Shown: one piece after another, positions 1-64,000 of the stretch
Layout of the letters: each line of letters opens with the position of its first letter
How positions within the stretch are numbered: position 1 is the stretch's first letter
Assembly: GCA_016176505.1 (NCBI GenBank)
Contig: JACOXB010000010.1
Coordinates: forward strand, 27,021-91,020
Source of the DNA: Candidatus Colwellbacteria bacterium
Lineage (GTDB): Bacteria > Patescibacteriota > Minisyncoccia > UBA6257 > Colwellbacteraceae
DNA length: 64,000 nt
Reading direction: 5' to 3'
Notes under the pieces: generated by a model
The model's input: only the letters and a program-made list of their open reading frames with translations
What the model was told of the DNA's origin: nothing
Databases searched by the model: none
Position numbers and translations under genes: made by a program

Positions 1-856
1 AAGTTAAAAGCAGGTGAGGATTTCTACTTATCCCATTGTCCGGAGCGAATCAATCCTGGGAATGAAGTTAAAGAGCTTCAGCATCTTTACAAAATCCCAA
101 GAGTTGTTGGCGGCTTAGAGAAAAAGAGCTTAAGGAAAACGGTTGCTTTTTACCGCTCAATTATTAACGCCTCGATTAAGCCAATGGGCTCGCTTCAGGA
201 AGCGGAGTCGGTAAAGATGGTTGAAAATATTTTCCGCGATATAAACATCGCCTTAGTTAACGAACTGGCTATGTCTTTCGATAAACTGGGGATCGATGTA
301 GTGAACGTCATTAACGGCGCGGCCACGAAACCCTTTTCTTTTATGCCCCACTACCCAGGCGTTGGCGTAGGCGGTCATTGTATCCCGGTTGATCCTTATT
401 ATTTGATTGATTATGCCAAAACTAACGGCTTCCACCACCGATTTCTGGAACTAGGACGGGAAATTAACAGTTCCATGCCGAAATTTACGGTGGAGCTTCT
501 TAAAAGCGCGCTCGGAGAAGCTCACCTTGATATTGATGGCGCCAAAATCGCCGTACGGATGTTGACGATGATCGCGAGAGTCCGGCCTTTGATGTAATTC
601 ACGAAATTAAAAAAGAAGGCGGCGAGCCGATTGTTTTTGACCCCTATCTTAAGGAGAAATCTGATGCCGAGAGCCTTAATCAGGCCCTCGAAAAGGCAGA
701 AGCGGTGGTAGTGACCACGGCCCATAAGCCCTTCCGCAGACTTTCACCTAAAACCCTGGCTGAAAAAGGCATTAAGGTCGTTATTGATGGCCGGAATGCC
801 CTTCCTAAAGAACGGTTTCTCGAGGCCGGCTTAGTTTACCGAGGTATTGGGAGATG
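1..856 (+). CDS. UDP-glucose/GDP-mannose (UDP-sugar) 6-dehydrogenase family protein; 5' end outside window; reading frame breaks around 545-560 (N-part in frame 1 to 597, C-terminal domain continues in frame 3 from ~598 to 856); possible pseudogene or assembly error
   Basis: Frame-1 translation from base 1 (…ERINPGN…GVGVGGHCIPVDPYYL…GAKIAV) matches the central/dimerisation region of UDP-glucose dehydrogenases. After the break, frame 3 reads TDVDDDRESPAFDVIHEIKKEGGEPIVFDPYL…VVVTTAHKPF…KVVIDGRNAL, the typical UDPG_MGDP_dh C-terminal domain. The expected LGLAFKP strand between the two parts is missing. Confidence 0.75.
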
Positions 857-2149
857 AAACAGCTAACCGCAAAAATAAAAACTTTTCACAAAGAAAGAGG
901 CTTGAGCACCTGGATGATTTTCTATCTCCTGGTTTATTTAGTGCTTGTTATTAAATTTGTTACTTTCCAGGAGCTTGATAATAACTTCCTCTTCGGCGTT
1001 TACAGTATTGCTGTTTCCGTCTTTATTCTTTCGCGTTTCGCGCTGGCCTATCTTTACGACCCCAAAGGGATTCTGACCGACGAGAACTACGAGCCAACCG
1101 TTTCTTTTGGTATTCCGGTGAAGAATGAGGAAGACAACGTTAGAGAAACAATCCTTCGGATTGCCCAATCTGATTATCCAAGAGATAAGTTTGACATCAT
1201 CGCGGTTAACGACGGCTCAACTGATAACTCGCTTGAAGAAATGAGAGCGGCCAAAGCGATCGCCTCCGGGTACGGAGTTAAGGTGAAAATTATTAATTGG
1301 AAAGTTAATCGAGGCAAACGTGAGGGTATGGCTGAGGCGGTTCGGCAATCAACAAGCGATATTATTGTCTTTGTTGACTCAGACAGTTTTGTTGAACGAG
1401 ATGCGGCCAGAGCTTTTGTGAAATACTTCAGCGATCCTCGAGTAGCGGCTGTAGCTGGTCATGCTTATGTGGCCAATGCCGATGTGAACACCTTAACCAA
1501 AATGCAGGCGGTTCGTTATTATGTGGCTTTTAAGGCTTACAAAGCGGCCGAGGCTCTTTTCGGATCAGTTACCTGCTGTTCTGGCTGTTCTTCGGCCTAC
1601 CGCCGAGAGTATGTCCTCCAAGTACTCGAACCCTGGCTTTATCAGAAATTCATGGGCGTCCGCTGTACTTATGGCGATGACCGCAGCTTAACTAATTTCC
1701 TTTTGAAAAAAGGTTATAAAACTATATTCGCGCCTGAGGCGATTGCCCACACCATTGTTCCTGAAACGATGAAGCAGTTTTTGCGCCAGCAACTCCGCTG
1801 GAAAAAGTCCTGGGTCAGAGAAAGCTTGAAAGCCGGAGGTTTTATGTGGAAGCGGAATCCCTTAATGGCCCTGTCGTTCTATCTCGGTATTTTCCTCACT
1901 CTAATGGCGCCGGTAGTGGTTGCTCGAGCCATGATCTGGTATCCCTACGCCACCGGCCGATTTCCTTTTTACTACATCATCGGAATTTTCCTGATGGCTT
2001 TGATTTACGGACTTTATTACTTTCTCCACACTAAAGACCGAAACTGGGTTTATGGCATTATCTTTACTACTTTCTACACCTTAATCCTGATGTGGCAGCT
2101 GCCTTACGCCATTGCCACGATTAGAGATCCAAAATGGGGCACACGATAG
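854..2149 (+). CDS. Processive family-2 glycosyltransferase of the hyaluronan synthase / NodC / chitin-synthase-like type (multi-pass membrane)
   Basis: 431-aa ORF with N- and C-terminal transmembrane segments. GT2 signature DIIAVNDGSTDNS, DSD, the GDDRSLTN motif (as in HasA/NodC) and the QQLRWKKSW (QxxRW) processivity motif. Confidence 0.8.
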   Translation: MKQLTAKIKTFHKERGLSTWMIFYLLVYLVLVIKFVTFQELDNNFLFGVYSIAVSVFILSRFALAYLYDPKGILTDENYEPTVSFGIPVKNEEDNVRETILRIAQSDYPRDKFDIIAVNDGSTDNSLEEMRAAKAIASGYGVKVKIINWKVNRGKREGMAEAVRQSTSDIIVFVDSDSFVERDAARAFVKYFSDPRVAAVAGHAYVANADVNTLTKMQAVRYYVAFKAYKAAEALFGSVTCCSGCSSAYRREYVLQVLEPWLYQKFMGVRCTYGDDRSLTNFLLKKGYKTIFAPEAIAHTIVPETMKQFLRQQLRWKKSWVRESLKAGGFMWKRNPLMALSFYLGIFLTLMAPVVVARAMIWYPYATGRFPFYYIIGIFLMALIYGLYYFLHTKDRNWVYGIIFTTFYTLILMWQLPYAIATIRDPKWGTR

Positions 2150-3738
2150 ATAAAAATAAATTAGGCGTTTTCCTTCTAGTCGCTTTGGTTCTCGGCGCTG
2201 GTATTTATGTCTTTTCCCTGAAACAAGATTTTATTGAAGCCTTCGAGCTCTACCAAGTTAAGGCCTATACTACCGGCTTTGAATACGGCGTGCTCCGAAC
2301 CAGCGATCTTCTGGCGTCTATCGTGAGCTTAGGCAGGGAAAGGGCCTTGGCCGAAACTAACGCGAACACCGAGGCGGTGCCGGTCCTGCTCTACCACGGC
2401 ATTCCCAATAAAGCTAGGGGTGACTATGATGTAGCCCTTGACGAATTTAAACAGCAAATGATTGCCTTAAAACTTGATGGCTGGCAAACCATTACGCTCG
2501 ATGAGCTCTACCGATTTAAGAAAGGAGAAATTGCTCTGCCGGAGAAATCATTCTTAATTACTTTTGACGATGGCCGCAAAGATAGTTATTACGCTGCTGA
2601 CCCGGTTTTGCGTTCTCTTGGCTACAACGCGGTTATGTTTGTCGCCACTATTGAACCAAACGTCCTTGAAGAAAGTAATTATTATCTTGAGGCGGACGAG
2701 CTCGAAAGGATGGCCAAAACCGGACGCTGGGAAATACAATCGCACGGCCATTCTGCTTCTAGGCCAACCGTTATAGATTCGAACGGCACAACCGAGCATT
2801 TCTTATCAAACCGCGTTTGGCTCCGAGAAGAAAATCGACTTGAAACCGAAACCGAGGCCGAAGCCAGAATTAAAAACGATCTTAATCAGTCAGAAGACTA
2901 TCTCGAGAAGCTTACTGGTAAAGACGTAATTGCTTTTGCCTTTCCTTTTGGCGATTTTGGCTATGCTGGAGCAAATTTCGAAGAGGCTGAAAGCATTGTT
3001 CTAGCGGCCGCGAACGAAATCTATCCCCTCTCCTTTTATCAAGCTGACGTCTCACTTCGCGGCAGGCGTTTCACGGCTGAATATCCCGAACCGGGCGGGA
3101 ATTCATTTTTTATCGCCCGGATTGAGCTCCATCCTGGTTTAAGGGGCGAAGAATTAGTGCGGCTAATGAACGGTGTTTCGGCAAGGACTCTGCCATACGA
3201 AGACAGCTTTGATGAAGATAATGATAACTGGATTATCACCTGGGGCGATGTCGCTTATGCCGGGGGCAATCTTGAGATGAAAGCCACGGCCGAAACCACC
3301 GGCAGTATGACTATCCTTGATGGCTCAAAAACTTGGCAAAATTATTCTTTCAAAGCCAAAATCCGAGATTTTCGCGGCAGTAATCTTTACTTAATTTTCC
3401 GGTTTCAGGATGATAATAACTTTGCCGCTTGTAATTTTGGCCGCGACCGAGTTCATGTTGAAGAAACGATTAACGGTCGAAGAGAAGTTATTCGAGGCGC
3501 GAACCAGATCCTGCTTTACCCGGCAAGCGGTTTCGACGTTGAAGTCAGAGTTAGTAATCGCGGCATTGAATGCCTTTATAACGGCCAAGTGGTGGCCGGC
3601 AGCCAGTTTCTTGATTTAGCTCTAAGCAATGGTGGTATTGGCTTAAAGGGCTGGGACCAAACTCTGGGCGAGAGCAGGATCTTAATCGAAAGTATTATAG
3701 TCGAACCCTACGAAAGAGTGGGAACGGTCCAATGGTAA
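2134..3738 (+). CDS. Polysaccharide deacetylase (NodB-homology domain) with N-terminal TM anchor and C-terminal ConA-like beta-sandwich domain
   Basis: NodB-like motifs FLITFDDGRKDSY…, AVMFVAT, …SHGHSAS. The C-terminal ~200 aa share the pattern W..G…LY.IFRFQDDNNF…RV…G with the next ORF. Overlaps the GT2 gene by 16 nt, so likely one operon. Confidence 0.75.
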   Translation: MGHTIDKNKLGVFLLVALVLGAGIYVFSLKQDFIEAFELYQVKAYTTGFEYGVLRTSDLLASIVSLGRERALAETNANTEAVPVLLYHGIPNKARGDYDVALDEFKQQMIALKLDGWQTITLDELYRFKKGEIALPEKSFLITFDDGRKDSYYAADPVLRSLGYNAVMFVATIEPNVLEESNYYLEADELERMAKTGRWEIQSHGHSASRPTVIDSNGTTEHFLSNRVWLREENRLETETEAEARIKNDLNQSEDYLEKLTGKDVIAFAFPFGDFGYAGANFEEAESIVLAAANEIYPLSFYQADVSLRGRRFTAEYPEPGGNSFFIARIELHPGLRGEELVRLMNGVSARTLPYEDSFDEDNDNWIITWGDVAYAGGNLEMKATAETTGSMTILDGSKTWQNYSFKAKIRDFRGSNLYLIFRFQDDNNFAACNFGRDRVHVEETINGRREVIRGANQILLYPASGFDVEVRVSNRGIECLYNGQVVAGSQFLDLALSNGGIGLKGWDQTLGESRILIESIIVEPYERVGTVQW

Positions 3739-4574
3739 ACACTTTGATCTCGGGCATTATTTCTATTTTTATAGGGGTTCTGGTAAACCCCTTTCTTTTT
3801 ATACCGAGGAGTGATCTGGGGGCCAATCTTTACGTTTACCCTGGAAAAGAAAGCGAATCCAAATTACTCGAAGAGACTGGCAATCAAGCCATGAGTCAAA
3901 ATTCTGACTGGTGGCTTAACTCAGGCGGCCTGATTTTTTGGAATGGAGAATCGGGTCGAACTATCCAGGGGGCTTTATCCATTTTTGATAAGTGGCGTCA
4001 GATCTATCAACGGACCAATTCCCTGGATACTGATAATGGCGAACATCCTCAAAATATTTTTCGCTTAGTCAGTCGAAATGAGTTACAAAGCCTTGAACAA
4101 GAAGTTTATTTTAAAATTAACCGAATTAATCTAAGCCAGAGCCCAAACCGCAACCAATCGAATGGCGTTCTCTTTTTCAATCGCTATCTTGATGGCGACA
4201 ATCTTTACTACGTCGGCTTAAGAGTCGACGGCCAAGCCGTAATTAAAAAGAAAATCAACGGGATTTACTATACAATGGCCATTACACCGGTTTATAAAGA
4301 CGGTTTCGGATATAATCGGGACTCTAATCCGAATCTTTTACCAGAAAATCAATGGATTGGCATCAGAAGCCGAATCTTGAATGATGAAAGTGGAAAAGTT
4401 AATATCGAACTTTTTATTGATAAAGAAGGGAACGGGAATTGGGTTTCGATTCTAAAAGCCGAAGATAATGGTAAATATTATGGCGGCAAGGCAATTAAAA
4501 ATGCCGGTCGCTACGGCATTCGGACTGATTTTATGGATGTGGAGTTTGAGGGCTACAAAGTAGCCAGTATATAG
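3732..4574 (+). CDS. Hypothetical membrane-anchored protein with ConA-like (DUF1080-like) domain paralogous to the C-terminus of the deacetylase
   Basis: 280-aa ORF with an N-terminal TM helix. Internal similarity to the 2134..3738 C-terminal domain (LFFNRYLDGDNLYYVGLRVDGQ… versus LYLIFRFQDDNNFAACNFGRDRVHV…). No function can be assigned from sequence alone. Confidence 0.55.
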   Translation: MVNTLISGIISIFIGVLVNPFLFIPRSDLGANLYVYPGKESESKLLEETGNQAMSQNSDWWLNSGGLIFWNGESGRTIQGALSIFDKWRQIYQRTNSLDTDNGEHPQNIFRLVSRNELQSLEQEVYFKINRINLSQSPNRNQSNGVLFFNRYLDGDNLYYVGLRVDGQAVIKKKINGIYYTMAITPVYKDGFGYNRDSNPNLLPENQWIGIRSRILNDESGKVNIELFIDKEGNGNWVSILKAEDNGKYYGGKAIKNAGRYGIRTDFMDVEFEGYKVASI

Positions 4575-4598
4575 TATTCAGTATCTCGTATTAAGTAT
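4572..4598 (+). repeat. Conserved 27-nt AT-rich motif (copy 1 of 2): tAGTATTcaGTATctCGTATTAAGTAT
   Basis: Near-identical 27-mer at 46140..46166 (tAGTATTatGTATatCGTATTAAGTAT). Both copies sit just upstream, on the plus strand, of a structured or conserved non-coding element. Confidence 0.5.
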
Positions 4599-4612
4599 TC
4601 GGAAATAAAAAA

Positions 4613-4741
4613 ATGTCCCGCTGCTTCACGAATTCCCGGCTTCTCAATAAGGTGGGTGACCGCAGTTCTAGCCCACGGGCTAAAATCAATTAGGTCTCCC
4701 CTAAACCACTACTTTGATCCGGAATCGTGGAGGCGGGACAT
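4613..4741. other. 129-bp element closed by a perfect 9-bp inverted repeat (ATGTCCCGC…GCGGGACAT) with internal hairpins; candidate structured ncRNA or insertion scar
   Basis: Terminal inverted repeat read directly. The inner arms ACGATTCCGG / CCGGGAATTCGT extend the stem. An A7 run lies immediately 5' on the plus strand (T7 immediately 3' on the minus strand). No tRNA or SRP fold could be fitted. Confidence 0.3.
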
Positions 4742-4901
4742 ACTTATTATAACAAAATTCACTGGAAATGTTGTGGATAAACTGCGAGTTTAGGGACAAA
4801 TGGTCAAGAGACTCTGGGGAGGCGGTTTTGGCGGGTTGACATCGGAGGGCATTACTGGCGAGAGAACGAGAATTCGTTCTCCCGCCAGCCTTTGCCGATC
4901 C

Positions 4902-5156
4902 CTAGAGCTGTACCACTCCGCGCTTGTCGAACGCGTACTGCTTGTCGTCGCAGATCACGAAGCTCCAGAGATGATGATCGATGGGCCAGAAGCCCTTGAC
5001 CACGCGCCTGCCGTTCTTGCCGGGTTCAGACTGGAGGTAGACATCCCCGACCCTGCTTTTCCGGCCAGTTCTGATCGTCGTCCATGGGTCGGTCTTGCGC
5101 AGCCGAACCTGGACTTGGGTTCCTTTTTTCTGAAGCTTACCTGCCAAAAGTTCCAC
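4902..5156 (-). CDS. Hypothetical small protein in GC-rich segment
   Basis: 84-aa ORF with a protein-like composition (…GFWPIDHHLWSFVICDDKQYAFDKRGV…) inside a visibly GC-richer ~500-bp block. The competing plus-strand ORF 4800..5204 is Gly/Arg/Leu-biased and looks antisense. Confidence 0.3.
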   Translation of the reverse strand: MELLAGKLQKKGTQVQVRLRKTDPWTTIRTGRKSRVGDVYLQSEPGKNGRRVVKGFWPIDHHLWSFVICDDKQYAFDKRGVVQL

Positions 5157-5192
5157 CTCCCCCTCGTCTATCGGTCTCTAAACGTACTAACT

Positions 5193-5216
5193 GGAGCCCC
5201 GTAGAATCGAACCACC
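5193..5216 (-). other. tRNA 3'-end-like fragment (T-arm + acceptor 3' strand, GGTTCGATTCTACGGGGCTCCA on minus strand) without a matching 5' half
   Basis: The minus-strand sequence matches a T-loop/T-stem/acceptor consensus, but no complementary 5' acceptor strand lies upstream. This pattern is typical of an att-site remnant of a tRNA-targeting integrative element. Confidence 0.35.
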
Positions 5217-5284
5217 CCCTTTCCTTACCTCGCAGGCTCCCCTCCGAGTCCCTCCGTGCCCAGAGGGCAACCTGCCAGAAATAA

Positions 5285-5326
5285 AACCGGCCTTCTTTGC
5301 TGAAGGCCGGTTCTTTGTCTATTTTG
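5285..5326. terminator. Bidirectional rho-independent terminator
   Basis: Hairpin CCGGCCTTC-tttgctg-AAGGCCGG, flanked by an A-run 5' and TTCTTTGTCTATTTT 3'. It lies downstream of ndk (minus strand) and of the GC-rich block (plus strand). Confidence 0.6.
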
Positions 5327-5504
5327 GTTATTTCTTATCCTCTAATTCGACAAAAACCAGCCTTCTCTCCGAGAAGAATAAAAAGGATAAAGTAGACAAC
5401 CCCACCCAGGCTGATTTTTCTCGAATCCCTTTCCATAATAAAACTCATCTTAAGGAAATTACTCGTATCCGTCAATTAGAAACTGTGGAAAAGTAAAATT
5501 CTTG

Positions 5505-6089
5505 CTATTCGTCCACACCATAGCGTTTATAAGAATAAATCGGCTGATCGCCAAACCAATACTTAATTTCGTGCTCTGCTTCGGCCGCGGTTTCCGAAGC
5601 GTGCAGAATATTAGCGACCGCCCTTTGCTCAGCGTTCGCGACTGCTGGCGAATCAGCTGAGAAATCTCCCCGAATCGTTCCCATGTCAGCCAGATAAGGA
5701 ATGGTCGGACCAGCGATTTTCCGAACCATATCAACGGCGTGGACTCCTTGAACCACTATCCGAACTAAAGGAGCCGAAGTCATATAGTTTATAAGCCAAC
5801 CCCGGATCATTTCTCCGAGTTCGAGCGGTTCTTTCGTGCCCACAGACTCGATCGGATCAATGCCATACTTTTCATAAGTTACGAGGGTTTTGTGGCCCAA
5901 GCGCTCCTTCCAAGCTTTATCTTTAGGATAATGGCCATCAATTAATTCTTTAGTCGGCTCAAACATCTCCAGGGCAACAATCTTTAAATCGCGCTGTTCG
6001 AATCTCTTAATTACTTCTCCGATTAATCCCTTTTGGACTCCGTCGGGCTTAATAATAACTAAGGTTTTTTCTTCTTTAATCTCTTTCAC
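5505..6089 (-). CDS. ndk: Nucleoside diphosphate kinase (long form)
   Basis: The N-terminus TLVIIKPDGVQKGLIGEVIKRFE is the NDK signature. Confidence 0.85.
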   Translation of the reverse strand: MKEIKEEKTLVIIKPDGVQKGLIGEVIKRFEQRDLKIVALEMFEPTKELIDGHYPKDKAWKERLGHKTLVTYEKYGIDPIESVGTKEPLELGEMIRGWLINYMTSAPLVRIVVQGVHAVDMVRKIAGPTIPYLADMGTIRGDFSADSPAVANAEQRAVANILHASETAAEAEHEIKYWFGDQPIYSYKRYGVDE

Positions 6090-7480
6090 TTTTTCTTTTT
6101 GATTTCTATTCCTAATTCTTTTAATTGTTTTTCCTCGATCTCTGATGGCGCGCCAGTCATCAAATCCCGTCCGTCACCAGTTTTAGGAAAAGCCATTACC
6201 TCCCGCAGATTCGGTTCATTTAAGAGCGGGATAAGCATTCTGTCAAAGCCAATTGCAATCCCGCCGTGAGGCGGCACGCCGTAGCTAAAAGCCTCGAGCA
6301 TATGTTCAAATCGGCTTCTCCCTTCTTCTTTAGGAATGCCCACCAGCTCAAAGACCTTGGCCTGCACTTCAGGATCAGTAATCCGGATACTGCCGCCGGC
6401 AATCTCATAACCGTTTAAAACTAAATCGTGCTGCCAAGAGCGAACCTTAGCCGGATCTGAATCCAAAAGCGGAATATCGCTCGCTCGTGGCGCCGTAAAA
6501 ATGTGGTGATGAGGGTCCCAGCGTTTTTCCTCTTCGTTCCACTCAAACATGGGCCAACCAACAATAAAACAAAAAGCGAGTTCATTAGGATCTTCTTTAT
6601 TCTCACGTAAATCAGGTTTGTCAGCTTTGTACTTCGCCATTGCCTCATCGTAAGAAATCCTCGGAAATGGAACTTGGGTAATTCTCTTTTCCGGAAATAG
6701 TTTTCCTACCAGTTCAATAAACATTTCTTCAATCAAGGAGAGAATCTCCTCTTGGCTCATAAAAGAAACCTCGATATCAATTTGGGTGGCCTCGCCATAA
6801 GCCCGATCAGCCCGCGGATCCTCATCCCGGAACACCCGAGCCAACTGAAAGTAGCGTTCAAGCCCAGCCACCATTAGCATCTGTTTAAACTGCTGGGGTG
6901 ATTGGGGCAGAACATAAAATTTACCTGGATGAAGTCGAGCTGGCATCACAAACTCCCGGGCTCCTTCAGGCGTACCCTTGGTGATATAAGGGGTTTCGAT
7001 TTCAGTAAACCCCCAGTCACTCAAAAATTTTCGGACAAACTGAGCCGCTTGGTGACGAATGACTAAATTCCGCTTTAATCTTTGTCTTCTCAAATCAAGA
7101 TAACGATATTTAAGGCGGAGCTCCTCGTTTATTTCGTAGCCGTCGGTATCAAGCGGGAACGGTGGCGTCTCGGCTTTAGCGAGAACCTCGAGCTCGCTCA
7201 CACCAACTTCAAGATTGCCAGTCTCGAGATTCGGGTTTTTCATCTCTTCCGGCCGCTCGACTACTTTGCCCTTAATCTGAATTACCCATTCCGGACGCAG
7301 CTCATCAGCTTTTTTTCGAAGATTCTCGTCTTCACCCCGAAAAACCAGTTGAGCTAATCCTTCTTTGTCTCTCAAATCAATGAAAATTAATTTGCCGTGG
7401 TCGCGTCGGCTATCCACCCAGCCAGCCAGTTCCACCTCCTCGCCGACTTTCCCAAGAATCTCTATCGAATAAATCCGCAT
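6086..7480 (-). CDS. aspS: Class II aspartate--tRNA ligase (archaeal/AsnRS-like short type; probably non-discriminating, since gatB is present)
   Basis: N-terminal OB anticodon-binding fold (GWV..RRDHGKLIFIDLRD). Class II motifs FRDEDPRADR and GGSIR…GFDR. Confidence 0.8.
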   Translation of the reverse strand: MRIYSIEILGKVGEEVELAGWVDSRRDHGKLIFIDLRDKEGLAQLVFRGEDENLRKKADELRPEWVIQIKGKVVERPEEMKNPNLETGNLEVGVSELEVLAKAETPPFPLDTDGYEINEELRLKYRYLDLRRQRLKRNLVIRHQAAQFVRKFLSDWGFTEIETPYITKGTPEGAREFVMPARLHPGKFYVLPQSPQQFKQMLMVAGLERYFQLARVFRDEDPRADRAYGEATQIDIEVSFMSQEEILSLIEEMFIELVGKLFPEKRITQVPFPRISYDEAMAKYKADKPDLRENKEDPNELAFCFIVGWPMFEWNEEEKRWDPHHHIFTAPRASDIPLLDSDPAKVRSWQHDLVLNGYEIAGGSIRITDPEVQAKVFELVGIPKEEGRSRFEHMLEAFSYGVPPHGGIAIGFDRMLIPLLNEPNLREVMAFPKTGDGRDLMTGAPSEIEEKQLKELGIEIKKKK

Positions 7481-7496
7481 TAATCAAAGTATAACC

Positions 7497-8336
7497 CTAC
7501 TCTCGACCCACTCCAACTATACCATCGTTAATAATCAGATGAACTGTTCCGTTTTCATCGGTCCGATAAACCCGGCTGCCGACTGAAGCTAAACGGCTCA
7601 AAACAGCTGAAGTTGGATGACCGTAGGGATTATTCTCCCCTACTTCGATTACGCCAATTTTAGGCGTTGTTTCAGCTAAAAATTTCAGCCCAGTGGCTGT
7701 TCGCGAGCCATGATGGCCAACTTTTAAAATATCAGCGTCAAGGTCATAATGCTCGGTTAAATAATTCTCAACCTCAAAACCAGCATCGCCGGTAAAAAGA
7801 ATTTGGGCACCTTCAGCCTCAAGCTCAAGTACTAACGAACTATTATTTAATTCGCTTGAGTTTCGAAGCTGGTTTGTCGGAGAAAGAACGCTGATTAAGT
7901 TTTCCCCGTACCTGATTTTATCTTTAGCCCCAAGGGTAATAACCGGGATTTCTTTGCTCTTCACTAAATTCCAAAAATCCTGCCATTCTTTACCTTGACC
8001 TTCTCGACCGTTCCAAATAATCGCTCCGATTCTATAACGTTCAGCCACATCATAGAGCCCACCATAATGATCAAGCTGAGGGTGAGTAAGAATCACCAAA
8101 TCAATATAACGATCAGTTGGCCGAAGTACTCGCGCCAATTCGAAAAGCACTTCTTTGCCTGGCCCGCCATCAATTAAAACTTTTGCGCCTCCGGGTAAAA
8201 CTAAAAGCTCGCTGTCTCCTTGGCCAACATCGAGAAAATAAAGGTCGAGTTTCTCATCTCTCGCGGCTGCAACGTAATACCAAACAAAAAGATTAAAGCC
8301 AATTAAGACTAAAAAGCTTAATGACAAATATTTCAT
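7497..8336 (-). CDS. comEC: ComEC/Rec2 C-terminal metallo-beta-lactamase domain (separate ORF; overlaps the upstream ComEC membrane ORF out of frame)
   Basis: FLDVGQGDS, HPQLDHYGG and KVGHHGSRT motifs of the MBL fold, preceded by an N-terminal TM helix. Confidence 0.75.
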   Translation of the reverse strand: MKYLSLSFLVLIGFNLFVWYYVAAARDEKLDLYFLDVGQGDSELLVLPGGAKVLIDGGPGKEVLFELARVLRPTDRYIDLVILTHPQLDHYGGLYDVAERYRIGAIIWNGREGQGKEWQDFWNLVKSKEIPVITLGAKDKIRYGENLISVLSPTNQLRNSSELNNSSLVLELEAEGAQILFTGDAGFEVENYLTEHYDLDADILKVGHHGSRTATGLKFLAETTPKIGVIEVGENNPYGHPTSAVLSRLASVGSRVYRTDENGTVHLIINDGIVGVGRE

Positions 8337-9582
8337 AGCTCAAGAATAAGCCGACAATCCAGCTACTTATTAAAGATAGACTATTTGAAACAAGGCCCAA
8401 AGCCGCCGTGATAAAACCGAAAAACATGGTGAGTGGAATCGCCTCAAGCACGAGGATATTAGATAAAAGTGCGGTTGGTGAAATATAACCGAAACTAGTA
8501 AGCAGAATCGGCGAAACCGCCAGTTGAGCTGAAAAAGTTTGGAGAAAAGTAGTTCGCCAATTTAACCAGCCGTTCTTCCCGAAAAACCGAATCCAGTTTT
8601 TGAATCTCGGATAAAGATAAACAATGCCGATGGTGGCGGCAAAGGATAGCTGGAATCCAAGGTCAAATCTCAAAAGGCTTGGATTTAATAAAAGCATTAG
8701 AAGAGCCGTCAGGGTGATAGCATTTCGGAAACTATAAATCCGGCTTTGGTTTTGAGCCAAAAGTAATATTAAGCCCATAATACCGGCCCGGACTGCTGAA
8801 CTTTGAGCGCCGGTCATTAAAACAAAAGTGGGAATGGTGAAAATACTAAGGTAAAAAGCTTTGCGCCTGCCGATAAGACCGGCGAGCACTCCGGCTAAAG
8901 TCGTGCCGATAATCGCGATGTTATAACCAGAAAGAGCCACAATGTGAGTCGTGCCGCTTTTCCGCAGAGCCTCATCAAATTCTTTAGTAAACTCACTTCG
9001 TTCGCCAAAGAGAAGCCCAGAGAGAAGTGAGGCTTTCTCTTGAGGCAGGACCGAGTTGATATTGGAAACCATTTTTTCTTTCAGTCCAAAAAGGGAGGAT
9101 TTGATAAGGTTCCCCTGGTTTTGGCCAATGACCCTCACTCCGGGTTCGAAAACGAGATTAAGTGAACCGCTTGGTGATTTTTCGATTTTACTATTGACCT
9201 CGAGCACTTCGCCGTAGCCGAATTTCGGCAAAGGCGGAAGATACAACCGGACCTCGCCCTGGTACGGCTCTCTAAGTTTCAAATCCACTTCCTGGCCAGT
9301 CAAAGTATCTTTCGGCTCTCGGAAAACCACGCCCGTGAAGGTCTGCCCATCACCTGACGGTAGAATCTCTTGATTAAGAACGTTATAAAAATGAAAATAG
9401 AAAAACCCGAGAAAACTTATTAAAGACAAGATAAAGATAAACTTCGACCTCAAGCTAAAACCGAACCAGGCCAGAAGAATCGCGAGAATTATCCCGAGCC
9501 AAAAACTAATCTCAAAACTGGCAAACCCAATCCCTAGAATGAAGAAGAGGGCCGAATAAAAAGCGAGATTATAGAGCGGCAT
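8293..9582 (-). CDS. comEC: ComEC/Rec2 competence channel, membrane part (DUF4131 + Competence domain)
   Basis: Polytopic membrane ORF with a ComEC-like middle region (…TGTTHIVALSGYNIAI…). It lies directly upstream of the MBL ORF with a 44-nt out-of-frame overlap, which points to a split or frameshifted single comEC. Confidence 0.7.
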   Translation of the reverse strand: MPLYNLAFYSALFFILGIGFASFEISFWLGIILAILLAWFGFSLRSKFIFILSLISFLGFFYFHFYNVLNQEILPSGDGQTFTGVVFREPKDTLTGQEVDLKLREPYQGEVRLYLPPLPKFGYGEVLEVNSKIEKSPSGSLNLVFEPGVRVIGQNQGNLIKSSLFGLKEKMVSNINSVLPQEKASLLSGLLFGERSEFTKEFDEALRKSGTTHIVALSGYNIAIIGTTLAGVLAGLIGRRKAFYLSIFTIPTFVLMTGAQSSAVRAGIMGLILLLAQNQSRIYSFRNAITLTALLMLLLNPSLLRFDLGFQLSFAATIGIVYLYPRFKNWIRFFGKNGWLNWRTTFLQTFSAQLAVSPILLTSFGYISPTALLSNILVLEAIPLTMFFGFITAALGLVSNSLSLISSWIVGLFLSYEIFVIKLFSLNWL

Positions 9583-9660
9583 TATATCAAAGTTAGAAGT
9601 TTAAAAATTAAAAATCAAAAAGTGGAAAGGCCCGACGTGGACCTTTCCGCGCCGGGCCGA

Positions 9661-9885
9661 CTAGCAGCCAGGGCCGCAGACGTAGTCGTGGAAGAAGCAA
9701 CCCTTGCCTGATCGGCAATCGGGGCATTCTTTTCGACGTTGTTGTGCGCGCGTCCGTGCTGCTTGCGCCAGCAACCGATCAAGCGCCTCTTCCCTCCTCT
9801 TCTCTTCCTCCTCTCTCCGCTTTCGGAGCTCTTGTTCGTGCCTAGAACGCGTGTACCCGATAGCGAACGGTGTCGGCTGAATCAT
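9661..9885 (-). CDS. Hypothetical small protein, Arg/Glu-rich with Cys-rich C-terminus (GC-rich island)
   Basis: 74-aa ORF ending …CPDCRSGKGCFFHDYVCGPGC. It is the third of three co-oriented small ORFs in the GC-rich block. Confidence 0.35.
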   Translation of the reverse strand: MIQPTPFAIGYTRSRHEQELRKRREEEEKRREEALDRLLAQAARTRAQQRRKECPDCRSGKGCFFHDYVCGPGC

Positions 9886-9937
9886 CCCCCCACCGCTCCT
9901 TCGCCTTCTCGTACGCCGCTCCCATCATCTCTCCTTT

Positions 9938-10207
9938 CTAGCATCGATCGCTATGCTCGTAGCACCAAGCCGTACCTTCTCTCTTCGCTGCTGGGCAGCC
10001 ACAACCCTTGCTGTAATCAGCTAGAGATCTGATCGCCCTGGCCTCTAACTCTAGCTCACTGGCTTGGCGGTGAAGCCGCCACGCTTCTTGCTCCAACTCT
10101 CTGGCGCGTTGATCTACGCTCTTGGGTTTGGCTTGCGGAGCAGGAGGACCAGAGGCGGCGGTAGCCCACCGCTCTTCGGCGCGCTGACGAGCTGATTTGG
10201 TCTCCAT
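9938..10207 (-). CDS. Hypothetical small protein with Cys/His-rich C-terminus (GC-rich island)
   Basis: 89-aa ORF ending …CGCPAAKREGTAWCYEHSDRC, co-directional with its neighbours. Confidence 0.35.
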   Translation of the reverse strand: METKSARQRAEERWATAASGPPAPQAKPKSVDQRARELEQEAWRLHRQASELELEARAIRSLADYSKGCGCPAAKREGTAWCYEHSDRC

Positions 10208-10208
10208 C

Positions 10209-10439
10209 TTACTTCTCCTTTCTCTCGTCTTTCAGTCTCATGAACCCGTAGTTGCCGTCAGGCTTCCGACCGAACCACTGACCCGGTGGCGCTTGCCGGT
10301 TCATCTCCCTAACTAGGTCGGCTAGGAACATGTTCGCCCACAATTCGCCGATTACCGGATTCAGTTTCTTCAGCCAGAGCAAGAGTTCGGTGAGCATCTC
10401 CTCCTCTGTCTGATTCGCCGGATTTACCATTCCATCCAC
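10209..10439 (-). CDS. Hypothetical small protein (GC-rich island)
   Basis: 76-aa ORF with a balanced composition (MDGMVNPANQTEEEMLTELLLWLKKLNPVIGELWANMF…). Its stop overlaps the start of the 9938..10207 ORF. Confidence 0.4.
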   Translation of the reverse strand: MDGMVNPANQTEEEMLTELLLWLKKLNPVIGELWANMFLADLVREMNRQAPPGQWFGRKPDGNYGFMRLKDERKEK

Positions 10440-11047
10440 CTCCTTTCTATATTCTCAAGGTTCTGGTGCCGAGTTTCGTCCTTTGCCTATTTCAGGCGGG
10501 ACTCGTCGGGGCGAGTTTGACTCGCCGACTCGGTCTGCCCGGGAGAGCGATTTAGTTTCATCACTCTCCCGGGACCTTGTGCGCGGAGCTAGTCGTCCGG
10601 GTCGTTCGAGTCGTCCCAAATGGCCTCCTCGAACTCCTCGGGGACGCTCTCCCACGCGCACTCCAAGCAGTCGAACCAGTCGTTTCCGTGTTCGCAAAAC
10701 TCTTCCTCTTCCACCTCTTGCTCCTTTCCGTGGGTCTGGCCGCTTAGCTTTGTGCTAGCAGGTCGTCAGGTTGTTTCAAGGTGCTTCCTTGAGGGCGGCT
10801 ATGCCCTCAGGAGGCAGGACGTCCTTGGACTCCGAGCCTCCCGAGGGTATAAAAACCGCCGCGGCTAGCGGCGGTTCGGCCCAGATTGCCTGTTTTAGGT
10901 TTAAAAAATCGCCTTCCCGGCGACCTTTCTCTGACTTTATTTTGGAGCTTCTTTTTCCTGAATCTCCTCATTTTGTCCATATATTATAGCATAGTCGATA
11001 TCGCTTGTCAAGGCCCCCTTTAGCCCCATAAATAAAGGACTTTTGGC

Positions 11048-11569
11048 CTAGAACTCTATCCCCTCTTTAGCCAACTTCCCCTTATTAAGCGGGTGCTTGA
11101 CTTCTTTCATTTCAGTCACAAGATCAGCCTTATCAATAAATGATTGAGGCGCGTCTCGGCCAGTTAGAATCACGATTTTATCTAGCGGAATATTTTTTAA
11201 CACACCGAGGGCTTCTTCTTCGTCGAGCAAGCCAAGCGAAACCGCCACATTGATTTCATCAAGAATAATCATATCCCAAGAACCGCTTGCTAATTCTTTT
11301 TTAAAATAGTCAAAAGCCTTCTCGGCCGCCTCAATGTGTTCACTTTTCGGCAGATTGTCATCCAGAATCCCAACAAATCCCAAACCCCTTTTTTCTAGGC
11401 GAAACTCGCCTTTACCGCGTATTTCCATAAAATCCTCGCCCGCTTTCCAGGAAAGACTCTTAATAAACTGGATCATTAAAACCCGCTTGCCTTGACCAAC
11501 CGCCCGCGCCGCCTGCCCCAAAGCGGCAGTTGTCTTTCCTTTCCCGTTTCCAGTAAAAATTACAAGCAT
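11048..11569 (-). CDS. cobO: Cob(I)yrinic acid a,c-diamide / corrinoid adenosyltransferase (CobO/BtuR family)
   Basis: P-loop TGNGKGKTTAALG and the QFIKS…GE motif. Confidence 0.75.
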   Translation of the reverse strand: MLVIFTGNGKGKTTAALGQAARAVGQGKRVLMIQFIKSLSWKAGEDFMEIRGKGEFRLEKRGLGFVGILDDNLPKSEHIEAAEKAFDYFKKELASGSWDMIILDEINVAVSLGLLDEEEALGVLKNIPLDKIVILTGRDAPQSFIDKADLVTEMKEVKHPLNKGKLAKEGIEF

Positions 11570-11659
11570 GCCCTAATTATAAGCTCAATCTCGAAGAACG
11601 CTTAACCCCCTCTACCCGCTACGCCCGCATTCACTGCTTTGCTATAGTAAAGCGCTCAT

Positions 11660-12043
11660 TTATGGCGGATACATAACACCATACTTTGTCCGGACTGACG
11701 GGCCATATAGTTTTTTCAAATCAGGCGGCGGTTTACGATGGCTATACACTTTTTTCTTTCGCTCGGTCTTACCACGATCGTAGTAACTTCGATAACTTGT
11801 TTCCTTTGTGGCCTTTTTAATAACGCTAATAGTTTGAGATGAAAGCCAAAGTTCCTCAGCAATCTGGCGATAGCTCTTCCCTAGACGCAGTTTTTCCATC
11901 ACCGCGGTACGCAAAACTAAATTGCGACGTTCATAAGGGGTGACTAGCCGCATTAAAAGCGGCTGTGACTTTGAGATCTTTCGCCAGCAAGCCTCTTCCC
12001 ATTTTTGGCGCGAAGAGTAATTACTAATCGGGGGCAAATTCAT
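11660..12043 (-). CDS. TrpR/YerC-YecD family helix-turn-helix regulator
   Basis: The segment RNLVLRTAVMEKLRLGKSYRQIAEELWLSSQTISVIKKA matches the TrpR-like HTH. Confidence 0.55.
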   Translation of the reverse strand: MNLPPISNYSSRQKWEEACWRKISKSQPLLMRLVTPYERRNLVLRTAVMEKLRLGKSYRQIAEELWLSSQTISVIKKATKETSYRSYYDRGKTERKKKVYSHRKPPPDLKKLYGPSVRTKYGVMYPP

Positions 12044-12071
12044 GGCGATGAATATCAGTTTAATTTATTCT

Positions 12072-12105
12072 ATCATACTGCTTTGCTGTAGCAAAGCAGT
12101 ATGAT
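12072..12105. promoter_or_regulatory. Perfect 16+2+16 bp palindrome ATCATACTGCTTTGCT-gt-AGCAAAGCAGTATGAT upstream of the TrpR-like gene
   Basis: Read directly. It shares the core GCTTTG…CAAAGC with the second palindrome at 12157..12188. Confidence 0.6.
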
Positions 12106-12156
12106 ATCTTAGTCTCGTTAACGTCAGATACCATTAATGTCGTTGATACTAGCGCT

Positions 12157-12188
12157 ACTAAGTGCTTTGATGCATCAAAGCACTTAGT
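12157..12188. promoter_or_regulatory. Perfect 32-bp palindrome ACTAAGTGCTTTGATG/CATCAAAGCACTTAGT
   Basis: Read directly. It is the second of two related palindromes in the 190-bp upstream region of 11660..12043. Confidence 0.6.
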
Positions 12189-12279
12189 ATGAAATTAATC
12201 GGGTTTATAGAATTAATCAGGTTAAGATGTTTAAAAACGTGAAGCCCCCGTCATGAAGACCGGGGGCTGTAGGCAGCGA

Positions 12280-12564
12280 TTATGCGTGTCCTCCGAGGGC
12301 GAAACGAAGTTTTTCGCTGGTCTCAGAATCCAACACGACCATGTTCCGCCTTGGGGTCTTCTGGGAACCCGGAACAGGCATGCCGTGCTGACGGAAGACC
12401 TCCTCCTCGGCCTTGTCGATCGCCTCGAGCCCGAGACCGAACCCCATCGCCGTGAGGCCGACGAGTAGCCCGTTCGTTGCCTCATGGGGCTTGAGCCAAC
12501 CCATGAGACGACCCACGAGCACCAGACCGTTCCAAACCGCACCAACCTTGATCAGGGGATTCAT
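12280..12564 (-). CDS. Hypothetical small membrane protein in GC-rich block
   Basis: ORF (start taken at the internal Met, MNPLIKVGAVWNGLVLVGRLMGWL…) with two hydrophobic helices. The local GC content is clearly above that of its neighbours. Confidence 0.3.
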   Translation of the reverse strand: MNPLIKVGAVWNGLVLVGRLMGWLKPHEATNGLLVGLTAMGFGLGLEAIDKAEEEVFRQHGMPVPGSQKTPRRNMVVLDSETSEKLRFALGGHA

Positions 12565-12633
12565 GTCCCCTCCTTTCCGACTCGAAGAACAACAGTTGTG
12601 CTTGGCTGAAAGTAACACTAGTTTCTCGTTCCG

Positions 12634-13743
12634 TCAACCAATTATTACTCCGCCGCCGAGCATCTCGTACCCGTAACCCGCCTTCGCTCCGCTACGGCAA
12701 GGCAAGTAAAAAACAGCTGATTGTCCCGGAGCTACAAATTTTTGAGGATGCTCAAAAAATACCCTGTACCTGGTGCCTGGCACACTGTACAGTTTTGCGG
12801 GAACAAGCGGCTGGCGATAACGAACCCGAACGAAAATATCGCCTCCCTCTATTGGGTTGATAAAATTGACGTCGGTGAGTTCGATTTCGTTTCGATAAAG
12901 AGACTCATCGCTCTCCCTGGCAAGAACAACCGTATTTTTCTCGACGTCTTTTTCAGCTACGTAATGAGGTTCATTTAAGGCGACCCCTAAGCCATGACGC
13001 TGGCCAATAGTGTAAAAATGAGCACCGGAATGAGCGCCGACTACTTTCCCATCGCTATCGAAAACTCTCCCCTGTTTTTGGGGAAGATATTCGCTTAAGA
13101 ATTCTTCAAGCGTTACCTTGCCGACAAAACAAATACCTTGAGAATCTTTTTTCTCGGCTGTCGGCAATCCCGCATCTCTCGCCATCTTTCGCACCTCACT
13201 TTTTAGATAATCGCCAATCGGAAAAAGACAATACTTTAACTGCTCTTGAGTCAAAGTCCATAAAAAATACGACTGGTCCTTCTGCTCGTCCCGAGCAATT
13301 TTCAATTTCCAATTTTCAGTTTTCAAATCTTTTTCAAGTCGAGCGTAATGACCAGTCGAGATGTAATCCGCTCCCATCGCGAGCGCTTTTTCTAAAAACA
13401 AGCCGAACTTGATTTCCTTATTGCACATCACATCCGGATTCGGCGTTAAGCCTCGCCGATAGCCTTCAATCATGTAATCAACCACTTTTGCCTTGTATTC
13501 TTTTTCGAGATCAAGCACATAAAATGGGATGCCGAGGTGATTGGCCACCCTTCTCGCATCATCGGCTTCTTTTACATCACAGCCATCCCGATTCCAGCAG
13601 CGCAAATGAATCCCGGTTACCTCATATCCCTGGTTTCTTAATAATAATGCCGCAACGGATGAATCAACGCCGCCGGACATTGCCACAAAAACCCTTCGAC
13701 TACGCTCAGGGCTTTCAGCTTTCTTGTTATACTCGTTCCGCAT
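12634..13743 (-). CDS. mnmA: tRNA-specific 2-thiouridylase MnmA
   Basis: PP-loop VAMSGGVDSSVAA, plus conserved Cys residues. Confidence 0.85.
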   Translation of the reverse strand: MRNEYNKKAESPERSRRVFVAMSGGVDSSVAALLLRNQGYEVTGIHLRCWNRDGCDVKEADDARRVANHLGIPFYVLDLEKEYKAKVVDYMIEGYRRGLTPNPDVMCNKEIKFGLFLEKALAMGADYISTGHYARLEKDLKTENWKLKIARDEQKDQSYFLWTLTQEQLKYCLFPIGDYLKSEVRKMARDAGLPTAEKKDSQGICFVGKVTLEEFLSEYLPQKQGRVFDSDGKVVGAHSGAHFYTIGQRHGLGVALNEPHYVAEKDVEKNTVVLARESDESLYRNEIELTDVNFINPIEGGDIFVRVRYRQPLVPAKLYSVPGTRYRVFFEHPQKFVAPGQSAVFYLPCRSGAKAGYGYEMLGGGVIIG

Positions 13744-14296
13744 ATTCTCCAGTTTGAGTATTAATTCTCACAATATCGCCTTCATCTACAAAAAGAGGAA
13801 CATTTATTTTAGCCCCGCCTTCAATTGTCACTATCTTAGTGCCGCCGGCAGCCGTACTGCCACGGATAGCAGGCGGTGCCTCAATCACGCGATACTCTGC
13901 CTTAATCGGCAGTTCAATACTAAAAATTTCCCCTTCTTTGTCAAACCTAAAAGCAATTACATTCATTTTCGGTTTTAAAAAAACCCTTGATGCCCCCAAA
14001 TCCTCCTCGCCGAGCCTAAACCGATTAGCTGGCTTGCCCTTTTCATGGAACCAATACTCATCTCTTTTTGCGTAGACAAACTCGGCCTCCACTCTTTCAA
14101 GCTCGGCCTCTTCAAATTTATCTCCGGGCTTAAAGTTTCGACTGACTAAACGGCCAGTTTTAACCTGCCGGAGTTTTGTCTGGACTACGGCTCCGCCCCG
14201 ACCCATGTGAAGATGGCTTACCTCAAGAACAGCGTGCGGTCCTTCAGGTAAAATAATAATTTTCCCCTTTTTAAGGTCATTGATTGAAAGGCTCAT
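13727..14296 (-). CDS. efp: Elongation factor P
   Basis: 189 aa, with the KPGKGGAVVQTKLRQVKTG-like loop and three OB-like domains. Confidence 0.85.
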   Translation of the reverse strand: MSLSINDLKKGKIIILPEGPHAVLEVSHLHMGRGGAVVQTKLRQVKTGRLVSRNFKPGDKFEEAELERVEAEFVYAKRDEYWFHEKGKPANRFRLGEEDLGASRVFLKPKMNVIAFRFDKEGEIFSIELPIKAEYRVIEAPPAIRGSTAAGGTKIVTIEGGAKINVPLFVDEGDIVRINTQTGEYAERV

Positions 14297-15731
14297 TTCC
14301 TCCTAAAGCTTTTCTTAGTCTTTCCCGGTCAATTTCTTTTCTCTTTTTCTCTGGTCGAGGCGGCGGCGTTTTTAATATCTCAAGCTCCCGTTCACCTCGC
14401 CGCTCCACTTTTTGCTGGATTAACTCTGTCTCGCCCAGCCACTCACCATGAATTTTTTTCTCCACCATTTCTCTCGCGGTCGCATAAAGTCGACGGGTGT
14501 TTTCAATAATGTCATCAACAAAAGATTCTTTAGGCAACGGCGTTGGCGGCAGGGTTACGGCTGAAAATGGCCGTGAGGCAATGCCGTCAATCATCATCCG
14601 CACATAAATACTATGTTTAGCTAAATTGACCAAATCGCTCTCGTCAAAATAGGGGACGAATTCTTTCTCCAGAAACTCGGCGTCCTCTGGCCCAACCCGA
14701 AAAACAATCATCGTGCCGACATTGCCGAAAATGGCGTCTTTCACCGCCGTATAAGTCCGGCCCATTTCACCGGTGAGCTGGCCAATATACTGGTGAGCCA
14801 AAACTAGATCCAGACGATACTTTCTCGCCTCGGAAAGAATATTGGCAAAAGATTCGGTCGAAAAGTGCTGGAACTCATCAAGATAAAGAAAGAAGTCGCG
14901 TCGTTCTTCCTCCGGTATATCAACCCGGCGCATGGCCGCAACCTGGAGCCGAGTCACAAGCAAAGCGCCAAGAAGCGAAGAGTTTTCTTCGCCAATTCGG
15001 CCCCGAGCTAAGTTGGCAATCAGAATTTTCCCCTCATCCATAACCTGGCGCAGATTCATTGAAGAATGGGGTTGGCCAATAATATTTCTGATTAAAGGGT
15101 TTGAAACAAACTGCCCTACTTTATTTAAAATGGCGGCCACGGCTTCAACTTCAAATCTTTCTGAATATCTAGAAAATTCATTCACCCAGAAGCTTTTGAC
15201 CACCGGATCAGTTAAATTAGCGACGAGTTTATCGCGATATTTTTTGTCTGAAAGAATGCGAACAATGCCAAGCAGAGTCGCGTCCGGATATTCGAGCAGA
15301 GTTAAAAGAGCATTATTTAAGATGTATTCCATTCTGGCCGACCAAACATCAGGCCAGATTTTTTTGAAAACTCCAAGTACGCCTGCGGCTATTAAGTGCC
15401 GCTGAGACTCCGAAACCCGTTCGAGCGGGTTAAAACCAATGGGGTATTCCGTATCATGGGGAGCAAAATACACTACATCGGCCGCTCTTTCTTCCGGCAC
15501 TAGACGCAGGATTTTTTCGGCAAACTCGCCGTGCGGATCAAGTAATCCCACGCCGCGGCCAGCCATAATGTCGTTCACAATCATATTCTCCATCATGGTG
15601 GTTTTGCCCACTCCGGTTTTCCCGACAATATAAATATGCCGGCGCCGATCGTCGGTTTTAATACCGAACTTCACATTCCGATTACGGAAGTTAGTCTGGC
15701 CAATAATGGTTGTATCAGATCCGATAAGCAT
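14277..15731 (-). CDS. Type IV coupling-protein-like ATPase (VirD4/TraG/TraD family, soluble form)
   Basis: Walker A VGKTGVGKTT, DPHGEF and YLDEFQHF motifs typical of T4SS DNA-transfer ATPases. No N-terminal TM segment. Confidence 0.6.
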   Translation of the reverse strand: MLIGSDTTIIGQTNFRNRNVKFGIKTDDRRRHIYIVGKTGVGKTTMMENMIVNDIMAGRGVGLLDPHGEFAEKILRLVPEERAADVVYFAPHDTEYPIGFNPLERVSESQRHLIAAGVLGVFKKIWPDVWSARMEYILNNALLTLLEYPDATLLGIVRILSDKKYRDKLVANLTDPVVKSFWVNEFSRYSERFEVEAVAAILNKVGQFVSNPLIRNIIGQPHSSMNLRQVMDEGKILIANLARGRIGEENSSLLGALLVTRLQVAAMRRVDIPEEERRDFFLYLDEFQHFSTESFANILSEARKYRLDLVLAHQYIGQLTGEMGRTYTAVKDAIFGNVGTMIVFRVGPEDAEFLEKEFVPYFDESDLVNLAKHSIYVRMMIDGIASRPFSAVTLPPTPLPKESFVDDIIENTRRLYATAREMVEKKIHGEWLGETELIQQKVERRGERELEILKTPPPRPEKKRKEIDRERLRKALGGNEPFNQ

Positions 15732-15743
15732 TACGCCCTTATT

Positions 15744-17084
15744 CTACTCCTCTATTACCGGAAGGTTAATCGGTGCCTCACCTTTCCTAGCCTCAAGGGC
15801 TCTGACTCTTGCCGGTGTTACTGCGGTAGTGGGCACATGAAAAAGGGTGGCTAACTCTTCAGTGTTAAAAACGCTTGTTTTTAGCTCAAGGCCAAAGCGA
15901 AGCGGCACTGGCTGAGGTATATCCCGGTTAACATAGTGCAGCCAGATAAATTTTCGCCTCCGTTCAAGCCGAACTTGGCGCATCTTCTTAGTTATCCTGA
16001 ATGGTTTGGCTATAAAGTAAGCCGAAGTCATGGTTAGGAAATTAGGTTTTATCGAATTCAGATTATAGGTATTAAAGTGCCGCGTCGCGCCGAAAAAGGC
16101 ATCGACGTTCTCGCCCGTAAAAGCGTCTCGATTATCAATGTAAACCATCCGCCACAGCGCTTCGAAGCCAAGTTTTGATAACTTATTCTCAACTGCTTTT
16201 AGGGCATCTTGCTCGCCCGGAGTAGTACGCGGAGGAGGTTCGGCCGGTTTATCGCCGCCGGCTCCCCACTCAGGTTCCTTAACCAGCGCCACCATAAAAT
16301 TCTTTAAAAATTGGCTAGTCGAACCGAACCGGTCTTTCTTTTCTTCTTTTTTTCGGCCGGATACTTTATCAACTACTTCTTTCCCTTTTTTCACCCAGTC
16401 ATCGCTCACCGGCCTTATTAAAAGCTGGCTCAATAATCTTTCGTCTCCCCTTAGATTGGCAACTGCTTCGATAATAACACCAATAGGATCTACCAACTCT
16501 TCTTCAGTGCTTGCTTCAAAAGTAGGATAGGTTTTAATCGGGTAAGCATCTTCTCTCGCGAGAATTAGGTCAGTGCCAAATAATTGGAGTTTCTCATTCG
16601 GTAAATTAGGCGCTATTTCATTAATGTAATCAGGCACTTCTTCAAGTTCAGCCTCGGGATACTGAGAGAAAAAAGATGCTTCTACAAGCTTGCGAAATTC
16701 GGCTGGCGCTCGGACGAAAAAACGAACACCGGAGGCCTCACCAACCATCTCGAATGACATCCAATTTTCAACCTTACCTTTGGTATAGCGATCTTTTCGG
16801 CCGGGCGGATAAGTAATCTGATAAAGGTTGGCAAAAACCTGCTCCATGGCCTTGGCTGATTTCAAGTTCTCCCGGGGAATTTTAATCTCGAGTAGTACCC
16901 ATTTAATCGAGCGGATATAAGCCCGGGTGATGTCTGTCAGCCACCATTCGCGAAAAATTACCGCGATTGTGACGGGAATAATAAACCACCAGAAAGATAG
17001 GACGGATTCGATGCCTGATTCGAAGATTTCCTCAATCATTGATGGCGTAAGTGCCCCGGCCAACCAAAACAAACCGCGGATCAC
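15744..17084 (-). CDS. Hypothetical membrane-anchored protein (possible partner of the coupling-protein-like ATPase)
   Basis: 446-aa ORF with two N-terminal TM helices. No recognisable motifs. Tightly packed between the ATPase and the sigma-r4 ORF. Confidence 0.5.
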   Translation of the reverse strand: MIRGLFWLAGALTPSMIEEIFESGIESVLSFWWFIIPVTIAVIFREWWLTDITRAYIRSIKWVLLEIKIPRENLKSAKAMEQVFANLYQITYPPGRKDRYTKGKVENWMSFEMVGEASGVRFFVRAPAEFRKLVEASFFSQYPEAELEEVPDYINEIAPNLPNEKLQLFGTDLILAREDAYPIKTYPTFEASTEEELVDPIGVIIEAVANLRGDERLLSQLLIRPVSDDWVKKGKEVVDKVSGRKKEEKKDRFGSTSQFLKNFMVALVKEPEWGAGGDKPAEPPPRTTPGEQDALKAVENKLSKLGFEALWRMVYIDNRDAFTGENVDAFFGATRHFNTYNLNSIKPNFLTMTSAYFIAKPFRITKKMRQVRLERRRKFIWLHYVNRDIPQPVPLRFGLELKTSVFNTEELATLFHVPTTAVTPARVRALEARKGEAPINLPVIEE

Positions 17085-17868
17085 GAATTAACTCATTGTG
17101 AACCGTGGCCGGAGCCCTTTTCCGCTCATCTAAGCTGTTAACTAAGCGCGCAATTTCAGTAAAGTGAAGCGGATTATCAGATTTCTTAAGCACGAGGTAG
17201 GCCTTATCGCGCACTGTCTTTGGCGCCACGTGAACCCAGTGGTCCGCGCCGAGATCCCCATAAGGACCGCTGGCGAATCTTTTCGAAAGCGTTAAATAGT
17301 TAACCACTAATGGTTCGGGGATTTTATATTTAGGCACAACAACGGCCAGGTACCGGCTAAAATCATGTTTATCCAAACTTAGGAGATGGCGAACCAAATC
17401 CTCGGCTTTCTGCAAAACTTTTGGTTCGGTATACCAGACCAAATGCCATTCGTCATTCGATCGATTAATTAGCGGCCGCTCTAAAACTTTAGCCAGAAAA
17501 TGAAGCTGATTATAAAGCAGGTCTTCGCCGCGCTTATCATCCAAAAGAATTGAAAAATCCCGAGCCAAAAAATCACTCCGCCGCAGGCCGCCAACATCGG
17601 TTAAATAAGTCTCGACTAATTTTAAAAATTTGGCTGCTTCTTCATGGGCTTTAATTTTGGCCCGAATCGAGTCAAGAAAAGCAGCTTCAATCTGCCTCAC
17701 TCGCTCTCGAGTCAGACTATATTCATCCCCCAAATCAGCCAAAGTCCTTGTTTTCGGCGATTCAAGCCCATAGCGATGGCTCACAATCCGCCTAGTTCTT
17801 TTGTCAGCCCCGCCTAATGCCTCAGAAATTAAGGCATCAAGATCAAATCCCTCTTTAGTGCTTAACAT
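17032..17868 (-). CDS. Sigma-70 region-4 HTH domain protein (not a full sigma factor)
   Basis: The N-terminal segment RRIVSHRYGL…TLADLGDEYSLTRERVRQIE matches the region 4.2 HTH. The remaining ~200 aa are uncharacterised. Confidence 0.5.
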   Translation of the reverse strand: MLSTKEGFDLDALISEALGGADKRTRRIVSHRYGLESPKTRTLADLGDEYSLTRERVRQIEAAFLDSIRAKIKAHEEAAKFLKLVETYLTDVGGLRRSDFLARDFSILLDDKRGEDLLYNQLHFLAKVLERPLINRSNDEWHLVWYTEPKVLQKAEDLVRHLLSLDKHDFSRYLAVVVPKYKIPEPLVVNYLTLSKRFASGPYGDLGADHWVHVAPKTVRDKAYLVLKKSDNPLHFTEIARLVNSLDERKRAPATVHNELIRDPRFVLVGRGTYAIND

Positions 17869-25554: not shown

Positions 25555-27376
25555 CTTCCTTATCTTTATATAATGACTCGCCTATCTTTTGAAGTGCAGA
25601 AGAAAGATTTTGAGCAGCGGTTTCGATTTCGGTTTTATTACTGCCAACGATGGCCTTTTTCAATTCCTCAATTTTAGCGCTGACTTCTTCTTTCAACTCA
25701 GGTTTAATCTTGGCTTCGTTATCTTTAAGGGATTTCTCGGCCGTATAAACAAGGGCTTCGGCCTGATTCCTGGCCTCAGCTAATTCTTTTTTAGCTCTAT
25801 CTTCGCTCGCGTGAGCAGATGCCTCTTGTTTCAACCGCTCAACTTCTTCTTTGCTTAAGGCGGTTGAAGCTTTAATTCTTACTTCGTGGGTTTTCCCGGT
25901 GGCCTTATCAACAGCTTTCACATTCAAGATGCCATTCGCGTCAATATCAAAAGTCACCTCAATCTGGGGCATGCCTCGGGCAGCCGGCGGAATACCCTCA
26001 AGCTTAAATAAGGCCAGGGTTTTATTATCAGCCGCCATCTCTCTTTCGCCTTGAAGCACGTGGATCTCAACCGAAGTTTGATTATCAGCCGCGGTTGAAA
26101 AAATCTGAGTTTTGGCTGTCGGAACAGTCGTATTTTTATCAACTAATCTCGTAAAAATGCCGCCGAGGGTTTCAAGCCCTAAAGAAAGCGGGGTGACATC
26201 GAGCAGGAGCACGTCTTTAATATCGCCTTGGAAAATGCCAGCCTGGACTGCCGCGCCAACCGCCACCACTTCGTCTGGATTAATCGAAAGATGCGGCTCT
26301 TTGTGAAATAGATTTTTGACTGCTTCCCGCATGGCCGGCATTCGGGTCTGGCCGCCAACTAAGATCAGTTCGTCAATGTCTTCGAGTTTAAGACCAGCGC
26401 CTTTGGGCGGGGCGGCTGTTACCGTTTCTTTCACTAGCTCGATCGAGCGGTCGATATACTCCCGCACTAATTCTTCAAGTTTGGCCCGAGTCAGCTTCAT
26501 TAAGAAATGTTTAGGACCTGAAGCATCAGAGCTGATATAGGGCAAATTGATTTCTGTTTCGAGCGAAGTTGAAAGTTCGTGTTTAGCTCGCTCAACAGCT
26601 TCTTTTAAGCGCTGAAGCGCGAGTGGGTCTTTACTAATATCAATACCTTCGCGGCTTTTGTACTCTTTGACAAGCTCATCAATGATTTTTTTGTCAAAAT
26701 CATCGCCGCCCAAGTGTGTGTCGCCGCCAGTGGCTTTGACCTCAACCACATTGTCGCCGACCTCAAGCACGGAAATGTCAAAAGTGCCACCGCCAAAATC
26801 ATAAACCACAATCTGCTCATTCTTTTGCTTATCAAGCCCGTAAGCCAAAGCAGCCGCAGTCGGCTCATTAATAATCCGCTTAACCTTAAATCCGGCAATC
26901 TCGCCGGCGTTCTTCGTGGCTTGTCTTTGAGAATCGTCAAAATAAGCCGGCACGGTGATCACTGCTTCTTCAATTGTTTCGCCGAGCTTGGCTTCGGCAT
27001 CAGCCTTTAATTTCGCAAGCACCATGGCGGAAATTTCCTCGGGCTTATACCAACGGTCGGACATTTTTATCTCCACGCCGCCATCAGCCGCCTCCCTTAG
27101 TTCAAACGGGAGCCATTCTTTGTCGCGCCCGACTGCCGGATCGGAGAAACGCCGGCCAATCAGCCGTTTTACTGAAGAAATCGTGTTTTCCGGATTGGTA
27201 ATAGACTGTCTTTTGGCGAGGAGTCCGACCAACCTTTCGCCAGAACGGGAAATAGCAACTACTGATGGCGTGGTGCGATTACCCTCGCTATTTTCTAAAA
27301 TCCGCGGCTCGCCACCTTCGACTACAGCCATAGCGGAGTTGGTCGTACCCAAATCAATTCCTAGTATTTTGGCCAT
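25526..27376 (-). CDS. dnaK: Chaperone DnaK (Hsp70)
   Basis: [17 protein letters not shown] and the full Hsp70 architecture. Confidence 0.95.
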
Positions 27377-27381
27377 ACTTT

Positions 27382-27876
27382 TTATTTGAATACTCTAACT
27401 TTAGTCGGACGTAAGACCTTGTCGTTAAAAAGATAGCCAGCTTCCAGCTCTTCGGCAATAGTATTCGCTTCGCCTCCCTCAACCGTTGTCACGGCCTCGT
27501 GAAGCGCCGGATTAAAAACTTCGCCTTTTTTAACCTCGATCCTTTGAAGTCCCCTTTTTCTTAAAATATCTTCCAAACGTGATTTAATTAAATAAATCCC
27601 CTTCTCAACCGCCTCATCTTTTTTAAGAGTCACGAGAGCCAGATCAAAAGAATCAAGCACTGAAAGTAATTCGAGAACTAAATCAGCATTGCCGAATCTA
27701 GCTACTTCTTCTAATCTTTTTAATTCCTCTTTTTTGTAATTAATAAGATCGGCCTTGGCTCTTTGCCAGCCAGCCAAATACTCATCCCGCTCTTTAGTCA
27801 GGCGCTCGACCTCTGTTTCCGGCCCTTTCTTATCTTTCTCTTTTTCTTCTCCAGCTTTCTTTTCCTTTTCGGGCAT
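27382..27876 (-). CDS. grpE: Nucleotide exchange factor GrpE
   Basis: Coiled-coil N-terminus plus the GrpE C-terminal beta-domain (…[16 protein letters not shown]…). Confidence 0.85.
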
Positions 27877-28004
27877 AATTAATCCTTCAATTGCGAAATT
27901 TAGCGAAGCGCAAGTCTTCTGTCAAGATTTCATTATAATTTTAAAAATGCGAAAGCCCCTGCGTGTAAGCCGAATGCTTTCGCATCCCCCTCGCACACAG
28001 GGGT

Positions 28005-28409
28005 CTATCCCTCTCCATCTTCCTCCGCCATCTCGCTCATCGCACTCGGCGCATGGAACACGAGTTCCGGATGCTTGAACTCCTCTAGCTGAAGAACGGC
28101 GTAGTAGTGGTTGAGAGCCGATGGCAGGAGATCCTTCTCCAGGAACATCGCGAGGAGAGCCCGGTTTTCCGCTGGGGTTCTGGCGAACTCATTGATCCGA
28201 GGAACGATCTTCTCGAAGAAGAACTCGTTGGCCCTCGTCACGGGTGCGTCTCGCCTCGACTTGTGGTTCAGGAAGGCGACGATCGCCTCCGCAAGACGCA
28301 GAAGGAAACGCCCTCCAGCCTCTTCAGCCGCTGCTTCCCAGACTTGCCACATCAGCTCTTGGCGGAGCTTCTGACGCGCCATATCCCTGACGATCCACGC
28401 CTCTGTCAC
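28005..28409 (-). CDS. Hypothetical protein in GC-rich block
   Basis: 134-aa ORF with a protein-like composition. The local GC content is elevated. No motif recognised. Confidence 0.35.
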   Translation of the reverse strand: MTEAWIVRDMARQKLRQELMWQVWEAAAEEAGGRFLLRLAEAIVAFLNHKSRRDAPVTRANEFFFEKIVPRINEFARTPAENRALLAMFLEKDLLPSALNHYYAVLQLEEFKHPELVFHAPSAMSEMAEEDGEG

Positions 28410-28635
28410 CGCTGTTCACCTCCCGAATTGTCAACGCCCTTAAGGGCACTACGGATTTAATAACTTATTTTATTGATAAAGTCAACTTCAAAATTTCCCC
28501 CCATGAGGTCCTATTTAAAAAAGTCACCATTTTCAGCGATCGCTTAAATCGGTGATATATCGTGCTTTGCCCGTTACTGCCCTGCCCTATGTTTAATAAT
28601 ATGATTAATTATACGGCAACTATAAAACCTATTTT

Positions 28636-28800
28636 GGGGCGAACCCTATCTCCGTAGAGAACATCTCGGAGCGAGGCTAATAAATAGTGAGCGAGGCTAC
28701 CAAGAAGAAGAGACGCGAACATTGTCTGAATCCCGAGCCAGAGGCGAGGTTGAGTTTGAGAGCGGCTTCACCCCTCTTTAGCCGAACGAACCCTATTTAA
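28636..28800. repeat. Cluster of short direct repeats: CGAACCCTAT x2 (28640, 28786) flanking GAGCGAGGCT x2 and CCCGAGCCAGAGGCGAGG, preceded by AACATCTCGGA (also found at 23370)
   Basis: Read directly. The motifs resemble the GAGCGAGCC family of the 21.3-23.5 kb locus. Confidence 0.5.
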
Positions 28801-28838
28801 TCCGAGTGGAGAGCGTTCTTGAGGAGATGGGGCTTGCC

Positions 28839-29441
28839 TCAGCCGCGTCTTTCGAGGGCGCTTCCTAAAGTTTCCTCGTCAGCAAATTCGATTTCGCCGC
28901 CGGACGGGATGCCTCGACCAAGCCGCGTAGTTTTTAGAGCCAGATTTTTTAGTTCTTCCTTGATTAGCGAGGCAATTAAATCTGATTGAGGGTTTGGATT
29001 TAAGGCAATAATAATTTCTTTAGCCTTGCCGCCCATTTCTTTTTCGATCCAAGTTTTTAAGCTCTGGAGCCGCAGGCGCTGTTCAGTTTCTAAAACCCCG
29101 GTTTTCCTTAAATCTCCGATAATCAAATAACGGCCGTTAAACTTACCGGTGTTTTCAATCGACATCACATCAGTTTCTTTCTCAACAACCGCGATCACGC
29201 CCATATCCCGTTTCTTATCCTCGCAAATATCACAAAGCCCGCTTGGATTCTCATGAATATAAAAACACTGCCGACAAAGTTTAATTTTTCTTAAATCGGC
29301 AATTACTCCGGCGGTAGTGTGCGCAAAATCAACTCCTTGCTGAATAAAATAAAAAGCGAGACGAATCGCTTGCCTCGGACCAATGCCCGGCAGAGCGGCA
29401 AAAATCTCAGCGAATCGCTTGATCGGCTTCGGCGCCTGCAT
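28839..29441 (-). CDS. recR: Recombination protein RecR
   Basis: HhH (LPGIGPRQA), a C4 zinc finger (CRQC…CDIC) and a Toprim domain. Confidence 0.9.
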   Translation of the reverse strand: MQAPKPIKRFAEIFAALPGIGPRQAIRLAFYFIQQGVDFAHTTAGVIADLRKIKLCRQCFYIHENPSGLCDICEDKKRDMGVIAVVEKETDVMSIENTGKFNGRYLIIGDLRKTGVLETEQRLRLQSLKTWIEKEMGGKAKEIIIALNPNPQSDLIASLIKEELKNLALKTTRLGRGIPSGGEIEFADEETLGSALERRG

Positions 29442-30783
29442 AAGTTTCTTCGAGATTTTGGAAGCTTACTCTTTGTTTGTCAAAAAAGAGGCGCACTGTT
29501 CCCAAGGGGCCGTTCCGGTGCTTGGCCACAATAATTTCAACCGTATTGTCATCAACCGGCGGCGCATCCATTGAAGTGTCCTGACTCCGAGGATAAAGAA
29601 ACATAACCACATCAGCGTCTTGTTCAATTGCTCCGGATTCACGAAGATCTGCTAACTGGGGCCGTTTAATCCCCCTTTGCTCAACCGCCCGCGAAAGCTG
29701 AGAAACCGCAATAATCGGCACAGCTAATTCACGGGCTAGGCCTTTTAAGCCACGGGAGATCTCGGTCACTTGCTGAACCATGCTGTCCGTGGTTCGACGA
29801 GGCTCAATTAACTGAAGATAGTCAACCACAATTAAACTTAAATCCCCTAGTTCGGCCTGAAGCCTGCGGGCCATTGAGCGCATCTCAACAATATTAGGCG
29901 AAGGACTATCATCAATGTAAAGCGGGGCTGGGCGCAAACGATCAGCCGCGGCAGCGAGCATCTCAAACTCAACTTCGTCTTTCAGCCGGCCAGTTCTTAG
30001 TTTCCAAAGATCAACCTGGGCTTCAGCCGCGATCAAGCGGTCTTCAACCTGGGGCCGGCTCATTTCTAAAGAAAAAATACCAACTGGTTTTTTAAGATCA
30101 ACCGCGATATGACGGGCAATATCCAAGGCGAAGGCGGTTTTACCAAAAGAGGGCCTCGCGCCGATCACAATCAAATCAGATGGCTGGAGCCCGGAAAGAA
30201 TATTATCAAGCTGAATAAATCCGGTCGGCACGCCTCGCAATCCCCCTTCGCCTCGATGGACTCGTTCGATTCGTTCGTAAGCTTCTTTAAGCCCTTCGCC
30301 GATATGAATAAAGTTTTTGGCAATCGAGCGCTGGGAAATAGCAAAAATTCTTTGCTCAACATCGTCTAACAATTTTTCAATATCCTCTTTCGAGGTTAAA
30401 GCCTCTTCGGTTATATGAGCCGAAGCGTTAATTAAACTCCTAAGAACGCTCTTCTCTTTAACGATCTTCGCGTAATGGCTGATGTGAAAAGCGCTCGGCA
30501 CAGAATTTACAAGCTCGGTAAGATAACCTACGCCGCCAGTCTCTTTCAGTTGGCCGCTTTTTTTAAGCGCGGCGCTCACGCTTAAAATATCAATCGGCTC
30601 GCGATCATCCCAGAGGTTAAGAATCCTTTCATAAATTATCTCGTGAGCTTTTTTATAAAAATCATTAGGAGCGAGCAAATCAGCGACAGCCGTAATCGCT
30701 TCTTTATCAAGCATTAAAGAGCCGAGAACTGACTCTTCGGCTTCGAGATCTTGAGGTGGTAATCTTAAATTCTTTTCAGCCAT
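29407..30783 (-). CDS. dnaB: Replicative DNA helicase DnaB
   Basis: N-terminal DnaB domain ([15 protein letters not shown]), Walker [10 protein letters not shown] and RecA-like core motifs. Confidence 0.9.
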
Positions 30784-32123
30784 AGAAAAGGCCCTTCGGG
30801 CGTGTCTTCTATGGTATATCCTAACGCCTCTACCCTTTTTCTCAAGCGGTCGGCCTGCGCGCTAACTTTGGTTGGTAGTTTTGGTATTTTGCCTCCCCTT
30901 TTAAGCTCGAGACCGAGAACTTTATCAAATTCAAAAGCTAATTCTAATTTAATAGCTGGTGACAGGTTCGACCGGAGCAAATTCTGAAGCACGGCCAAAG
31001 CTCGCGGTATATCCAAGTCATTATTAATTGCCTCGAGAAAATCTTTTTCAAATTTCTTTTTTAACGCAGTTTTACCAGCAGTTTTCTTATTTTTAAGAAA
31101 ATTAAGAAGCGCGATTTCGTGATAAAGGTTATCAAGCCCTCGCTCGGCCGCGAGAAGTGCCTTCCAGGTAAATTTCAGTTTTGAGCGGTAATGAGCGCCA
31201 AGCGTTAAGTAGCGATAACTTAACGGATTAAAGCCTTTATCAATTAATTTTTGAAGGGTGATGATATTGCCCTCAGATTTCCCCATCCGCGCTTTATCTA
31301 AAACTAGGAATTCACCATGGAGCCAGTAACGAGCTAGGGGCTTGCCATAAGCAGATTCACTTTGAGCAATTTCGTTAGTGTGATGGATCGGAATATGGTC
31401 AACACCGCCAGTATGAATATCAAACGGCTGACCTAAGAAATGAGTGGAAATCGCTGAACACTCAATATGCCAACCAGGAAAAGAATGCTTGCCCCAGGGG
31501 GAGGCCCATTCCATTTGCCGTTTCTCGCCAGGCTTAGCAAATTTCCAAAGAGCAAAATCAGTCGGATTTCTTTTCTCCGGATTTTTCTCAACCCGCGCTC
31601 CCTCTTTCAGTTCTTTTAAATTCTGCTTAGCCAACTTACCGTAGTCTTTGAGTTTTGAAGTATCAAAATAAATACCGTCCCGAGTTTGATAGGTGTAACC
31701 TTTTTTCTCTAAAATCTGAACTAATTTAATTTGCCCTTTAATGTAGACAGTGGCTCTAGCTGTTTTATGCGGCGGTAAAATATTCAACTTTTTAGTATCA
31801 GCAAAAAACGCCTTGGCATAGAACCTGGCTAAATCCCAGGCTGATTTCCGCTCCTTCTTGGCTTCTTTCTCAAGTTTATCCTCGCCCATATCCCGATCGC
31901 CGGTTAAGTGACCGACATCAGTAATATTCATCACCTGCTTCACCCGGTAGCCATTATATTCCAGTGTCCGCCGGAGCAAATCTTCAAAAATATAAGTCTT
32001 TAGATTGCCGATATGGGCAAAATAATAAACCGTCGGGCCGCAAGTATAGAGGCCAACGCTATTTTTACGAATCGGCTTGAATACCTCTTTCTTCCGCGAG
32101 AGAGTATTATAAAACCTAATCAC
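30765..32123 (-). CDS. cysS: Cysteine--tRNA ligase
   Basis: HIGN (HIGH) and KMGKS (KMSKS) class I motifs, and the CysRS zinc ligand context. Confidence 0.9.
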
Positions 32124-32156
32124 TATTACGAATTATATAACAAAACCAGCGGTCCT

Positions 32157-32471
32157 TTAGGAACCGCTGATTTTAGTAATCTCCACTTCGGTGAAAGGCT
32201 GGCGATGGCCCTTCTTTTTACGATAGCGGGTTTTGGAATGATAGCGGAAAACAATCACTTTTTTGGCCCGAGCCTGGCGGAGAACTTTGGCTTCTACTTT
32301 AGCGGATTCCAAATATGGCTCGCCGATTTTAACTTCTTTCTCGTCGTTTAAAAGCAGAATCTTATCAAAAACAAAGCTGTCGCCGTCCGGCGTTTCTATT
32401 TTCTCAATCTTAAGTTTATCCCCAGGCGAAACTTTGTATTGTTTTCCACCAGTCTCGATTACCGCAAACAT
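32157..32471 (-). CDS. rplU: 50S ribosomal protein L21
   Basis: The N-terminus MFAVIETGGKQYKV is the L21 signature. Confidence 0.9.
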   Translation of the reverse strand: MFAVIETGGKQYKVSPGDKLKIEKIETPDGDSFVFDKILLLNDEKEVKIGEPYLESAKVEAKVLRQARAKKVIVFRYHSKTRYRKKKGHRQPFTEVEITKISGS

Positions 32472-32511
32472 AACAAGCTATATTAAACCTGTTTCAGTCG
32501 ATATAGTCAAA

Positions 32512-32847
32512 TTAATTGAGGGTCGCGATTACCCCGGCCACGATCAAAAAAAGAAGCGAGACAACGAGCGTCCCGACACCGATTATATAAGAAAAGAACC
32601 GATCCCGGTGGTAAATCTGCCAAGCTAAAAAGAAATTAATTAGATACATAGTTAAGGCGATGCCGAGAACGCCGAAAAAAGTGCCGACTCCGCCGGCTAA
32701 ATCAATCTCGTCGCTCAGGCGATTTAGTTTAATAATCAACGGCCCACCCGGATCCTGCGGCAAGCCGATATAACCAACCAGAGAAGCGATAGCAATAAAA
32801 ATAAAGCTTGTGAGAAAAAAGAAAATAATTAACCTATCCTTCGCCAT
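32512..32847 (-). CDS. Hypothetical small membrane protein (start taken at internal Met)
   Basis: Two TM helices. The ORF-track N-terminus overlaps the upstream gene, so the start was trimmed to MAKDRL…. Confidence 0.4.
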   Translation of the reverse strand: MAKDRLIIFFFLTSFIFIAIASLVGYIGLPQDPGGPLIIKLNRLSDEIDLAGGVGTFFGVLGIALTMYLINFFLAWQIYHRDRFFSYIIGVGTLVVSLLFLIVAGVIATLN

Positions 32848-33790
32848 AATTAAGCTTTTTAAACTCTTCAATGAGCGTCGCATCATCCCAAGCAATTCCC
32901 AATCTCTCCGACGAATAGAAACCGGTCCAATCAGCCAAAAGAACGGAATTGAAAAATCGCACTGGCCTTGATTCTCCCTCAAGTGGAGCCGCCTCACCCC
33001 AGAAATAACGCTTCTCTAAATAATCCATCGCTTTCTTTACTCGAGGATCATCTTCATCATCTTTTAGAAAGATATAGGCCGTATAAGGCTTATCTGCTAA
33101 AGCCGCTATTTCGTTATGAGCCAGCTCCGGCAAGACGTTATAAAAAGCGAGGGTCTTCCCAGTTTCGTTCAGCCTTATCTTCCAGTTATAAGCCAAGGCT
33201 TGGTTGCGGGTCGAAGCATAAATAATCGCCGCTTTATTGAAAAGCTGGTCCGCTAAATACTTTCCCTTGTTTTCCCAGCGCATCGGATCAAGTGAAGTAC
33301 TTAAATCTTTTAATTCATTAAGAAGCATTTCTTCGCCCATGAGTTTCAGTGTCGCCCTTACCATTAGACCAACAGCCATTCGGGCCGGCACACCGATATC
33401 AGGAATTTGGACATAAGGAACGCCTTTCTCTTTAGCTAGTTTTAAAAGTTCTCCGCCAGTTGTGACGACAGCGACATTTAAACCGCGACTTTGCGCTTGA
33501 TTAAAGAAATCAATTGTTTCTTTGGTATTCCCAGAATAAGAAACAGCGATGAATAAGGTATCGGCGGCAACCCCCGCCTTCGTTAAAACTTCGGCGGGCA
33601 AGGCATAATCGCGATGTTCGATAATATCGAGTTCCGGCTTTAGGGCTTTAATAATTCCAGCCGCAAGCCCTGAACCACCCATGCCGGCAATGACAAATTT
33701 ATTAAAACCGACTGGCGCCGTATTCTGTATATCTGATTCGTAGCTAAACTGCTCTGGATACTTTTTAACCGCTTCTTCAAAAGAAGCCAT
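32834..33790 (-). CDS. SIS-domain sugar isomerase (archaeal-type bifunctional phosphoglucose/phosphomannose isomerase-like)
   Basis: GMGGSG and SYSGNTKET SIS motifs in two SIS halves. Confidence 0.65.
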   Translation of the reverse strand: MASFEEAVKKYPEQFSYESDIQNTAPVGFNKFVIAGMGGSGLAAGIIKALKPELDIIEHRDYALPAEVLTKAGVAADTLFIAVSYSGNTKETIDFFNQAQSRGLNVAVVTTGGELLKLAKEKGVPYVQIPDIGVPARMAVGLMVRATLKLMGEEMLLNELKDLSTSLDPMRWENKGKYLADQLFNKAAIIYASTRNQALAYNWKIRLNETGKTLAFYNVLPELAHNEIAALADKPYTAYIFLKDDEDDPRVKKAMDYLEKRYFWGEAAPLEGESRPVRFFNSVLLADWTGFYSSERLGIAWDDATLIEEFKKLNYGEG

Positions 33791-33869
33791 AATATAAGCT
33801 TAACAAATTTAAAAAGCAAAGGGGGCGTCCTCCGCAGAGAACGCCCCCGAGCGTCGTGGGGACGTAGTG

Positions 33870-34211
33870 CTAATACTGGTAGTAGTCCTGGACCTCGATC
33901 CACCCCCTGCGGGTGTAAACGTCATATTCGCCCCGGCAGAGATAGGAACCGTGGAACCCCAGTGCTCCTTCTTCGACCGAAGCCCTACCACGGAAATTCC
34001 AGTTTGTACCAGGCGGGAACGGTGGTTCACGATCCAACCCGCTAATGTCGAGCAGGATCGTGATCTTGCTTCCGTAGGAAGTTGACGAGTGGAAGACGTT
34101 ATCGGTGACTCCCACTCTCCGCCAGCCAAGGAAGTAGAGTAAGAAACCCATCTCACTTGGACCGCGCTCGATCTCGAAGCGCGTCCACTTCCGGCGAGGC
34201 ATACGCCCCAC
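33870..34211 (-). CDS. Hypothetical protein in GC-rich island upstream of tRNA-Glu
   Basis: 113-aa ORF. A perfect 26-bp palindrome (34348-34373, centred on CTGCAG) lies in its upstream region. Confidence 0.35.
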   Translation of the reverse strand: MGRMPRRKWTRFEIERGPSEMGFLLYFLGWRRVGVTDNVFHSSTSYGSKITILLDISGLDREPPFPPGTNWNFRGRASVEEGALGFHGSYLCRGEYDVYTRRGWIEVQDYYQY

Positions 34212-34463
34212 CTCCTTTCAACGTACTGTCGCTATTCAGCCGTAGCGACCTTCGACGTTATCCCCTTACGGGAGACCACCCGCTCATACAAGCAGGAATT
34301 ATTAATAGATAAGCATAAAACTATTTAATAGTCAATAGATAATAATATTATAACATTCTGCAGAATGTTATAATATTCTGTATAGCAAAATCGAGTATAT
34401 AAAAATGCGAAGGCTCCTCCCCGCCCCGGCAGGGAGGAGCCAACGTGTGCGGGCGGAGGTGAA

Positions 34464-35090
34464 TCAACGCCGTAGGAGCTCGAATGTGTTGTGATCGAGA
34501 CGGATGTCTGGCGGGATGTTGTACTCCCGAACCAGCTCCTCGGGGATCGGATCGGGAGATCGATCCATAACCATGGTCCCCAGAGGCAGGGGCGGCCGAC
34601 CGCCATCGGAAAACTGAAGCCTCATTTCCTCCGGCTTCCATCCCGAGACATGGACAACCCGAGGCCGCAAGTAAGAAGCGGCCCTATCGCGCAGCTCTTC
34701 ACGGCACGCGAGACACGTCCAGTGAACTTCTCGATACTCGCGGTCACCGCCGTAGTGATCAGCGGGGCCTCTTGTACCCTCGAGGTAGACCGGTAGAATC
34801 TCGCTTGCCGGCACAGCCCCGTGATGGTAAGTGCAGTAGTCCTTACCGTCTTCGAGCAACCTGCGCCGCAAGAGCGTCAACCGATCCTTACGGTAGCTTG
34901 CGATCTCCCCTTCGAGCGCCCCCCTCTTCTTGTCCAGGGTCCTCTGGGTGGCCTTGAGACCGAAGAACTTCCTTACGATCTCCTTCCCCAGGAAGCCCAG
35001 TTCGCCTTCCTGGAGCTCACCGAATAGAGTCTTCGCTGTCACGCTCATCCTTTCTTCACCTCCTCCAATTGTCGATGTGCGGGCGGCCAT
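34464..35090 (-). CDS. Hypothetical protein in GC-rich island (real start probably at internal MSVTAKTLF…)
   Basis: ORF with a protein-like composition and elevated GC. It is followed on the minus strand by the hairpin GGCTCCTCCC…GGGAGGAGCC plus a T-run (about 34388-34441). Confidence 0.4.
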   Translation of the reverse strand: MAARTSTIGGGEERMSVTAKTLFGELQEGELGFLGKEIVRKFFGLKATQRTLDKKRGALEGEIASYRKDRLTLLRRRLLEDGKDYCTYHHGAVPASEILPVYLEGTRGPADHYGGDREYREVHWTCLACREELRDRAASYLRPRVVHVSGWKPEEMRLQFSDGGRPPLPLGTMVMDRSPDPIPEELVREYNIPPDIRLDHNTFELLRR

Positions 35091-35161
35091 AAAGCCAAAT
35101 TCACTTTGGCTGATTTTAGGAGATTAGTCAATTATTAAAATTTCTGTTATGATTCCGACGA

Positions 35162-35237
35162 GCTCCCATCGTCTAGTGGCCTAGGACGCATGGTTCTCAT
35201 CCATGTAACCGGGGTTCGATTCCCCGTGGGAGCGCCA
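35162..35237 (+). tRNA. tRNA-Glu (anticodon CTC), CCA encoded
   Basis: Hand-folded: GCTCCCA / TC GTCT AGTGGCCTA GGAC G / CATGG TTCTCAT CCATG / TAAC / CGGGG TTCGATT CCCCG / TGGGAGC G CCA. Confidence 0.8.
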
Positions 35238-35244
35238 GAAATAA

Positions 35245-35276
35245 AAAGACCTGTTGACGGGTCTTTTTGTTTTTGG
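35245..35276 (+). terminator. Intrinsic terminator after tRNA-Glu (AGACC-tgttgacg-GGTCT + TTTTGTTTTTGG)
   Basis: Read directly. Confidence 0.55.
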
Positions 35277-35393
35277 GGAATCGAACCAGGAAGGGGTCGG
35301 GAAACGGTAGTTTCCCGTGTCGGAAAACAGCGAGCGAAGCGAGTGCCAGAAACCGAGGGTGTCTGGGGAGCGAATGAAAATGAGCGACGTGAG

Positions 35394-35411
35394 ATTCCCC
35401 GTGGGAGCGCA
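35394..35411 (+). repeat. 18-bp direct duplicate of the tRNA-Glu 3' end (GATTCCCCGTGGGAGCGC), bounding a ~160-bp insertion that carries GCGAG / AGAAACC motifs
   Basis: Identical to 35218-35235 of the tRNA. The intervening segment contains CAGCGAGCGAAGCGAGTGCCAGAAACCGAGG. Confidence 0.6.
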
Positions 35412-35422
35412 AAAAACAAAAA

Positions 35423-37051
35423 CTACTGGCCAATATTGTCCGGCGGGATGTTGTAGTAGTTAATCACAAACTCGGCCAGCTCCCGGAAAGCCGGCACAAC
35501 CGTAAGTCCAGCGAGCGGAGCGCCGGCCGGTTTATTCATTTTAATCATAATAATGAACTCTGGGTCATAAGCCGGGGCAAAACCAACATAAGTGTTAATT
35601 ACCTCGTCAGTGTAACCGCCAGTGGCGAAATTCGGCACTTGAGCCGTTCCGGTTTTGCCAGCCACGTTATATCCCGGGATTCTCGCAATCTCGGCTTTAT
35701 TGACGGCCGAGACCATCATCCCCACCACTTTACGGCTCGCGTCTTCAGAAACTACTCGACCAATCTCTTCCGGTTCTTCACGCGCATCAACATACGGCTT
35801 CATCATTACGCCGTGATTCGCAATCGCGCTAATCGCAGTTAAAAGCTGAATCGGCGTCATTGAAATCCCCTGACCAAAACTAGCCGTGGCGAAGTTAATT
35901 TCCCGCTGGTCTTCTTCAAGCGGTAGAAGACTACCGATAATTTCACTTGGCAAATCAATTTCGGTTTTTTCTTTAAGGCCGAATTTAACTAAATAATTGT
36001 AAAAGTTTTGGTTTCCCAGAGCCCGTTCGGCAAAAGCAGCACCAGTGTTAATTGATTTCTCAATCACGTTCGTCATTGTGACCGTGCCGTGAGCTTTAAG
36101 GTCCCAGTTTTTAATAGTCTTGCCATTCAAAGTTAGAGAACCAGAATCATAAAAAGTAGTATTGGGTGTGATTTTCCCAGCATCAAGAGCCGAAGCCATG
36201 GTAATCACCTTGAAAATAGAGCCTGGCTCATAAACTGCCTGAACTGCCGGATTAAGAAAATTAGCAACCGGAAACTGGCCGTAGTTATTAGGATCAAAAT
36301 CAGGATAGCTCGACATGGCCAAAATCTTTCCAGTCCGAGGATCAGCCACCATTACGGTCCCGCCCTGGGCCCCGTAGTCAGTAATTAATTTTTCTAAAGT
36401 ATTCTCTGCCTGAACCTGGATATTTCGGTCAATAGTTAAATACAAATCCTGGCCAGGCTCGGCTCGAGACAATCTATCACCATTAGTGAAACCAGCTTCG
36501 CCGCCAAGCTGTTCTTCTTGATAAGCCTCAAGCCCATAACGGCCGCCAGGGTTTTCAACGTCAACTGAGGTAAAGCCTAAGAGATGGGCCGCCACTGCCC
36601 CGAGCGGATAAAATCGGGAGTGATCACTGCCAATTTTTATTCCCTTAATATCTGCTTGATTAACCAGCTCGATTTGAGCCTCAGTCGCCCTTTTCACAAT
36701 CGGCTCATAAGGGTCATCGCTTTTGTTTAGGATGTTTAACAGTTCGACCTCGTCGCGACCACTGATACTTGCTAAAAATTCAGCCGCTTCGGCCGGATTT
36801 TCTACTTCTTCGGGAACAATAAAAATTGCCGGATACTCCTTATTAATCGCTGCCGGAATTCGACTGCCGTCTTTATCCGTAAAATAAATCTCTCCCCGAT
36901 AAGGAGTTAAAAATCCGGCTAAGCGATTAATCGATTCGGCCTGAGCCTGATAAAATTCGCTTTTGGTAACCTGAAGATTATAAATATTAAAAATCAGAAA
37001 AGCGTAAAAAACACTAAAACAAACTATTAAAAATGTGATTCGAGCGCCCAT
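35423..37051 (-). CDS. ftsI: Peptidoglycan D,D-transpeptidase (PBP2/FtsI family)
   Basis: N-terminal TM helix, PBP dimerisation domain and the transpeptidase motifs (SxxK, SxN, KTG: …AGKTGTAQ…). Confidence 0.85.
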   Translation of the reverse strand: MGARITFLIVCFSVFYAFLIFNIYNLQVTKSEFYQAQAESINRLAGFLTPYRGEIYFTDKDGSRIPAAINKEYPAIFIVPEEVENPAEAAEFLASISGRDEVELLNILNKSDDPYEPIVKRATEAQIELVNQADIKGIKIGSDHSRFYPLGAVAAHLLGFTSVDVENPGGRYGLEAYQEEQLGGEAGFTNGDRLSRAEPGQDLYLTIDRNIQVQAENTLEKLITDYGAQGGTVMVADPRTGKILAMSSYPDFDPNNYGQFPVANFLNPAVQAVYEPGSIFKVITMASALDAGKITPNTTFYDSGSLTLNGKTIKNWDLKAHGTVTMTNVIEKSINTGAAFAERALGNQNFYNYLVKFGLKEKTEIDLPSEIIGSLLPLEEDQREINFATASFGQGISMTPIQLLTAISAIANHGVMMKPYVDAREEPEEIGRVVSEDASRKVVGMMVSAVNKAEIARIPGYNVAGKTGTAQVPNFATGGYTDEVINTYVGFAPAYDPEFIIMIKMNKPAGAPLAGLTVVPAFRELAEFVINYYNIPPDNIGQ

Positions 37052-37320
37052 TCTGGATTTCGATCTTCAACAAATCCCTTCTCGGCAGCGAGTTGCTCTA
37101 AATTATTGTTATCAACTAGGTTATAAAACTTGTTTTTGAGTTCAGCGTTTTGAACCTTCATTTCTTCAAGGGATTCATTCCCTCTCGAAAGTTCGTGCCT
37201 TAAGTTAACCGTTTCAATGTAGCTAAAAACAACAACAGCGATGGTAGCGATAGTAACCGAGCCCAGGATCAAGGCTAGGCGGCGAACATCCTGATATTTA
37301 TTTGGCTGAATAATTGTCAT
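37027..37320 (-). CDS. ftsL: Cell division protein FtsL-like (septum formation initiator)
   Basis: 97 aa, with a single TM helix plus a coiled coil. Position between rsmH and ftsI. Confidence 0.6.
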   Translation of the reverse strand: MTIIQPNKYQDVRRLALILGSVTIATIAVVVFSYIETVNLRHELSRGNESLEEMKVQNAELKNKFYNLVDNNNLEQLAAEKGFVEDRNPEWALESHF

Positions 37321-37323
37321 TTC

Positions 37324-38241
37324 TTAAATTACTTCGGCGACTCTTAGTTTGGCGCTTCGACTTCTTGAATTTTCTCTAATTTCGTCACTTGTTGCCCTAA
37401 TCGGCTTTTTAGTAACCAGTTTGAGTTCTCCCCTTTTTGCTCCCTCTCGGAAACGGTTTTTCACCAGCCGATCTTCGAGAGAATGAAAAGAGATGATGGC
37501 GATGCGGCCTCCGGACTTCACAATCTTGGTTAAGTTTTGGAGCAGCTGTTCGATATTCTCGATTTCATCATTCACATAGATTCTTAAAGCCATGAATGTT
37601 CTTGTAGCCGGATCAATCCGGCCTCTTTCGTACCCTCGAGGCACGGCTCGCCGAATTATTTCGGCGAGCTCACCGCTCGTCGTGATCGGCTTTTCTTTCT
37701 CTCTTTCGTAAATCGCGGCAGCGATTCTTTTTGCGTAACGCTCGTTACTGGAATCGCGGATGATACGCTCAAGTTCATCTTGTTTCAATCGTCGAAGAAT
37801 TTCGCTGGTCGGCGGCCTCTTAGCGTTGTAAGTCATTGTAAGGGGCTCATCGCGATTGAAACTGAATCCGCGGCCAATCTCGAGCTGTTCCGTCGAGAAA
37901 CCGAGATCAAGCAGTAATCCGTCGGCTTGACCCAGCTTCTCTTCTTTAAGCACTTCGGGCAAATCAGCGTAGTTTCGGTTTTTCAAAATTATTTTTACCG
38001 AATCGGCCTTTAATTCTTTTGCTGATTCCTCGAAGCGATCTACGGCAACTTCATCCCAGTCCAGCCCCAGGAAAATCCCGCCTGGCGTTATTTGCTTAAT
38101 TATTTCTTTGGCGTGTCCGCCAACGCCAAGGGTTCCGTCGATAATGAATTTCCCAGGACTTAGCCCGCCTTCGCCCTGCTTCGGCGAGGCAAGTTCAAGC
38201 GCTTCCAAAACCTGATTTAAAAGAACCGGAATTTGGGCCAT
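37324..38241 (-). CDS. rsmH: 16S rRNA (cytosine1402-N4)-methyltransferase RsmH (MraW)
   Basis: SAM-binding motifs (DGTLGVGGH, DLGFS) and the dcw cluster position. Confidence 0.9.
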   Translation of the reverse strand: MAQIPVLLNQVLEALELASPKQGEGGLSPGKFIIDGTLGVGGHAKEIIKQITPGGIFLGLDWDEVAVDRFEESAKELKADSVKIILKNRNYADLPEVLKEEKLGQADGLLLDLGFSTEQLEIGRGFSFNRDEPLTMTYNAKRPPTSEILRRLKQDELERIIRDSSNERYAKRIAAAIYEREKEKPITTSGELAEIIRRAVPRGYERGRIDPATRTFMALRIYVNDEIENIEQLLQNLTKIVKSGGRIAIISFHSLEDRLVKNRFREGAKRGELKLVTKKPIRATSDEIRENSRSRSAKLRVAEVI

Positions 38242-38243
38242 AC

Positions 38244-38675
38244 CTAGATGCCCAAGTCAGCCATCTTCTCTGCGATCTCATCCGAAGAGCCTTCGGTCTT
38301 CTTCCGATACTGTTCCCAGATGCGATCGTCCCAAATTTCCAATCGGTTATAAACGCCGATTACGCTCGCTGATTTCTTAAGGCCGGCGTAGCTCCTTAAA
38401 TAATCAGGCACTAGAATCCGGCCCTGAGAATCAAGGCTGACATCAGCCGCGCCAGCAAGCATTAAGCGAACAAAGGCCCGCGAGTTAGCTTGAGCGAGCG
38501 GCAGACTAATTAATTTTTGAGCCAGAGTTTGCCAGTCTTTTTTAGCGAAAACAAAAAGGCAGCGGTCTAAACCGCGAGTAATAATAGCGCCGCCAGAAAT
38601 TACTTTTCTGAATTTTGAAGGGATTGCGATTCTCCCTTTTAAATCAAGACTGTGATGAAATTCTCCGATTAACAT
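38244..38675 (-). CDS. mraZ: Transcriptional regulator MraZ (start at internal Met, MLIGEFHH)
   Basis: Two MraZ repeats (DxxGR motifs: DLKGRIAIP, DSQGRILVP). Confidence 0.85.
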   Translation of the reverse strand: MLIGEFHHSLDLKGRIAIPSKFRKVISGGAIITRGLDRCLFVFAKKDWQTLAQKLISLPLAQANSRAFVRLMLAGAADVSLDSQGRILVPDYLRSYAGLKKSASVIGVYNRLEIWDDRIWEQYRKKTEGSSDEIAEKMADLGI

Positions 38676-38944
38676 GTCGCCATAACCCCGGGACTTATCC
38701 ACAGAAAATGGGGTTTTCCACATACTTATCCACTTTTCCCCACTTTTCAATAATCTTACGCCACAACTAATTTTAGGTCAAAGAATTTTTCTGGGGATAA
38801 AAATGAGGAACTATTTATTTAAGCCAAGATTTTGAATCAAACTCCTTCACTTATAAACAGCTTATTCACTTCGCTTGATCAAGGCTCTCAAATAGAAAAA
38901 CAGGGGCTTTAATCTCCCCTGCTTTTCTCTAATTCTCAAATTAA

Positions 38945-39553
38945 TTATTGAGTTTCGCTTTCTGCTGGCTCGAGCTTTTTCCTCAACTCGTCGATCTCTT
39001 CGAGAATAGCTTTAATTTTATCTTCAATTTCTTTTCTTAAGGCCGCAAGGAAGTTGCTGTTGCCCGAAGAGCCAGAGCGCTCAACCGCCACTCTTTCGGC
39101 TACGAGTGTCCCATTCTCAATCATACCGCTCATTCTTATCCTGTCTCCGACAAGGACTGAGCTAAGAGCCGTATCTTTGCCGCGATGGATTCTAGCGCCA
39201 CTCGTATTTACGGCTAAGCCATTAACCGTAATGGTCGAGGCGGTAGTATCGGTAGCGGTAACTGTTCCTCCTAGCTCAAACTTGCCAAAACGAAGCGGAA
39301 TATCCCTAAGTTCAACTTCGGTGATGTCCTCTATCTCATCCTCGTCCTCATCTTCATTTTCATCCTCGTCTTCCTCGTCATTTACATCCTCATCACCGGC
39401 CTCGTCCTCATCTTCCATCTCATCTTCTTCTTCGGCTTCGGCCGTATTGTTCGAGTCCGAACCGCTGTGATAAGCCAGGACGAAACTACCGAAAAACAGA
39501 GCTGAGAGAGTAAGAAAAACAGTTAGGCTAATCGCTAAAAGTTTTTTAGTCAT
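38945..39553 (-). CDS. Secreted hypothetical protein with a poly-acidic (D/E) stretch and a DUF5666-like beta domain
   Basis: Signal peptide/TM region, about 45 consecutive D/E residues, then …TITVNGLAVNTSGARI…GDRIRMSG…. Confidence 0.5.
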   Translation of the reverse strand: MTKKLLAISLTVFLTLSALFFGSFVLAYHSGSDSNNTAEAEEEDEMEDEDEAGDEDVNDEEDEDENEDEDEDEIEDITEVELRDIPLRFGKFELGGTVTATDTTASTITVNGLAVNTSGARIHRGKDTALSSVLVGDRIRMSGMIENGTLVAERVAVERSGSSGNSNFLAALRKEIEDKIKAILEEIDELRKKLEPAESETQ

Positions 39554-39631
39554 CTATTAATTAATAGACTGGTCGACCTTTTAATGAGTGTATTCTAGCA
39601 TAAATGACGAAGCTCTTAGGCTATACTTTCA

Positions 39632-40450
39632 CTAATCAAAGACGAAATTCTGGGTAAGAATGTAGTAGCCATTTACCTCGACCACGCCGATACCGGTTCT
39701 CTCGTACTTCTCATTTAAGACGTTGGCTCGATGGCCAGGTGAGTCCATCCAGCCCTTAACTGTTTTCTCCGCAATTTCCTCTGGCGATAGTCGCTCTATA
39801 TTCACCCACTCCACTTCCGGCACTTCTTCAAGTAGCTCTTCGGCCTCATCAACACTCTCCCAGATAATAGTTTTTTGTTCGAGTTCACTTAAGTCTTTAT
39901 CAATTTCTTCCGATTCAAATTCAAATTTAGGGCAAACAACTCTTTTTGCCGCTAGATAACTTAGTTTTCTAAAACCGGAGATTAAGGCGATATTCTCTCC
40001 AGCTACTTTAAATTTAACCGAATCTGTTCTTAACCGATCCCCTAAATCAAATCCGTTAGTGGTTAATCCCTGATGTCTAATTATGGGATAAGCGCAAGGT
40101 TTATCCGGATCAGTAGTTTTTTCATCATCGCGGGCCTGATCTCGGCTGTGAGCTCGGGCCACATCGGAAATATTAGAATCTAGAACCACTGGTTCTAGAT
40201 TCTCCTTTTCTCTTTCTTGATTGATTCCTTGAAAAATTAAAAGCTCTAAGATATCTTCGGTGGCTCTTACGGTTTGTCTGTCCTCCTCGTCTTCGTCAAT
40301 AATTACCTCATTCGCAAAAGAAAGAGTTTCCTCGACTACAGTATCAACTTTTTCAAGCGTAGTATCGGGTAAATCTGAAGTTTGCCCAATTAGATTGAGC
40401 AGTTGGGCAATCGCCTGGAGTAAAACTAAAATACTTGAAATTGTGCTCAC
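39632..40450 (-). CDS. CAP (SCP/PR1-like, YkwD-type) domain protein
   Basis: The C-terminal segment …KGWMDSPGHRANVLNEKYERTGIGVV…NFV matches the CAP domain. Confidence 0.6.
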   Translation of the reverse strand: MSTISSILVLLQAIAQLLNLIGQTSDLPDTTLEKVDTVVEETLSFANEVIIDEDEEDRQTVRATEDILELLIFQGINQEREKENLEPVVLDSNISDVARAHSRDQARDDEKTTDPDKPCAYPIIRHQGLTTNGFDLGDRLRTDSVKFKVAGENIALISGFRKLSYLAAKRVVCPKFEFESEEIDKDLSELEQKTIIWESVDEAEELLEEVPEVEWVNIERLSPEEIAEKTVKGWMDSPGHRANVLNEKYERTGIGVVEVNGYYILTQNFVFD

Positions 40451-40535
40451 GAGTTAGATTATATCTCTTCAGGGAATTACAATTCCAATCTTCGATATAT
40501 CCAAGCCGTATCTATAAAATTTCCTCTTAAAATTG

Positions 40536-41234
40536 TTATCTCAATACATATCCAGCGTTAACATCTAAACAGACACCAGTTATATGTTTTGCCTCATCAC
40601 TTGCCAGAAAGTAAATTGCATTGGCGATATCTTCTGGTTCCGCAATTCTTTTGAGTAAAGACATTCCTATTAGTTGTTGTAGCCTTTCGGGCCTCATATT
40701 CTTAGTCATATCTGAGTTTGTTACCCCAGGAGCAACACAATTCACCCTAATTGCTGGCGCGAGAGCCTTAGCCATTGATTTAGTAAGTCCTAAAATTGCA
40801 GATTTAGTTCCTGCATAAATCGGGTCTGTACTACCTATTTGAGCGGCGGTTGAACTAATATAGACAATCGAGCCTTTAACCATTTTATTTAAAACTTCCT
40901 TTGTGGATAGATAAGCTCCTTTTTCATTTACACTGATAACTTTGTCCAACAGCTGTTCATCGTACTCAATGAGACTTTTGTATCCAAAAATGCCAACACA
41001 ATTTACAAAGCAATCAACCCTACCCAAATCTTCAAAGGCTTTTTCAAATGATTTTTTGATGCTTGAGTAATCGGAAATTTCTAGATGATACCAACTAATA
41101 TTTTTGACTTTTGGCCCTTCTTTTTGATTATAAAATCCGGCAACGCTCCATCCATTCGAAGCAAATTTTTTGGCAGCAGAAAGTCCAATTCCCCTCGAAG
41201 CACCTGCTATAAAAACAACTTTATTCTTCGCCAT
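40536..41234 (-). CDS. Short-chain dehydrogenase/reductase (SDR) family oxidoreductase (start at MAKNKVV…)
   Basis: TGASRGIG dinucleotide loop, and the NxxG and YxxxK catalytic context. Confidence 0.75.
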   Translation of the reverse strand: MAKNKVVFIAGASRGIGLSAAKKFASNGWSVAGFYNQKEGPKVKNISWYHLEISDYSSIKKSFEKAFEDLGRVDCFVNCVGIFGYKSLIEYDEQLLDKVISVNEKGAYLSTKEVLNKMVKGSIVYISSTAAQIGSTDPIYAGTKSAILGLTKSMAKALAPAIRVNCVAPGVTNSDMTKNMRPERLQQLIGMSLLKRIAEPEDIANAIYFLASDEAKHITGVCLDVNAGYVLR

Positions 41235-41375
41235 CCTGAGTGAATTATAGTTTGAGGGGTAACCCAAAGCAATGCGATCTAGTTGGCATAAAGTGTACGC
41301 GGGCTAAATTAAAATATAGTGCGGATCGAGCTTGAAGCTCGATATTAAATTTTTGCGTTTGTCGGACCGCTCTAG

Positions 41376-41447
41376 TGGGTGATGCAGGATTCGAACCTGC
41401 GACTTCTTCCGTGTGAGGGAAGCGCTCTACCCCTGAGCTAATCACCC
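41376..41447 (-). tRNA. tRNA-Val (anticodon CAC)
   Basis: The reverse complement folds as GGGTGAT / TA GCTC AGGGGTA GAGC G / CTTCC CTCACAC GGAAG / AAGTC / GCAGG TTCGAAT CCTGC / ATCACCC A. Confidence 0.8.
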
Positions 41448-41459
41448 ACGGCGTCGCTA

Positions 41460-41822
41460 CTATTGTAGCTCGACGGTAGCGCCAGCTTCTTCGAGCTTGC
41501 TCTTCGCCTCATCCGCTTCTTCTTTCTTTAATCCCTCTTTAACTTTTTGAGGCGCGCCTTCAACTAAGTCTTTTGATTCTTTGAGTCCTAGACCGGTGAT
41601 TTCGCGAACCGCTTTAATGACGTTAATCTTTTGATCGCCAGCTGAAGTCAGCATCACCGTAAATGAAGTTTTTTCTTCAACCTCAACCGCTTGACCGCCA
41701 GCGGCAGCGGCGACGGGCATGGCCGCCGAGACGCCGAACTTTTCCTCCATCGCTTTTACTAATTCGGCGATTTCGAGAGTCGACATTTTTTCAACTTCTT
41801 CAATAAATTTTTCTTTCTCCAT
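41460..41822 (-). CDS. rplL: 50S ribosomal protein L7/L12
   Basis: The C-terminal segment [22 protein letters not shown]…EAGATVEL is the L12 signature. Confidence 0.9.
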
Positions 41823-41842
41823 AATTAGATATTATTTTCGGA

Positions 41843-42334
41843 CTACGACCTTTTACTTAATGTGTCTAAAACATACATTAACTTTTTGACCGGAGCGATC
41901 ATCGTACCGACTAACTGCGCGAGTAGCACTTCTCTTCCTGGTAATTTACCAATAGCAATAACTTTTTCGGCTGATAATTCCTCTTTATTACCGAGATCAA
42001 GCCCGCCTAGAATCTTAAAACCCTCGTTATCTTTAGAGAATTTATAAACCGAAGCAATAACATTCTCTAGCTCATCGGTCCCAAAAACCGTACCCACTTG
42101 GCCCTCGAATTTCACCGGATCAAAATCAAATCCTTTTTCACGAAGCACCAGTCTTAAAATTCTTTTTTTAATGACCTTAAACTTCGCCCCAGCTTCGGTT
42201 AGTCCCCTTCTCAATCCCTGAAGCTCGGTGACGCCTACACCGGCAAAATCAGCAAAAATTAAAAATCGGGATTGGCTAACTTTCTCGCTCCCCTCGCCGT
42301 AGATTTCTTCTTTTTTCGCTCTGGTAATAGCCAT
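41843..42334 (-). CDS. rplJ: 50S ribosomal protein L10
   Basis: 163 aa, located upstream of rplL, with an L10-like N-terminal domain. Confidence 0.8.
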   Translation of the reverse strand: MAITRAKKEEIYGEGSEKVSQSRFLIFADFAGVGVTELQGLRRGLTEAGAKFKVIKKRILRLVLREKGFDFDPVKFEGQVGTVFGTDELENVIASVYKFSKDNEGFKILGGLDLGNKEELSAEKVIAIGKLPGREVLLAQLVGTMIAPVKKLMYVLDTLSKRS

Positions 42335-42424
42335 AAAAAAACTGCGTAAGCCGCAGTGAAATTATCATCCTCGGCAGGGTTTATTGGATACCTGCGGTCT
42401 GCGGACTAACTTGCTAATAATAGA

Positions 42425-43057
42425 CTACGGCCGAGCTCTGTCAAGCATCTCTATTACCTCCTCGTCAGTTACTTGGGGAAAATCGTCATAATAAGCCCCG
42501 ACTGCGCCCAAATATAGGGCCGGGATATCAAGAGCCACGAATTCATCAACCTCTTTTTCGATCTCACGAGCTGCATCTCGCGGCGCCACCGGGACGGCTA
42601 CGATTATTTTTGCCGGCTCTTTATGTTTCAGTTCTTTTATCGCGAGTTCCAAGGTAAGGCCGGTGGCAATACCGTCATCAACAAGAATTGCTATCTTTCC
42701 CCGAACTTCCGGGGTTTTTCTTTTTCCGAGATAGATTTCACGCCGCCGCCTAGCTTCCGCTCTCTCTTTTTCAACCTCTTTACTAAACCAGGCAGGGTCA
42801 ACTGCGGCTCGTTCAGCCTCATTACAAATCAGGTCACCATCTTCAGCCACAGCGCAAATCGCATACTCAGGATTTAAAGGATGGCCGATCTTTCGAGTAA
42901 TTATTAAATCAAGCGGCGCATTCAACGCCTTCGCAATTTCAAATCCTAAAACTACACCGCCTCGAGGAAGAGCATAAATAACTACTTCCTTCCCCTCGTA
43001 ATGCCCGAGGTGCTGGACTAGTAGTTGTCCCGCTTCAGTCCTGTCTCGAAAACGCAT
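42425..43057 (-). CDS. Phosphoribosyltransferase-family protein
   Basis: PRPP-binding loop ILVDDGIATGLT. Confidence 0.65.
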   Translation of the reverse strand: MRFRDRTEAGQLLVQHLGHYEGKEVVIYALPRGGVVLGFEIAKALNAPLDLIITRKIGHPLNPEYAICAVAEDGDLICNEAERAAVDPAWFSKEVEKERAEARRRREIYLGKRKTPEVRGKIAILVDDGIATGLTLELAIKELKHKEPAKIIVAVPVAPRDAAREIEKEVDEFVALDIPALYLGAVGAYYDDFPQVTDEEVIEMLDRARP

Positions 43058-43085
43058 GGTTCGACAAGCTCACCACAAGTATCAA

Positions 43086-43262
43086 TTATCCTTTGGTTTT
43101 GGCCTCTTTGTGCGGCGTTTGCTTCCGACACCACTTACAATAGCGGTTGAACTCGAGCTTTCGCTCGACCTTCTTCTTATTTTTGCGCGTATAGTAATTC
43201 TTCCGTTTGCAAACAGTACAGCGAAGCGTGATTAAATTATCTGAATAAGTTGATTTGGCCAT
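43086..43262 (-). CDS. rpmG: 50S ribosomal protein L33 (not in ORF track; <60 aa)
   Basis: Hand translation of the minus strand gives MAKSTYSDNLITLRCTVCKRKNYYTRKNKKKVERKLEFNRYCKWCRKQTPHKEAKTKG, with the CxxC…CxxC L33 zinc ribbon. Confidence 0.8.
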   Translation of the reverse strand: MAKSTYSDNLITLRCTVCKRKNYYTRKNKKKVERKLEFNRYCKWCRKQTPHKEAKTKG

Positions 43263-43275
43263 ATGTTTTTTCCTG

Positions 43276-43347
43276 AGCCGGAGGAGGGAATCGGACCCTC
43301 GGCCTCTTTCTTACCAAGAAAGCGTTCTGCCACTGAACTACTCCGGC
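43276..43347 (-). tRNA. tRNA-Thr (anticodon GGT)
   Basis: The reverse complement folds as GCCGGAG / TA GTTC AGTGGCA GAAC G / CTTTC TTGGTAA GAAAG / … / GGGTC CGATTCC… / CTCCGGC T. Confidence 0.75.
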
Positions 43348-43706
43348 GAACGATAATTATTGAGGCAGGATTGAAGCTCTGGGGTTATGGTGCAGCCGCA
43401 TTCACCATTTGCCTGTCTCTTACAGGTAGCGGTTCGATAGCAGGCGTACTCTTCTCGCCACTCGCAAGTTGAGGCAAGCCCTTCAATGTCTGAGCAAAGT
43501 TGCCCAGAACAGCCGCCGACATAACATTTACCCGAAGCTTTTGGCGGAATTTCGGTCTCGTCACCATTCTCAGCCTCTTCCTCATCCTGTGGTGAGGTTG
43601 GCGAAATATAATCTGGAGCTTCTACTCTATCCGTGCCCGTCAGGAAAAAAACAGCTAATCCTAATGCCCCTACGGCAATTAAAGCTAAAACGATGCCCTT
43701 CTCCAT
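43338..43706 (-). CDS. Small secreted cysteine-rich hypothetical protein (10 Cys) between tRNA genes
   Basis: Signal/TM N-terminus, an acidic linker, then …CYVGGCSGQLCSDIEGLASTCEW…CYRTATCKRQANGECGCTITPELQSC…. Its 3' end overlaps the tRNA-Thr(GGT) 5' end by about 10 nt. Confidence 0.45.
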   Translation of the reverse strand: MEKGIVLALIAVGALGLAVFFLTGTDRVEAPDYISPTSPQDEEEAENGDETEIPPKASGKCYVGGCSGQLCSDIEGLASTCEWREEYACYRTATCKRQANGECGCTITPELQSCLNNYRSPE

Positions 43707-43760
43707 GTTCTCGGCAACCTACTAAAAACTAGCTTGCCTCAAAGTATTTTTCAAGTGATG

Positions 43761-43833
43761 AGCCGACCCGGGGGCTCGAACCCCGAACCTATGGTTTACA
43801 AAACCATTGCTCTACCAGTTGAGCTAGGTCGGC
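43761..43833 (-). tRNA. tRNA-Thr (anticodon TGT)
   Basis: The reverse complement folds as GCCGACC / TA GCTC AACTGGTA GAGC A / ATGGT TTTGTAA ACCAT / AGGTT / CGGGG TTCGAGC CCCCG / GGTCGGC T. Confidence 0.8.
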
Positions 43834-43840
43834 GAGCCGG

Positions 43841-43924
43841 TGCGCAGGGAGGGATTCGAACCCCCGTAGCCACTAGGGCGCGAGATTTACAGTCTCGTGC
43901 AATTGACCGCTCTGCCACCTGCGC
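43841..43924 (-). tRNA. tRNA-Tyr (anticodon GTA), long variable arm
   Basis: The reverse complement folds as GCGCAGG / TGGCAGAGCGGTCAATTGCA / CGAGA CTGTAAA TCTCG / long variable arm CGCCCTAGTGGCTACGG / GGG TTCGAAT CCC / CCTGCGC A. Confidence 0.75.
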
Positions 43925-43964
43925 GGTCCTGCCTACGACTAGGCAGGCATCGTTATTATAGCGA

Positions 43965-44219
43965 TTATTCTTCGCGCTTCAACTTGCGGCTTAAGAAATT
44001 ATCAATCTTCATAATAACGATTTTGGTCCGGCGCAAGAGCTTATCCCTTAGGTTTTTCAAAAGCAAATCAAAATCCTCAAGCGGCAGATTGGTCGAACGG
44101 CCGTTCTTTTTAGCTGATTTCGCTTCCTCCTCCCCCACTCGAGGCACGGCAATCGCCATTAAGTAAACTATCGCTCCTAAGGAGATTACCAAGGCTAACT
44201 CGAGAAAAAGATCAATCAT
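43965..44219 (-). CDS. Hypothetical small membrane protein
   Basis: 84 aa with a single TM helix. Its stop overlaps the tsf start. Confidence 0.4.
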   Translation of the reverse strand: MIDLFLELALVISLGAIVYLMAIAVPRVGEEEAKSAKKNGRSTNLPLEDFDLLLKNLRDKLLRRTKIVIMKIDNFLSRKLKREE

Positions 44220-44662
44220 AATTCGTATCTTATGAAGCGCCCTACTTTTATATTCTCTCCGGTCTTCGCGATAACGTCGTTAATTAAATCACTGACAGTT
44301 TTGCTATCATCCCTAATATAATTCTCTGCAAGGAGGGCCTCAACGCTTTCCGGATTCATGGCCGCCACTTGCATTGAAAGATTATGAGCTAATTCCTTAA
44401 ACTCGTTTGTTCTCGCCACAAAATCGGTTTCAGAGTTAAGCTCAAGCAAAACACCAATCTTATCTTGATGAATATAAGCATCGACAATACCGGCTCCTGC
44501 TTCGCGATCAGCTCTTTTCGCGGCCCGGTCAAGACCCTTTTCCTTTAAGATCTTAACCGCCTCATCTATATTACCTCCGGCTTCTTCAAAAGCTTTTTTA
44601 CAATCCATTACGCCGGCTCCGGTTAAGGCGCGGAGGTTTTGAATATCAGCTGGCGTTGCCAT
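44216..44662 (-). CDS. tsf: Elongation factor Ts (short form)
   Basis: UBA-like N-terminus (LRALTGAGVMDCKKAF) and the EF-Ts core (TDFVARTNEF). Confidence 0.85.
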   Translation of the reverse strand: MATPADIQNLRALTGAGVMDCKKAFEEAGGNIDEAVKILKEKGLDRAAKRADREAGAGIVDAYIHQDKIGVLLELNSETDFVARTNEFKELAHNLSMQVAAMNPESVEALLAENYIRDDSKTVSDLINDVIAKTGENIKVGRFIRYEL

Positions 44663-45440
44663 TTTTCTCTGTATTTGTTGCTGTAGGTTCTTGGGGTTCT
44701 TGAGGTCGAGTGGCGAAAGCCGGCTCTAATTCCCTGAGCAATATTTCAATACTCTTAATATTCCGGTCATTAGCCGGAACTGGATAATCGACCAAGGCTG
44801 GATCAGCGTCAGTGTTTACAAAAGCAGCAACCGGAATTCCTTTTTGTTTAGCCTCTTTGGCAGCCAAGTCATTCTCAGCGAGATCAGCAATGAAGACCAA
44901 GGCGGGTAAACGCTCTAGGGTCGAGATTCCGGCGAAAAGCCTTTCAAGCTTATCAAGCTCCCTTTTGAATTTAATTTTTTCCTTTTTAGAATATTTATCC
45001 CACTCCCCTTTTACTTCTTCGTCTTTAAGTTTTTTAAAGTAATTAACTCTCTCGTTAATAACTTTGAAATTAGTAATGGTGCCGCCGAGCCAGCGCTCAG
45101 TTACGTAGGGCAAACTAAACTTTTCCGCCAAGATTTTCACGGCTGTCTTTACCGCTGGGCTTGTACCTACCAGGAGCACCTTACCTCTTGCCTGGAGCAC
45201 TTTTTTAATCGCTTCAGCCGCGCTTTTTAAGCTCGAGATAGTTTCGCTAAGGTCAATTACTTCAAAACCAGCCCTAGTAGTCAGAATGTATTTCTTCATG
45301 GCGGAATTAGTCCTTGATTTAGACCGACCATAGAAAACGCCAGCCCTCATCATCTCCTCAAAAAGAGCCGCATCTTCAGGATTTACTAACGACTCTTCTT
45401 GATTATTCTCTAGTTCAATTGTTTCTGAAGTTTCTGGCAC
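44646..45440 (-). CDS. rpsB: 30S ribosomal protein S2 (with N-terminal extension)
   Basis: GVFYGRSKSRTNSAMKKYI…, the flavodoxin-like S2 core, and its position upstream of tsf. Confidence 0.85.
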   Translation of the reverse strand: MPETSETIELENNQEESLVNPEDAALFEEMMRAGVFYGRSKSRTNSAMKKYILTTRAGFEVIDLSETISSLKSAAEAIKKVLQARGKVLLVGTSPAVKTAVKILAEKFSLPYVTERWLGGTITNFKVINERVNYFKKLKDEEVKGEWDKYSKKEKIKFKRELDKLERLFAGISTLERLPALVFIADLAENDLAAKEAKQKGIPVAAFVNTDADPALVDYPVPANDRNIKSIEILLRELEPAFATRPQEPQEPTATNTEKNGNAS

Positions 45441-45472
45441 AGCCCCAAAATTACCTTACAAAATTAGAAAAG

Positions 45473-46132
45473 TCAAAGGCTCTTTCTATGACCTCGCCGC
45501 CACCTTTCAATCTCCTTATGGTTACCCGAAATAAGCACTTTCGGCGCCGGATATTTTTTACCTTTATGAATAAAAACCTCGGGTCGGGTATAAACCGGAA
45601 CGCCGGTTCCTAAACGTTTTTCTTCAAGCGATTCGGCCCTACCCAGCACGCCTTTTAAATGGCGCGAAACAGCATCAACTAAAACGGCGGCGGCGAGTTC
45701 CCCGCCAGTCAAAACATAGGGACCGATGGAAATCTCTTCAGCTTTAAAAATTTTAATGAGACGCGCATCAACTCCTTCGTAGCGGCCGCAAATAAGAACT
45801 AGGTGTTTATAATTCTTGGCAAGGGCAGCCGCTCTTTTACTATTGAATTGTTTTCCAGTAGCTGAAAATAAAATTATCTTTGACTTTTGTCTCCCAATTT
45901 TCTTCTTAACAACTTCGAGTGCCTTAACCATCGGCTCAAGCTTAATTACCATGCCCGGCCCGCCGCCGTAAGAACGGTCGTCAACAGTCCTATGCTTATC
46001 TCCGGCATAATCCCGGGGGTTGTAGAATTTTATTTTTACCAACCCCTTTTTCTGGGCAAGCCCTACAATCGACTCCTCTAGGTAGGGTTTAATTGTTTCG
46101 GGAAATAGCGAGATGATATGGAAGGTCGTCAT
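45473..46132 (-). CDS. trmD: tRNA (guanine37-N1)-methyltransferase TrmD
   Basis: SPOUT knot motifs (…LICGRYEGVDAR…, …SIGPYVLTGGELAA…). Confidence 0.9.
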   Translation of the reverse strand: MTTFHIISLFPETIKPYLEESIVGLAQKKGLVKIKFYNPRDYAGDKHRTVDDRSYGGGPGMVIKLEPMVKALEVVKKKIGRQKSKIILFSATGKQFNSKRAAALAKNYKHLVLICGRYEGVDARLIKIFKAEEISIGPYVLTGGELAAAVLVDAVSRHLKGVLGRAESLEEKRLGTGVPVYTRPEVFIHKGKKYPAPKVLISGNHKEIERWRRGHRKSL

Positions 46133-46139
46133 CGGTACT

Positions 46140-46166
46140 TAGTATTATGTATATCGTATTAAGTAT
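46140..46166 (+). repeat. Conserved 27-nt AT-rich motif, copy 2 (tAGTATTatGTATatCGTATTAAGTAT)
   Basis: See 4572..4598. It lies 58 bp upstream (plus strand) of the conserved ~90-bp element. Confidence 0.5.
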
Positions 46167-46224
46167 AAAGAAATATTCTCCCTCGTAGCTAACATCGCTG
46201 GAAAGTATCAGAAAATTACCGAAT

Positions 46225-46315
46225 GAGCCGCGTAGCGAGCCAGGCCCCGCGTAGCAGGGTGGCGAGCAGAGTGCGAGTGAGAAGAATTTTCGATGTTTGG
46301 AGGCGCGTTGGCGGA
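46225..46315. repeat. Conserved ~90-bp GCGAGCC-rich element, copy 2, between the KH-protein gene and trmD
   Basis: GAGCCGCGTAGCGAGCCAGGCCCCGCGTAGCAGGGTGGCGAGCAGAGTGCGAGTGAGAAGAATT…GTTGGCG aligns with copy 1 at about 85% identity. Confidence 0.7.
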
Positions 46316-46337
46316 GGGAAAATATTTCTTTATTTCA

Positions 46338-46377
46338 AAAAGAAAAACTCCGCTAGTTAGCGGAGTTTTTCTTTCTA
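46338..46377. terminator. Bidirectional intrinsic terminator (CTCCGCTA-gt-TAGCGGAG, flanked by an A-run and a T-run)
   Basis: Perfect 8-bp stem with T-runs on both strands. It terminates the KH gene on the minus strand and would terminate a plus-strand transcript of the ~90-bp element. Confidence 0.65.
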
Positions 46378-46734
46378 GAGATCTTTGATGTCGTCGATTA
46401 CCTTATCGACTGGGCCTTGACCCTCTTGAGGTCTTTCAGCTTCCCTTCTTTCGCTTCCTCTTCCGCCTGCGGGTCTACGACCCCCTTCAGGTTCTTCAAT
46501 CTTTAGGTTCACTCGGGCGTTATTCTTCACTCCCACAATTCGAAGAAGGGAACGAATAGCCTTAGCAGTACTCCCCTCCCGGCCAACCACTTGACCCATG
46601 TCCTGGGGATTTACCTTGAGCACCAAAAGCACTCCCAGCTCATCTATCCGTCTTTCAACCTTAACGTCTTCGGGGTGATCAACAATCGATTTCACCACGA
46701 ATTCGAGGAATTCCCTGTCAGTCTGATCGTTCAT
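46375..46734 (-). CDS. KH-domain RNA-binding protein (YlqC/UPF0109-like) with Arg/Glu-rich C-terminal tail
   Basis: VVGREGSTAKAIRSL matches the KH GxxG loop. It lies between rpsP and trmD, where rimM or a KH gene is usual. Confidence 0.7.
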   Translation of the reverse strand: MNDQTDREFLEFVVKSIVDHPEDVKVERRIDELGVLLVLKVNPQDMGQVVGREGSTAKAIRSLLRIVGVKNNARVNLKIEEPEGGRRPAGGRGSERREAERPQEGQGPVDKVIDDIKDL

Positions 46735-46749
46735 TACGATAAAACCTGT

Positions 46750-46998
46750 CTACTTTCGACCTTTCCAGTCAACCTGCAGTTTTTTCAAAATCTGCCTAAC
46801 CGTTTCACTCGGTTTAGCCCCGACACCCAGCCAGTATAGCACGCGCTCCTTCTTCACTTCAAAGGCATTAGAATGCGGATTATACCAGCCCAGATCCTCG
46901 ACAAACTTGCCCCGAACTTTAGCTTTGGCCTCCTGAACTATGACGCGAAAAGTCCGCTGTCCTTTCCGCCCAACCATTTTTAATTTAATTGAAAGCAT
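46750..46998 (-). CDS. rpsP: 30S ribosomal protein S16
   Basis: MLSIKLKMVGRKGQRTFRVIV… is the S16 N-terminal signature. Confidence 0.9.
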   Translation of the reverse strand: MLSIKLKMVGRKGQRTFRVIVQEAKAKVRGKFVEDLGWYNPHSNAFEVKKERVLYWLGVGAKPSETVRQILKKLQVDWKGRK

Positions 46999-47022
46999 AA
47001 CGCGGCCAATAATACTCTGGTT

Positions 47023-49152
47023 TTAGCTAAGTTTCAAGGACACCAGTTTCGAGGTGCCGTCTGGCGCCATAGTGACGCCGTAAAGCACATCAGCCACTTC
47101 CATGGTCGCCCGGTTATGAGTAACCACGATAAACTGGGTTTTAGCTGATAAATCTTTAAGCATTTCGCCGAAACGTTTGGCGTTTTTCTCATCAAGGGCT
47201 ACATCAATTTCATCAAGCACTAAAAATGGCGGCGAGCTTACGGAAATCAAGGCAAAAAGCGCCGCGATCGAAACCAGACTCCGCTCGCCGCCTGAAAGCA
47301 CGTCAAGTCCTTTAATTTTTTTTCGAGGTAAAGAAAGATCAATTTCCACGCCCGGGATGTTCGAATTGTTGGATCGTTCTGCTTGTTGGACTTGTTCGCC
47401 ATCCTCATCTCCGACAACTCCGACATCTTCAACATTTTGGATAGTTAGCTTTGCTTTTCCGCCCCCGAACATCAAACTCACTAATTTATTAAATTCCTGA
47501 TTAATTAATTTAATCGCCGAGTCGAATTCTTTATTAATTTTTTCTTCAAGATCTCTAATTAGTTTTTTAAGATCCGCCATTGCTCGCTCGAGATCAACCG
47601 ATTCAGCTGAAAGAAAATTGTATCTTTCTTCAGTTTCTTTGGCCTCTTCGATTAAGACCTCGTCAACCTCACCAATACTTGCGAGTTCGCCCCGGAGTTT
47701 GAGCATCAATTTAAGAACCTGCTCCTCCACGATCGGCGCCGCCCCTAACTCCTCTCTCCTAATTTCTAGCTCCTCGATACTGCGGCCGATCTGAAGCAGC
47801 TCCTCATGAAGCGCGGTTTGTCTTGAGACTAAACGTTCCCGCCCGATTATCAGGTGATTCTCCTCTTCTTTTAAAGCTTCGAGTTTTTTCCGCTCTGATT
47901 CAACCAGGGCATAAGCTGATTTAAAACGTTCGTTAAAGCTCGTGATCGTCCCTCTCGCTTTTTCTTCTTCGCGGACAAGCTCGCGAAGAGCCTGGTCTAG
48001 ATTATTTAAGTTTTTAGTGATTGATTCAATTTCTTTAGTAAGCTTTTTATCGGCTTTATCTAGCAAATCTCCTTTGTTATCAAGTAGATTCAGAATCTGC
48101 TGCAAGCCATCCTTTAATTTAGCCGGATCTTTTTCATCGAGCAGATTCTTCGCGACTCGCCTAACTTCATTAATAATCTTTAGAAAATCAGTCTCGCTCT
48201 CACCGGATTTCGCCTCGAATTCAAGTCTGGCTTCGAAGCGGCCAAGCTCTTTTTGTAATTTCTCGCGCTCGCTAAGAATCGAGCTCCTTTTCAGCTGAAG
48301 CTCGCCTCCGCCAGAGGCGGATCCGCCTTCGGCAGAGATTTTTTTCATTTCTGCCTCGGCTCCGGTAAAAACTTCTTCTTGGCGAGTAATTTGCTCTTTT
48401 AGCTTGGCCTCTCGGCTCGCTAATTCTTTTTCGCCTTTTCTAATTGTCTCGAGCCGCCGACCGTAAAAGTTGTTCTCAAGCTCTCTTAATTCTTCGGCAA
48501 GTTTTTCCCGACTTTCGTAACGCGAGGCCTGTTTTTTCAGAAAACGAAGATGGGGTTTTATTTCTTCAAGCGAAAGTTTAATTTTTTCTAAATTAGAAAA
48601 GGTATTTTCAAGCCGGCGGCTGGCTTCATCTTTTTTAATCTCGTATTCTTTGAGCCCCAGAATTTCCTCGATCATGGTCCGTCGCTCTAAGGGGTTTGCT
48701 TTCACAAAAATGTCGCTTTCCCCTTGATTAACGACAGCAAGCCCCCTGGGACCAACCTTGATTTTCGCGAGAAGTTCGGCAATGTCCTTTAATCTGACCT
48801 CGCTCTTATTAAGAAAAAAGTGAGTCAGACCGTCCCGGCCCAAGCGACGGGAAATAACCACCTCCTTGAAATCGAGCGGGAAAACACCTGAGTGGTTATC
48901 AAAGACAAATGAAGCCTGGGCCAAGCCGACCCGGGCTCTCATTTGTGTGCCGGCAAAAATTAAGTCCTCGCTTTTACCGCCCCGAAGCTGCCTCGCATCC
49001 CGCTCGCCCAAGAGCCATCTTACCGCATCAATAATATTTGATTTGCCTGAACCATTAGGACCGACGATGGCGGTGACGCCGCTTGTTAAATCAAGACTGA
49101 TTTTGTCAGCAAAAGACTTAAATCCCTGAAGTTCAAGCCGCTTTAAAAACAT
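47023..49152 (-). CDS. smc: SMC-family chromosome segregation ATPase (short, 709 aa)
   Basis: N-terminal Walker A (FKSFADK…IVGPNGSGKSNIIDA), long coiled coils, and the C-terminal signature LSGGERSL plus Walker B LDEIDVALD. Confidence 0.75.
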   Translation of the reverse strand: MFLKRLELQGFKSFADKISLDLTSGVTAIVGPNGSGKSNIIDAVRWLLGERDARQLRGGKSEDLIFAGTQMRARVGLAQASFVFDNHSGVFPLDFKEVVISRRLGRDGLTHFFLNKSEVRLKDIAELLAKIKVGPRGLAVVNQGESDIFVKANPLERRTMIEEILGLKEYEIKKDEASRRLENTFSNLEKIKLSLEEIKPHLRFLKKQASRYESREKLAEELRELENNFYGRRLETIRKGEKELASREAKLKEQITRQEEVFTGAEAEMKKISAEGGSASGGGELQLKRSSILSEREKLQKELGRFEARLEFEAKSGESETDFLKIINEVRRVAKNLLDEKDPAKLKDGLQQILNLLDNKGDLLDKADKKLTKEIESITKNLNNLDQALRELVREEEKARGTITSFNERFKSAYALVESERKKLEALKEEENHLIIGRERLVSRQTALHEELLQIGRSIEELEIRREELGAAPIVEEQVLKLMLKLRGELASIGEVDEVLIEEAKETEERYNFLSAESVDLERAMADLKKLIRDLEEKINKEFDSAIKLINQEFNKLVSLMFGGGKAKLTIQNVEDVGVVGDEDGEQVQQAERSNNSNIPGVEIDLSLPRKKIKGLDVLSGGERSLVSIAALFALISVSSPPFLVLDEIDVALDEKNAKRFGEMLKDLSAKTQFIVVTHNRATMEVADVLYGVTMAPDGTSKLVSLKLS

Positions 49153-49186
49153 TTAATCCTCTAGTTTACTGGTTTATTATACAACT

Positions 49187-49678
49187 ATGCCTGTTATTGG
49201 AATTGATGAAGCTGGCCGCGGCGCCTTGGCAGGACCTGTTGTTGTTGCGGCCGTTCGAATCCCGCCGCGGTTCTATCCTCGGGCGGCCCATCTCCCCATC
49301 CGCCGGGCGGCTGATATCGCCTCGACCCAATCCCTGATTCGACTTTTACGCTTGACTCGATCGCCCCTCAGTGAATGTTTTATCTATCTTGACGGCGGTC
49401 TAAGTATTCTCGACGAGGTACTTGTTAATAAGCTTGGACATCGGATTAAAACCGTGATTCGGGGTGATGAAAAGCTCGTCGCTATTAAGCTCGGCTCAAT
49501 TGTGGCCAAAGTTACAAGAGACAATTACATGCTTAAGCTCCACGAACGCTATCCAAGTTACGGCCTTAATCTTCACAAGGGTTACGGCACGGCTCTTCAT
49601 GGCCGGCGAATTAAAAGATTTGGTCCGGCCGAAATCCATCGATTGACCTATCTTAGAAAAAGCTTTACCATAACGTAG
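49187..49678 (+). CDS. rnhB: Ribonuclease HII
   Basis: The N-terminal segment IGIDEAGRGALAGPVVVAAV is the RNase HII catalytic signature. Confidence 0.8.
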   Translation: MPVIGIDEAGRGALAGPVVVAAVRIPPRFYPRAAHLPIRRAADIASTQSLIRLLRLTRSPLSECFIYLDGGLSILDEVLVNKLGHRIKTVIRGDEKLVAIKLGSIVAKVTRDNYMLKLHERYPSYGLNLHKGYGTALHGRRIKRFGPAEIHRLTYLRKSFTIT

Positions 49679-49718
49679 TCATAAGTTATTAGTTATAAGT
49701 CATTAGTTCTTTAGCTAG

Positions 49719-49886
49719 ATGGGCGTACCTAAAAAACACCACACTAAATCTAAAGTAGGTAGGAGGCGGTCGCAGCAAGCGAGACGCCCCCTTAAGCTTA
49801 TCCCCTGCGTGAAGTGCGCTGCTCCCAACCTCCCCCACCGAGTTTGTAAAAACTGCGGACACTATGGCGGCAAGACAGCTCGGTAG
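49719..49886 (+). CDS. rpmF: 50S ribosomal protein L32 (not in ORF track; 55 aa)
   Basis: Hand translation gives [55 protein letters not shown]. The L32 N-terminal KxHxxK motif and CxxC…CxxC are present. Confidence 0.8.
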
Positions 49887-50301
49887 AGGCATAGCTCTGC
49901 AGGCGCTTTACGAATGGGATTTTTACAATCGCGAAATCGATCTTAAAACTCTTACTGAAAGGAATATGAGCGAATTTGCTCCTGGCTACACTGACCAGAA
50001 ATTTGTTTTTGGCTTAGTCGAAGGGGTGGAATCAAAAATAGAAAAACTCGACGAGATCATCTCTACTTCAGCTCCAGAGTGGCCGCTTGAAAAGCTTTCG
50101 CCGATTGATCGGAATGTTCTTCGTTTAGGACTTTACGAATTGCTCTATGCCGACCGCGCCGAGGTGCCGCCGCGGGTGGCGATTAACGAAGCGATTGAAC
50201 TGGCTAAAACCTATGGCGGCTTAAACTCGGGCAAATTTATAAACGGCGTGATGGGTACGGTTTATCGGGAAATGGGCGAGCCAGACAAACGGGAAGAATA
50301 A
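49864..50301 (+). CDS. nusB: Transcription antitermination factor NusB
   Basis: [13 protein letters not shown]… and the C-terminal [29 protein letters not shown] match NusB. Confidence 0.8.
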
Positions 50302-50990
50302 TGGAGCTAGAAGCACTTCAACGAAAAATTAGTTTAAATTTTGAAAATCTTGACCTTTTAAAGGAGGCCCTGACCCACCGTTCTTATTTAAATGAAAATC
50401 CTAAATGGCAATACGGCAATAATGAACGCTTGGAATTTTTAGGCGATGCGGTACTCGAACTTGCTATTACTGAAGAACTTTTCAGCCATTTTCCTAAAAA
50501 AGAAGAGGGCGAATTAACTCTTTATCGAGCTGGATTAGTGAACACCAGAACCTTGGCCCAGCTCGCCGAGGAAATAGAGCTTGATAAAGCTATTCTTTTG
50601 TCCCGGGGTGAGGCTAAAAACTTCTCCGGCCGGGCCAAAGAAACAATTTCAGCTGACGCAGTTGAGGCGTTGATCGGTGCGATTTACTTAGATCAGGGAT
50701 ACGAAAAGGCTAAAGAGTTCATTAATCGCTTCATTTTCTCTCGGGTTGATGAACTGATTAAAGAAGGCGGTAAAGATCCGAAAAGTCTGATTCAAGAAAT
50801 GGCTCAAGGAGAGCATAAAGTAACGCCGACCTATCGGGTTCTTTCCGAAACCGGACCGGCCCACGATCGAATTTTTAAAGTTGGCCTTTATTTTGGTGAA
50901 GAATTAAAAACCGAGGGCGAAGGCAAATCCAAACAAGAAGCCGAAACCGAAGCCGCTAAAAACCTGCTCCGAGAAATGCGAAGAATCTAA
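50301..50990 (+). CDS. rnc: Ribonuclease III
   Basis: The ERLEFLGDAVLELAITEELF signature, plus a C-terminal dsRBD. Confidence 0.9.
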   Translation: MELEALQRKISLNFENLDLLKEALTHRSYLNENPKWQYGNNERLEFLGDAVLELAITEELFSHFPKKEEGELTLYRAGLVNTRTLAQLAEEIELDKAILLSRGEAKNFSGRAKETISADAVEALIGAIYLDQGYEKAKEFINRFIFSRVDELIKEGGKDPKSLIQEMAQGEHKVTPTYRVLSETGPAHDRIFKVGLYFGEELKTEGEGKSKQEAETEAAKNLLREMRRI

Positions 50991-51050
50991 AAATGGGAAG
51001 GCCCGCCTGTGGTGCGGGATCCCTCCCATCCACGGCGGGCCGTGAAAACT

Positions 51051-51884
51051 TCAGTCGATCTCGGCGCTCGACTGCCACGGGGCGATCATCGCGGTCTGGC
51101 CCATCACGTGTGGACCTTCGAGTACCAAGGCCGGATGGTCGCTATTGTAGAGCACGCCCTCAGCGACTAGGAGGATGGCGGTATCCCCGCTGGAAGTCCG
51201 ACCGAAGGTGATGCTCGTTCCGTCGAGCAGATGCCTGGTCCCGAAAACCCTCTGCCAACCCGTCACATTCAGCGATTGCCGAACATGATTGTAGTCGACC
51301 ACGAGCTCCTCGGGGGGCAGGCGATGACCACGGGCCTGCATCAACTCGATCGTCTGCCACCAGCTGAGCGGCGTGCCTGGCGGCGGCAGCTCGAGGCGCT
51401 GAACCTGCAGCCTGGCCGCTACTTCGTTCCCCCGAAAGAGCCGATCCTTACGGGGGTCTGGTGCGAGCACCGGGAAAGCGAAGATGTCTCCCTGCCGCTT
51501 GGTGTGCTCTCGACCGAACTGCTTCTCCAGCTCACGGATGCGTCTCGGCTTGATGGCTTCGAAGAAGCCGGTCTCGCCCCGCTTACCGTAGATCTCGAGA
51601 ACCTCGGGTTCAAGCGGAACAAGAAACGGCCGCTCATCAGTGCCGCCGAAGAACACCTCTCGCGGATGTTCGCCGTTCTCGGCGAAGAGGAACTGCACAC
51701 CGCCATTTAAAGGAACGAACACGCTGGTCTTGGTCGTGACCAGAGTGATGTCGCTGCCAGCCCGTCGGGTGTCGTTCCCCGACATGCCACCGTAGCCAGA
51801 TTGCCAAGATTCGAAGCGCAGGCTAGCGAGACCAGCCCGTTCCGGCAGCGTTGCCATATCTGCGACTTTCATGTCACCTCCCAT
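51051..51884 (-). CDS. Hypothetical protein in GC-rich island between rnc and dnaE
   Basis: 277-aa ORF with a balanced composition. The antisense plus-strand ORFs are Arg/Pro-biased. The GC content is clearly above that of its neighbours. Confidence 0.45.
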   Translation of the reverse strand: MGGDMKVADMATLPERAGLASLRFESWQSGYGGMSGNDTRRAGSDITLVTTKTSVFVPLNGGVQFLFAENGEHPREVFFGGTDERPFLVPLEPEVLEIYGKRGETGFFEAIKPRRIRELEKQFGREHTKRQGDIFAFPVLAPDPRKDRLFRGNEVAARLQVQRLELPPPGTPLSWWQTIELMQARGHRLPPEELVVDYNHVRQSLNVTGWQRVFGTRHLLDGTSITFGRTSSGDTAILLVAEGVLYNSDHPALVLEGPHVMGQTAMIAPWQSSAEID

Positions 51885-51908
51885 CTCGCGGATACGATCC
51901 TGATCGAA

Positions 51909-52175
51909 CTACTGCCAGTTTCGTTTTCCCTTCGCCCACTTGGGCATATGCTCGGCGCAGTAGTACTGCTCGTCCTCGACCCGCTCCGCGGTTACGTAGA
52001 CGTATGCTGGTTTGCCGCACGAACAGTTCTCGTAGGCACGCCAGCCCTTGGCATACCCGATCGACACGACAAAAGCCATTAGATTCCTCCTCCCCTCACG
52101 AATCAACGTGCTGTTGAGACCCTCTGCCTCAATAATAACATCAAACCAGATATTGGTGATTCTGTAAACCCCCAC
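51909..52175 (-). CDS. Hypothetical small protein in GC-rich island (CxC…CxxH motif)
   Basis: 88 aa (…YENCSCGKPAYVYVTAERVEDEQYYCAEHMPKW…). It is followed at 52169-52196 by the perfect palindrome CCCCCACACCTAT-aca-TAGGTGTGGGGG and by GAGCCAGGGGCGAGGGCGG. Confidence 0.4.
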   Translation of the reverse strand: MGVYRITNIWFDVIIEAEGLNSTLIREGRRNLMAFVVSIGYAKGWRAYENCSCGKPAYVYVTAERVEDEQYYCAEHMPKWAKGKRNWQ

Positions 52176-52244
52176 ACCTATACATAGGTGTGGGGGTAAA
52201 GCGAAAGTTGAGCCAGGGGCGAGGGCGGCTTATAATGAGCTAAA

Positions 52245-55200
52245 ATGGCGAAATTTGTTCATCTGCACACTCACTCTCACTACTCTCTGCTTGATGGTCT
52301 TTCGAAAGTCGGCCCCTTAGTAAAGAGAGCTAAAGAACTAGGGATGGAGGCCCTGGCCCTGACTGACCATGGCAATCTTTACGGTTCGGTTGAGTTTTAT
52401 AAAAAGGCTAAAGCGGCCGGGATCAAACCCATCATCGGCGTTGAAACTTATGTAGCTCGCCACTCTCGTTTATCTAAAGACCCGAAAGTAGATAGTGTTC
52501 GTTATCACCTGACTTTACTGGTTAAAAATAAAGAAGGCTATCGCAACCTAGTTCAGTTAATTACTAAATCGCACCTTGAAGGTTTTTATTACAAGCCAAG
52601 AATCGACAAGGAGCTTTTAGAAAAATATCGCGAAGGTTTGATTTGTCTTTCCGGCTGTTTTTCGGGAGAGGTGGGAAAACTTTTACGAGCCGGAAACAAA
52701 GCCGGAGCTGAAGAAGCGGTAAAATATTATCACAATCTTTTTGGAAAAATACAACATCCCTTTAGTCGCCACCCAAGATTCTCATTATTTAAATCGTGAG
52801 GACGCGCCGATTCACGAAATCCTTTTGGCGATCCAGACCAATAACCGGCTTGATGATGAGGATCGATTAACCTTTAAAGAGCACGATGCCTCTTTTCGCT
52901 CAGGCGAAGAGATGGCTGAAGTTTTCAAAGATTTACCCGAGGCAATCGAGAATACACTCCGCGTGGCGGAAAAATGCAATTTCGAGTTTGAGTTAGATAA
53001 AACCCATTTGCCAGTCTATCCCCTGCCCGAGGGTGAAACTAATAGCAATGTTTATTTACGACGCATAGCTCGCGAGGGTCTGCCAAAACGAGGACTTGGG
53101 GCTGATAAAAAAGCTCATGAACGGCTTGAATATGAACTTGGCGTGATTGAGACAACCGGCTTCGCCGACTACTTCCTGATTGTCCAGGACTTTGTGAACT
53201 GGGCTAAAAATCACGGCATTGCCGTTGGCCCGGGCCGAGGCTCAGCTGCCGGCAGTATTGTTTCTTATCTTTTAAATATCACTGATGTTGACCCATTAAA
53301 ATACGACCTGCTTTTTGAAAGATTTTTGAATCCGGAGCGAATCCAAATGCCGGACTTCGATCTTGATTTTGCCGACCACCGTAGGGACGAAGTTTTGGGA
53401 TATTTAAGAGATAAATACGGCAATGAGCATGTGGCTCAAATCATTACCTTCGGCACCATGGCCGCGAGAGCCGCGGTTCGCGATGCTGGCCGAGCTATGG
53501 GGATACCCTATTCTTTTTGCGACCGGGTGGCCAAGCTAATTCCTTTTATGGCCAACTTCGGCAACGAAGGCATTTCGGCATATCTAGAAAAATCACCAGA
53601 ACTTAGAGCGCTTCATGATTCTGATCCCCAAGTTAAAAATCTTTTGGAAATTGCCGAGAGACTGGAAGGTGTGGCTCGTCATGCTTCGGTCCATGCCTGC
53701 GGCGTTGTTATCACTGAGGAACCAACCACCCAGTACCTCGCTCTCCAGCGAGCGCCCCAAGATGAAAATACGATTATCACCCAAATTGAAATGCATGGAG
53801 TTGAAGACCTGGGCCTTTGGAAAATTGATCTTCTCGGGCTCCGAAACCTGACTATTATCGAGGAAACTTTAAGGCTAATTAAAGAACTTGATGGGGAGGA
53901 GATAAATATTGCTGATTTACCGCTCGATGATAAAAAAACTTTTGAATTGCTCCGCGCCGCTGAGACCACTGGTATTTTTCAGTTTGAATCTTCGGGCATG
54001 AAACGCTACATGAAAGACATAAAACCAACTAGTCTTGAAGATTTAGCCGCTCTTGTAGCCCTATACCGCCCTGGCCCGATTGAACTTATCCCAAGCTACA
54101 TTGCTCGAAAGCACGGTAAAGAAAAAGTAACTTATCTCCATCCCAAACTCGAGCCAATTATGGAAAAAACTTACGGCATCGGCATCTATCAGGAACAAAT
54201 GATGAGAATTGCGACTGACCTCGGGGGCTATACCCTGCCCGAGGCCGACACCCTAAGAAAAGCGATTGGTAAGAAAATCAAAGCTCTTCTTGATGCCCAA
54301 AAAGAAAAACTGATCAACGGGATGGTTAAAAACGGCATTGACATGAGAACAGCGGGGAAAATTTGGAGTCTCTTCCCGCCTTTTGCCCGTTATGGCTTCA
54401 ACCGCTCTCATGCTGTCTGCTACGCCTTGATTGGCTATCGGACCGCTTATTTGAAAAGTCATTACCCGGTTGAATTTATGACCGCCCTTTTAAACAACGC
54501 TTCGGGCGATGTGGAACGAATTTCTTTCTTAATTGACGAGGCCAAAAGAATGAAAATCGAGGTGCTTGCGCCTGATGTTAATAAAAGTGTCAGTGATTTT
54601 GTGCCTGAAGAAGTCAATATTCGTTTCGGCCTTCTCGCGATTAAAAATGTGGGTGCCAATATCACTCAGGCGATTGTTGAGGAACGATTAAGAAACGGGC
54701 CCTACGAAAGCCTGACTGGTTTCATTTTGAGAGCCAGACCCTTTGGCATGAATAAAAAAGTGGTTGAATCGCTTGCTAAAAGCGGCGCCCTTGATTCGCT
54801 CGGAGTTGAGAGAATGACGATTTTAAATAACACCGATGCCCTCCTCAGGGCAGCTGGCGGCACGAAAGCCGAAGCCACGAATGGCCAAAATAATCTTTTT
54901 GGCGCGAATCACAAATTTGAAATCAAACTCGTTCCCGCCCCCGAGCCGGCTTCGAGAACCACTAAACTTGGCTGGGAAAAAGAATTAATCGGACTTTATG
55001 TGACCGAGCACCCGCTTAAAGAATACTGGGAAAAACAAAATCCGAACGAGAACCAAACTATTAAAGGGGTTGTTGAAAAAGCGATTGAAGGGCGGGCGGC
55101 TAAGATTTTTGGTATTATTTCTAAAGTCCATCGGGTCCAGACGAAAACGGGGCGGATTATGTTTTTTGCCAAAATCGAGGATCCGAGTGGTACTATTGAA

Positions 55201-55341
55201 GTATTAGTTTTCCCTGACACCCTGGGTAAGGATCCGAGCCTGTGGCAGGAAAATAATGTAGTCGAAATTAATGGTCGAGTATCGAAAAGAGACGGCGAAC
55301 CAAAGTTAATATGCGCGGAGGCAAAAGCGATCAGTCTTTAG
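52245..55341 (+). CDS. dnaE: DNA polymerase III alpha subunit (DnaE), reading frame interrupted by a +1 shift near 52745-52760 (ORFs 52245..52799 and 52741..55341)
   Basis: PHP domain (HLHTHSHYSLLDG) in the first ORF. PLVATQDSHYL, the polymerase palm/fingers and the C-terminal OB domain are in the second. The shift coincides with a GGAAAAATAC run. Confidence 0.85.
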
Positions 55342-55419
55342 AGCATCTTCGGCATTCTCCCTAAGGGCAAACTCGGAATTGGTCCGGCAATTGAAAATGG
55401 TTTTTATTATGATTTTCTT

Positions 55420-57036
55420 TTGCCGCGGAACCTAACTCCGGATGATCTTAAGGGATTTGAAAAACGGATGCGGGAAATTATTAAGCAAGGGCTCGCTTTT
55501 CGCGGTAAAAAAGTGACCTCAACCGAGGCTAGAAAAACTTTCAAAGACCAGCCCTTTAAGCTCGAATTGATTAAAGATTTTGCTCGCGAGAAAAAACAGC
55601 TTTCGATTTATAAAACGGGCGATGTCTTTACTGATCTTTGCCGGGGCGGCCATGTTAAAAATACGAAAGAAATCAATCCTGATGCTTTTCGACTAACGAG
55701 CATTGCCGGCGCTTACTGGAAAGGCAGTGAAAAAAATCCTCAGCTTCAGCGGGTTTACGGCGTGGCTTTTAAAACTAAGAGGGAGCTTGAAGTATATCTT
55801 TTACAACAAGAGGAGGCTAAAAAACGGGACCATCGAAAACTCGGCAAAGAGTTAGATTTATTTACCTTTTCTGATTTAGTCGGCCCAGGCTTACCGCTTT
55901 ATACGCCTAGGGGGACAATCATAATTAACGAACTGTATCGGGAGCTTTTAAGAATCAGTAAGGATTACGGCGTCCAAGAGGTCAAGATTCCCCATATGGC
56001 TAAGATCGAGCTCTACGAGACATCTGGACACGCCGAGAAATTCAAAGATGAGCTTTTTAAGGTTAAAAGTCATTATGATATTGAGTTCGTATTAAAGCCG
56101 GTTAATTGCCCGCATCACACCCAAATTTACGCCTCAAGACCCCGGAGTTATCGGGATCTGCCGCTGCGCTTCATCGAGTCCACTGCCCAGCACCGGGATG
56201 AAAAACCGGGCGAGATCGGCGGTCTTTCAAGGACTCGTTCGTTTACGGTCGATGATGGCCATACTTTTTGCCGAGTTGATCAGATTAAAGAAGAGGCCAA
56301 AAACACCTGTCGTATAATCGAGAGATTTTATAAAGCCTTGGGCTTGTGGGGTGATCATTGGGTTTCTCTTTCGGTAAGAGATCCAAAAACGCCAGAAAAG
56401 TATATTGGTATAAAAGCAGATTGGGATAAAGCAGAAAAAATGATCCAAGAAGTTTCTAAAGAATTAAAACTTGGAGGGAAAGTAGTTAAAGGAGAGGCGG
56501 CTATTTATGGTCCTAAAATCGATTTTATGTTTAAAGACGCTCTGGGTAAAGAAATACAGTTGGCGACTGTTCAAATCGATTTTGCTATGCCTAAAAGATT
56601 CGGCCTAACCTATACCACTGCCGGAGGAAAGCAAGAAACGCCGGTGATGCTCCATCGAGCGATTCTGGGATCTTACGAAAGATTTTTAGCGATTCTCCTC
56701 GAACATTATGCCGGCGCTTTTCCGCTTTGGCTTGCGCCAGTTCAGGTGGCCATATTGCCGATCAGTCAGAAATTCACGAGTTATGCCGAGAAAGTGGCGA
56801 AAGCTTTGCGCGAGAAAAATATCCGAGTAGAAATATCTGATGCCAATGAAACCATCGGCAAGCAAATTCGTGAAGCTGAACTTCAGAAAATCCCCTATCT
56901 CCTGGTGGTCGGGGAAAAAGAAATAAAATCTAATTCGGTCGCAGTGCGAAAACGCGGTAAAGGAGATATCGGCGTGGAAAAACTTTCGAAATTCGTTGAA
57001 GAAATCAGTAAAGAAATTAACGAAAGAAAGGCCTAA
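55420..57036 (+). CDS. thrS: Threonine--tRNA ligase, catalytic core + anticodon-binding domain only (no N-terminal TGS/editing domains). An in-frame ThrRS-like sequence (GIGPAIENGFYYDF) extends upstream to 55342, immediately after the dnaE stop, so the true start is uncertain.
   Basis: RDHRKLG, the class II motifs, CPHH and the C-terminal anticodon-binding domain. Alignment by eye to E. coli ThrRS starts at about residue 245. Confidence 0.8.
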   Translation: MPRNLTPDDLKGFEKRMREIIKQGLAFRGKKVTSTEARKTFKDQPFKLELIKDFAREKKQLSIYKTGDVFTDLCRGGHVKNTKEINPDAFRLTSIAGAYWKGSEKNPQLQRVYGVAFKTKRELEVYLLQQEEAKKRDHRKLGKELDLFTFSDLVGPGLPLYTPRGTIIINELYRELLRISKDYGVQEVKIPHMAKIELYETSGHAEKFKDELFKVKSHYDIEFVLKPVNCPHHTQIYASRPRSYRDLPLRFIESTAQHRDEKPGEIGGLSRTRSFTVDDGHTFCRVDQIKEEAKNTCRIIERFYKALGLWGDHWVSLSVRDPKTPEKYIGIKADWDKAEKMIQEVSKELKLGGKVVKGEAAIYGPKIDFMFKDALGKEIQLATVQIDFAMPKRFGLTYTTAGGKQETPVMLHRAILGSYERFLAILLEHYAGAFPLWLAPVQVAILPISQKFTSYAEKVAKALREKNIRVEISDANETIGKQIREAELQKIPYLLVVGEKEIKSNSVAVRKRGKGDIGVEKLSKFVEEISKEINERKA

Positions 57037-57925
57037 AATCATTGTTATTCTGGGGCCGAATGCTTCGGGAAAGTCGGCCCTAGGGGTTGGGTTAGCCAAA
57101 AAATTTTCCGGCGAGATAATTTCAGCTGACTCCCGCCAAGTCTACCGCGGCCTTGATATCGGCACTGGAAAAATCACTAAACGCGAGATGGCCGAAATTC
57201 GCCACCACCTACTCGATGTTGCCTCGCCTAAACGGGTTTTTACTGTTGCCCAGTACCAAAAACTGGCCCAAGCCGTGCTCGAAGACATTCTTCGTCGAGG
57301 TAAGCTGCCGATCATAGTCGGCGGCACTGGACTTTATATCGACGCCCTGCTTTATAACACTCCATTTCCGGCCGTTCCGCCCAATCCGAAACTGCGTCAA
57401 AAACTTGAAAAAGAATCCAGTGAATCGCTTTTCAAAAAACTAGAAAGACTTGACCCGGACCGAGCCGCGAACATTGACCCCAAGAATAAGCGCCGCCTGG
57501 TGCGCGCTCTCGAAATAGTGCTGGCTACCGCCAAGCCCGTCCCTGCCCTTATTCGCGCGAATAAGGGTATAAACGATTTCAGGGTTTTAAAAATCGGGAT
57601 CGCCTTGCCGGAAGAAAAACTTAAAGATGGAATCGCTCGCCGGCTCGAGCAAAGAATAAAAACAGGGATGATCCGTGAAGTCAAAAAGCTGCGTGAAAGA
57701 GGTTTAACCTGGAAGCGCCTTGAGGAATTAGGGCTTGAATATCGTTATACCGCGCGACATCTCCAAGGACTTTTGAGTCGCGAAGAAATGATTCAAAAAC
57801 TCGAAATTGAAATCTGGCGTTATGCCAAACGCCAGATGATTTGGTTTAAACGCGATAAAAATATTATTTGGCTAAGCGATCTGAAAAAAGCTTTTCCAAT
57901 AATCCAGGATTTCCTCGGCCGCTAA
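56996..57925 (+). CDS. miaA: tRNA dimethylallyltransferase MiaA (start uncertain; ORF overlaps thrS 3' end)
   Basis: P-loop GPNASGKSALG, and …SADSRQVYRGLDIGTGK…. Confidence 0.85.
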   Translation: MKKSVKKLTKERPKIIVILGPNASGKSALGVGLAKKFSGEIISADSRQVYRGLDIGTGKITKREMAEIRHHLLDVASPKRVFTVAQYQKLAQAVLEDILRRGKLPIIVGGTGLYIDALLYNTPFPAVPPNPKLRQKLEKESSESLFKKLERLDPDRAANIDPKNKRRLVRALEIVLATAKPVPALIRANKGINDFRVLKIGIALPEEKLKDGIARRLEQRIKTGMIREVKKLRERGLTWKRLEELGLEYRYTARHLQGLLSREEMIQKLEIEIWRYAKRQMIWFKRDKNIIWLSDLKKAFPIIQDFLGR

Positions 57926-59297
57926 GCTTGCGCATGGCCTCGCCTACGAGAAATTTAAGAGCATTGCTTTTCCCTTTTTTATAATCGCTTACAGCCTGTT
58001 CGTTTGCCTTAATCACTTCTTTGACCGCCTCGAGCAGCGCTTCTTCATCAGCAATCGGCGTTAATGTTTTCTCTTTAATAATTTGATCTGGATCAAGACC
58101 GCTTACAAACATCTCGCCCAGAACCTTCTTGCCGATAACACTAGAGATACTTCCTCCAGAGATTAGGTTCGTCATCTCGGCGAAGTTCTCGGGGGATATT
58201 TTGAGTTCGTTGAATCCAATACCGGATTTATTCATTAAACCAGTAAGGTCGGTTGTTAGCGAGTTGACTAGGGTCTGGATGGCCTTTTCTTTCTTCGGTT
58301 CATCGATAATGGTGTCCAGCTCTGAAACGCTTTCTTCAAAGTATTCGGCGAGTTTTGGATCACTAACTAAAACCTCGATTTGACCTTGAGGCAGTTTGTA
58401 TTCTTCTAAAAATCGATTGCGTCTAGCCTCGGGTAATTCTGGAATTGATAATTTTAATTCTTCGAGGTTAATCTCTCCTTTGGCGAAATCGAGGGGCGGT
58501 AAATCAGGCTCGGGGAAGTAGCGGTAATCGTGCGATGACTCCTTACTCCTTTGCGATTTAGTCGCCCCCATAACACTCCCCCTGGTTTCCTGAATCACTT
58601 TTTCGCCCTGTTCTAATACTCCTGTTTGTCTTTTTATTTCATATTCAATCGCATTTTTAACCTCTTTGAATGAGTTGATATTCTTGACCTCAACTTTAGT
58701 GCCGAGTTCCTTGCTACCCTCGGGAGCGACAGAAACATTGGCCTCAACCCGCATTTGGCCTTTTTCCATATCAGCATCGGAGATACCAAGATAGCGAATG
58801 ATTAACTGAAGTTCTTTAGCAAAGCGGAAAGCCTCGTCGGCTGATTTAATCACCGGTTTTGTCACAAGCTCCATTAAAGGAATGCCGGCCCGGTTAAAAT
58901 CAACTAAACTTCCGTCCTCGCCGTGGAGCAACCTAGCCGTGTCTTCTTCCAGATGGATCCGCTCAAGCTCTATCCCCAAAAGTTCGCCGCCTTTCACAAG
59001 CGGATATTCGTATTGGGAAATTTGATAACCCTTGGGCAAGTCTGGATAAAAATAACTTTTCCGGTCAAAGTGCGAGTTTTTTAAAATCTCGCCGTTAAGC
59101 GCTAGGCCCAAGCGAATGACGCTCTTCACCGCCTCGACATTGATTACCGGCAGAGTCCCTGGATGAGCCAGACAAATTGGGCAAACATTCACATTAGGCC
59201 TAGTTTCGGTGGGGTTATTCAACGAACGACAGAACATCTTGGTCCGCGTTTTTAACTCCGCATGGACCTCAAGCCCTATAGTCGGTGTATACTCCAT
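57864..59297 (-). CDS. gatB: Asp/Glu-tRNA(Asn/Gln) amidotransferase subunit B
   Basis: [17 protein letters not shown]…CPICLAHPG… is the GatB N-terminal signature. A C-terminal GatB/YqeY domain is present. Confidence 0.9.
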   Translation of the reverse strand: MEYTPTIGLEVHAELKTRTKMFCRSLNNPTETRPNVNVCPICLAHPGTLPVINVEAVKSVIRLGLALNGEILKNSHFDRKSYFYPDLPKGYQISQYEYPLVKGGELLGIELERIHLEEDTARLLHGEDGSLVDFNRAGIPLMELVTKPVIKSADEAFRFAKELQLIIRYLGISDADMEKGQMRVEANVSVAPEGSKELGTKVEVKNINSFKEVKNAIEYEIKRQTGVLEQGEKVIQETRGSVMGATKSQRSKESSHDYRYFPEPDLPPLDFAKGEINLEELKLSIPELPEARRNRFLEEYKLPQGQIEVLVSDPKLAEYFEESVSELDTIIDEPKKEKAIQTLVNSLTTDLTGLMNKSGIGFNELKISPENFAEMTNLISGGSISSVIGKKVLGEMFVSGLDPDQIIKEKTLTPIADEEALLEAVKEVIKANEQAVSDYKKGKSNALKFLVGEAMRKLSGRGNPGLLEKLFSDRLAK

Positions 59298-59722
59298 TAG
59301 CCAACCACCTCGATTCCCATCGATTTAGCAGCGCCTTCAATAATTTTCACTGCTTCTTCGAGGTTTGAAGTGTTCAGATCCGGCATTTTCTTTTCGGCAA
59401 TCTTTCGCAGGTCGTCCTTAGTAACCTTTCCCACCTTATTCTTATTAGGAACGCCTGAGCCTTTTTCAAGACCGGCGGCCTGACGCAATAAATAAGAAGT
59501 TGGCGGCGTTTTCAAAATAAAACTGAAGCTCCGGTCTTCATAGACTGTAATTTCAGCCGGCACAATTTCGCCACCTCTGTCTTTCGTGGCCTCATTAAAC
59601 TGACTGCAAAAATCCTGGATACTGACACCGTGTTGACCCAGAGCCGGCCCAATCGGCGGCGCCGGCGTGGCCTGGCCGGCCGGGATTTGAAGCTTTAAAA
59701 CTGTTTTAATTGGTTTTGCCAT
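59297..59722 (-). CDS. rplK: 50S ribosomal protein L11
   Basis: [24 protein letters not shown] is the L11 signature. Confidence 0.9.
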
Positions 59723-60279
59723 TAGAGTTTCTTGATTTGCAATGAGTCGAGCTCAACCGCGGTATCTCGACCGAAAATCGGCACCATTACCCTAACCCTC
59801 CCCTTCTCCTCGTCAATCGCCGCCACCTTGCCGTCATAGTCCCGGAAAGGACCGTCGATAATCCGAACGGTCTCTCCAACCTGAACATCAACCTTAAACT
59901 TCGGTTCTTCACCGCCCATTCGAGCCATTAAAGATTCAATTTCCTCATAAGAAAGAGCGGTCGGACTCGTCGGATCAGAACCGACAAAGCCAGTCACCCG
60001 CGGCGTGTTTCGGACCACATACCAGGAATCGGGCTCAAGAATCATTTCAACCAGAACGTAACCAGGGTAAATTTTTTCTTCGGTTATAGCTCTTTTGCCA
60101 TTTTTAATCCTGATTTTTTTCTCTTTCGGCACTACCACTCGGAAAATCTTGTCATTCATCGCAAGAGAATCAACCCTTTGTTTTAAGTAGCGGGCGACTG
60201 CATCCTCGTAACCGGCGTAAGTGTGAACCGCGTACCAGCGCTTAAGTTTGGATTCTTCGGTTTCAAGCCTTGGAGCCAT
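59722..60279 (-). CDS. nusG: Transcription termination/antitermination factor NusG
   Basis: NGN domain ([11 protein letters not shown]) and a C-terminal KOW domain. Confidence 0.85.
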
Positions 60280-60280
60280 C

Positions 60281-60466
60281 TTAGCTTAAAATTTTACTGA
60301 TCAAATTAAAAAAAAGATAATCGAGCGCGCCCAGAAAGGCGGCCACCACAAGTGAAAAAACAATCACAATCAGAGACATCCTAACCGTCTCACCCCGAGT
60401 GGGCCAGTTAATCCGCCCAACCTCCTTTCTTAAATCCTTAAAAAAGTTACTTAGTCGCTCGAACAT
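60281..60466 (-). CDS. secE: Protein translocase subunit SecE
   Basis: 61 aa with a single C-terminal TM helix, located upstream of nusG. Confidence 0.75.
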   Translation of the reverse strand: MFERLSNFFKDLRKEVGRINWPTRGETVRMSLIVIVFSLVVAAFLGALDYLFFNLISKILS

Positions 60467-60492
60467 CTTGCGGCATCATAGCTAATTCTCTA

Positions 60493-62409
60493 CTAAACAT
60501 CAAGGTTTTTAACAGAGGCGGCATGAAGCTGGATAAAGTGCTTCCTCGGGCCAACCTCATCCCCCATTAGAAGATCGAAAAGCCGATCAGCCTCTTTAGC
60601 GTCGTCAACTGTAACCAGCTTGAGTCTCCGATCAGCCGGATTCATAGTAGTTTCCCAAAGCTGATCCGGATTCATCTCGCCTAATCCTTTATAGCGCTGA
60701 ATATTAACCGGCTCACCAAGTTCAGCCGCGATTTTATCTTTTTCAAGATCGCTGTGGGCATATTTCCCCACCTTCCCTTTCTCGACTCGGTAAAGCGGCG
60801 GGAGGGCAATGTAGAGATGGCCATCCTCAATCACTTTAGGGAAATGACGGAAGAAAAGAGTTAAAAGCAAAGTTCTAATATGGGCGCCGTCAACATCGGC
60901 ATCAGTCATGATAATAATTTTGTGATAGCGGAGTTTGGCCACATCAAACTCATCCGCAATCGCTGTTCCAAGAGCTAAAACCAGAGCGGCTAATTCTTTA
61001 TTAGCTAGAAGTTTATCAATCCTGGCCCGTTCAGCATTTAGAATCTTTCCTCGTAAGGGCAGAATCGCCTGGATTCTTCTGTCCCGGCCCTGCTTAGCTG
61101 ATCCGCCGGCCGAAGGTCCCTCGACAATAAAAAGTTCGGCTTCTTCAGCTTTGCGAGTTTGGCAATCAGCTAATTTACCAGGCAGAGACAGGCCCTCAAG
61201 CACGCCCTTTCGAAGAACGCTTTCTTTAGCCGCCTTCGCAGCCAGACGGGCTCGGGCAGCTAAGAGACACTTATCAAGGATAGCTCGGGCATCAGCCGGC
61301 TTTTTCTCAAGAAATTCCCGAAGAGCAACGCCGATCACAGTTTCGGTAGCGCTTCTCGCCTCAGGATTACCAAGTCTTGCTTTTGTCTGACCCTCAAACT
61401 GAGGTTCTTTTAGTTTTATCGAGATAATCGCGGTTAGCCCCTCGCGCACATCATCGCCAGTCAGGTTGTCATCGTCTTTTTTAAAATAGCCATTGGCCCG
61501 GGCGTAATCATTAAGCGCCCGGGTTAAGGCTGAGCGGAAACCAGTTGAGTGCATGCCTCCGTCACTGGTATGAATATTGTTGGCAAAACTTAATTCAGCT
61601 ATTTCATTGCCCTCGTTGTAAGAAAGGGCGGCCTCAACCTCGATCCCCTGGCTTTCTCGATGAACATAAAAAATATTATCATGGACTCGCTTCTCACCAT
61701 CCTCGTTTAAATAGTCAATGAACGAAAGTAAGCCGCCATCAAATTGATATGCAGTGTAGTGAGGCGCACCCCGTCTCTCGTCTATAAGAACAATTCGCAG
61801 GCCTTTGGTTAAATAGGCCTGCTCCCGAAAGTGTTCGAGAATTTGCTTTCGGTCAAATTCGATTTTCGAGAATATCTGCTCATCAGGGATAAAAGTAATT
61901 TTAGTTCCATTCCGTTCACAGTGGCCGTTTTTCTTAACTTTGGTTTTAGCTTTTCCCCGTTCGTACTCTTGCTCATATTTGGCGCCGTCACGACAAACTT
62001 CAGCCTTAAGCCAGGCTGAGAGGGCGTTCACGACCGAGACGCCCACACCGTGAAGACCGCCGGAAACTTTGTAAGATTCGCCGCCGAATTTACCCCCGGC
62101 ATGGAGGGTGGTCATGACCGTTTCGAGAGCTGATTTCTTGGTTTGCTTATGAATATCAACCGGGATACCCCGGCCATCATCTTCCACGCTCACCCGATTA
62201 TCCTTAAACAGGCGGACCTCAATATTTTTAGCATAACCGGCCATAGCCTCATCAATCGAGTTATCAACCACTTCCCAAATCAAATGATGCAGGCCGCTCG
62301 GTCCGGTTGAACCAATATACATGCCTGGCCGTTTGCGGACCGGCTCTAGGCCCTCAAGAACATAAATATCCTTGGCTGTGTATGTGGGATTTTCCTTAGC
62401 CATCATCAA
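60493..62409 (-). CDS. gyrB: DNA gyrase subunit B (short form, no large insert)
   Basis: GHKL ATPase motifs (EVVDNSIDE, GLHGVG), a Toprim domain (…EGDSAGG…) and the C-terminal tail. Confidence 0.85.
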   Translation of the reverse strand: MMMAKENPTYTAKDIYVLEGLEPVRKRPGMYIGSTGPSGLHHLIWEVVDNSIDEAMAGYAKNIEVRLFKDNRVSVEDDGRGIPVDIHKQTKKSALETVMTTLHAGGKFGGESYKVSGGLHGVGVSVVNALSAWLKAEVCRDGAKYEQEYERGKAKTKVKKNGHCERNGTKITFIPDEQIFSKIEFDRKQILEHFREQAYLTKGLRIVLIDERRGAPHYTAYQFDGGLLSFIDYLNEDGEKRVHDNIFYVHRESQGIEVEAALSYNEGNEIAELSFANNIHTSDGGMHSTGFRSALTRALNDYARANGYFKKDDDNLTGDDVREGLTAIISIKLKEPQFEGQTKARLGNPEARSATETVIGVALREFLEKKPADARAILDKCLLAARARLAAKAAKESVLRKGVLEGLSLPGKLADCQTRKAEEAELFIVEGPSAGGSAKQGRDRRIQAILPLRGKILNAERARIDKLLANKELAALVLALGTAIADEFDVAKLRYHKIIIMTDADVDGAHIRTLLLTLFFRHFPKVIEDGHLYIALPPLYRVEKGKVGKYAHSDLEKDKIAAELGEPVNIQRYKGLGEMNPDQLWETTMNPADRRLKLVTVDDAKEADRLFDLLMGDEVGPRKHFIQLHAASVKNLDV

Positions 62410-62534
62410 GAAAGACCCCTAAAGGCGGTCTTTTTTACCTCTTAATTTTACCTAAAATCAGACCCGGACTCAAGCTAAAAAAGGGCCGGTTTAGGGCTTG
62501 AAATAAGGGGATTGGCGCCTTAAACTAAAAAACT

Positions 62535-63659
62535 ATGGACATAGTTATACCCCGCGACGAGGAGGAGGCGTTAATAGAAAAGTTGAAGCAGCGCGAAGAC
62601 ACTGAAGCCAAGCGGATGCTCCGATATCTGGCAATGCCGGACCTCTCGCGCACTCCCGGGAGCCCGCTCCAAGAAATCGTAGCTAGGGCAAAGAACGCCC
62701 GCAGTCTCCAAGGCTTCGACGTTATTAATGTACCGGAAATTGTACCAACACACATTCTTTTTGATCTTTTTAATATGCCTCCCGGTCATCCAGCCCGCAG
62801 TAAATCAGACACCTATTATGTAGATGATAACCATGTTCTGCGGACTCACGACACAGTATTCTGGTATTACTACCTCAACCACCCGGAGATTAAAAAACGC
62901 ATTCGGAATAAAGAGACCTTGGGGACCATGTGCTACGGCAAGGTTTACCGAAAAGACGAAATTGATCGGACGCACATGAACGTCTTCCATCAATTCGGCG
63001 CTTGGCTCATCGCGCCGGACGAAAAGCAGGTCCTCGCAAGCGATGACCTAAAAGAAGCTCTTTCCGACATTGCCACCCATGTTTTTGGCGCCAAGTACCG
63101 TTTTTACGAACACCAGTTTCCATACACGGATCCCAGCTACGAAATGGAAGCTGAAATTAAGGGCAAGTGGATTGAAATGGTGGGTTCCGGCATGGTACGT
63201 AAAACTGTTTTAGCTAACATGGGTTTGACTGGCTACAATGGCTGGGCTTTTGGCTTCGGTCTCGAACGATTGGCAATTGCTTCTATGGATCTACCAGATA
63301 TTCGCTTACTCTGGTCTAAGGATCCGAGGGTTCTAAAACAACTTAAGCTTGGTCACAAGTTTGAAGAGGTCAGTAAGTATCCGCCGATTATAAGAGATAT
63401 TTCTTTTGCTGTAGGCAAAGAGTTTGTGCCAAATGATTATTTCGACTTGGTACGGGAGATGGCCGGAGATCTAGTCGAGCAAGTGGAGCTTATAGATAAG
63501 TATGAGGATGAATCAAAATTCGGAAAGGATAAGATCAGCTACGCCTATAGGCTAACTTACAGAAGCCTGGAGAGAACCCTCACGAACGAAGAAGTAGATA
63601 AACTTCATAAAACACTTGAAGAAAAGACCGTATCTGTCTTCAAGGCGGTTGTGAGATAG
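62535..63659 (+). CDS. pheS: Phenylalanine--tRNA ligase alpha-type catalytic core fused to a C-terminal FDX-ACB anticodon-binding domain (mitochondrial-like single-chain architecture)
   Basis: PheS class II motifs (GHPARSKSDTYY…LRTHDT, FPYTDPSYEMEAE, GWAFGFGLERLA). The ~95-aa C-terminal extension YPPIIRDISFAV…ISYAYRLTYRSLERTLTNEEVDKLH…FKAVVR matches the ferredoxin-fold anticodon-binding domain normally found at the C-terminus of PheT and of mitochondrial PheRS. No pheT follows. Confidence 0.75.
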   Translation: MDIVIPRDEEEALIEKLKQREDTEAKRMLRYLAMPDLSRTPGSPLQEIVARAKNARSLQGFDVINVPEIVPTHILFDLFNMPPGHPARSKSDTYYVDDNHVLRTHDTVFWYYYLNHPEIKKRIRNKETLGTMCYGKVYRKDEIDRTHMNVFHQFGAWLIAPDEKQVLASDDLKEALSDIATHVFGAKYRFYEHQFPYTDPSYEMEAEIKGKWIEMVGSGMVRKTVLANMGLTGYNGWAFGFGLERLAIASMDLPDIRLLWSKDPRVLKQLKLGHKFEEVSKYPPIIRDISFAVGKEFVPNDYFDLVREMAGDLVEQVELIDKYEDESKFGKDKISYAYRLTYRSLERTLTNEEVDKLHKTLEEKTVSVFKAVVR

Positions 63660-63758
63660 TTTTTGACAACTCGAATAATCGAGCTAGAATATTGGGGGTA
63701 AACAGCGGGGAAGTGTAACAGTTGCACGTGAGCCTCATAAGCTCAAGGTAGTGGGTGC

Positions 63759-63822
63759 AATTCCCGCCCCCGCAACATGTTTGGGCGGCGGTCGGGGGAG
63801 AAAAATTCCCGCCCCCGCAACA
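63759..63822 (+). repeat. Two 19-bp direct repeats (AATTCCCGCCCCCGCAACA at 63759 and 63804), followed by two strong hairpins (63830-63857; 63866-63896), upstream of tRNA-Met
   Basis: Read directly. The first hairpin (GTCGGCGTGGCGC…GCGCCGAC) reuses the tRNA-Met acceptor sequence GTCGGCG/CGCCGAC. Confidence 0.55.
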
Positions 63823-63902
63823 AGCTACGGTCGGCGTGGCGCTTCGCTTGCGCCGACATCGTTCGGTGAAAATGAGAATAAATTCTCATTTTCACCTCTC
63901 TC

Positions 63903-63977
63903 GTCGGCGTAGCTCAGTGGTAGAGCGAGGGACTCATAAACCCTAGGTCGGAGGTTCAATCCCTCCCGCCGACACCA
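63903..63977 (+). tRNA. tRNA-Met (anticodon CAT; initiator, elongator or tRNA-Ile2 not distinguishable), CCA encoded
   Basis: Hand-folded: GTCGGCG / TA GCTC AGTGGTA GAGC G / AGGGA CTCATAA ACCCT / AGGTC / GGAGG TTCAATC CCTCC / CGCCGAC A CCA. Confidence 0.75.
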
Positions 63978-64000
63978 AAATACCGTAGGAATGAGAACAA

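Follow-up and report, generated by a model that had tools for sequence, protein, structure and literature searches.

A HAS/NodC-like synthase and a PgaB-like deacetylase within a predicted exopolysaccharide operon of CPR bacteria and other phyla

The described systems closest to the locus analysed here are the class I hyaluronan synthase (HAS) operons, such as hasABC from Streptococcus and hasA-galU-ugd from Bacillus pXO1/pBCXO1, together with the Chlorella-virus and vertebrate HAS enzymes; the rhizobial NodC/NodB pair, in which a Chitin_synth_2 GT2 gene lies beside a CE4 gene; and the PNAG systems pgaABCD and icaADBC, in which a synthase is combined with an extracellular de-N-acetylase of the PgaB/IcaB type. 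Class I HAS is one membrane-embedded protein, a Chitin_synth_2-type GT2 that has two N-terminal helices, C-terminal channel helices, and DxD, GDDR, QxxRW and WGTR motifs, and the protein ends just past the last of these. In has operons a nucleotide-sugar 6-dehydrogenase is encoded next door, and we know of no hyaluronan pathway that includes a de-N-acetylase. A further point of comparison is provided by the UDP-N-acetylhexosamine 6-dehydrogenases, namely WecC and Cap5O (UDP-ManNAc), TviB and WbpA (UDP-GlcNAc), and the GalNAc-type enzyme 3g79. No paper describing the present cluster was found in the searchable literature (hyaluronan synthase, chitin synthase or NodC; CPR; synthase-dependent or chitin-like exopolysaccharide). 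One study concerns a different bacterial chitin-synthase group, which is eukaryote-derived (PMC5122149), and another remarks only that Frankia has non-NodC 'chitin synthases' (PMC4447401). By sequence comparison, the cluster is conserved in many of the ultra-small CPR bacteria and in other phyla, and it appears not to have been characterised before.

The window, by which we mean the whole 64,000-nucleotide stretch of DNA that was analysed, begins with four overlapping genes on the forward strand (positions 1-4574), whose ORF coordinates were re-checked in the sequence (Table 1). The DNA comes from a CPR bacterium; NCBI lists an identical protein under Candidatus Colwellbacteria. The overlaps measure 4, 16 and 7 nt. 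The dehydrogenase gene begins upstream of position 1, and the window opens inside it; its stop codon (TGA, 855-857) shares an ATGA overlap with the start codon of the GT2 gene (ATG, 854-856), and the two genes are predicted to be translationally coupled. All of the features listed in an earlier, sequence-only reading of this region are present in the sequence, and the four genes read as a genuine, tightly packed operon predicted to serve the synthesis, export and modification of an amino-sugar polysaccharide. Searches of the intergenic region downstream (4575-5504) returned no Rfam match with E ≤ 0.1 and no tRNA or tmRNA. The window also contains a TIGR-Tas locus (20.4-23.1 kb).

Table 1. Features of the four-gene region, in window coordinates
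Feature	Position	Strand	Basis
Nucleotide-sugar 6-dehydrogenase, UDP-N-acetylhexosamine type, C-terminal two thirds	1..857	+	Pfam, NCBIfam
Membrane-embedded GT2 synthase, putatively processive, 431 aa	854..2149	+	Pfam, NCBIfam, motifs
CE4 deacetylase, 534 aa, whole gene	2134..3738	+	Pfam Polysacc_deac_1
CE4 protein: N-terminal membrane anchor (aa ~10-31) and PgaB/IcaB-like de-N-acetylase domain	2134..3195	+	
CE4 protein: C-terminal ConA-like (CBM66/DUF1080-like) beta-sandwich	3196..3738	+	
ORF5, 280 aa: N-terminal membrane anchor, variable linker, ~230-aa ConA-like beta-sandwich	3732..4574	+	

The GT2 protein shares with class I HAS each of the features named above. Its motifs are DSD (aa 175-177, nt 1376-1384), GDDR (aa 274-277, nt 1673-1684), QQLRW (aa 312-316, nt 1787-1801) and, at the very C-terminus, WGTR (aa 428-431, nt 2135-2146); the longer stretches GDDRSLTN (aa 274-281) and QQLRWKKSW (aa 312-320) are invariant or nearly so among 40 homologues. 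By eye, the sequence shows hydrophobic helices at both ends, two at the N-terminus and three at the C-terminus. Both Glycos_transf_2 (E 8e-29) and Chitin_synth_2 (PF03142, E 3.7e-23, 82.4 bits; cut-off 27) match the protein, and its top PDB match is the Chlorella-virus HAS 7sp7 (E 4.7e-35), aligned across the C-terminal helices up to WGTR, with Xenopus HAS1 also matched (E 9e-31). The best NCBIfam family is NodC (TIGR04242), aligned over its full length at 198.3 bits, and the PgaC/IcaA model TIGR03937 scores 127.3 bits. The motifs, the Chitin_synth_2 score, the solved relatives and the separation from the PgaC/IcaA and BcsA branches in the tree described below together place the protein in the processive HAS/NodC/chitin-synthase branch, in agreement with the sequence-only reading; the clustering with non-processive GT2s that would have refuted that reading was not seen.

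Within that branch, however, the protein belongs to none of the characterised families with which it had been compared. It is 34% identical to Bacillus HasA and 29-30% identical to two NodC proteins (28-34% for HAS and NodC overall, across the catalytic and channel region), and only 19% identical to PgaC/IcaA. Membership of the NodC and PgaC/IcaA families was rejected on the curated cut-offs of 550 and 422 bits, respectively. In a neighbour-joining tree of 277 columns, a modest test in which support was counted as bipartitions, the family forms its own clade in 79% of bootstraps and is split from PgaC and IcaA in 100%, and it joins HasA in only 10% and the viral and vertebrate HAS proteins (CvHAS/XlHAS1) in only 11%. 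Database records name the protein 'glycosyltransferase' or, at JGI, 'hyaluronan synthase'. The latter label, which is probably wrong, corresponds to the proposal that the product is true hyaluronan (GlcA-GlcNAc) as in has operons; the solved relatives and the slightly closer match to HasA than to NodC favour this proposal, and the rarity with which the family groups with characterised HasA or HAS in the bootstraps counts against it.

The adjoining deacetylase belongs to Polysacc_deac_1 (PF01522, 60.2 bits, cut-off 23.1, E 2.5e-16). It had been taken for a NodB-type enzyme, but its top PDB matches are BpsB/PgaB, and it scores 87.1 bits against PgaB (TIGR03938, cut-off 321.9) and 56.9 bits against IcaB (TIGR03933, cut-off 248.35). 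By sequence it is thus assigned nearest to PgaB, BpsB and IcaB, yet outside the PgaB and IcaB equivalogs. The GH153 domain of PgaB is absent and is replaced by the ConA-like module, and, in a further departure from the PNAG systems, the operon has a dehydrogenase and no PgaD or IcaD. The CE4 motifs TFDDG (aa 143-147), YHG (His88) and His204 are in place. In place of the second metal-binding histidine, at position 209, the window protein and P0242, its closest relative, have serine, whereas 112 of the 120 aligned CE4 sequences (the window protein and 119 homologues) have histidine; deacetylase activity is therefore uncertain in this lineage.

A full-length NodC alignment and a CE4 gene adjoining the GT2 gene, as nodB adjoins nodC, would also be expected if the GT2 made short chito-oligosaccharides that act as diffusible signals, with no polymer formed. 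That reading is extremely unlikely: the GT2 score falls far under the NodC cut-off, no NodA was seen, and the deacetylase is a 534-aa, membrane-anchored, PgaB-type protein with a CBM-like module, compared with 215 aa for NodB. Furthermore, relatives of the cluster encode TPR proteins for export as well as dedicated glycanases or lyases (see below), all of them typical of polymer systems.

The deacetylase C-terminus and ORF5 had been proposed to share a ConA-like/DUF1080-like sandwich. AF2 models of CE4 residues 338-534 (pLDDT 93.8) and of ORF5 (pLDDT 90.8) place this fold in both modules, but a detectable relationship between their sequences was not borne out: BLASTP found none, and hhalign of the two family alignments returned a probability of 1.8%. 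The two modules are therefore modelled as sharing a fold, and paralogy is not demonstrated. PF06439 (DUF1080/3-keto-disaccharide hydrolase, gathering score 26.8) matches the homologous domain of two other CE4 proteins at 35.8 (P0246) and 25.1 bits (P0359), and the window domain itself has no Pfam match. ORF5 represents a family outside every Pfam and NCBIfam model, no match, PF06439 included, having been obtained for it or for 50 relatives. It further differs from CBM66, DUF1080 and YesU-type modules in its conservation: ORF5 proteins are 45-61% identical across CPR bacteria, which is unusually high for a binding module, and numerous Arg, Lys, Tyr and Asp positions are invariant. The sandwich in particular is strongly conserved. 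Because the fold is common to lectins, CBMs, GH16 enzymes and PL7/PL14 lyases, a role cannot be assigned from it alone. Genuine fusions of CE4 with ORF5 occur in three proteins (P0272, P0487 and P0492). The long CE4 homologue P0245, considered as another, shows no similarity to ORF5 by BLASTP.

The central and C-terminal domains of the dehydrogenase are recognised by UDPG_MGDP_dh (E 1.5e-29). The window protein, shortened and frameshifted, matches TIGR03026 in two pieces (185.8 and 45.3 bits; cut-off 189.8), and full-length orthologues score 353-433 bits. Against the specific models, the window fragment reaches 148 bits for UDP-ManNAc dehydrogenase and 44-59 for the UDP-Glc dehydrogenases, and a full-length orthologue reaches 318 bits for UDP-ManNAc dehydrogenase, 260 for TviB and 189-195 for the UDP-Glc dehydrogenases; all of these scores lie below the equivalog cut-offs and cannot fix substrate specificity. 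The ranking of PDB matches (4r16, Cap5O and 3g79 at the top) agrees with the HMM scores, and for orthologues in five phyla, too, both HMM and PDB searches rank UDP-N-acetylhexosamine dehydrogenases first. On these similarities, the enzyme resembles WecC, Cap5O and TviB rather than HasB, and the HasB-like role once suggested for it is not supported. It also departs from the WecC/Cap5O/TviB group in context, as the products of those enzymes go into Wzy- or ABC-type pathways (ECA, CP5, Vi) and not to a HAS-like synthase. The UDP-GlcNAc 2-epimerase WecB was sought near approximately 90 loci and found at only one (L025), with none in the window, which lends weak support to GlcNAc over ManNAc as the substrate.

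The dehydrogenase frame is indeed broken in the window, passing from frame 1 to frame 3 at approximately position 555. The sequence-only reading had drawn from this break that the pathway may be decaying. Relative to contig L001, 19 nt (CTCGGCCTTGCTTATAAGC) are missing after position 555. This contig, the one independent contig that covers the site (run SRR12113420), is 100% identical, contains the 19 nt, and has an open frame, and its alignment restores IAVLGLAYKPDVDDD in the dehydrogenase; four further Logan contigs carry ORF5, and none of them extends into the dehydrogenase. The junction shows a microhomology of 1 nt, and thus gives no clue to the mechanism. The intactness of the gene in related genomes, proposed earlier as a check, was found in 23 CPR-type relatives, where the dehydrogenase is uninterrupted whenever it is detected upstream of the GT2 gene. 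Together with the missing metal ligand of the deacetylase, the frameshift could signify a true pseudogene in a decaying pathway. This is improbable, since L001 retains the open frame, the other three genes (GT2, CE4, ORF5) are intact, and every family-invariant residue checked in them is kept. Moreover, the His-to-Ser replacement is common to a relative of 65% identity, which makes it a tolerated trait of long standing in the lineage and not a recent lesion. The frameshift most likely reflects an assembly or strain artefact, as suggested by comparison with L001, and the apparent pseudogene is probably no sign of decay when this genome is interpreted.

The arrangement of the cluster was followed in 80 genomes picked by GT2 motifs alone. 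GT2 and CE4 genes are adjacent in 65 of the 72 assessable genomes. In CPR-type loci, GT2 is followed directly by CE4 in 31/34 and has the dehydrogenase upstream of it in 23/36, with ORF5 close by in 27/32; in other phyla, CE4 is downstream of GT2 in 34/38 and the dehydrogenase is present in 8/35. The deacetylase is therefore part of one conserved unit, as the earlier reading had it, and not an unrelated peptidoglycan enzyme. The GT2 proteins are 60-70% identical across CPR classes, an unusually high value for CPR that indicates strong selection. Relatives that bear an outer membrane add a protein of 1360-1420 aa with TPR and CE4 parts and a putative porin part, and this giant protein, a predicted export partner, would be in line with the export logic of PgaA and BcsC. 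A GH18 enzyme is found beside the cluster in 13 loci of these relatives and at a Paenibacillus plasmid locus, which points to beta-1,4-GlcNAc linkages. At two loci (L088 and L089), dehydrogenase and GT2 are followed by a single protein in which a heparinase II/III lyase is fused to CE4 and to the ORF5 domain. To our knowledge, lyases of this type act only on uronate polymers, and the fusion therefore links the cluster to uronic acid. The parts of a synthase-dependent exopolysaccharide system are thus found as a synthase and CE4 in the window, to which relatives add the TPR-CE4 protein and GH18 or a heparinase-type lyase. The cluster may also be shared between domains, as the titles of records labelled DPANN archaea suggest; the genes flanking one such locus (L027) are PGK, GAPDH and GT4s, which are not diagnostic of archaea.

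These neighbours bear on the identity of the product. Hyaluronan would accommodate the adjoining 6-dehydrogenase and the lyase fusion, but is very unlikely given that the dehydrogenase scores far better on UDP-HexNAc than on UDP-Glc models, that CE4 and ConA-like proteins, both foreign to has operons, are present, and that the GH18 neighbours do not fit. A neutral chitin- or chitosan-like polymer of beta-1,4-GlcNAc/GlcN, with a dehydrogenase that serves another glycan and adjoins the synthase by co-regulation only, agrees with the NodC match, with the GH18 neighbours, and with CE4 being the universal partner. Furthermore, the dehydrogenase is found in just 8 of the 35 non-CPR loci and is missing from part of the CPR-type loci, so the core system may make such a polymer. 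Nevertheless, we regard it as a minority possibility for the window: the dehydrogenase and GT2 genes overlap in ATGA, their adjacency recurs in CPR bacteria, Actinomycetota, Holophaga, Crenothrix and Paenibacillus, and the L088 lyase fusion lies directly 3' of this pair.

On balance, the four genes probably act together as a single operon, and its product would be an extracellular polysaccharide of N-acetyl-hexosamine units made by a synthase-dependent route. This reading builds on what the genes encode, how they are ordered and overlap, which folds are predicted for them, how widely the cluster is conserved, and the fusions. The first step would be cytoplasmic: a UDP-N-acetyl-hexosamine, most likely UDP-GlcNAc, would be oxidised by the dehydrogenase to the uronic acid. 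At the membrane, the class I HAS- or NodC-like GT2 would polymerise UDP-sugars and, as a processive synthase and exporter, pass the nascent beta-linked polymer out through a channel of its own. Outside, the PgaB-like CE4 protein, tethered by a single helix and carrying its CBM-like sandwich, would strip some of the N-acetyl groups, and the tethered ORF5 may bind the polymer for retention at the cell or assist in its trimming. The best reading of the product from sequence is a chitin- or hyaluronan-like polymer, likely de-N-acetylated in part and perhaps acidic, with a presumed beta-1,4 HexNAc backbone; whether uronic acid is built into it is close to evenly balanced.

How CPR bacteria (Patescibacteria), which possess very few biosynthetic pathways, build their surfaces and adhere to hosts is largely unknown. 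We tentatively raise the possibility, which we would not yet call probable, of an unrecognised class of synthase-dependent exopolysaccharide beside cellulose, alginate, PNAG, Pel and hyaluronan, in which a HAS/NodC-like synthase would make a glycosaminoglycan-like chain, composed of HexNAc together with HexNAc-uronic acid, that is partly de-N-acetylated extracellularly. In CPR bacteria the chain would be held by the lectin-like, anchored ORF5, and, if this is true, it might be the long-sought matrix by which these episymbionts attach to their hosts. The same core of HAS/NodC-like synthase and PgaB-like deacetylase is present in the culturable Methylovulum, Methylobacter, Holophaga foetida, Mycolicibacterium agri, Rhodococcus and Paenibacillus (on a plasmid), and its product and function are therefore directly testable.

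The four genes at the start of the window (see table) overlap their neighbors throughout, by 4 nt (ATGA) between the dehydrogenase and the synthase, 16 nt between the synthase and the deacetylase, and 7 nt between the deacetylase and ORF5. Gene overlaps of this kind are the usual mark of a translationally coupled operon. A protein identical to the synthase is assigned by NCBI to a Candidatus Colwellbacteria MAG (93-kb contig), which bears out the supposed small-genome bacterium.

Coordinates of the operon genes and of the repeat arrays in the window
Feature	Position	Strand	Type
Nucleotide-sugar dehydrogenase, C-terminal two thirds (gene start upstream of window)	1-857	+	ORF
GT2 synthase, 431 aa	854-2149	+	ORF
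CE4 deacetylase, 534 aa	2134-3738	+	ORF
ORF5, 280 aa	3732-4574	+	ORF
TIGR array 1	~21323-21400	+	36-nt units
TIGR array 2, 31 units in perfect register	21539-22655	+	36-nt units
TIGR array 3	22776-23130	+	36-nt units

The sequence-only reading had placed the synthase (GT2) in the processive HasA/NodC/chitin-synthase branch, citing the motifs GDDRSLTN and QQLRWKKSW. Both are present, at residues 274-281 and 312-320, as is DSD at residues 175-177, and the protein ends exactly in WGTR; all four motifs are invariant or nearly so among 40 homologues. The placement is borne out by a Pfam match to Chitin_synth_2 and by comparison with solved structures, the best being Chlorella-virus hyaluronan synthase (HAS; E 4.7e-35) and Xenopus HAS1 (E 9e-31), with alignments that extend through the C-terminal membrane helices as far as WGTR. 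Cellulose synthase ranks far lower, and no chain named chitin synthase occurs among the 17 structure matches with E <= 1e-3.

Scores with the NCBIfam models of known families are well below the cut-offs: NodC leads at 198 bits (cut-off 550), followed by PgaC at 127 bits (cut-off 422). Against annotated plasmid genes, identity is 32-33% to Bacillus HasA (~150 bits), 27-30% to NodC (135-149 bits), and 22-26% to PgaC, IcaA and HmsR (79-94 bits). In a neighbor-joining tree (277 columns, 500 bootstraps), one clade (79%) unites the query, its relatives from CPR bacteria (the ultra-small Patescibacteria), homologues of ~50% identity from other phyla and a gene from a Paenibacillus plasmid. In 100% of replicates PgaC and IcaA split off, and HasA, NodC and the viral/vertebrate HAS each receive ~10% support as sister group; no grouping with non-processive GT2s was found. 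Membership of the HasA, NodC or PgaC families was tested and found for none of them. The synthase thus belongs to a clade of its own in the processive branch, one that is as yet uncharacterised.

The dehydrogenase is read in frame 1 up to about window position 555 and in frame 3 after it, which had been taken as a sign that the pathway may be decaying. The disruption is real in this assembly. However, a 4.5-kb Logan contig (L001, run SRR12113420) is 100% identical to the window over the whole operon except for 19 extra bases, CTCGGCCTTGCTTATAAGC, placed between positions 555 and 556. With these bases the canonical IAVLGLAYKPDVDDD segment reappears and the gene reads through in a single frame. 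This comparison rests on L001, as four more ORF5-bearing contigs from sister runs stop short of the site. The gene is likewise one uninterrupted ORF in the 23 CPR-type related genomes in which it was detected upstream of the synthase. Because the frame is open in both L001 and these relatives, the break can be put down to an assembly error or to a strain variant, and is poor evidence for decay. True decay in this organism, which would be independent of what the polymer is, is improbable.

The role proposed for the dehydrogenase also requires revision. It had been called HasB-like, but the window fragment scores 148 bits with the UDP-ManNAc dehydrogenase model and 115 with TviB, against only 44-59 for UDP-Glc dehydrogenase. 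Full-length orthologues from CPR bacteria, Rhodococcus, Mycobacterium, Holophaga and Crenothrix rank the models in the same order, the Crenothrix protein reaching 469 bits with TviB. The best solved relatives of a CPR orthologue (from locus L005, which has a full-length gene at 8660-9979) are the UDP-ManNAc dehydrogenase 4r16, Cap5O, and the N-acetyl-galactosaminuronic acid dehydrogenase 3g79, all of which outrank every UDP-Glc dehydrogenase. A WecB-type 2-epimerase lies near only one of ~90 loci and none was found in the window; UDP-GlcNAc is therefore the more economical guess for the substrate. That the product is true hyaluronan would suit the HAS matches of the synthase, yet with a dehydrogenase of the UDP-HexNAc type it is very improbable.

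The deacetylase carries its CE4 domain at residues ~83-340. Previously described as NodB-type, this domain is nearer to PgaB, BpsB and IcaB than to NodB or PgdA, and the N-terminal YHG histidine falls within it. To judge from the sequence, a hydrophobic helix at the N-terminus should tether the enzyme so that it faces the cell exterior. Nod-factor-like oligomers, which the first rank of NodC among the synthase models might bring to mind, are in light of this PgaB-like deacetylase the least credible product of all. The TFDDG motif and His204 are intact, and the second metal-binding histidine is replaced by serine at position 209 (residue pair 204-209, window 2743-2760). The same serine is found in the closest relative (P0242, 65% identical), while the position is histidine in 112 of 120 aligned sequences. 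The substitution is a lineage trait; it leaves catalytic competence uncertain, and metal-dependent activity may be altered or lost.

The C-terminus of the deacetylase and ORF5 had been said to share a ConA-like/DUF1080-like beta-sandwich. As to fold this holds, since the AF2 models of both are ConA-like (pLDDT 93.8 and 90.8, respectively), and Pfam DUF1080 is matched in the C-terminal domain of two deacetylase homologues. Kinship in sequence does not, as neither BLASTP nor profile-profile comparison relates the two. ORF5 matches no Pfam or NCBIfam model and belongs to a compact family of 728 representative clusters (among 1.84 billion proteins searched), whose members are 45-61% identical and have numerous invariant Arg, Lys, Tyr and Asp residues, R111, Y152, R164, K172-174 and R264 among them. 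Its domain also occurs fused to CE4, to GH6, and to a heparinase II/III-type lyase together with CE4. In these fusions it resembles an accessory binding module joined to CE, GH and PL catalytic domains, and the stand-alone, membrane-anchored ORF5 most plausibly holds or positions a polymer at the cell surface; a GH16- or PL7-like catalytic role is also conceivable.

When one genome per species was screened, with the synthase motifs as sole criterion, 368 relatives emerged, of which the best 80 loci were analyzed. Among the CPR-type loci in this set, the deacetylase follows the synthase in 31 of 34, ORF5 is nearby in 27 of 32, and the dehydrogenase precedes the synthase in 23 of 36. In other phyla (Actinomycetota, Methylococcales, Acidobacteriota/Holophaga, Nitrospirota and Planctomycetota), a CE4-related gene follows the synthase in 34 of 38. 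Outer-membrane relatives from Methylococcales, Holophaga, Nitrospirota and Acidobacteriota carry an extra protein of 1360-1420 aa (at L053, L066, L073 (13187-17269), L080 and ~20 other loci), in which ~700 aa of TPR repeats are joined to a CE4 domain and to a ~400-aa C-terminus that, from a weak DUF2490 hint, may be a porin. This arrangement recalls the export logic of PgaA/PgaB or BcsC. A GH18 enzyme is encoded in 13 outer-membrane loci, often adjoining the TPR-CE4 gene, and the Paenibacillus cellulositrophicus plasmid NZ_CP045296 (L082) has the order CE4, dehydrogenase, GT2, CE4, GH18. A heparinase-type lyase fusion directly follows the dehydrogenase and synthase on two contigs, L088 and L089; the LeuRS, ComEA, ComEC and holA genes of L088 are consistent with a monoderm, CPR-like bacterium as its source.

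Together, the four genes make up a single functional unit that belongs to the synthase-dependent systems, and the general mechanism outlined here is more likely than not. The backbone would contain beta-1,4-linked GlcNAc, as the GH18 partners in relatives suggest. In the CPR version uronic acid would also be present, because a HexNAc-type dehydrogenase is coupled to the synthase and a lyase fusion occurs; to our knowledge, heparinase II/III-type lyases act only on uronate polymers. We hold uronic acid incorporation to be close to an even call. A neutral, chitin- or chitosan-like polymer would also agree with the GH18 partners but not with the coupled dehydrogenase and the lyase fusion, and is rather unlikely. 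Outside the cell, the PgaB-like deacetylase would remove part of the N-acetyl groups, and ORF5 would hold or position the chain at the surface. Full-text searches turned up no account of this cluster; in databases ORF5 is a 'hypothetical protein', and the synthase goes under 'glycosyltransferase' or, at JGI, 'hyaluronan synthase'. The cluster is of interest because CPR bacteria conserve it strongly and because it has culturable carriers, such as Methylovulum psychrotolerans, Holophaga foetida, Mycolicibacterium agri and Paenibacillus cellulositrophicus.

Several minor observations were made on related contigs. The L082 synthase homologue (6380-8257, 41.7% identity) has an N-terminal extension of ~190 aa with RxxxR and DxSxxG, which by eye resembles a c-di-GMP-binding PilZ domain, and the L082 dehydrogenase gene (5049-6293) is absent from the PLSDB gene table. 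Synthase genes 63-66% identical to CPR ones (including P0022 and P0102) lie on DPANN-labelled contigs with Nanoarchaeota or Woesearchaeota titles (L002, L010, L027). The flanking genes of L027 are diagnostic of neither domain, and these cases could be cross-domain transfer or mis-binning.

Elsewhere in the window, a stable rod-like hairpin of ~135 nt lies just downstream of ORF5 (4606-4742, minus strand; MFE -56.5 kcal/mol, z-score -4.6 against shuffles). It is closed by ATGTCCCGC/GCGGGACAT, has a U-run after it and includes GAAGCAGC, which we take to recall SRP RNA; searches for an Rfam match (E<=1), a tRNA or a tmRNA were all negative. No confident gene was found in what remains (4750-5504) of the 930 nt that separate ORF5 from ndk. 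This stretch contains an 84-aa ORF that has no Pfam match (4902-5156, minus strand), a fragment that by eye resembles a tRNA T-arm (~5195-5225) and a strong terminator-like hairpin (5285-5312). ComEC (7497-9582, minus strand) is present as two overlapping ORFs, the membrane part (8293-9582, 429 aa) and the metallo-beta-lactamase part (7497-8336, 279 aa), and on L088 both domains are in one 781-aa gene; the split may be natural, or the assembly may contain a second frameshift here.

Finally, a TIGR-Tas locus, which represents an already known kind of system, occupies positions 20387-23130 (plus strand). Its 308-aa ORF (20387-21313) reaches 140 bits, against a cut-off of 100, with the NCBIfam model NF052498 ('TIGR-Tas system RNA-guided endonuclease'), with weak PDB matches to the IS110 C-terminal domain and TasH. 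It is followed by the three non-coding arrays, with the pattern AGCGAG(C/T)C-N10-AGAAACCC-N10, all of which terminate in a terminator-like hairpin and T-run. At least 120 metagenome contigs contain the array motif. Among 80 of these contigs that were fetched, ~40 carry a total of 41 ORFs with a match to the 308-aa protein (E<=1e-3), and at least some of these ORFs adjoin the array.

Follow-up and report, generated by a model that had tools for sequence, protein, structure and literature searches.

Seven GC-rich islands in a genome segment of a Candidatus Colwellbacteria bacterium: a TIGR-TasA locus and six small gene cassettes

The question raised by this locus is whether seven short GC-rich islands, scattered among the housekeeping operons on a chromosome of Candidatus Colwellbacteria (CPR/Patescibacteria), are copies of a single integrative element or came from elsewhere by separate routes. 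The 64-kb stretch of DNA analysed here (hereafter, the window) had been interpreted, in a sequence-only reading, as having been invaded repeatedly by small integrative elements or phage satellites that all belong to one family. The results described below point to a different account, which we consider highly probable: seven segments of higher GC content were gained horizontally, the largest being a TIGR-TasA locus and the other six independent cassettes from a gene pool shared by CPR bacteria and their phages.

The islands proposed in the sequence-only reading are precisely those that an unbiased scan recovers. Sliding windows of 300 bp with a threshold of the median plus 2.5 robust SD delimit seven segments in the 64 kb (4780-5310, 9599-10938, 12208-12709, 20284-23211, 27947-28462, 33814-35102 and 50893-52111), which include all the claimed islands and no others. 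The claimed intervals range in GC content from 0.52 to 0.59, compared with 0.454 for the background (z = 2.8-8.4). None of the equal-length background windows in the 64 kb attains the GC content of any island. Third codon positions are shifted as well, with GC3 of 0.68-0.86 in the likely island genes (0.85 in tasA, see below) vs 0.43-0.50 in seven housekeeping genes. By GC-normalised dinucleotide signature, each island lies at a delta* of 41-121 from the pooled other islands vs 131-217 from the host, the baseline being 74 +/- 28 for 1-kb pieces of the host compared with the host itself. The islands thus have a common dinucleotide signature distinct from that of the host and consistent with a higher-GC source, as had been suggested. 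They are 0.5-3 kb in size and, again as originally described, are situated at operon boundaries, with housekeeping genes (those for Ndk, ComEC, a CobA-like protein, MnmA, SecD, DnaJ/DnaK/GrpE, RecR, a PGI-like protein, RNase III and DnaE) on their flanks. The island proteins are ORFans, for which searches of billions of proteins returned 0-12 distant homologues, and the Cys-rich termini that had been noted are indeed present in many of the small ones.

These properties bear on one alternative, namely that the segments are native and ancestral and owe their GC content to selective pressure or to a locally biased mutation process. In its favour, ribosome-binding sites are good throughout the island genes, which have the appearance of functional genes, and island 2 is stably connected to both of its flanks in five independent Logan assemblies. 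However, the rise of +0.2 to +0.4 in GC3 affects synonymous positions and is poorly explained by selection at the protein level, the proteins are ORFans, the homologue of the island 5 protein is non-syntenic, and a relative lacks island 4 at the syntenic site (see below). An ancestral origin accordingly appears very improbable.

The main content of the largest island was missed in the sequence-only reading. Island 4 (20250-23250, plus strand, GC 0.57) comprises the gene tasA and three tigRNA arrays, all on the plus strand, the surrounding housekeeping genes being on the minus strand. Dual-repeat TIGR-TasA systems have been described by Faure et al. (Science 2025; PMC12045711), with FpTasA as an example, and MbTasA is a further characterised TasA (bioRxiv 10.64898/2026.09.09.750476). 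The tasA gene (20387-21313, plus strand; MBI2011015.1, HYS89_02175) encodes a 308-aa protein that scores 140.1 bits with NCBIfam NF052498.1 (TIGR_Tas_endo; cutoff 100) and matches PDB entries 9mty_A (1.3e-13) and TasH (7.9e-9) in a phmmer search. The AF2 model of the protein (pLDDT 91.4) finds its best Foldseek matches in TasR and TasH (E 9e-10), followed by weak matches to the recombinases of IS621 and ISCro4 (E 3e-3 to 5e-2, TM-score ~0.4).

The modelled protein starts with a coiled-coil helix (residues 11-41) and contains a Nop domain, together with an inserted Zn ribbon (C172...C195) that is found in only about half of the TasA homologues; these three parts cover all 308 residues (alignment A1). 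There is no nuclease domain, neither HNH nor RuvC, in the AF2 model or in alignment A1, and Pfam matched no domain of any kind in the protein. Residues Y289 and H296 align one-to-one with the processing residues Y289/H296 of SpTasH (PMC13421893) and are invariant among 40 homologues (alignment A1); judged by this alignment, they are the conserved Tyr/His dyad predicted to process pre-tigRNA.

Array 1 (21324-21400, plus strand) consists of two 36-nt units directly 3' of the tasA stop, followed by a truncated edge (AGCGA) and an intrinsic terminator (21430-21468, plus strand); tasA and this mini-array form a single terminator-ended unit. Array 2 (21539-22658, plus strand) consists of 31 units in perfect 36-nt register, preceded by a promoter-like leader with TTGACA (21509-21538, plus strand) and followed by a truncated edge (AGCG) and a terminator (22689-22722, plus strand). 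In array 3 (22776-23139, plus strand), 10 units are followed by a truncated edge and, at 23167-23199 (plus strand), by a terminator; like the 31-unit array, this one has a leader of its own. The three arrays, each ending in AGCG(A), then a hairpin and a T-run, hold 43 units in exact 36-nt register, ~1.6 kb of non-coding repeat arrays in all. With its 308-aa gene and these arrays, island 4 does not fit the claim that the islands encode only small proteins. Each unit consists of an edge repeat (AGCGAGYCR), a 9-nt spacer, a loop repeat (AGAAACCCA) and a second 9-nt spacer, and the information profile of the 43 units correspondingly alternates between 9 conserved and 9 variable positions, twice over. 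Repeats of 8-12 nt and spacers of about 9 nt are expected of a dual-repeat system. Both repeats open with AG (A in 43/43 and G in 41/43) and close with CC and a purine, mostly A.

The 36-nt periodicity could, in principle, reflect a repeat-protein gene, a minisatellite or a CRISPR array. Gene callers predict a 241-aa minus-strand ORF at 21417-22142 and also an 87-aa one, with 'ARS...GF' repeats, and a period of 36 nt equals 12 codons, such that reading frames stay open. Nevertheless, there is no 3-nt periodicity, two conserved 9-nt blocks alternate with fully variable 9-nt gaps, and the arrays are closed by plus-strand terminators. Moreover, the same pair of edge and loop repeats is found beside tasA homologues in 76 of 80 loci, where 831 of the 842 repeat units are on the tasA strand. 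As for CRISPR, PADLOC and Pfam gave no match to any Cas family, and CRISPR repeats, at 25-36 nt, are much longer. An identity other than a tigRNA array is thus scarcely credible. Taken together, the arrays, the Nop domain, the lack of a nuclease domain and the Y/H loop identify island 4, on sequence criteria, as a complete dual-repeat TIGR-TasA system.

As in other TIGR-TasA systems, the effector is a solo coiled-coil and Nop-domain protein with the Y/H dyad; the 36-nt unit has the edge, spacer A (9 nt), loop, spacer B (9 nt) structure, with an 'AG' start and a 'CCA' end common to edge and loop; arrays and tas are neighbours with the same orientation; and the system is carried by a CPR bacterium. 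The truncated edge repeat and intrinsic terminator at the end of each array also conform to published arrays, in which the repeat motifs may diverge yet covary and 5-15 units are commonest (PMC12045711). The differences include the 43 units in three separately terminated arrays, compared with 0-28 units in 34 homologue loci, the lack of an upstream array, and a tasA GC content (0.634) that clearly exceeds the 0.40-0.58 measured in 33 homologue genes. A GACCGG / ACCGGTCA leader-trailer pair is specific to the locus and was found not to be conserved across the family, and the Zn ribbon, as noted, occurs in about half of the homologues. The locus tag HYS89_02175 has no match in the accessible part of the supplements of PMC12045711. 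Island 4 leaves knowledge of the family unchanged and counts as a well-characterised example, not as a discovery.

The comparison extends to more remote systems. TasR and TasH (PDB 9MTY; 9W03, 9W04, 21KL) are the best matches to the protein in both sequence and fold and share with it the Nop domain as well as the Y289/H296 loop at the C terminus, but TasA begins with the coiled coil and lacks the N-terminal RuvC or HNH domain, so that DNA cleavage is not expected. Box D in the island 4 arrays is AG, in contrast to UG in TasR arrays (AG...CCA vs UG...CCA). In its C-terminal RNA-binding domain, TasA has a fold related to that of the IS110 bridge-RNA recombinases (IS621, ISCro4), a relationship that accounts for the 'transposase IS116/IS110/IS902 C-terminal' labels of the PHROG and PDB matches. 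Unlike IS110 elements, however, the locus has no N-terminal DEDD/RuvC-like catalytic domain, carries many short guides in an array instead of a single bridge RNA, and lacks transposon ends, which places it outside IS110. With CRISPR arrays it has in common interspaced repeats, variable spacers beside an effector gene and, by inference, unit-length processing of guides; it differs in its two alternating 9-nt repeats, the split 9+9-nt spacers and the absence of cas1/cas2 and of leader-proximal adaptation machinery. Assignment to CRISPR-Cas was rejected given that the repeats are of two kinds, each of 9 nt, and that no Cas family was matched with PADLOC or Pfam.

By homology and from the literature on TasH, TasR and TasA, the array transcripts would be cut within the edge repeats by the Tyr289/His296 loop of TasA to yield 36-nt tigRNAs. 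A TasA dimer may grip each tigRNA at the ends of its edge and loop repeats, where 'AG' resembles box D and 'CCA' resembles box C. The complex would then bind DNA at sites complementary to both 9-nt spacers, spacer A pairing with one strand and spacer B with an adjacent stretch of the other. Given the absence of a nuclease domain, binding itself would be the outcome, presumably blocking transcription or replication; a TasA has been shown to be an RNA-guided repressor (bioRxiv 10.64898/2026.09.09.750476). Phages or other mobile elements present in the community would be the likeliest targets.

Matches to the guides do not exceed chance in the DNA at hand. For the 43 spacer pairs, target counts in the window (both spacer orders, gaps of 0-2 nt, up to 4 mismatches) equal those of shuffled controls, and so do the counts in a 0.69-Mb set of retrieved loci, 9 phage contigs among them, at up to 3 mismatches. 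A 3-mismatch spacer-pair match at 10989, on the boundary of island 2, is within chance. The spacers of island 4 have none in common with the 842 units from 76 homologue loci.

With respect to origin, synteny evidence for acquisition is confined to island 4. In one relative (L004), only ~460 bp, containing tRNA-Lys, separate DnaJ from SecD, and island 4 is absent; in another (L003), the DnaJ-tRNA-Lys-SecD site is occupied by different GC-rich ORFan genes. The absence of island 4 in the first relative and its replacement in the second indicate that it was acquired rather than ancestral, which upholds, for this island, the corresponding part of the sequence-only reading. TasA relatives are present on 8 IMG/VR contigs, six of which have a GC content of 0.58-0.60. 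In none of the 80 homologue loci do other island genes occur near tasA.

The six remaining islands are cassettes of 1-5 genes that encode small ORFan proteins, many of them predicted to bind Zn. Island 1 (4780-5310, minus strand, GC 0.57) begins directly after the bidirectional ndk terminator (5285-5312) and holds a single gene, 4902-5156 on the minus strand (84 aa, HYS89_02085). Island 2 (9599-10938, minus strand, GC 0.57) is a row of small minus-strand genes, 9661-9885 (74 aa), 9938-10207 (89 aa), 10209-10439 (76 aa) and 10589-10714 (41 aa), three of whose products have Cys-rich C-termini. Island 3 (12208-12709, minus strand, GC 0.56) contains one minus-strand gene at ~12280-12564 (94 aa from ATG), with a GGAGG ribosome-binding site, and its own terminator at ~12235-12270. 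Island 5 (27947-28462, minus strand, GC 0.58) also has one gene, 28005-28409 on the minus strand (134 aa, HYS89_02200), for whose product just two homologues (69% and 60% identity) were found, in non-syntenic GC-rich islets of another CPR genome. In island 6 (33814-35102, minus strand, GC 0.55-0.58), the minus-strand gene 34464-35090 encodes a 208-aa protein that has a coiled coil as well as a Zn-binding motif (C86/C126/C129) and gave no match in a profile search against the PDB; a second gene is possible at 33870-34211 on the minus strand.

Island 7 (50993-52200, minus strand, GC 0.59) is a two-gene cassette for a 57-aa Zn-binding protein (51909-52082, minus strand) and a 277-aa protein (51051-51884, minus strand) with conserved FGGTDERPF, RQGDIF, TRH and APDH motifs, for which no similar solved fold was found. 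The family of the latter has relatives on IMG/VR phage contigs, one member lying inside a phage replication and nucleotide-metabolism module. The viral connection that had been suggested for the islands has support for the TasA and 277-aa families; no relatives of the island 5 and island 6 proteins were found on viral contigs. In another CPR genome (L097-L099), a homologue of the island 5 protein (60%) lies ~430 bp from a homologue of the 57-aa protein (57% identity, E 4e-14), within one GC-rich islet. This adjacency in a CPR islet, together with the phage-module member of the 277-aa family, suggests that the islands draw on a common CPR/phage pool. The six segments would then be independent cassettes from an accessory gene pool common to CPR genomes and CPR phages, and not copies of one integrative element; every one of them has a separate ribosome-binding site, and most have a separate terminator.

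The adjacency of the island 5 and island 7 genes elsewhere can also be read differently, as a trace of one larger GC-rich prophage or genomic island that integrated once and was broken up in a shrinking genome. The non-host dinucleotide signature and similar GC3 across the islands would fit this scenario, as would the phage relatives of two island families and the inversion of tRNA-Lys relative to related genomes, a local rearrangement. However, the order GrpE-DnaK-DnaJ-(tRNA-Lys)-SecD-SecF is kept in relatives despite island 4, so that large-scale scrambling is not evident; the islands are tidy cassettes placed exactly between operons; and family scans detected no phage structural or integrase remnants across the 64 kb. 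We therefore regard a single disrupted element as unlikely.

The tRNA genes are central to the original proposal of one family of small elements or satellites that repeatedly used tRNA att sites and left tRNA-end scars. As stated there, two islands lie next to tRNAs. The 3' end of tRNA-Lys(UUU) (20175-20249, plus strand; ARAGORN and Rfam) is the left edge of island 4, and the edge of island 6 is 60 bp before the 5' end of tRNA-Glu (35162-35237). The 3' end of tRNA-Glu is, as reported, duplicated ~156 bp downstream: 18 nt recur at 35393-35410 (E 5e-5), and with the A-rich tail the direct repeat (35393-35422, plus strand) reaches 27/30 nt identity with 35218-35247. This duplicate is possibly an old att scar, although it encloses only ~155 bp, on the side of the tRNA opposite island 6, and does not bracket the island. 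No repeat of tRNA-Lys is present at 23.2-23.5 kb. The strand of this tRNA is opposite to that of its orthologue in three relatives (L003, L004 and L005), which requires an inversion or replacement. The Logan contig L001 begins exactly 30 nt before the end of tRNA-Lys.

The other supposed scar did not survive scrutiny: the tRNA 3'-half proposed at 5193-5216 shows only a 10-nt T-loop match (E 3.2), ARAGORN and Rfam find neither tRNA nor tmRNA there, and in the minimum-free-energy fold the supposed 5' strand is paired elsewhere. It was rejected as a tRNA half, a tRNA-like minihelix or a tmRNA piece.

Apart from the two adjacent tRNAs and the tRNA-Glu duplicate, the one-family proposal is favoured by the common dinucleotide signature and by the tRNAs that adjoin a few homologous TIGR loci (L017, L018/L019 and L082). 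Against it, a tRNA within 8 kb is lacking at about 28 of the 34 homologous TIGR loci, and blastn and tblastx between the islands reveal zero nucleotide or translated similarity. A search of the flanks found no direct repeats bracketing any of the seven islands, and lengths of 0.5-3 kb are too short for autonomous elements. In Pfam, PHROGs, NCBIfam and PADLOC, no island ORF matches integrase, recombinase or replication families, the sole exception being the match of TasA to a PHROG labelled 'transposase', which is due to its IS110-like Nop domain; packaging genes are equally absent from all islands. Repeated integration of one family is thus largely refuted and, in our judgement, even less probable than a single disrupted element. 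Membership in the class of integrase-type tRNA islands or satellites was likewise rejected, there being neither an integrase nor attL/attR repeats at any island. The islands resemble tRNA islands, satellites and 'moron' cassettes in their foreign composition, their position at operon boundaries, in two cases beside tRNAs, and their small ORFan, partly phage-related genes; lacking integrase and att repeats, and at their size, they are closer to moron-like single-gene cassettes.

A bolder extension of the preferred account, in which the islets are integrase-independent cassettes that move among CPR genomes and CPR phages and land at operon boundaries or terminators, with TIGR-TasA taking part in this traffic, is unlikely. 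If it were true, TIGR-TasA could police such elements or aid recombination as an RNA-guided DNA-bending factor, and the 57-aa and 277-aa proteins of island 7 could constitute a new phage-derived defence or counter-defence module. 

The first description of TIGR-Tas systems dates from 2025; island 4 is of use for work on their natural targets and on array growth. It lies on a long chromosomal CPR contig (93 kb) of a bacterium that was repeatedly sampled in one groundwater series. The 43 guides, a near-duplicate between arrays and the repeated sampling make the locus well suited to looking for targets at the same site and for signs that arrays grow by duplication. The near-duplicate is a single guide, shared between arrays. 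More generally, acquisition from a phage-shared pool would mean that even a very small, symbiont-type genome can hold small foreign cassettes at high density. Finally, 7 of 11 perfect palindromes are located in or near islands; they were dropped as an insertion signature, being explicable by the intergenic, terminator- and operator-rich nature of island DNA.

The seven GC-rich islands of the window are better described as independent cassettes drawn from a CPR/phage pool of accessory genes, with a full TIGR-TasA system among them, than as the product of repeated invasion by one family of small integrative elements or phage satellites with att scars, as proposed in the sequence-only reading: no flanking direct repeats were found at any of the seven islands, and there is no similarity between islands. 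Their existence is confirmed: an unbiased scan of the whole window (300-bp sliding window, cut-off at the median plus 2.5 robust SD) recovered the same seven segments and no others, namely 4780-5310, 9599-10938 and 12208-12709 (islands 1-3) and 20284-23211, 27947-28462, 33814-35102 and 50893-52111 (islands 4-7). The peaks at ~10, 21-23, 28, 34.5 and 51 kb are already visible with 500-bp bins. The GC content of the islands is 0.52-0.59 versus 0.454 elsewhere in the window (z 2.8-8.4), and none of the length-matched background windows attains the GC of any island. This shift is mainly synonymous: GC3 is 0.68-0.86 in the likely island genes (0.85 in tasA) versus 0.43-0.50 in seven housekeeping genes. 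The dinucleotide delta*, normalised for base composition, is 41-121 between each island and the pooled other islands and 131-217 between each island and the host, compared to 74 +/- 28 for host 1-kb pieces against the host. The flanking genes, in this 93,284-bp contig of a Candidatus Colwellbacteria MAG (locus tags HYS89_), are of the housekeeping type (Ndk, ComEC, corrinoid adenosyltransferase, MnmA, SecD/SecF, DnaJ/DnaK/GrpE, RecR, PGI-like SIS protein, RNase III and DnaE).

In the region 20100-23560, which includes island 4, an extended run of AGCGAGCC...GAAACCC... units lies downstream of an ORF on the plus strand (20387-21313). The encoded protein has no Pfam match; it clears the curated NCBIfam model TIGR_Tas_endo (140 bits, cutoff 100) and shows sequence matches to two nuclease-bearing Tas proteins of known structure, TasR (9MTY; E 1.3e-13) and TasH (E 7.9e-9). 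The same two proteins are the top structural matches of its high-confidence model (pLDDT 91.4), followed by the IS110-family bridge recombinases. Because the protein starts directly at the coiled coil and lacks the nuclease domain, it is assigned to the TasA type. Tyr289 and His296, invariant in 40 homologues, align residue by residue with the Tyr/His dyad of SpTasH that is responsible for pre-tigRNA processing (PMC13421893).

When cut at 36 nt, the run falls in perfect register into 43 units, which form three plus-strand arrays: array 1 with 2 units (at 21324 and 21360), array 2 with 31 units (from 21539) and array 3 with 10 units (from 22776). The information profile consists of 9 conserved positions (AGCGAGYCR, the edge repeat), 9 variable, 9 conserved (AGAAACCCA, the loop repeat) and 9 variable; each repeat has AG at its start and CCA at its end. 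Every array terminates in a truncated AGCG(A), followed by a hairpin and a T-run. The same edge and loop repeats are present at 76 of the 80 homologous metagenomic loci, where the tasA strand carries 831 of the 842 units. Minus-strand open frames, such as a 241-aa 'ARS...GF' ORF, were considered as genes and rejected because conservation follows a 9/9/9/9 pattern, the terminators are on the plus strand and the repeats accompany tasA across the family.

Because the TIGR-Tas family is already published, with a curated NCBI model and over 20,000 tas loci reported, the locus counts as one more member, new or possibly catalogued before. It holds 43 guides in three arrays, versus 0-28 in 34 homologue loci; a typical TIGR array size is given as '5 to 15' (PMC12045711). 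Other particulars that set island 4 apart from the family are its very high GC, a guide nearly duplicated between arrays 2 and 3, and a locus-specific leader-trailer motif. The near-duplicate units (21971-22006 and 22848-22883) differ at 1 of 18 spacer positions, which hints at array growth by duplication or recombination. The motif GACCGG occurs just before the first element of each TIGR transcription unit (20330, 21529 and 22766), and each unit closes with the complementary ACCGGTCA, immediately past its truncated edge repeat (21413, 22669 and 23146). This pair, absent from ~110 array leaders and trailers of homologous loci, may be a mark of module duplication or of precursor end-pairing. 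Past array 3, at 23229-23460, a promoter-like TTGACC copy occurs for a fourth time (TAGGTGTTTTGACCT), here without an array, and is followed by degenerate edge-like motifs (GAGCGAGCC...GGCGAGCC...GCGAGCGAG); this stretch may be array debris.

By analogy with published systems, array 1 would be co-transcribed with tasA, each of arrays 2 and 3 would be transcribed from a TTGACA-containing leader of its own, and TasA would cleave inside the edge repeats to yield 36-nt tigRNAs. A TasA dimer would then engage DNA through pairing of spacer A with one strand and of spacer B with the neighbouring stretch of the opposite strand; as TasA has no nuclease, the outcome would be occupancy. Transcriptional repression by a TasA has been shown to be RNA-guided and reversible (bioRxiv 10.64898/2026.09.09.750476). 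Matches of the spacer pairs in the window and 0.69 Mb of fetched DNA equal those of shuffled controls, and no spacers are held in common with other TIGR loci; external mobile elements accordingly are the likeliest candidate targets.

The earlier proposal that the islands are compositionally foreign and were acquired from a GC-richer source is supported. For island 4, the relative L004 retains the order GrpE-DnaK-X-DnaJ-tRNA-Lys-SecD-SecF with ~460 bp from DnaJ to SecD and without the island. At the same site, L003, a Liptonbacteria relative, has ~2 kb of other GC-rich ORFan genes. The GC of tasA (0.634) exceeds that of all 33 homologue genes measured (0.40-0.58); the homologous TIGR loci have GC ~0.43-0.52 in hosts spanning 0.30 to 0.57. 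In one sample, a Logan contig spans precisely 20220-23280, which is island 4 with a 30-nt overlap on each side; a shorter contig of a second sample has the same first base. With k = 31 in Logan assemblies, these contig ends suggest assembly-graph branches at 20249|20250 and 23250|23251.

The tRNA-Lys reported to abut island 4 indeed lies immediately before it (20175-20249). Both here and in three relatives (L003:7294-7368, L004:4738-4811 and L005:13885-13956), DnaJ and SecD flank this tRNA gene; in the window it is co-oriented with tasA and lies on the strand opposite to that of its three orthologues, which implies inversion of the tRNA with the island, or replacement. No att repeat was found at the island end distal to tRNA-Lys. 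A minority of the homologous TIGR-TasA loci (L017, L018/L019 and L082) have a tRNA gene (Ile, Tyr or Met) 20-400 bp away from the array end; most of the homologous loci (~28 of 34) have none within 8 kb. The tRNA-Glu said to adjoin island 6 is located 60 bp beyond it (35162-35237), and its 18-nt 3' duplicate is real (35393-35410, E 5e-5), the similarity extending over the A-rich tail (35218-35247 versus 35393-35422, 27/30 nt). However, the repeat lies downstream of the tRNA and island 6 upstream, so that only 155 bp, not the island, are bracketed. An old integration or excision may have left this arrangement behind. Between the two copies there is an inverted T-arm copy (GGTTCGATTCCCC, 35275-35287), and the 155-bp interval also has AGCGAG...AGAAACC-like motifs. 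The supposed tRNA 3'-half at 5193-5216 did not hold up: the match covers only 10 nt of a T-loop (E 3.2), neither ARAGORN nor Rfam reports anything there, and in the predicted fold its putative acceptor partner is engaged in another helix. Elsewhere, a second CAT-anticodon tRNA (63704-63775; Rfam 48.5 bits, missed by ARAGORN) has its last 17 nt repeated 28 bp downstream (63804-63820), where they can pair with a G-rich stretch between.

The other six islands are compact cassettes, mostly with GGAGG-type RBS and usually with their own terminator. They encode one 84-aa protein (island 1), four small proteins (island 2), one 94-aa protein (island 3), one 134-aa protein (island 5), a 208-aa Zn-binding protein and perhaps a second gene product (island 6), and a 57-aa Zn protein with a 277-aa protein (island 7); the Cys-rich small proteins described from the sequence are genuine. 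None of these genes has matches in Pfam, PHROGs, NCBIfam or PADLOC, and homologues are very few (11 remote ones for the island 6 protein, two for the island 5 protein); these ORFan cassettes are uncharacterised and ordinary in kind. Island 2 is continuous with both flanks in five independent assemblies and thus is no chimera. On another CPR contig (L097-L099), homologues of the island 5 protein (60% identity) and of the 57-aa island 7 protein (57% identity, E 4e-14) are encoded ~430 bp apart within a GC-rich islet, in a neighbourhood unlike the window. A member of the 277-aa family resides on a 45.8-kb phage contig amid genes for DNA polymerase, thymidylate synthase, dUTPase, Sak4 and SSB, and TasA relatives occur on eight IMG/VR contigs, six of which have GC 0.58-0.60. 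An origin of all islands in one fragmented prophage is a weaker reading than that of independent cassettes. L003 has its own GC-rich ORFan islets (885-1472 and 7509-8700; GC 0.53-0.61 versus ~0.46), which are unrelated to those of the window and located at similar operon boundaries, in one case following the tRNA-Lys of L003; such islets thus look general in these CPR genomes.

At 4613-4741, a long hairpin of ~128 nt (folding z-scores -4.9 on the plus and -4.0 on the minus strand; no Rfam match) precedes a minus-strand U7 run and may represent the island 1 transcript's 3' end or terminator, or a small RNA. The dnaE gene appears as two overlapping ORFs, 52245-52799 (184 aa, N-terminal) and 52741-55341 (866 aa, with the polymerase, finger, HhH and OB domains), which could reflect a frameshift, a sequencing error or a genuine split. 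Seven of the window's 11 perfect palindromes lie in or adjoin islands, among them 12071-12106, 12156-12189, 34344-34377, 52168-52197 and 23299-23322; their arms measure 11-14 nt, or 11-17 nt by the repeat finder, where loops are shorter. Given their common GCTTTG core and the Trp-repressor-like gene downstream, the 12.1-kb palindromes may be operators.

Follow-up and report, generated by a model that had tools for sequence, protein, structure and literature searches.

In bacteria, phenylalanyl-tRNA synthetase (PheRS) has been described as a heterotetramer, and the monomeric form has been assigned only to mitochondria and plastids (PMC3275996, PMC4494062). A 374-codon gene in the window, the 64-kb stretch of Candidatus Colwellbacteria DNA analyzed here, raises the question of whether a bacterium can charge its tRNA-Phe with a single-chain enzyme. 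Our full-text literature search found no description of a bacterial or CPR monomeric PheRS, and none is mentioned in AARS Online, Meheust 2019, Mukai 2017, Gile 2015, Kantor 2013 or Moreira 2021. After analyzing the predicted structure of the gene product and the neighborhood, spread and phylogeny of the gene, we consider that the gene probably encodes the housekeeping, editing-free, mitochondrial-type PheRS of this Parcubacterium, which would act as a monomer.

A PheS-type core and an anticodon-binding domain on one chain

The gene (62535..63659, plus strand) is complete in the ORF list, with an ATG start and 374 amino acids plus a stop codon, and NCBI holds the identical protein as "hypothetical protein HYS89_02435" of Candidatus Colwellbacteria. 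Its N-terminal segment (residues 1-42; 62535..62660, plus strand) stands in the place of the ~90-aa coiled coil of canonical PheS and is modeled by AlphaFold2 (AF2) as two short helices (residues 8-18 and 23-33). A profile of this segment matched only relatives in the CPR/Oligoflexia clade, and the window protein matched the canonical PheS profile only at positions 100-400. The class IIc catalytic core follows (residues 43-269; 62661..63341, plus strand), matching PF01409 (tRNA-synt_2d) with an E value of 6.5e-52 over profile positions 17-245 of 246 and showing 33% identity to Escherichia coli PheS over 233 aa. Motif 2 reads GKVYRKDEIDRTHMNVFHQFG, motif 3 reads GWAFGFGLERLA and the Phe-pocket loop is FPYTDPS; the motif 2 Arg (KVYR), the motif 3 Arg (LERL), FHQ, FP[Y]T and the pocket residue Ala238 are invariant in the family.

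The inter-domain linker, or hinge (residues 270-279; 63342..63371, plus strand), begins directly after the PheS-type C-terminal motif ...DPRVLKQL. E. coli PheS terminates at this point (...DLRFLKQFK), and the human mitochondrial PheRS chain runs on beyond the same motif. In the AF2 model, residues ~268 to 284, linker included, have no regular secondary structure. The remainder of the chain (residues 280-374; 63372..63656, plus strand) is a B8-type FDX-ACB anticodon-binding domain that matches PF03147 from end to end (E 8.9e-22, profile 1-94 of 94). This region aligns to positions 691-798 of the bacterial PheT model TIGR00472 (pheT_bact) and is 38-41% identical to eukaryotic mitochondrial-type domains compared with 26% to B8 of E. 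coli PheT. The original prediction had read PheS motifs followed by an FDX-ACB domain in this ORF and had expected the PheT editing site to be missing. Its reading holds: the peptides that it quoted are found in the translation, motifs 2 and 3 lie in the core, profile searches place both domains on the same chain with FDX-ACB complete, and the protein has no B3/B4 domain.

The predicted fold points in the same direction. Human mitochondrial PheRS is the best PDB sequence match of the window protein (2e-61), and the AF2 model (pLDDT 90.5, pTM 0.86), the means by which the original prediction had proposed to examine the domain arrangement, superposes over its full length on the closed form of that enzyme (3cmq; Foldseek TM 0.81, rmsd 3.4, ~390 columns). 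The TM score fell to 0.60 against the open, tRNA-bound form (3tup) and to 0.54 against canonical PheS chains, which covered the core alone.

The protein scored 237.5 bits with NCBIfam pheS_mito (TIGR00469), below the curated cut-off of 258.35 that is passed by the sister protein P0121 and by giant-virus forms. The canonical PheS model TIGR00468 gave 164.7 bits against a curated 237.45, and PF02912 was unmatched; the PheT model TIGR00472, for which the cut-off is 402.65, gave 73.9 bits, with its last ~108 profile positions (B8) alone matching. The SrmL model NF051887, which describes bacterial proteins with this domain layout and no assigned function, gave 231.6 bits. Because NCBI labels SrmL a "mystery ligase", the fused PheS-like architecture does not by itself imply a PheRS. 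The window protein might then be an accessory PheS-like paralogue, a specialized or non-translational ligase like SrmL, with a canonical pheS-pheT pair elsewhere in the genome doing the charging. The score below the pheS_mito cut-off and the loss of the acidic residue that motif 2 otherwise conserves speak for such a paralogue. However, 231.6 bits also lies below the curated SrmL cut-off of 300, and identity to true SrmL proteins is just 27-30%.

Search for a beta subunit

If a canonical enzyme did the charging, a pheT gene should exist. Neither tblastn queries from E. coli (PheS and PheT) nor a seven-taxon PheT profile detected a second PheS or PheT homologue in the window, and no pheT was found within 10 kb of the gene at 82 related loci, each of which holds one PheS-like gene. 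We extended the profile search to 1.40 Mb of Parcubacterial DNA from 83 genomes, or about two genome equivalents. B1/B2 was matched in 20 loci and B8 in 83, the latter inside the PheRS gene, and profile positions 200-700 (B3/B4, B5 and B6/B7) had no match in the 1.40 Mb, although a canonical operon at a random place in the genome would still give zero hits in such a sample about one time in five. This result, a weak test, counts against a paralogue with pheS-pheT elsewhere and is consistent with the fused gene being the sole PheRS of the genome. On the opposing side, some other CPR lineages possess a PheRS beta subunit (PMC5370408). B2 is missing from many CPR PheRS-beta proteins (Mukai 2017).

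The B1/B2 signal deserves separate consideration. A 140-aa B2-like ORF lies directly upstream of the PheRS gene in 19 of 79 species, as well as at locus L001 and on a JGI contig. It is 35-41% identical to residues 41-150 of E. coli PheT, and its family is itself 58-72% conserved and labeled "PheRS beta chain" by JGI. These observations would fit a minimal two-protein PheRS, in which the window protein is the large subunit and the B2 protein is a vestigial beta subunit needed for productive tRNA binding; the enzyme would therefore not be truly single-chain. However, B2 does not adjoin the gene in 60 of the 79 species, the window contains no tRNA_bind gene, and the B2-like protein has only 715 database matches, whereas the synthetase has over 7,000. 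Moreover, B2 of the canonical enzyme is reported in the title of Roy and Ibba 2006 (cited in PMC5370408) to be dispensable for aminoacylation, and the human mitochondrial enzyme functions in its absence (PMC3275996). We consider an obligate two-protein enzyme quite improbable.

Gene neighborhood and conservation

In the window, the PheRS gene is preceded by a divergent gyrB (60493..62409, minus strand; assigned from the ORFs and from Pfam labels in relatives), beyond which secE, nusG, rplK and gatB follow on the minus strand. The association is widespread: gyrB adjoins the PheRS gene in 72 of 80 GTDB species, in 45 of them downstream on the same strand and in 27 upstream and divergent, as part of a conserved gyrB-secE-nusG-rplK block. 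One of these assemblies includes a 1.21-Mb contig (CAYYWQ010000001.1), the longest among those examined. A promoter-like site, TTGAAA-17-TAAACT (62498..62526, plus strand), ends 9 nt before the ATG and scored 9/12 in a consensus scan; the scan gave 4 sites in the region with 1.9 expected, and this candidate promoter is a weak lead only.

Downstream of the gene, the original prediction had seen repeats and a tRNA-Met instead of pheT. The lack of pheT was borne out, but there are two CAU-anticodon tRNA genes rather than one, and the repeats are copies of a 19-nt tRNA 3' end. The first of these tRNAs (63704..63775, plus strand; Rfam tRNA 48.5 bits, missed by ARAGORN) is initiator-like, with a 1:72 mismatch, and lies directly 3' of the PheRS gene, as in other Colwellbacteria; orthologous tRNAs with C1 x A72 occupy the same place at loci L048, L068 and L086. 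Its 3' end, AATTCCCGCCCCCGCAACA, recurs, with copies at 63759-63777 and 63804-63822. The second tRNA gene lies at 63903-63977, and a promoter-like site, TTGACA-16-TAGAAT (63663-63690; consensus scan 11/12), precedes the first. No tRNA-Phe gene was found near the PheRS gene in 55 loci.

Within the Parcubacteria, at least 564 GTDB species carry the gene, at 65-77% identity, and the best 120 of more than 7,000 database homologues are all ~375 aa long with both domains. The original prediction had expected a bacterial example to be noteworthy; the example is real, but far from being isolated it represents the standard form in a large bacterial radiation. In comparisons with relatives, PheRS was 71-72% identical, NusG 65%, L11 63%, GyrB 57-60% and GatB 50%. 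Conservation above that of these four proteins, occurrence in at least 564 species and fixed synteny are signs of an essential gene. The genomes of this group are mostly under ~1.2 Mb, and conservation exceeding that of NusG, L11 and GyrB would be unusual for an accessory gene in genomes so small. The gene is also chromosomal and single-copy, and its neighbors in those 72 of 80 species are gyrB and ribosomal-protein genes, not mobile DNA. Taken with the scores and the PheT search, these data make an SrmL-like accessory paralogue unlikely.

Phylogenetic placement

In a neighbor-joining tree of the core alone, all fused forms, from CPR bacteria, an Oligoflexia MAG, plasmid-borne SrmL, giant viruses and eukaryotic organelles, were split, at 98% bootstrap support, from canonical PheS sequences that represent seven taxa in six phyla. 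The phylogeny with bacterial PheS that the original prediction had called for therefore places the window protein with the fused forms. The split is provisional because it comes from neighbor joining with only seven outgroup sequences, and a single origin of the fused form, which the tree suggests, is likewise provisional. The original prediction knew this architecture only from organelles; this view must be given up, as it also occurs in giant viruses such as Tupanvirus and in plasmid-borne SrmL.

The closest characterized relatives of the window protein are eukaryotic and giant-virus proteins, which might suggest that eukaryotic or giant-virus DNA was mis-binned into a bacterial metagenome assembly. 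However, the same contig carries bacterial gyrB, secE, nusG, rplK, gatB and tRNA genes, the synteny recurs in 72 of 80 independent assemblies, including the 1.21-Mb contig, and the Parcubacterial proteins form their own clade (100% bootstrap), apart from the group that holds the eukaryotic and viral sequences. We give contamination next to no credence, and the gyrB synteny was taken to rule it out.

A rebuilt amino-acid pocket

The Parcubacterial proteins differ from their relatives in the residues around the substrate. Asp106 (GAC, 62850..62852, plus strand) lies in R-T-H-D-T, at a position that is non-acidic in other homologues (Thr, Met or a different residue), most of which read H-[T/M]-[S/T]. 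Trp110 (TGG, 62862..62864, plus strand) aligns with Gln124 of human mitochondrial PheRS, both by HMMER to 8p8x/3cmq and by MAFFT. Gly155 (GGC, 62997..62999, plus strand) closes motif 2 as FHQF-G; the human residue is Glu159, and Glu or Asp occupies this site in the seven canonical PheS, in both SrmL proteins and in almost every other fused-type homologue. Tyr197 (TAC, 63123..63125, plus strand) makes the aromatic pair in the Phe pocket read F-P-Y instead of F-P-F. All 195 of 195 complete family members share H105, D106, T107, W110, Q153, G155, F195, Y197 and A238. The sister group (P0121) retains T106 and D155, and Asp106 and Gly155 are strictly coupled, with no intermediates seen.

Human mitochondrial Gln124 and Glu159 hydrogen-bond the meta-OH of m-Tyr, which that enzyme charges with an affinity only five-fold below that for Phe (PMC3275996). 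We had considered the lost motif 2 Glu as a binder of the substrate alpha-amino group; this assignment was dropped, and the published m-Tyr contact was relied on instead. We infer that the rebuilt pocket would accept hydroxylated Phe analogues less readily.

Could the enzyme charge another amino acid altogether? Asp106, Trp110 and Gly155 differ from canonical PheS and from nearly all other fused forms examined, positions 110 and 155 line the ring pocket, and the strict coupling of 106 and 155 would also suit a change of specificity brought about by these residues and Tyr197. However, Phe195, an aromatic residue at 197, Thr198, Ala238 and the Gly-rich motif 3 are kept, and eukaryotic cytosolic PheRS normally has Tyr as its second aromatic residue, a Phe-to-Tyr change that is invariant there and has been called conservative (PMC3275996). 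The FDX-ACB domain, which recognizes the anticodon of tRNA-Phe, is conserved in full. In addition, no cell can do without a PheRS, and the searches above turned up no second candidate. Charging of an amino acid other than phenylalanine is very improbable, and the enzyme is presumably specific for Phe.

Putative mechanism and its implications

Overall, we suggest the following model for the editing-free monomeric PheRS that we favor. The PheS-type class II core would form Phe-AMP and then transfer Phe to tRNA-Phe, and the B8/FDX-ACB domain, canonically at the end of the beta subunit, would read the GAA anticodon from its position past a short hinge on the same chain. If it behaves like human mitochondrial PheRS, the enzyme would be closed at rest, and the anticodon-binding domain would have to swing open on the hinge to admit tRNA. 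In the roughly one quarter of related species that have one, although not in the window, a stand-alone 140-aa B2 copy may help in trans. Beta-subunit domains B1 and B3 to B7 appear to be dispensed with, the B3/B4 editing site included, so mis-made Tyr-tRNA-Phe or m-Tyr-tRNA-Phe would not be hydrolyzed in cis. The clade seems to have rebuilt its ring pocket, with Trp110 and Gly155 for Gln124 and Glu159 and a new Asp106, and if this pocket does disfavor hydroxylated Phe analogues, selectivity at the synthetic site may substitute for editing. Notwithstanding, the loss of a near-universal acidic motif 2 residue could instead reflect altered substrate chemistry rather than better fidelity. The three invariant pocket substitutions are a directly testable candidate mechanism of fidelity.

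Use of a monomer by a whole bacterial radiation would revise the view that bacterial PheRS is a heterotetramer. In hundreds of bacterial species, translation of Phe codons probably proceeds without any PheRS editing domain. The clade also supplies a bacterial sister group, free-living or episymbiotic, with which to trace the origin of mitochondrial PheRS. We can imagine, tentatively, an old bacterial monomeric PheRS, ancestral to much of the CPR (Parcubacteria plus a UGA-recoding SR1/Gracilibacteria-type lineage), from which FARS2 and the giant-virus copies descended and in which a Parcubacterial redesign of the pocket (Gln to Trp110, Glu to Gly155, the acidic group moved to 106) replaced editing. 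This combined scenario is possible but doubtful; if true, it would be a natural case of post-transfer editing replaced by a redesigned synthetic site. On a practical level, the NCBI label "hypothetical protein" and the IMG label "beta chain" for the 140-aa B2 fragment make automated completeness and metabolism tables misleading here.

Comparison with known systems

The plasmid-borne SrmL proteins (NF051887, "PheS-related mystery ligase") are also bacterial, align across the 349-position profile with a core and a C-terminal region, and fall inside the fused-form clade. However, the model gives 515-524 bits for true members, which come from plasmids of Azotobacter and Glutamicibacter; their genes lie amid transposases, IS elements and toxin-antitoxin genes rather than on a chromosome, and they keep the acidic motif 2 residue (PHQLD). 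Their host genera have a canonical PheRS. PheRS of the giant virus Tupanvirus soda lake and its ~345-aa metagenomic relatives resemble the window protein in combining a core and FDX-ACB in ~340-375 aa without a presequence, but, unlike it, they score above the pheS_mito threshold, retain HTS..Q and FHQxE/D, and group with eukaryotes in the tree.

Canonical (alpha-beta)2 PheRS has a homologous core and a homologous anticodon-binding domain (33% and 26% identity to E. coli PheS and PheT B8, respectively). In contrast, the window protein carries both on one chain without the N-terminal coiled coil, B1, B3/B4 (editing), B5 or B6/B7, and its gene has no pheT beside it, whereas pheT lies directly 3' in the operons of E. 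coli, Limosilactobacillus, Mesomycoplasma and Fusobacterium. Mycoplasma PheRS is naturally editing-defective through point changes in the editing site. It thus offers a second reduced-genome bacterium without PheRS proofreading, but Mycoplasma keeps the full pheS-pheT operon, and here the whole editing domain is gone.

Organellar PheRS (human FARS2, yeast MSF1; PheRS-M; TIGR00469) is the closest counterpart. Both carry a PheS-type core, a hinge and B8/FDX-ACB on one chain, joined directly after the ...R-x-L-K-Q motif that ends PheS; both lack an editing domain, the predicted fold and closed domain arrangement of the window protein match those of 3cmq, and the two group together against canonical PheS with the 98% support given above. 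The bacterial protein nevertheless differs in being encoded on a chromosome beside gyrB, in having neither a presequence nor the core-splitting insertion of many eukaryotic forms, in its overall identity of ~33% and score below the TIGR00469 cut-off, in its clade-specific two-helix N terminus, and in the replacement of Gln124/Glu159 by Trp/Gly together with the new Asp106.

A single-chain PheRS of the organellar type

The gene at 62535-63659 on the plus strand starts with ATG and encodes 374 aa, as originally predicted (ORF list). The fusion read from its sequence was confirmed by Pfam, which placed both domains on the one chain: a PheS-type class II core at residues 43-269 (PF01409, E 6.5e-52) and a complete ferredoxin-fold anticodon-binding domain, FDX-ACB or B8, at residues 280-374 (PF03147, E 8.9e-22, profile positions 1-94 of 94). 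Among solved structures, the top HMMER sequence matches were human mitochondrial PheRS entries (2e-61), aligned in two stretches that together cover both domains; canonical PheS chains aligned to residues about 44-271 only and PheT chains to residues about 264-363 only. The AlphaFold2 model (mean pLDDT 90.5, pTM 0.86; 42 family members as input) supported this domain arrangement, superposing over its full length on closed human mitochondrial PheRS (3cmq; Foldseek TM 0.81, rmsd 3.4, about 390 columns), with a poorer fit to the open, tRNA-bound form (3tup, TM 0.60). We consider it probable that this protein is the organism's housekeeping PheRS, monomeric and editing-free. Its mechanism would be that of mitochondrial PheRS: a closed resting form whose anticodon-binding domain moves outward on a hinge when tRNA-Phe is taken up.

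The protein scored below three curated cut-offs: 231.6 against 300 for SrmL (the NCBIfam 'PheS-related mystery ligase'), 237.5 against 258.35 for pheS_mito and 164.7 against 237.45 for pheS. This fits PGAP leaving it unnamed; the NCBI copy of the identical protein is 'hypothetical protein HYS89_02435' from a Candidatus Colwellbacteria MAG.

The lack of pheT downstream also held: neither tblastn with E. coli PheS and PheT nor a seven-sequence PheT profile found a second PheS/PheT homologue in the 64-kb window. Of the "repeats and tRNA-Met" originally placed after the gene, the repeat and tRNA(CAU) are present, the tRNA in two copies and not one. A promoter-like site (63663-63690) directly follows the synthetase gene, then an initiator-like tRNA(CAU) at 63704-63775 (+) and a second tRNA(CAU) at 63903-63977. 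The last 19 nt of the first tRNA recur 26 nt downstream (63759-63777 and 63804-63822). ARAGORN missed this tRNA, probably because its T-loop reads UGCAAUU, with G at position 55. Its 1:72 mismatch is A1 x A72; orthologues in other Colwellbacteria (loci L048, L068 and L086) have C1 x A72, the classic initiator form.

Distribution and gene neighborhood

Of the 8,000 candidates with the most words in common with the query, the only ones scored in a protein search, 7,444 reached E <= 1e-10. The best 120 of these, each with both Pfam domains, are 358-405 aa long (most about 375) and show 70-77% identity; named sources among them are Doudna-, Nomura- and Liptonbacteria and other Parcubacteria. When one genome per GTDB species was scanned with the family peptide patterns HMNVFHQ and R[TP]HDTVFW, at least 599 stretches matched, 564 of them confirmed relatives, and the 80 retained loci add Yanofsky-, Giovannoni-, Wolfe-, Zambryski-, Taylor- and Sungbacteria, 'Paceibacterota' and 'Minisyncoccia'.

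Between the window and two relatives, the synthetase is 71-72% identical, compared with 65% for NusG, 63% for L11, 57-60% for GyrB and 50% for GatB. The synthetase gene sits next to gyrB in 72 of 80 species: 45 have gyrB downstream in the same orientation, and 27, like the window, have it upstream and divergent; secE, nusG and rplK lie farther out past gyrB. Together, spread, identity and gyrB synteny are typical of an essential housekeeping gene inherited vertically, not of contamination or a mobile accessory gene. That the gene is a contaminant is refuted by this synteny, and we give the idea practically no weight.

Remains of the beta subunit

A PheT profile from E. coli, Fusobacterium, Limosilactobacillus, Mesomycoplasma, Subdoligranulum, Nonomuraea and Neisseria was run against the six-frame translation of the window and 82 Parcubacterial loci. 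Its matches lay only in positions 0-200, at 20 loci, and 700-800, in 83 sources and there always within the synthetase gene; positions 200-700, which span the B3/B4 editing, B5 and B6/B7 domains, had zero matches in the 1.40 Mb sampled. A canonical PheS profile gave one match per source, from position 100 onward only, and thus the N-terminal coiled-coil is missing. Spread over 83 genomes, 1.4 Mb is about two genome equivalents, too little to prove a canonical operon absent elsewhere. The protein might then be an accessory ligase beside a canonical enzyme encoded elsewhere in the genome; we think this improbable, the inheritance of the gene being that of a housekeeping one.

The matches at positions 0-200 represent a separate ORF of about 140 aa, a tRNA_bind (B2) domain with 35-41% identity to E. 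coli PheT residues about 41-150. Copies were located at 9543-9974 of L001 and, directly upstream of the synthetase gene, at 19 loci within L009-L065; by species, this placement was seen in 19 of the 79 with enough upstream sequence. The B2 family has 715 matches, the best 120 of which, at 58-72% identity, come from Doudnabacteria and other Parcubacteria. JGI/IMG labels the mini-protein 'phenylalanyl-tRNA synthetase beta chain', and KO-based tables will therefore list PheT wrongly as present. The adjoining B2 genes raise the idea of a minimal two-protein enzyme that depends on a B2 mini-subunit. We find this doubtful; the window contains no stand-alone tRNA_bind gene. We favor the monomeric enzyme, and with B8 in the synthetase, B2 as a mini-gene in some lineages and the rest untraced in the DNA sampled, the parcubacterial beta subunit looks dismantled, its B8 domain having been joined to alpha.

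Relatives and origin of the fusion

HMMER, run exhaustively over 1.84 billion cluster representatives, yielded 209 proteins at E <= 1e-30, and most full-length proteins among the 150 listed combine the core with FDX-ACB. The relatives comprise a metagenomic sister group (P0121 and P0122, 55-59% identity); P0131, a 456-aa protein encoded at 9463-10833 of L007 beside an F-type ATP synthase operon; an Oligoflexia MAG protein; a large set of about 345 aa that includes Tupanvirus PheRS and, found on contigs of up to 1.5 Mb, is read as giant viruses; eukaryotic organellar enzymes, many with the core split by an insertion; and plasmid-borne Azotobacter and Glutamicibacter proteins, true SrmL members at 515-524 bits. 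The P0131 gene has 13 in-frame UGA codons, several at positions where relatives carry Gly. This fits a UGA-recoding CPR lineage that also uses fused PheRS, presumably one of the SR1/Gracilibacteria type. The SrmL genes (L089 5815-6927 on the Azotobacter plasmid; L090 5830-6948 on the Glutamicibacter plasmid) are annotated as hypothetical proteins; on one plasmid the neighbors are IS elements, an HNH endonuclease and a VapC/Phd toxin-antitoxin pair, and on the other the gene adjoins a chloramphenicol efflux gene.

When a neighbor-joining tree was built from only the catalytic core (200 columns, 100 bootstraps), seven canonical PheS were separated from all fused forms at 98%, and the window protein grouped with the latter, organellar PheRS included. 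Support was 100% for Parcubacteria, 97% for Parcubacteria with P0121, 66% for a CPR and Oligoflexia clade and 47% for eukaryotes with giant viruses. Each domain, taken separately, is nearer the organellar type than E. coli: 35-42% identity compared with 33% to E. coli PheS for the core, and 38-41% compared with 26% to E. coli PheT for B8. Given these identities and the 98% split, the fusion seems to be of single origin. In this core tree the parcubacterial genes lie outside eukaryotes; both the neighbor-joining method and the sampling are too light to settle which way transfer went.

Amino-acid pocket

The parcubacterial family was aligned with 64 other fused forms and E. coli PheS. All seven canonical PheS, and nearly every fused form outside the family, end motif 2 in F-H-Q-x-[E/D], and most of these sequences have an H-[T/M]-[S/T] triplet; the third residue past it is Gln in canonical PheS and many fused forms and variable in the rest. 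In the parcubacterial clade these sites read F-H-Q-[F/I/M]-G and R-T-H-D-T-V-F-W, and H105, D106, T107, W110, Q153, G155, F195, Y197 and A238 are present in 195/195 family members complete at these sites. The sister group retains T106 and D155; no intermediate combination at 106/155 occurred among the sister group and the 195 complete family members.

When aligned with the human enzyme by HMMER, the protein has Trp110 at the position of Gln124 and Gly155 at that of Glu159. Human mitochondrial PheRS charges tRNA-Phe with meta-tyrosine, its affinity being only five-fold lower than for Phe, and the crystal structure shows precisely Gln124 NE2 and Glu159 OE2 as the hydrogen-bond partners of the meta-hydroxyl (Klipcan et al. 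2010, PMC3275996). Eukaryotic cytosolic PheRS normally carries the Phe-to-Tyr change of the F-P-F pair (PMC3275996). Judged from the alignment, the Phe-defining elements are retained and both polar contacts for a ring hydroxyl would be removed. We infer from this that selection on an editing-free enzyme favored a pocket of greater hydrophobicity and discrimination, Asp106 being a putative coupled second-site change. Such a remodeled pocket might also signal changed amino-acid specificity; with the Phe-defining elements in place, we regard an altered substrate as very unlikely, and less likely than a more discriminating Phe pocket.

Other features of the window

The ThrRS ORF at 55420-57036 (+; 538 aa) has a tRNA_SAD domain (62-113), a class II core and an anticodon-binding domain, and Pfam found no TGS domain in it. 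The N-terminal half of the editing domain is missing, with no room for it: the end of dnaE, 79 nt ahead of the ORF, precludes an upstream extension. ThrRS is possibly a second synthetase without proofreading, and its truncated editing domain hints that proofreading loss may be a wider theme in this Colwellbacteria genome. The dnaE gene (DNA polymerase III alpha) occupies two overlapping ORFs in different frames, 52245-52799 and 52741-55341 (+), the first encoding only the PHP domain and the second NTPase, finger, HHH and OB domains; either a gene that is truly split, a frameshift or a sequencing error could account for this.

Typical bacterial AspRS has a large insertion domain, which the short AspRS at 6086-7480 (-; 463-464 aa), with an OB anticodon domain and class II core only, seems to lack. 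The presence of gatB (57864-59297) is consistent with indirect Asn/Gln charging. A stretch at about 20300-22900 is GC-rich (0.53-0.57 versus about 0.46 elsewhere) and has a strongly positive AT skew. Both of its strands carry long ORFs that translate into low-complexity repeats of Arg, Ser, Leu and Gly, and tandem repeats of a degenerate 36-nt unit occur at 22583-22658 and 22776-22861; the stretch has zero Rfam matches and no recognized genes.

Comparison with known PheRS

The original statement that this architecture is well known only from organelles agrees with reviews, which describe a PheRS monomer for mitochondria and plastids only (PMC3275996, PMC4494062); AARS Online classes 'PheRS-M' with FARS2. 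It does not hold for the giant-virus and SrmL forms in databases or for at least 564 bacterial GTDB species. The giant-virus copies were found as database annotations only. We found no report of a bacterial monomeric PheRS in the literature, and the only related remark found was that B2 is missing from many CPR PheRS-beta (PMC5370408). The architecture is already known, and the sequences are public but unnamed or mis-scored. What is new is the organellar design in a new host domain, radiation-wide, with a remodeled pocket and with a B2 gene left over in some lineages.
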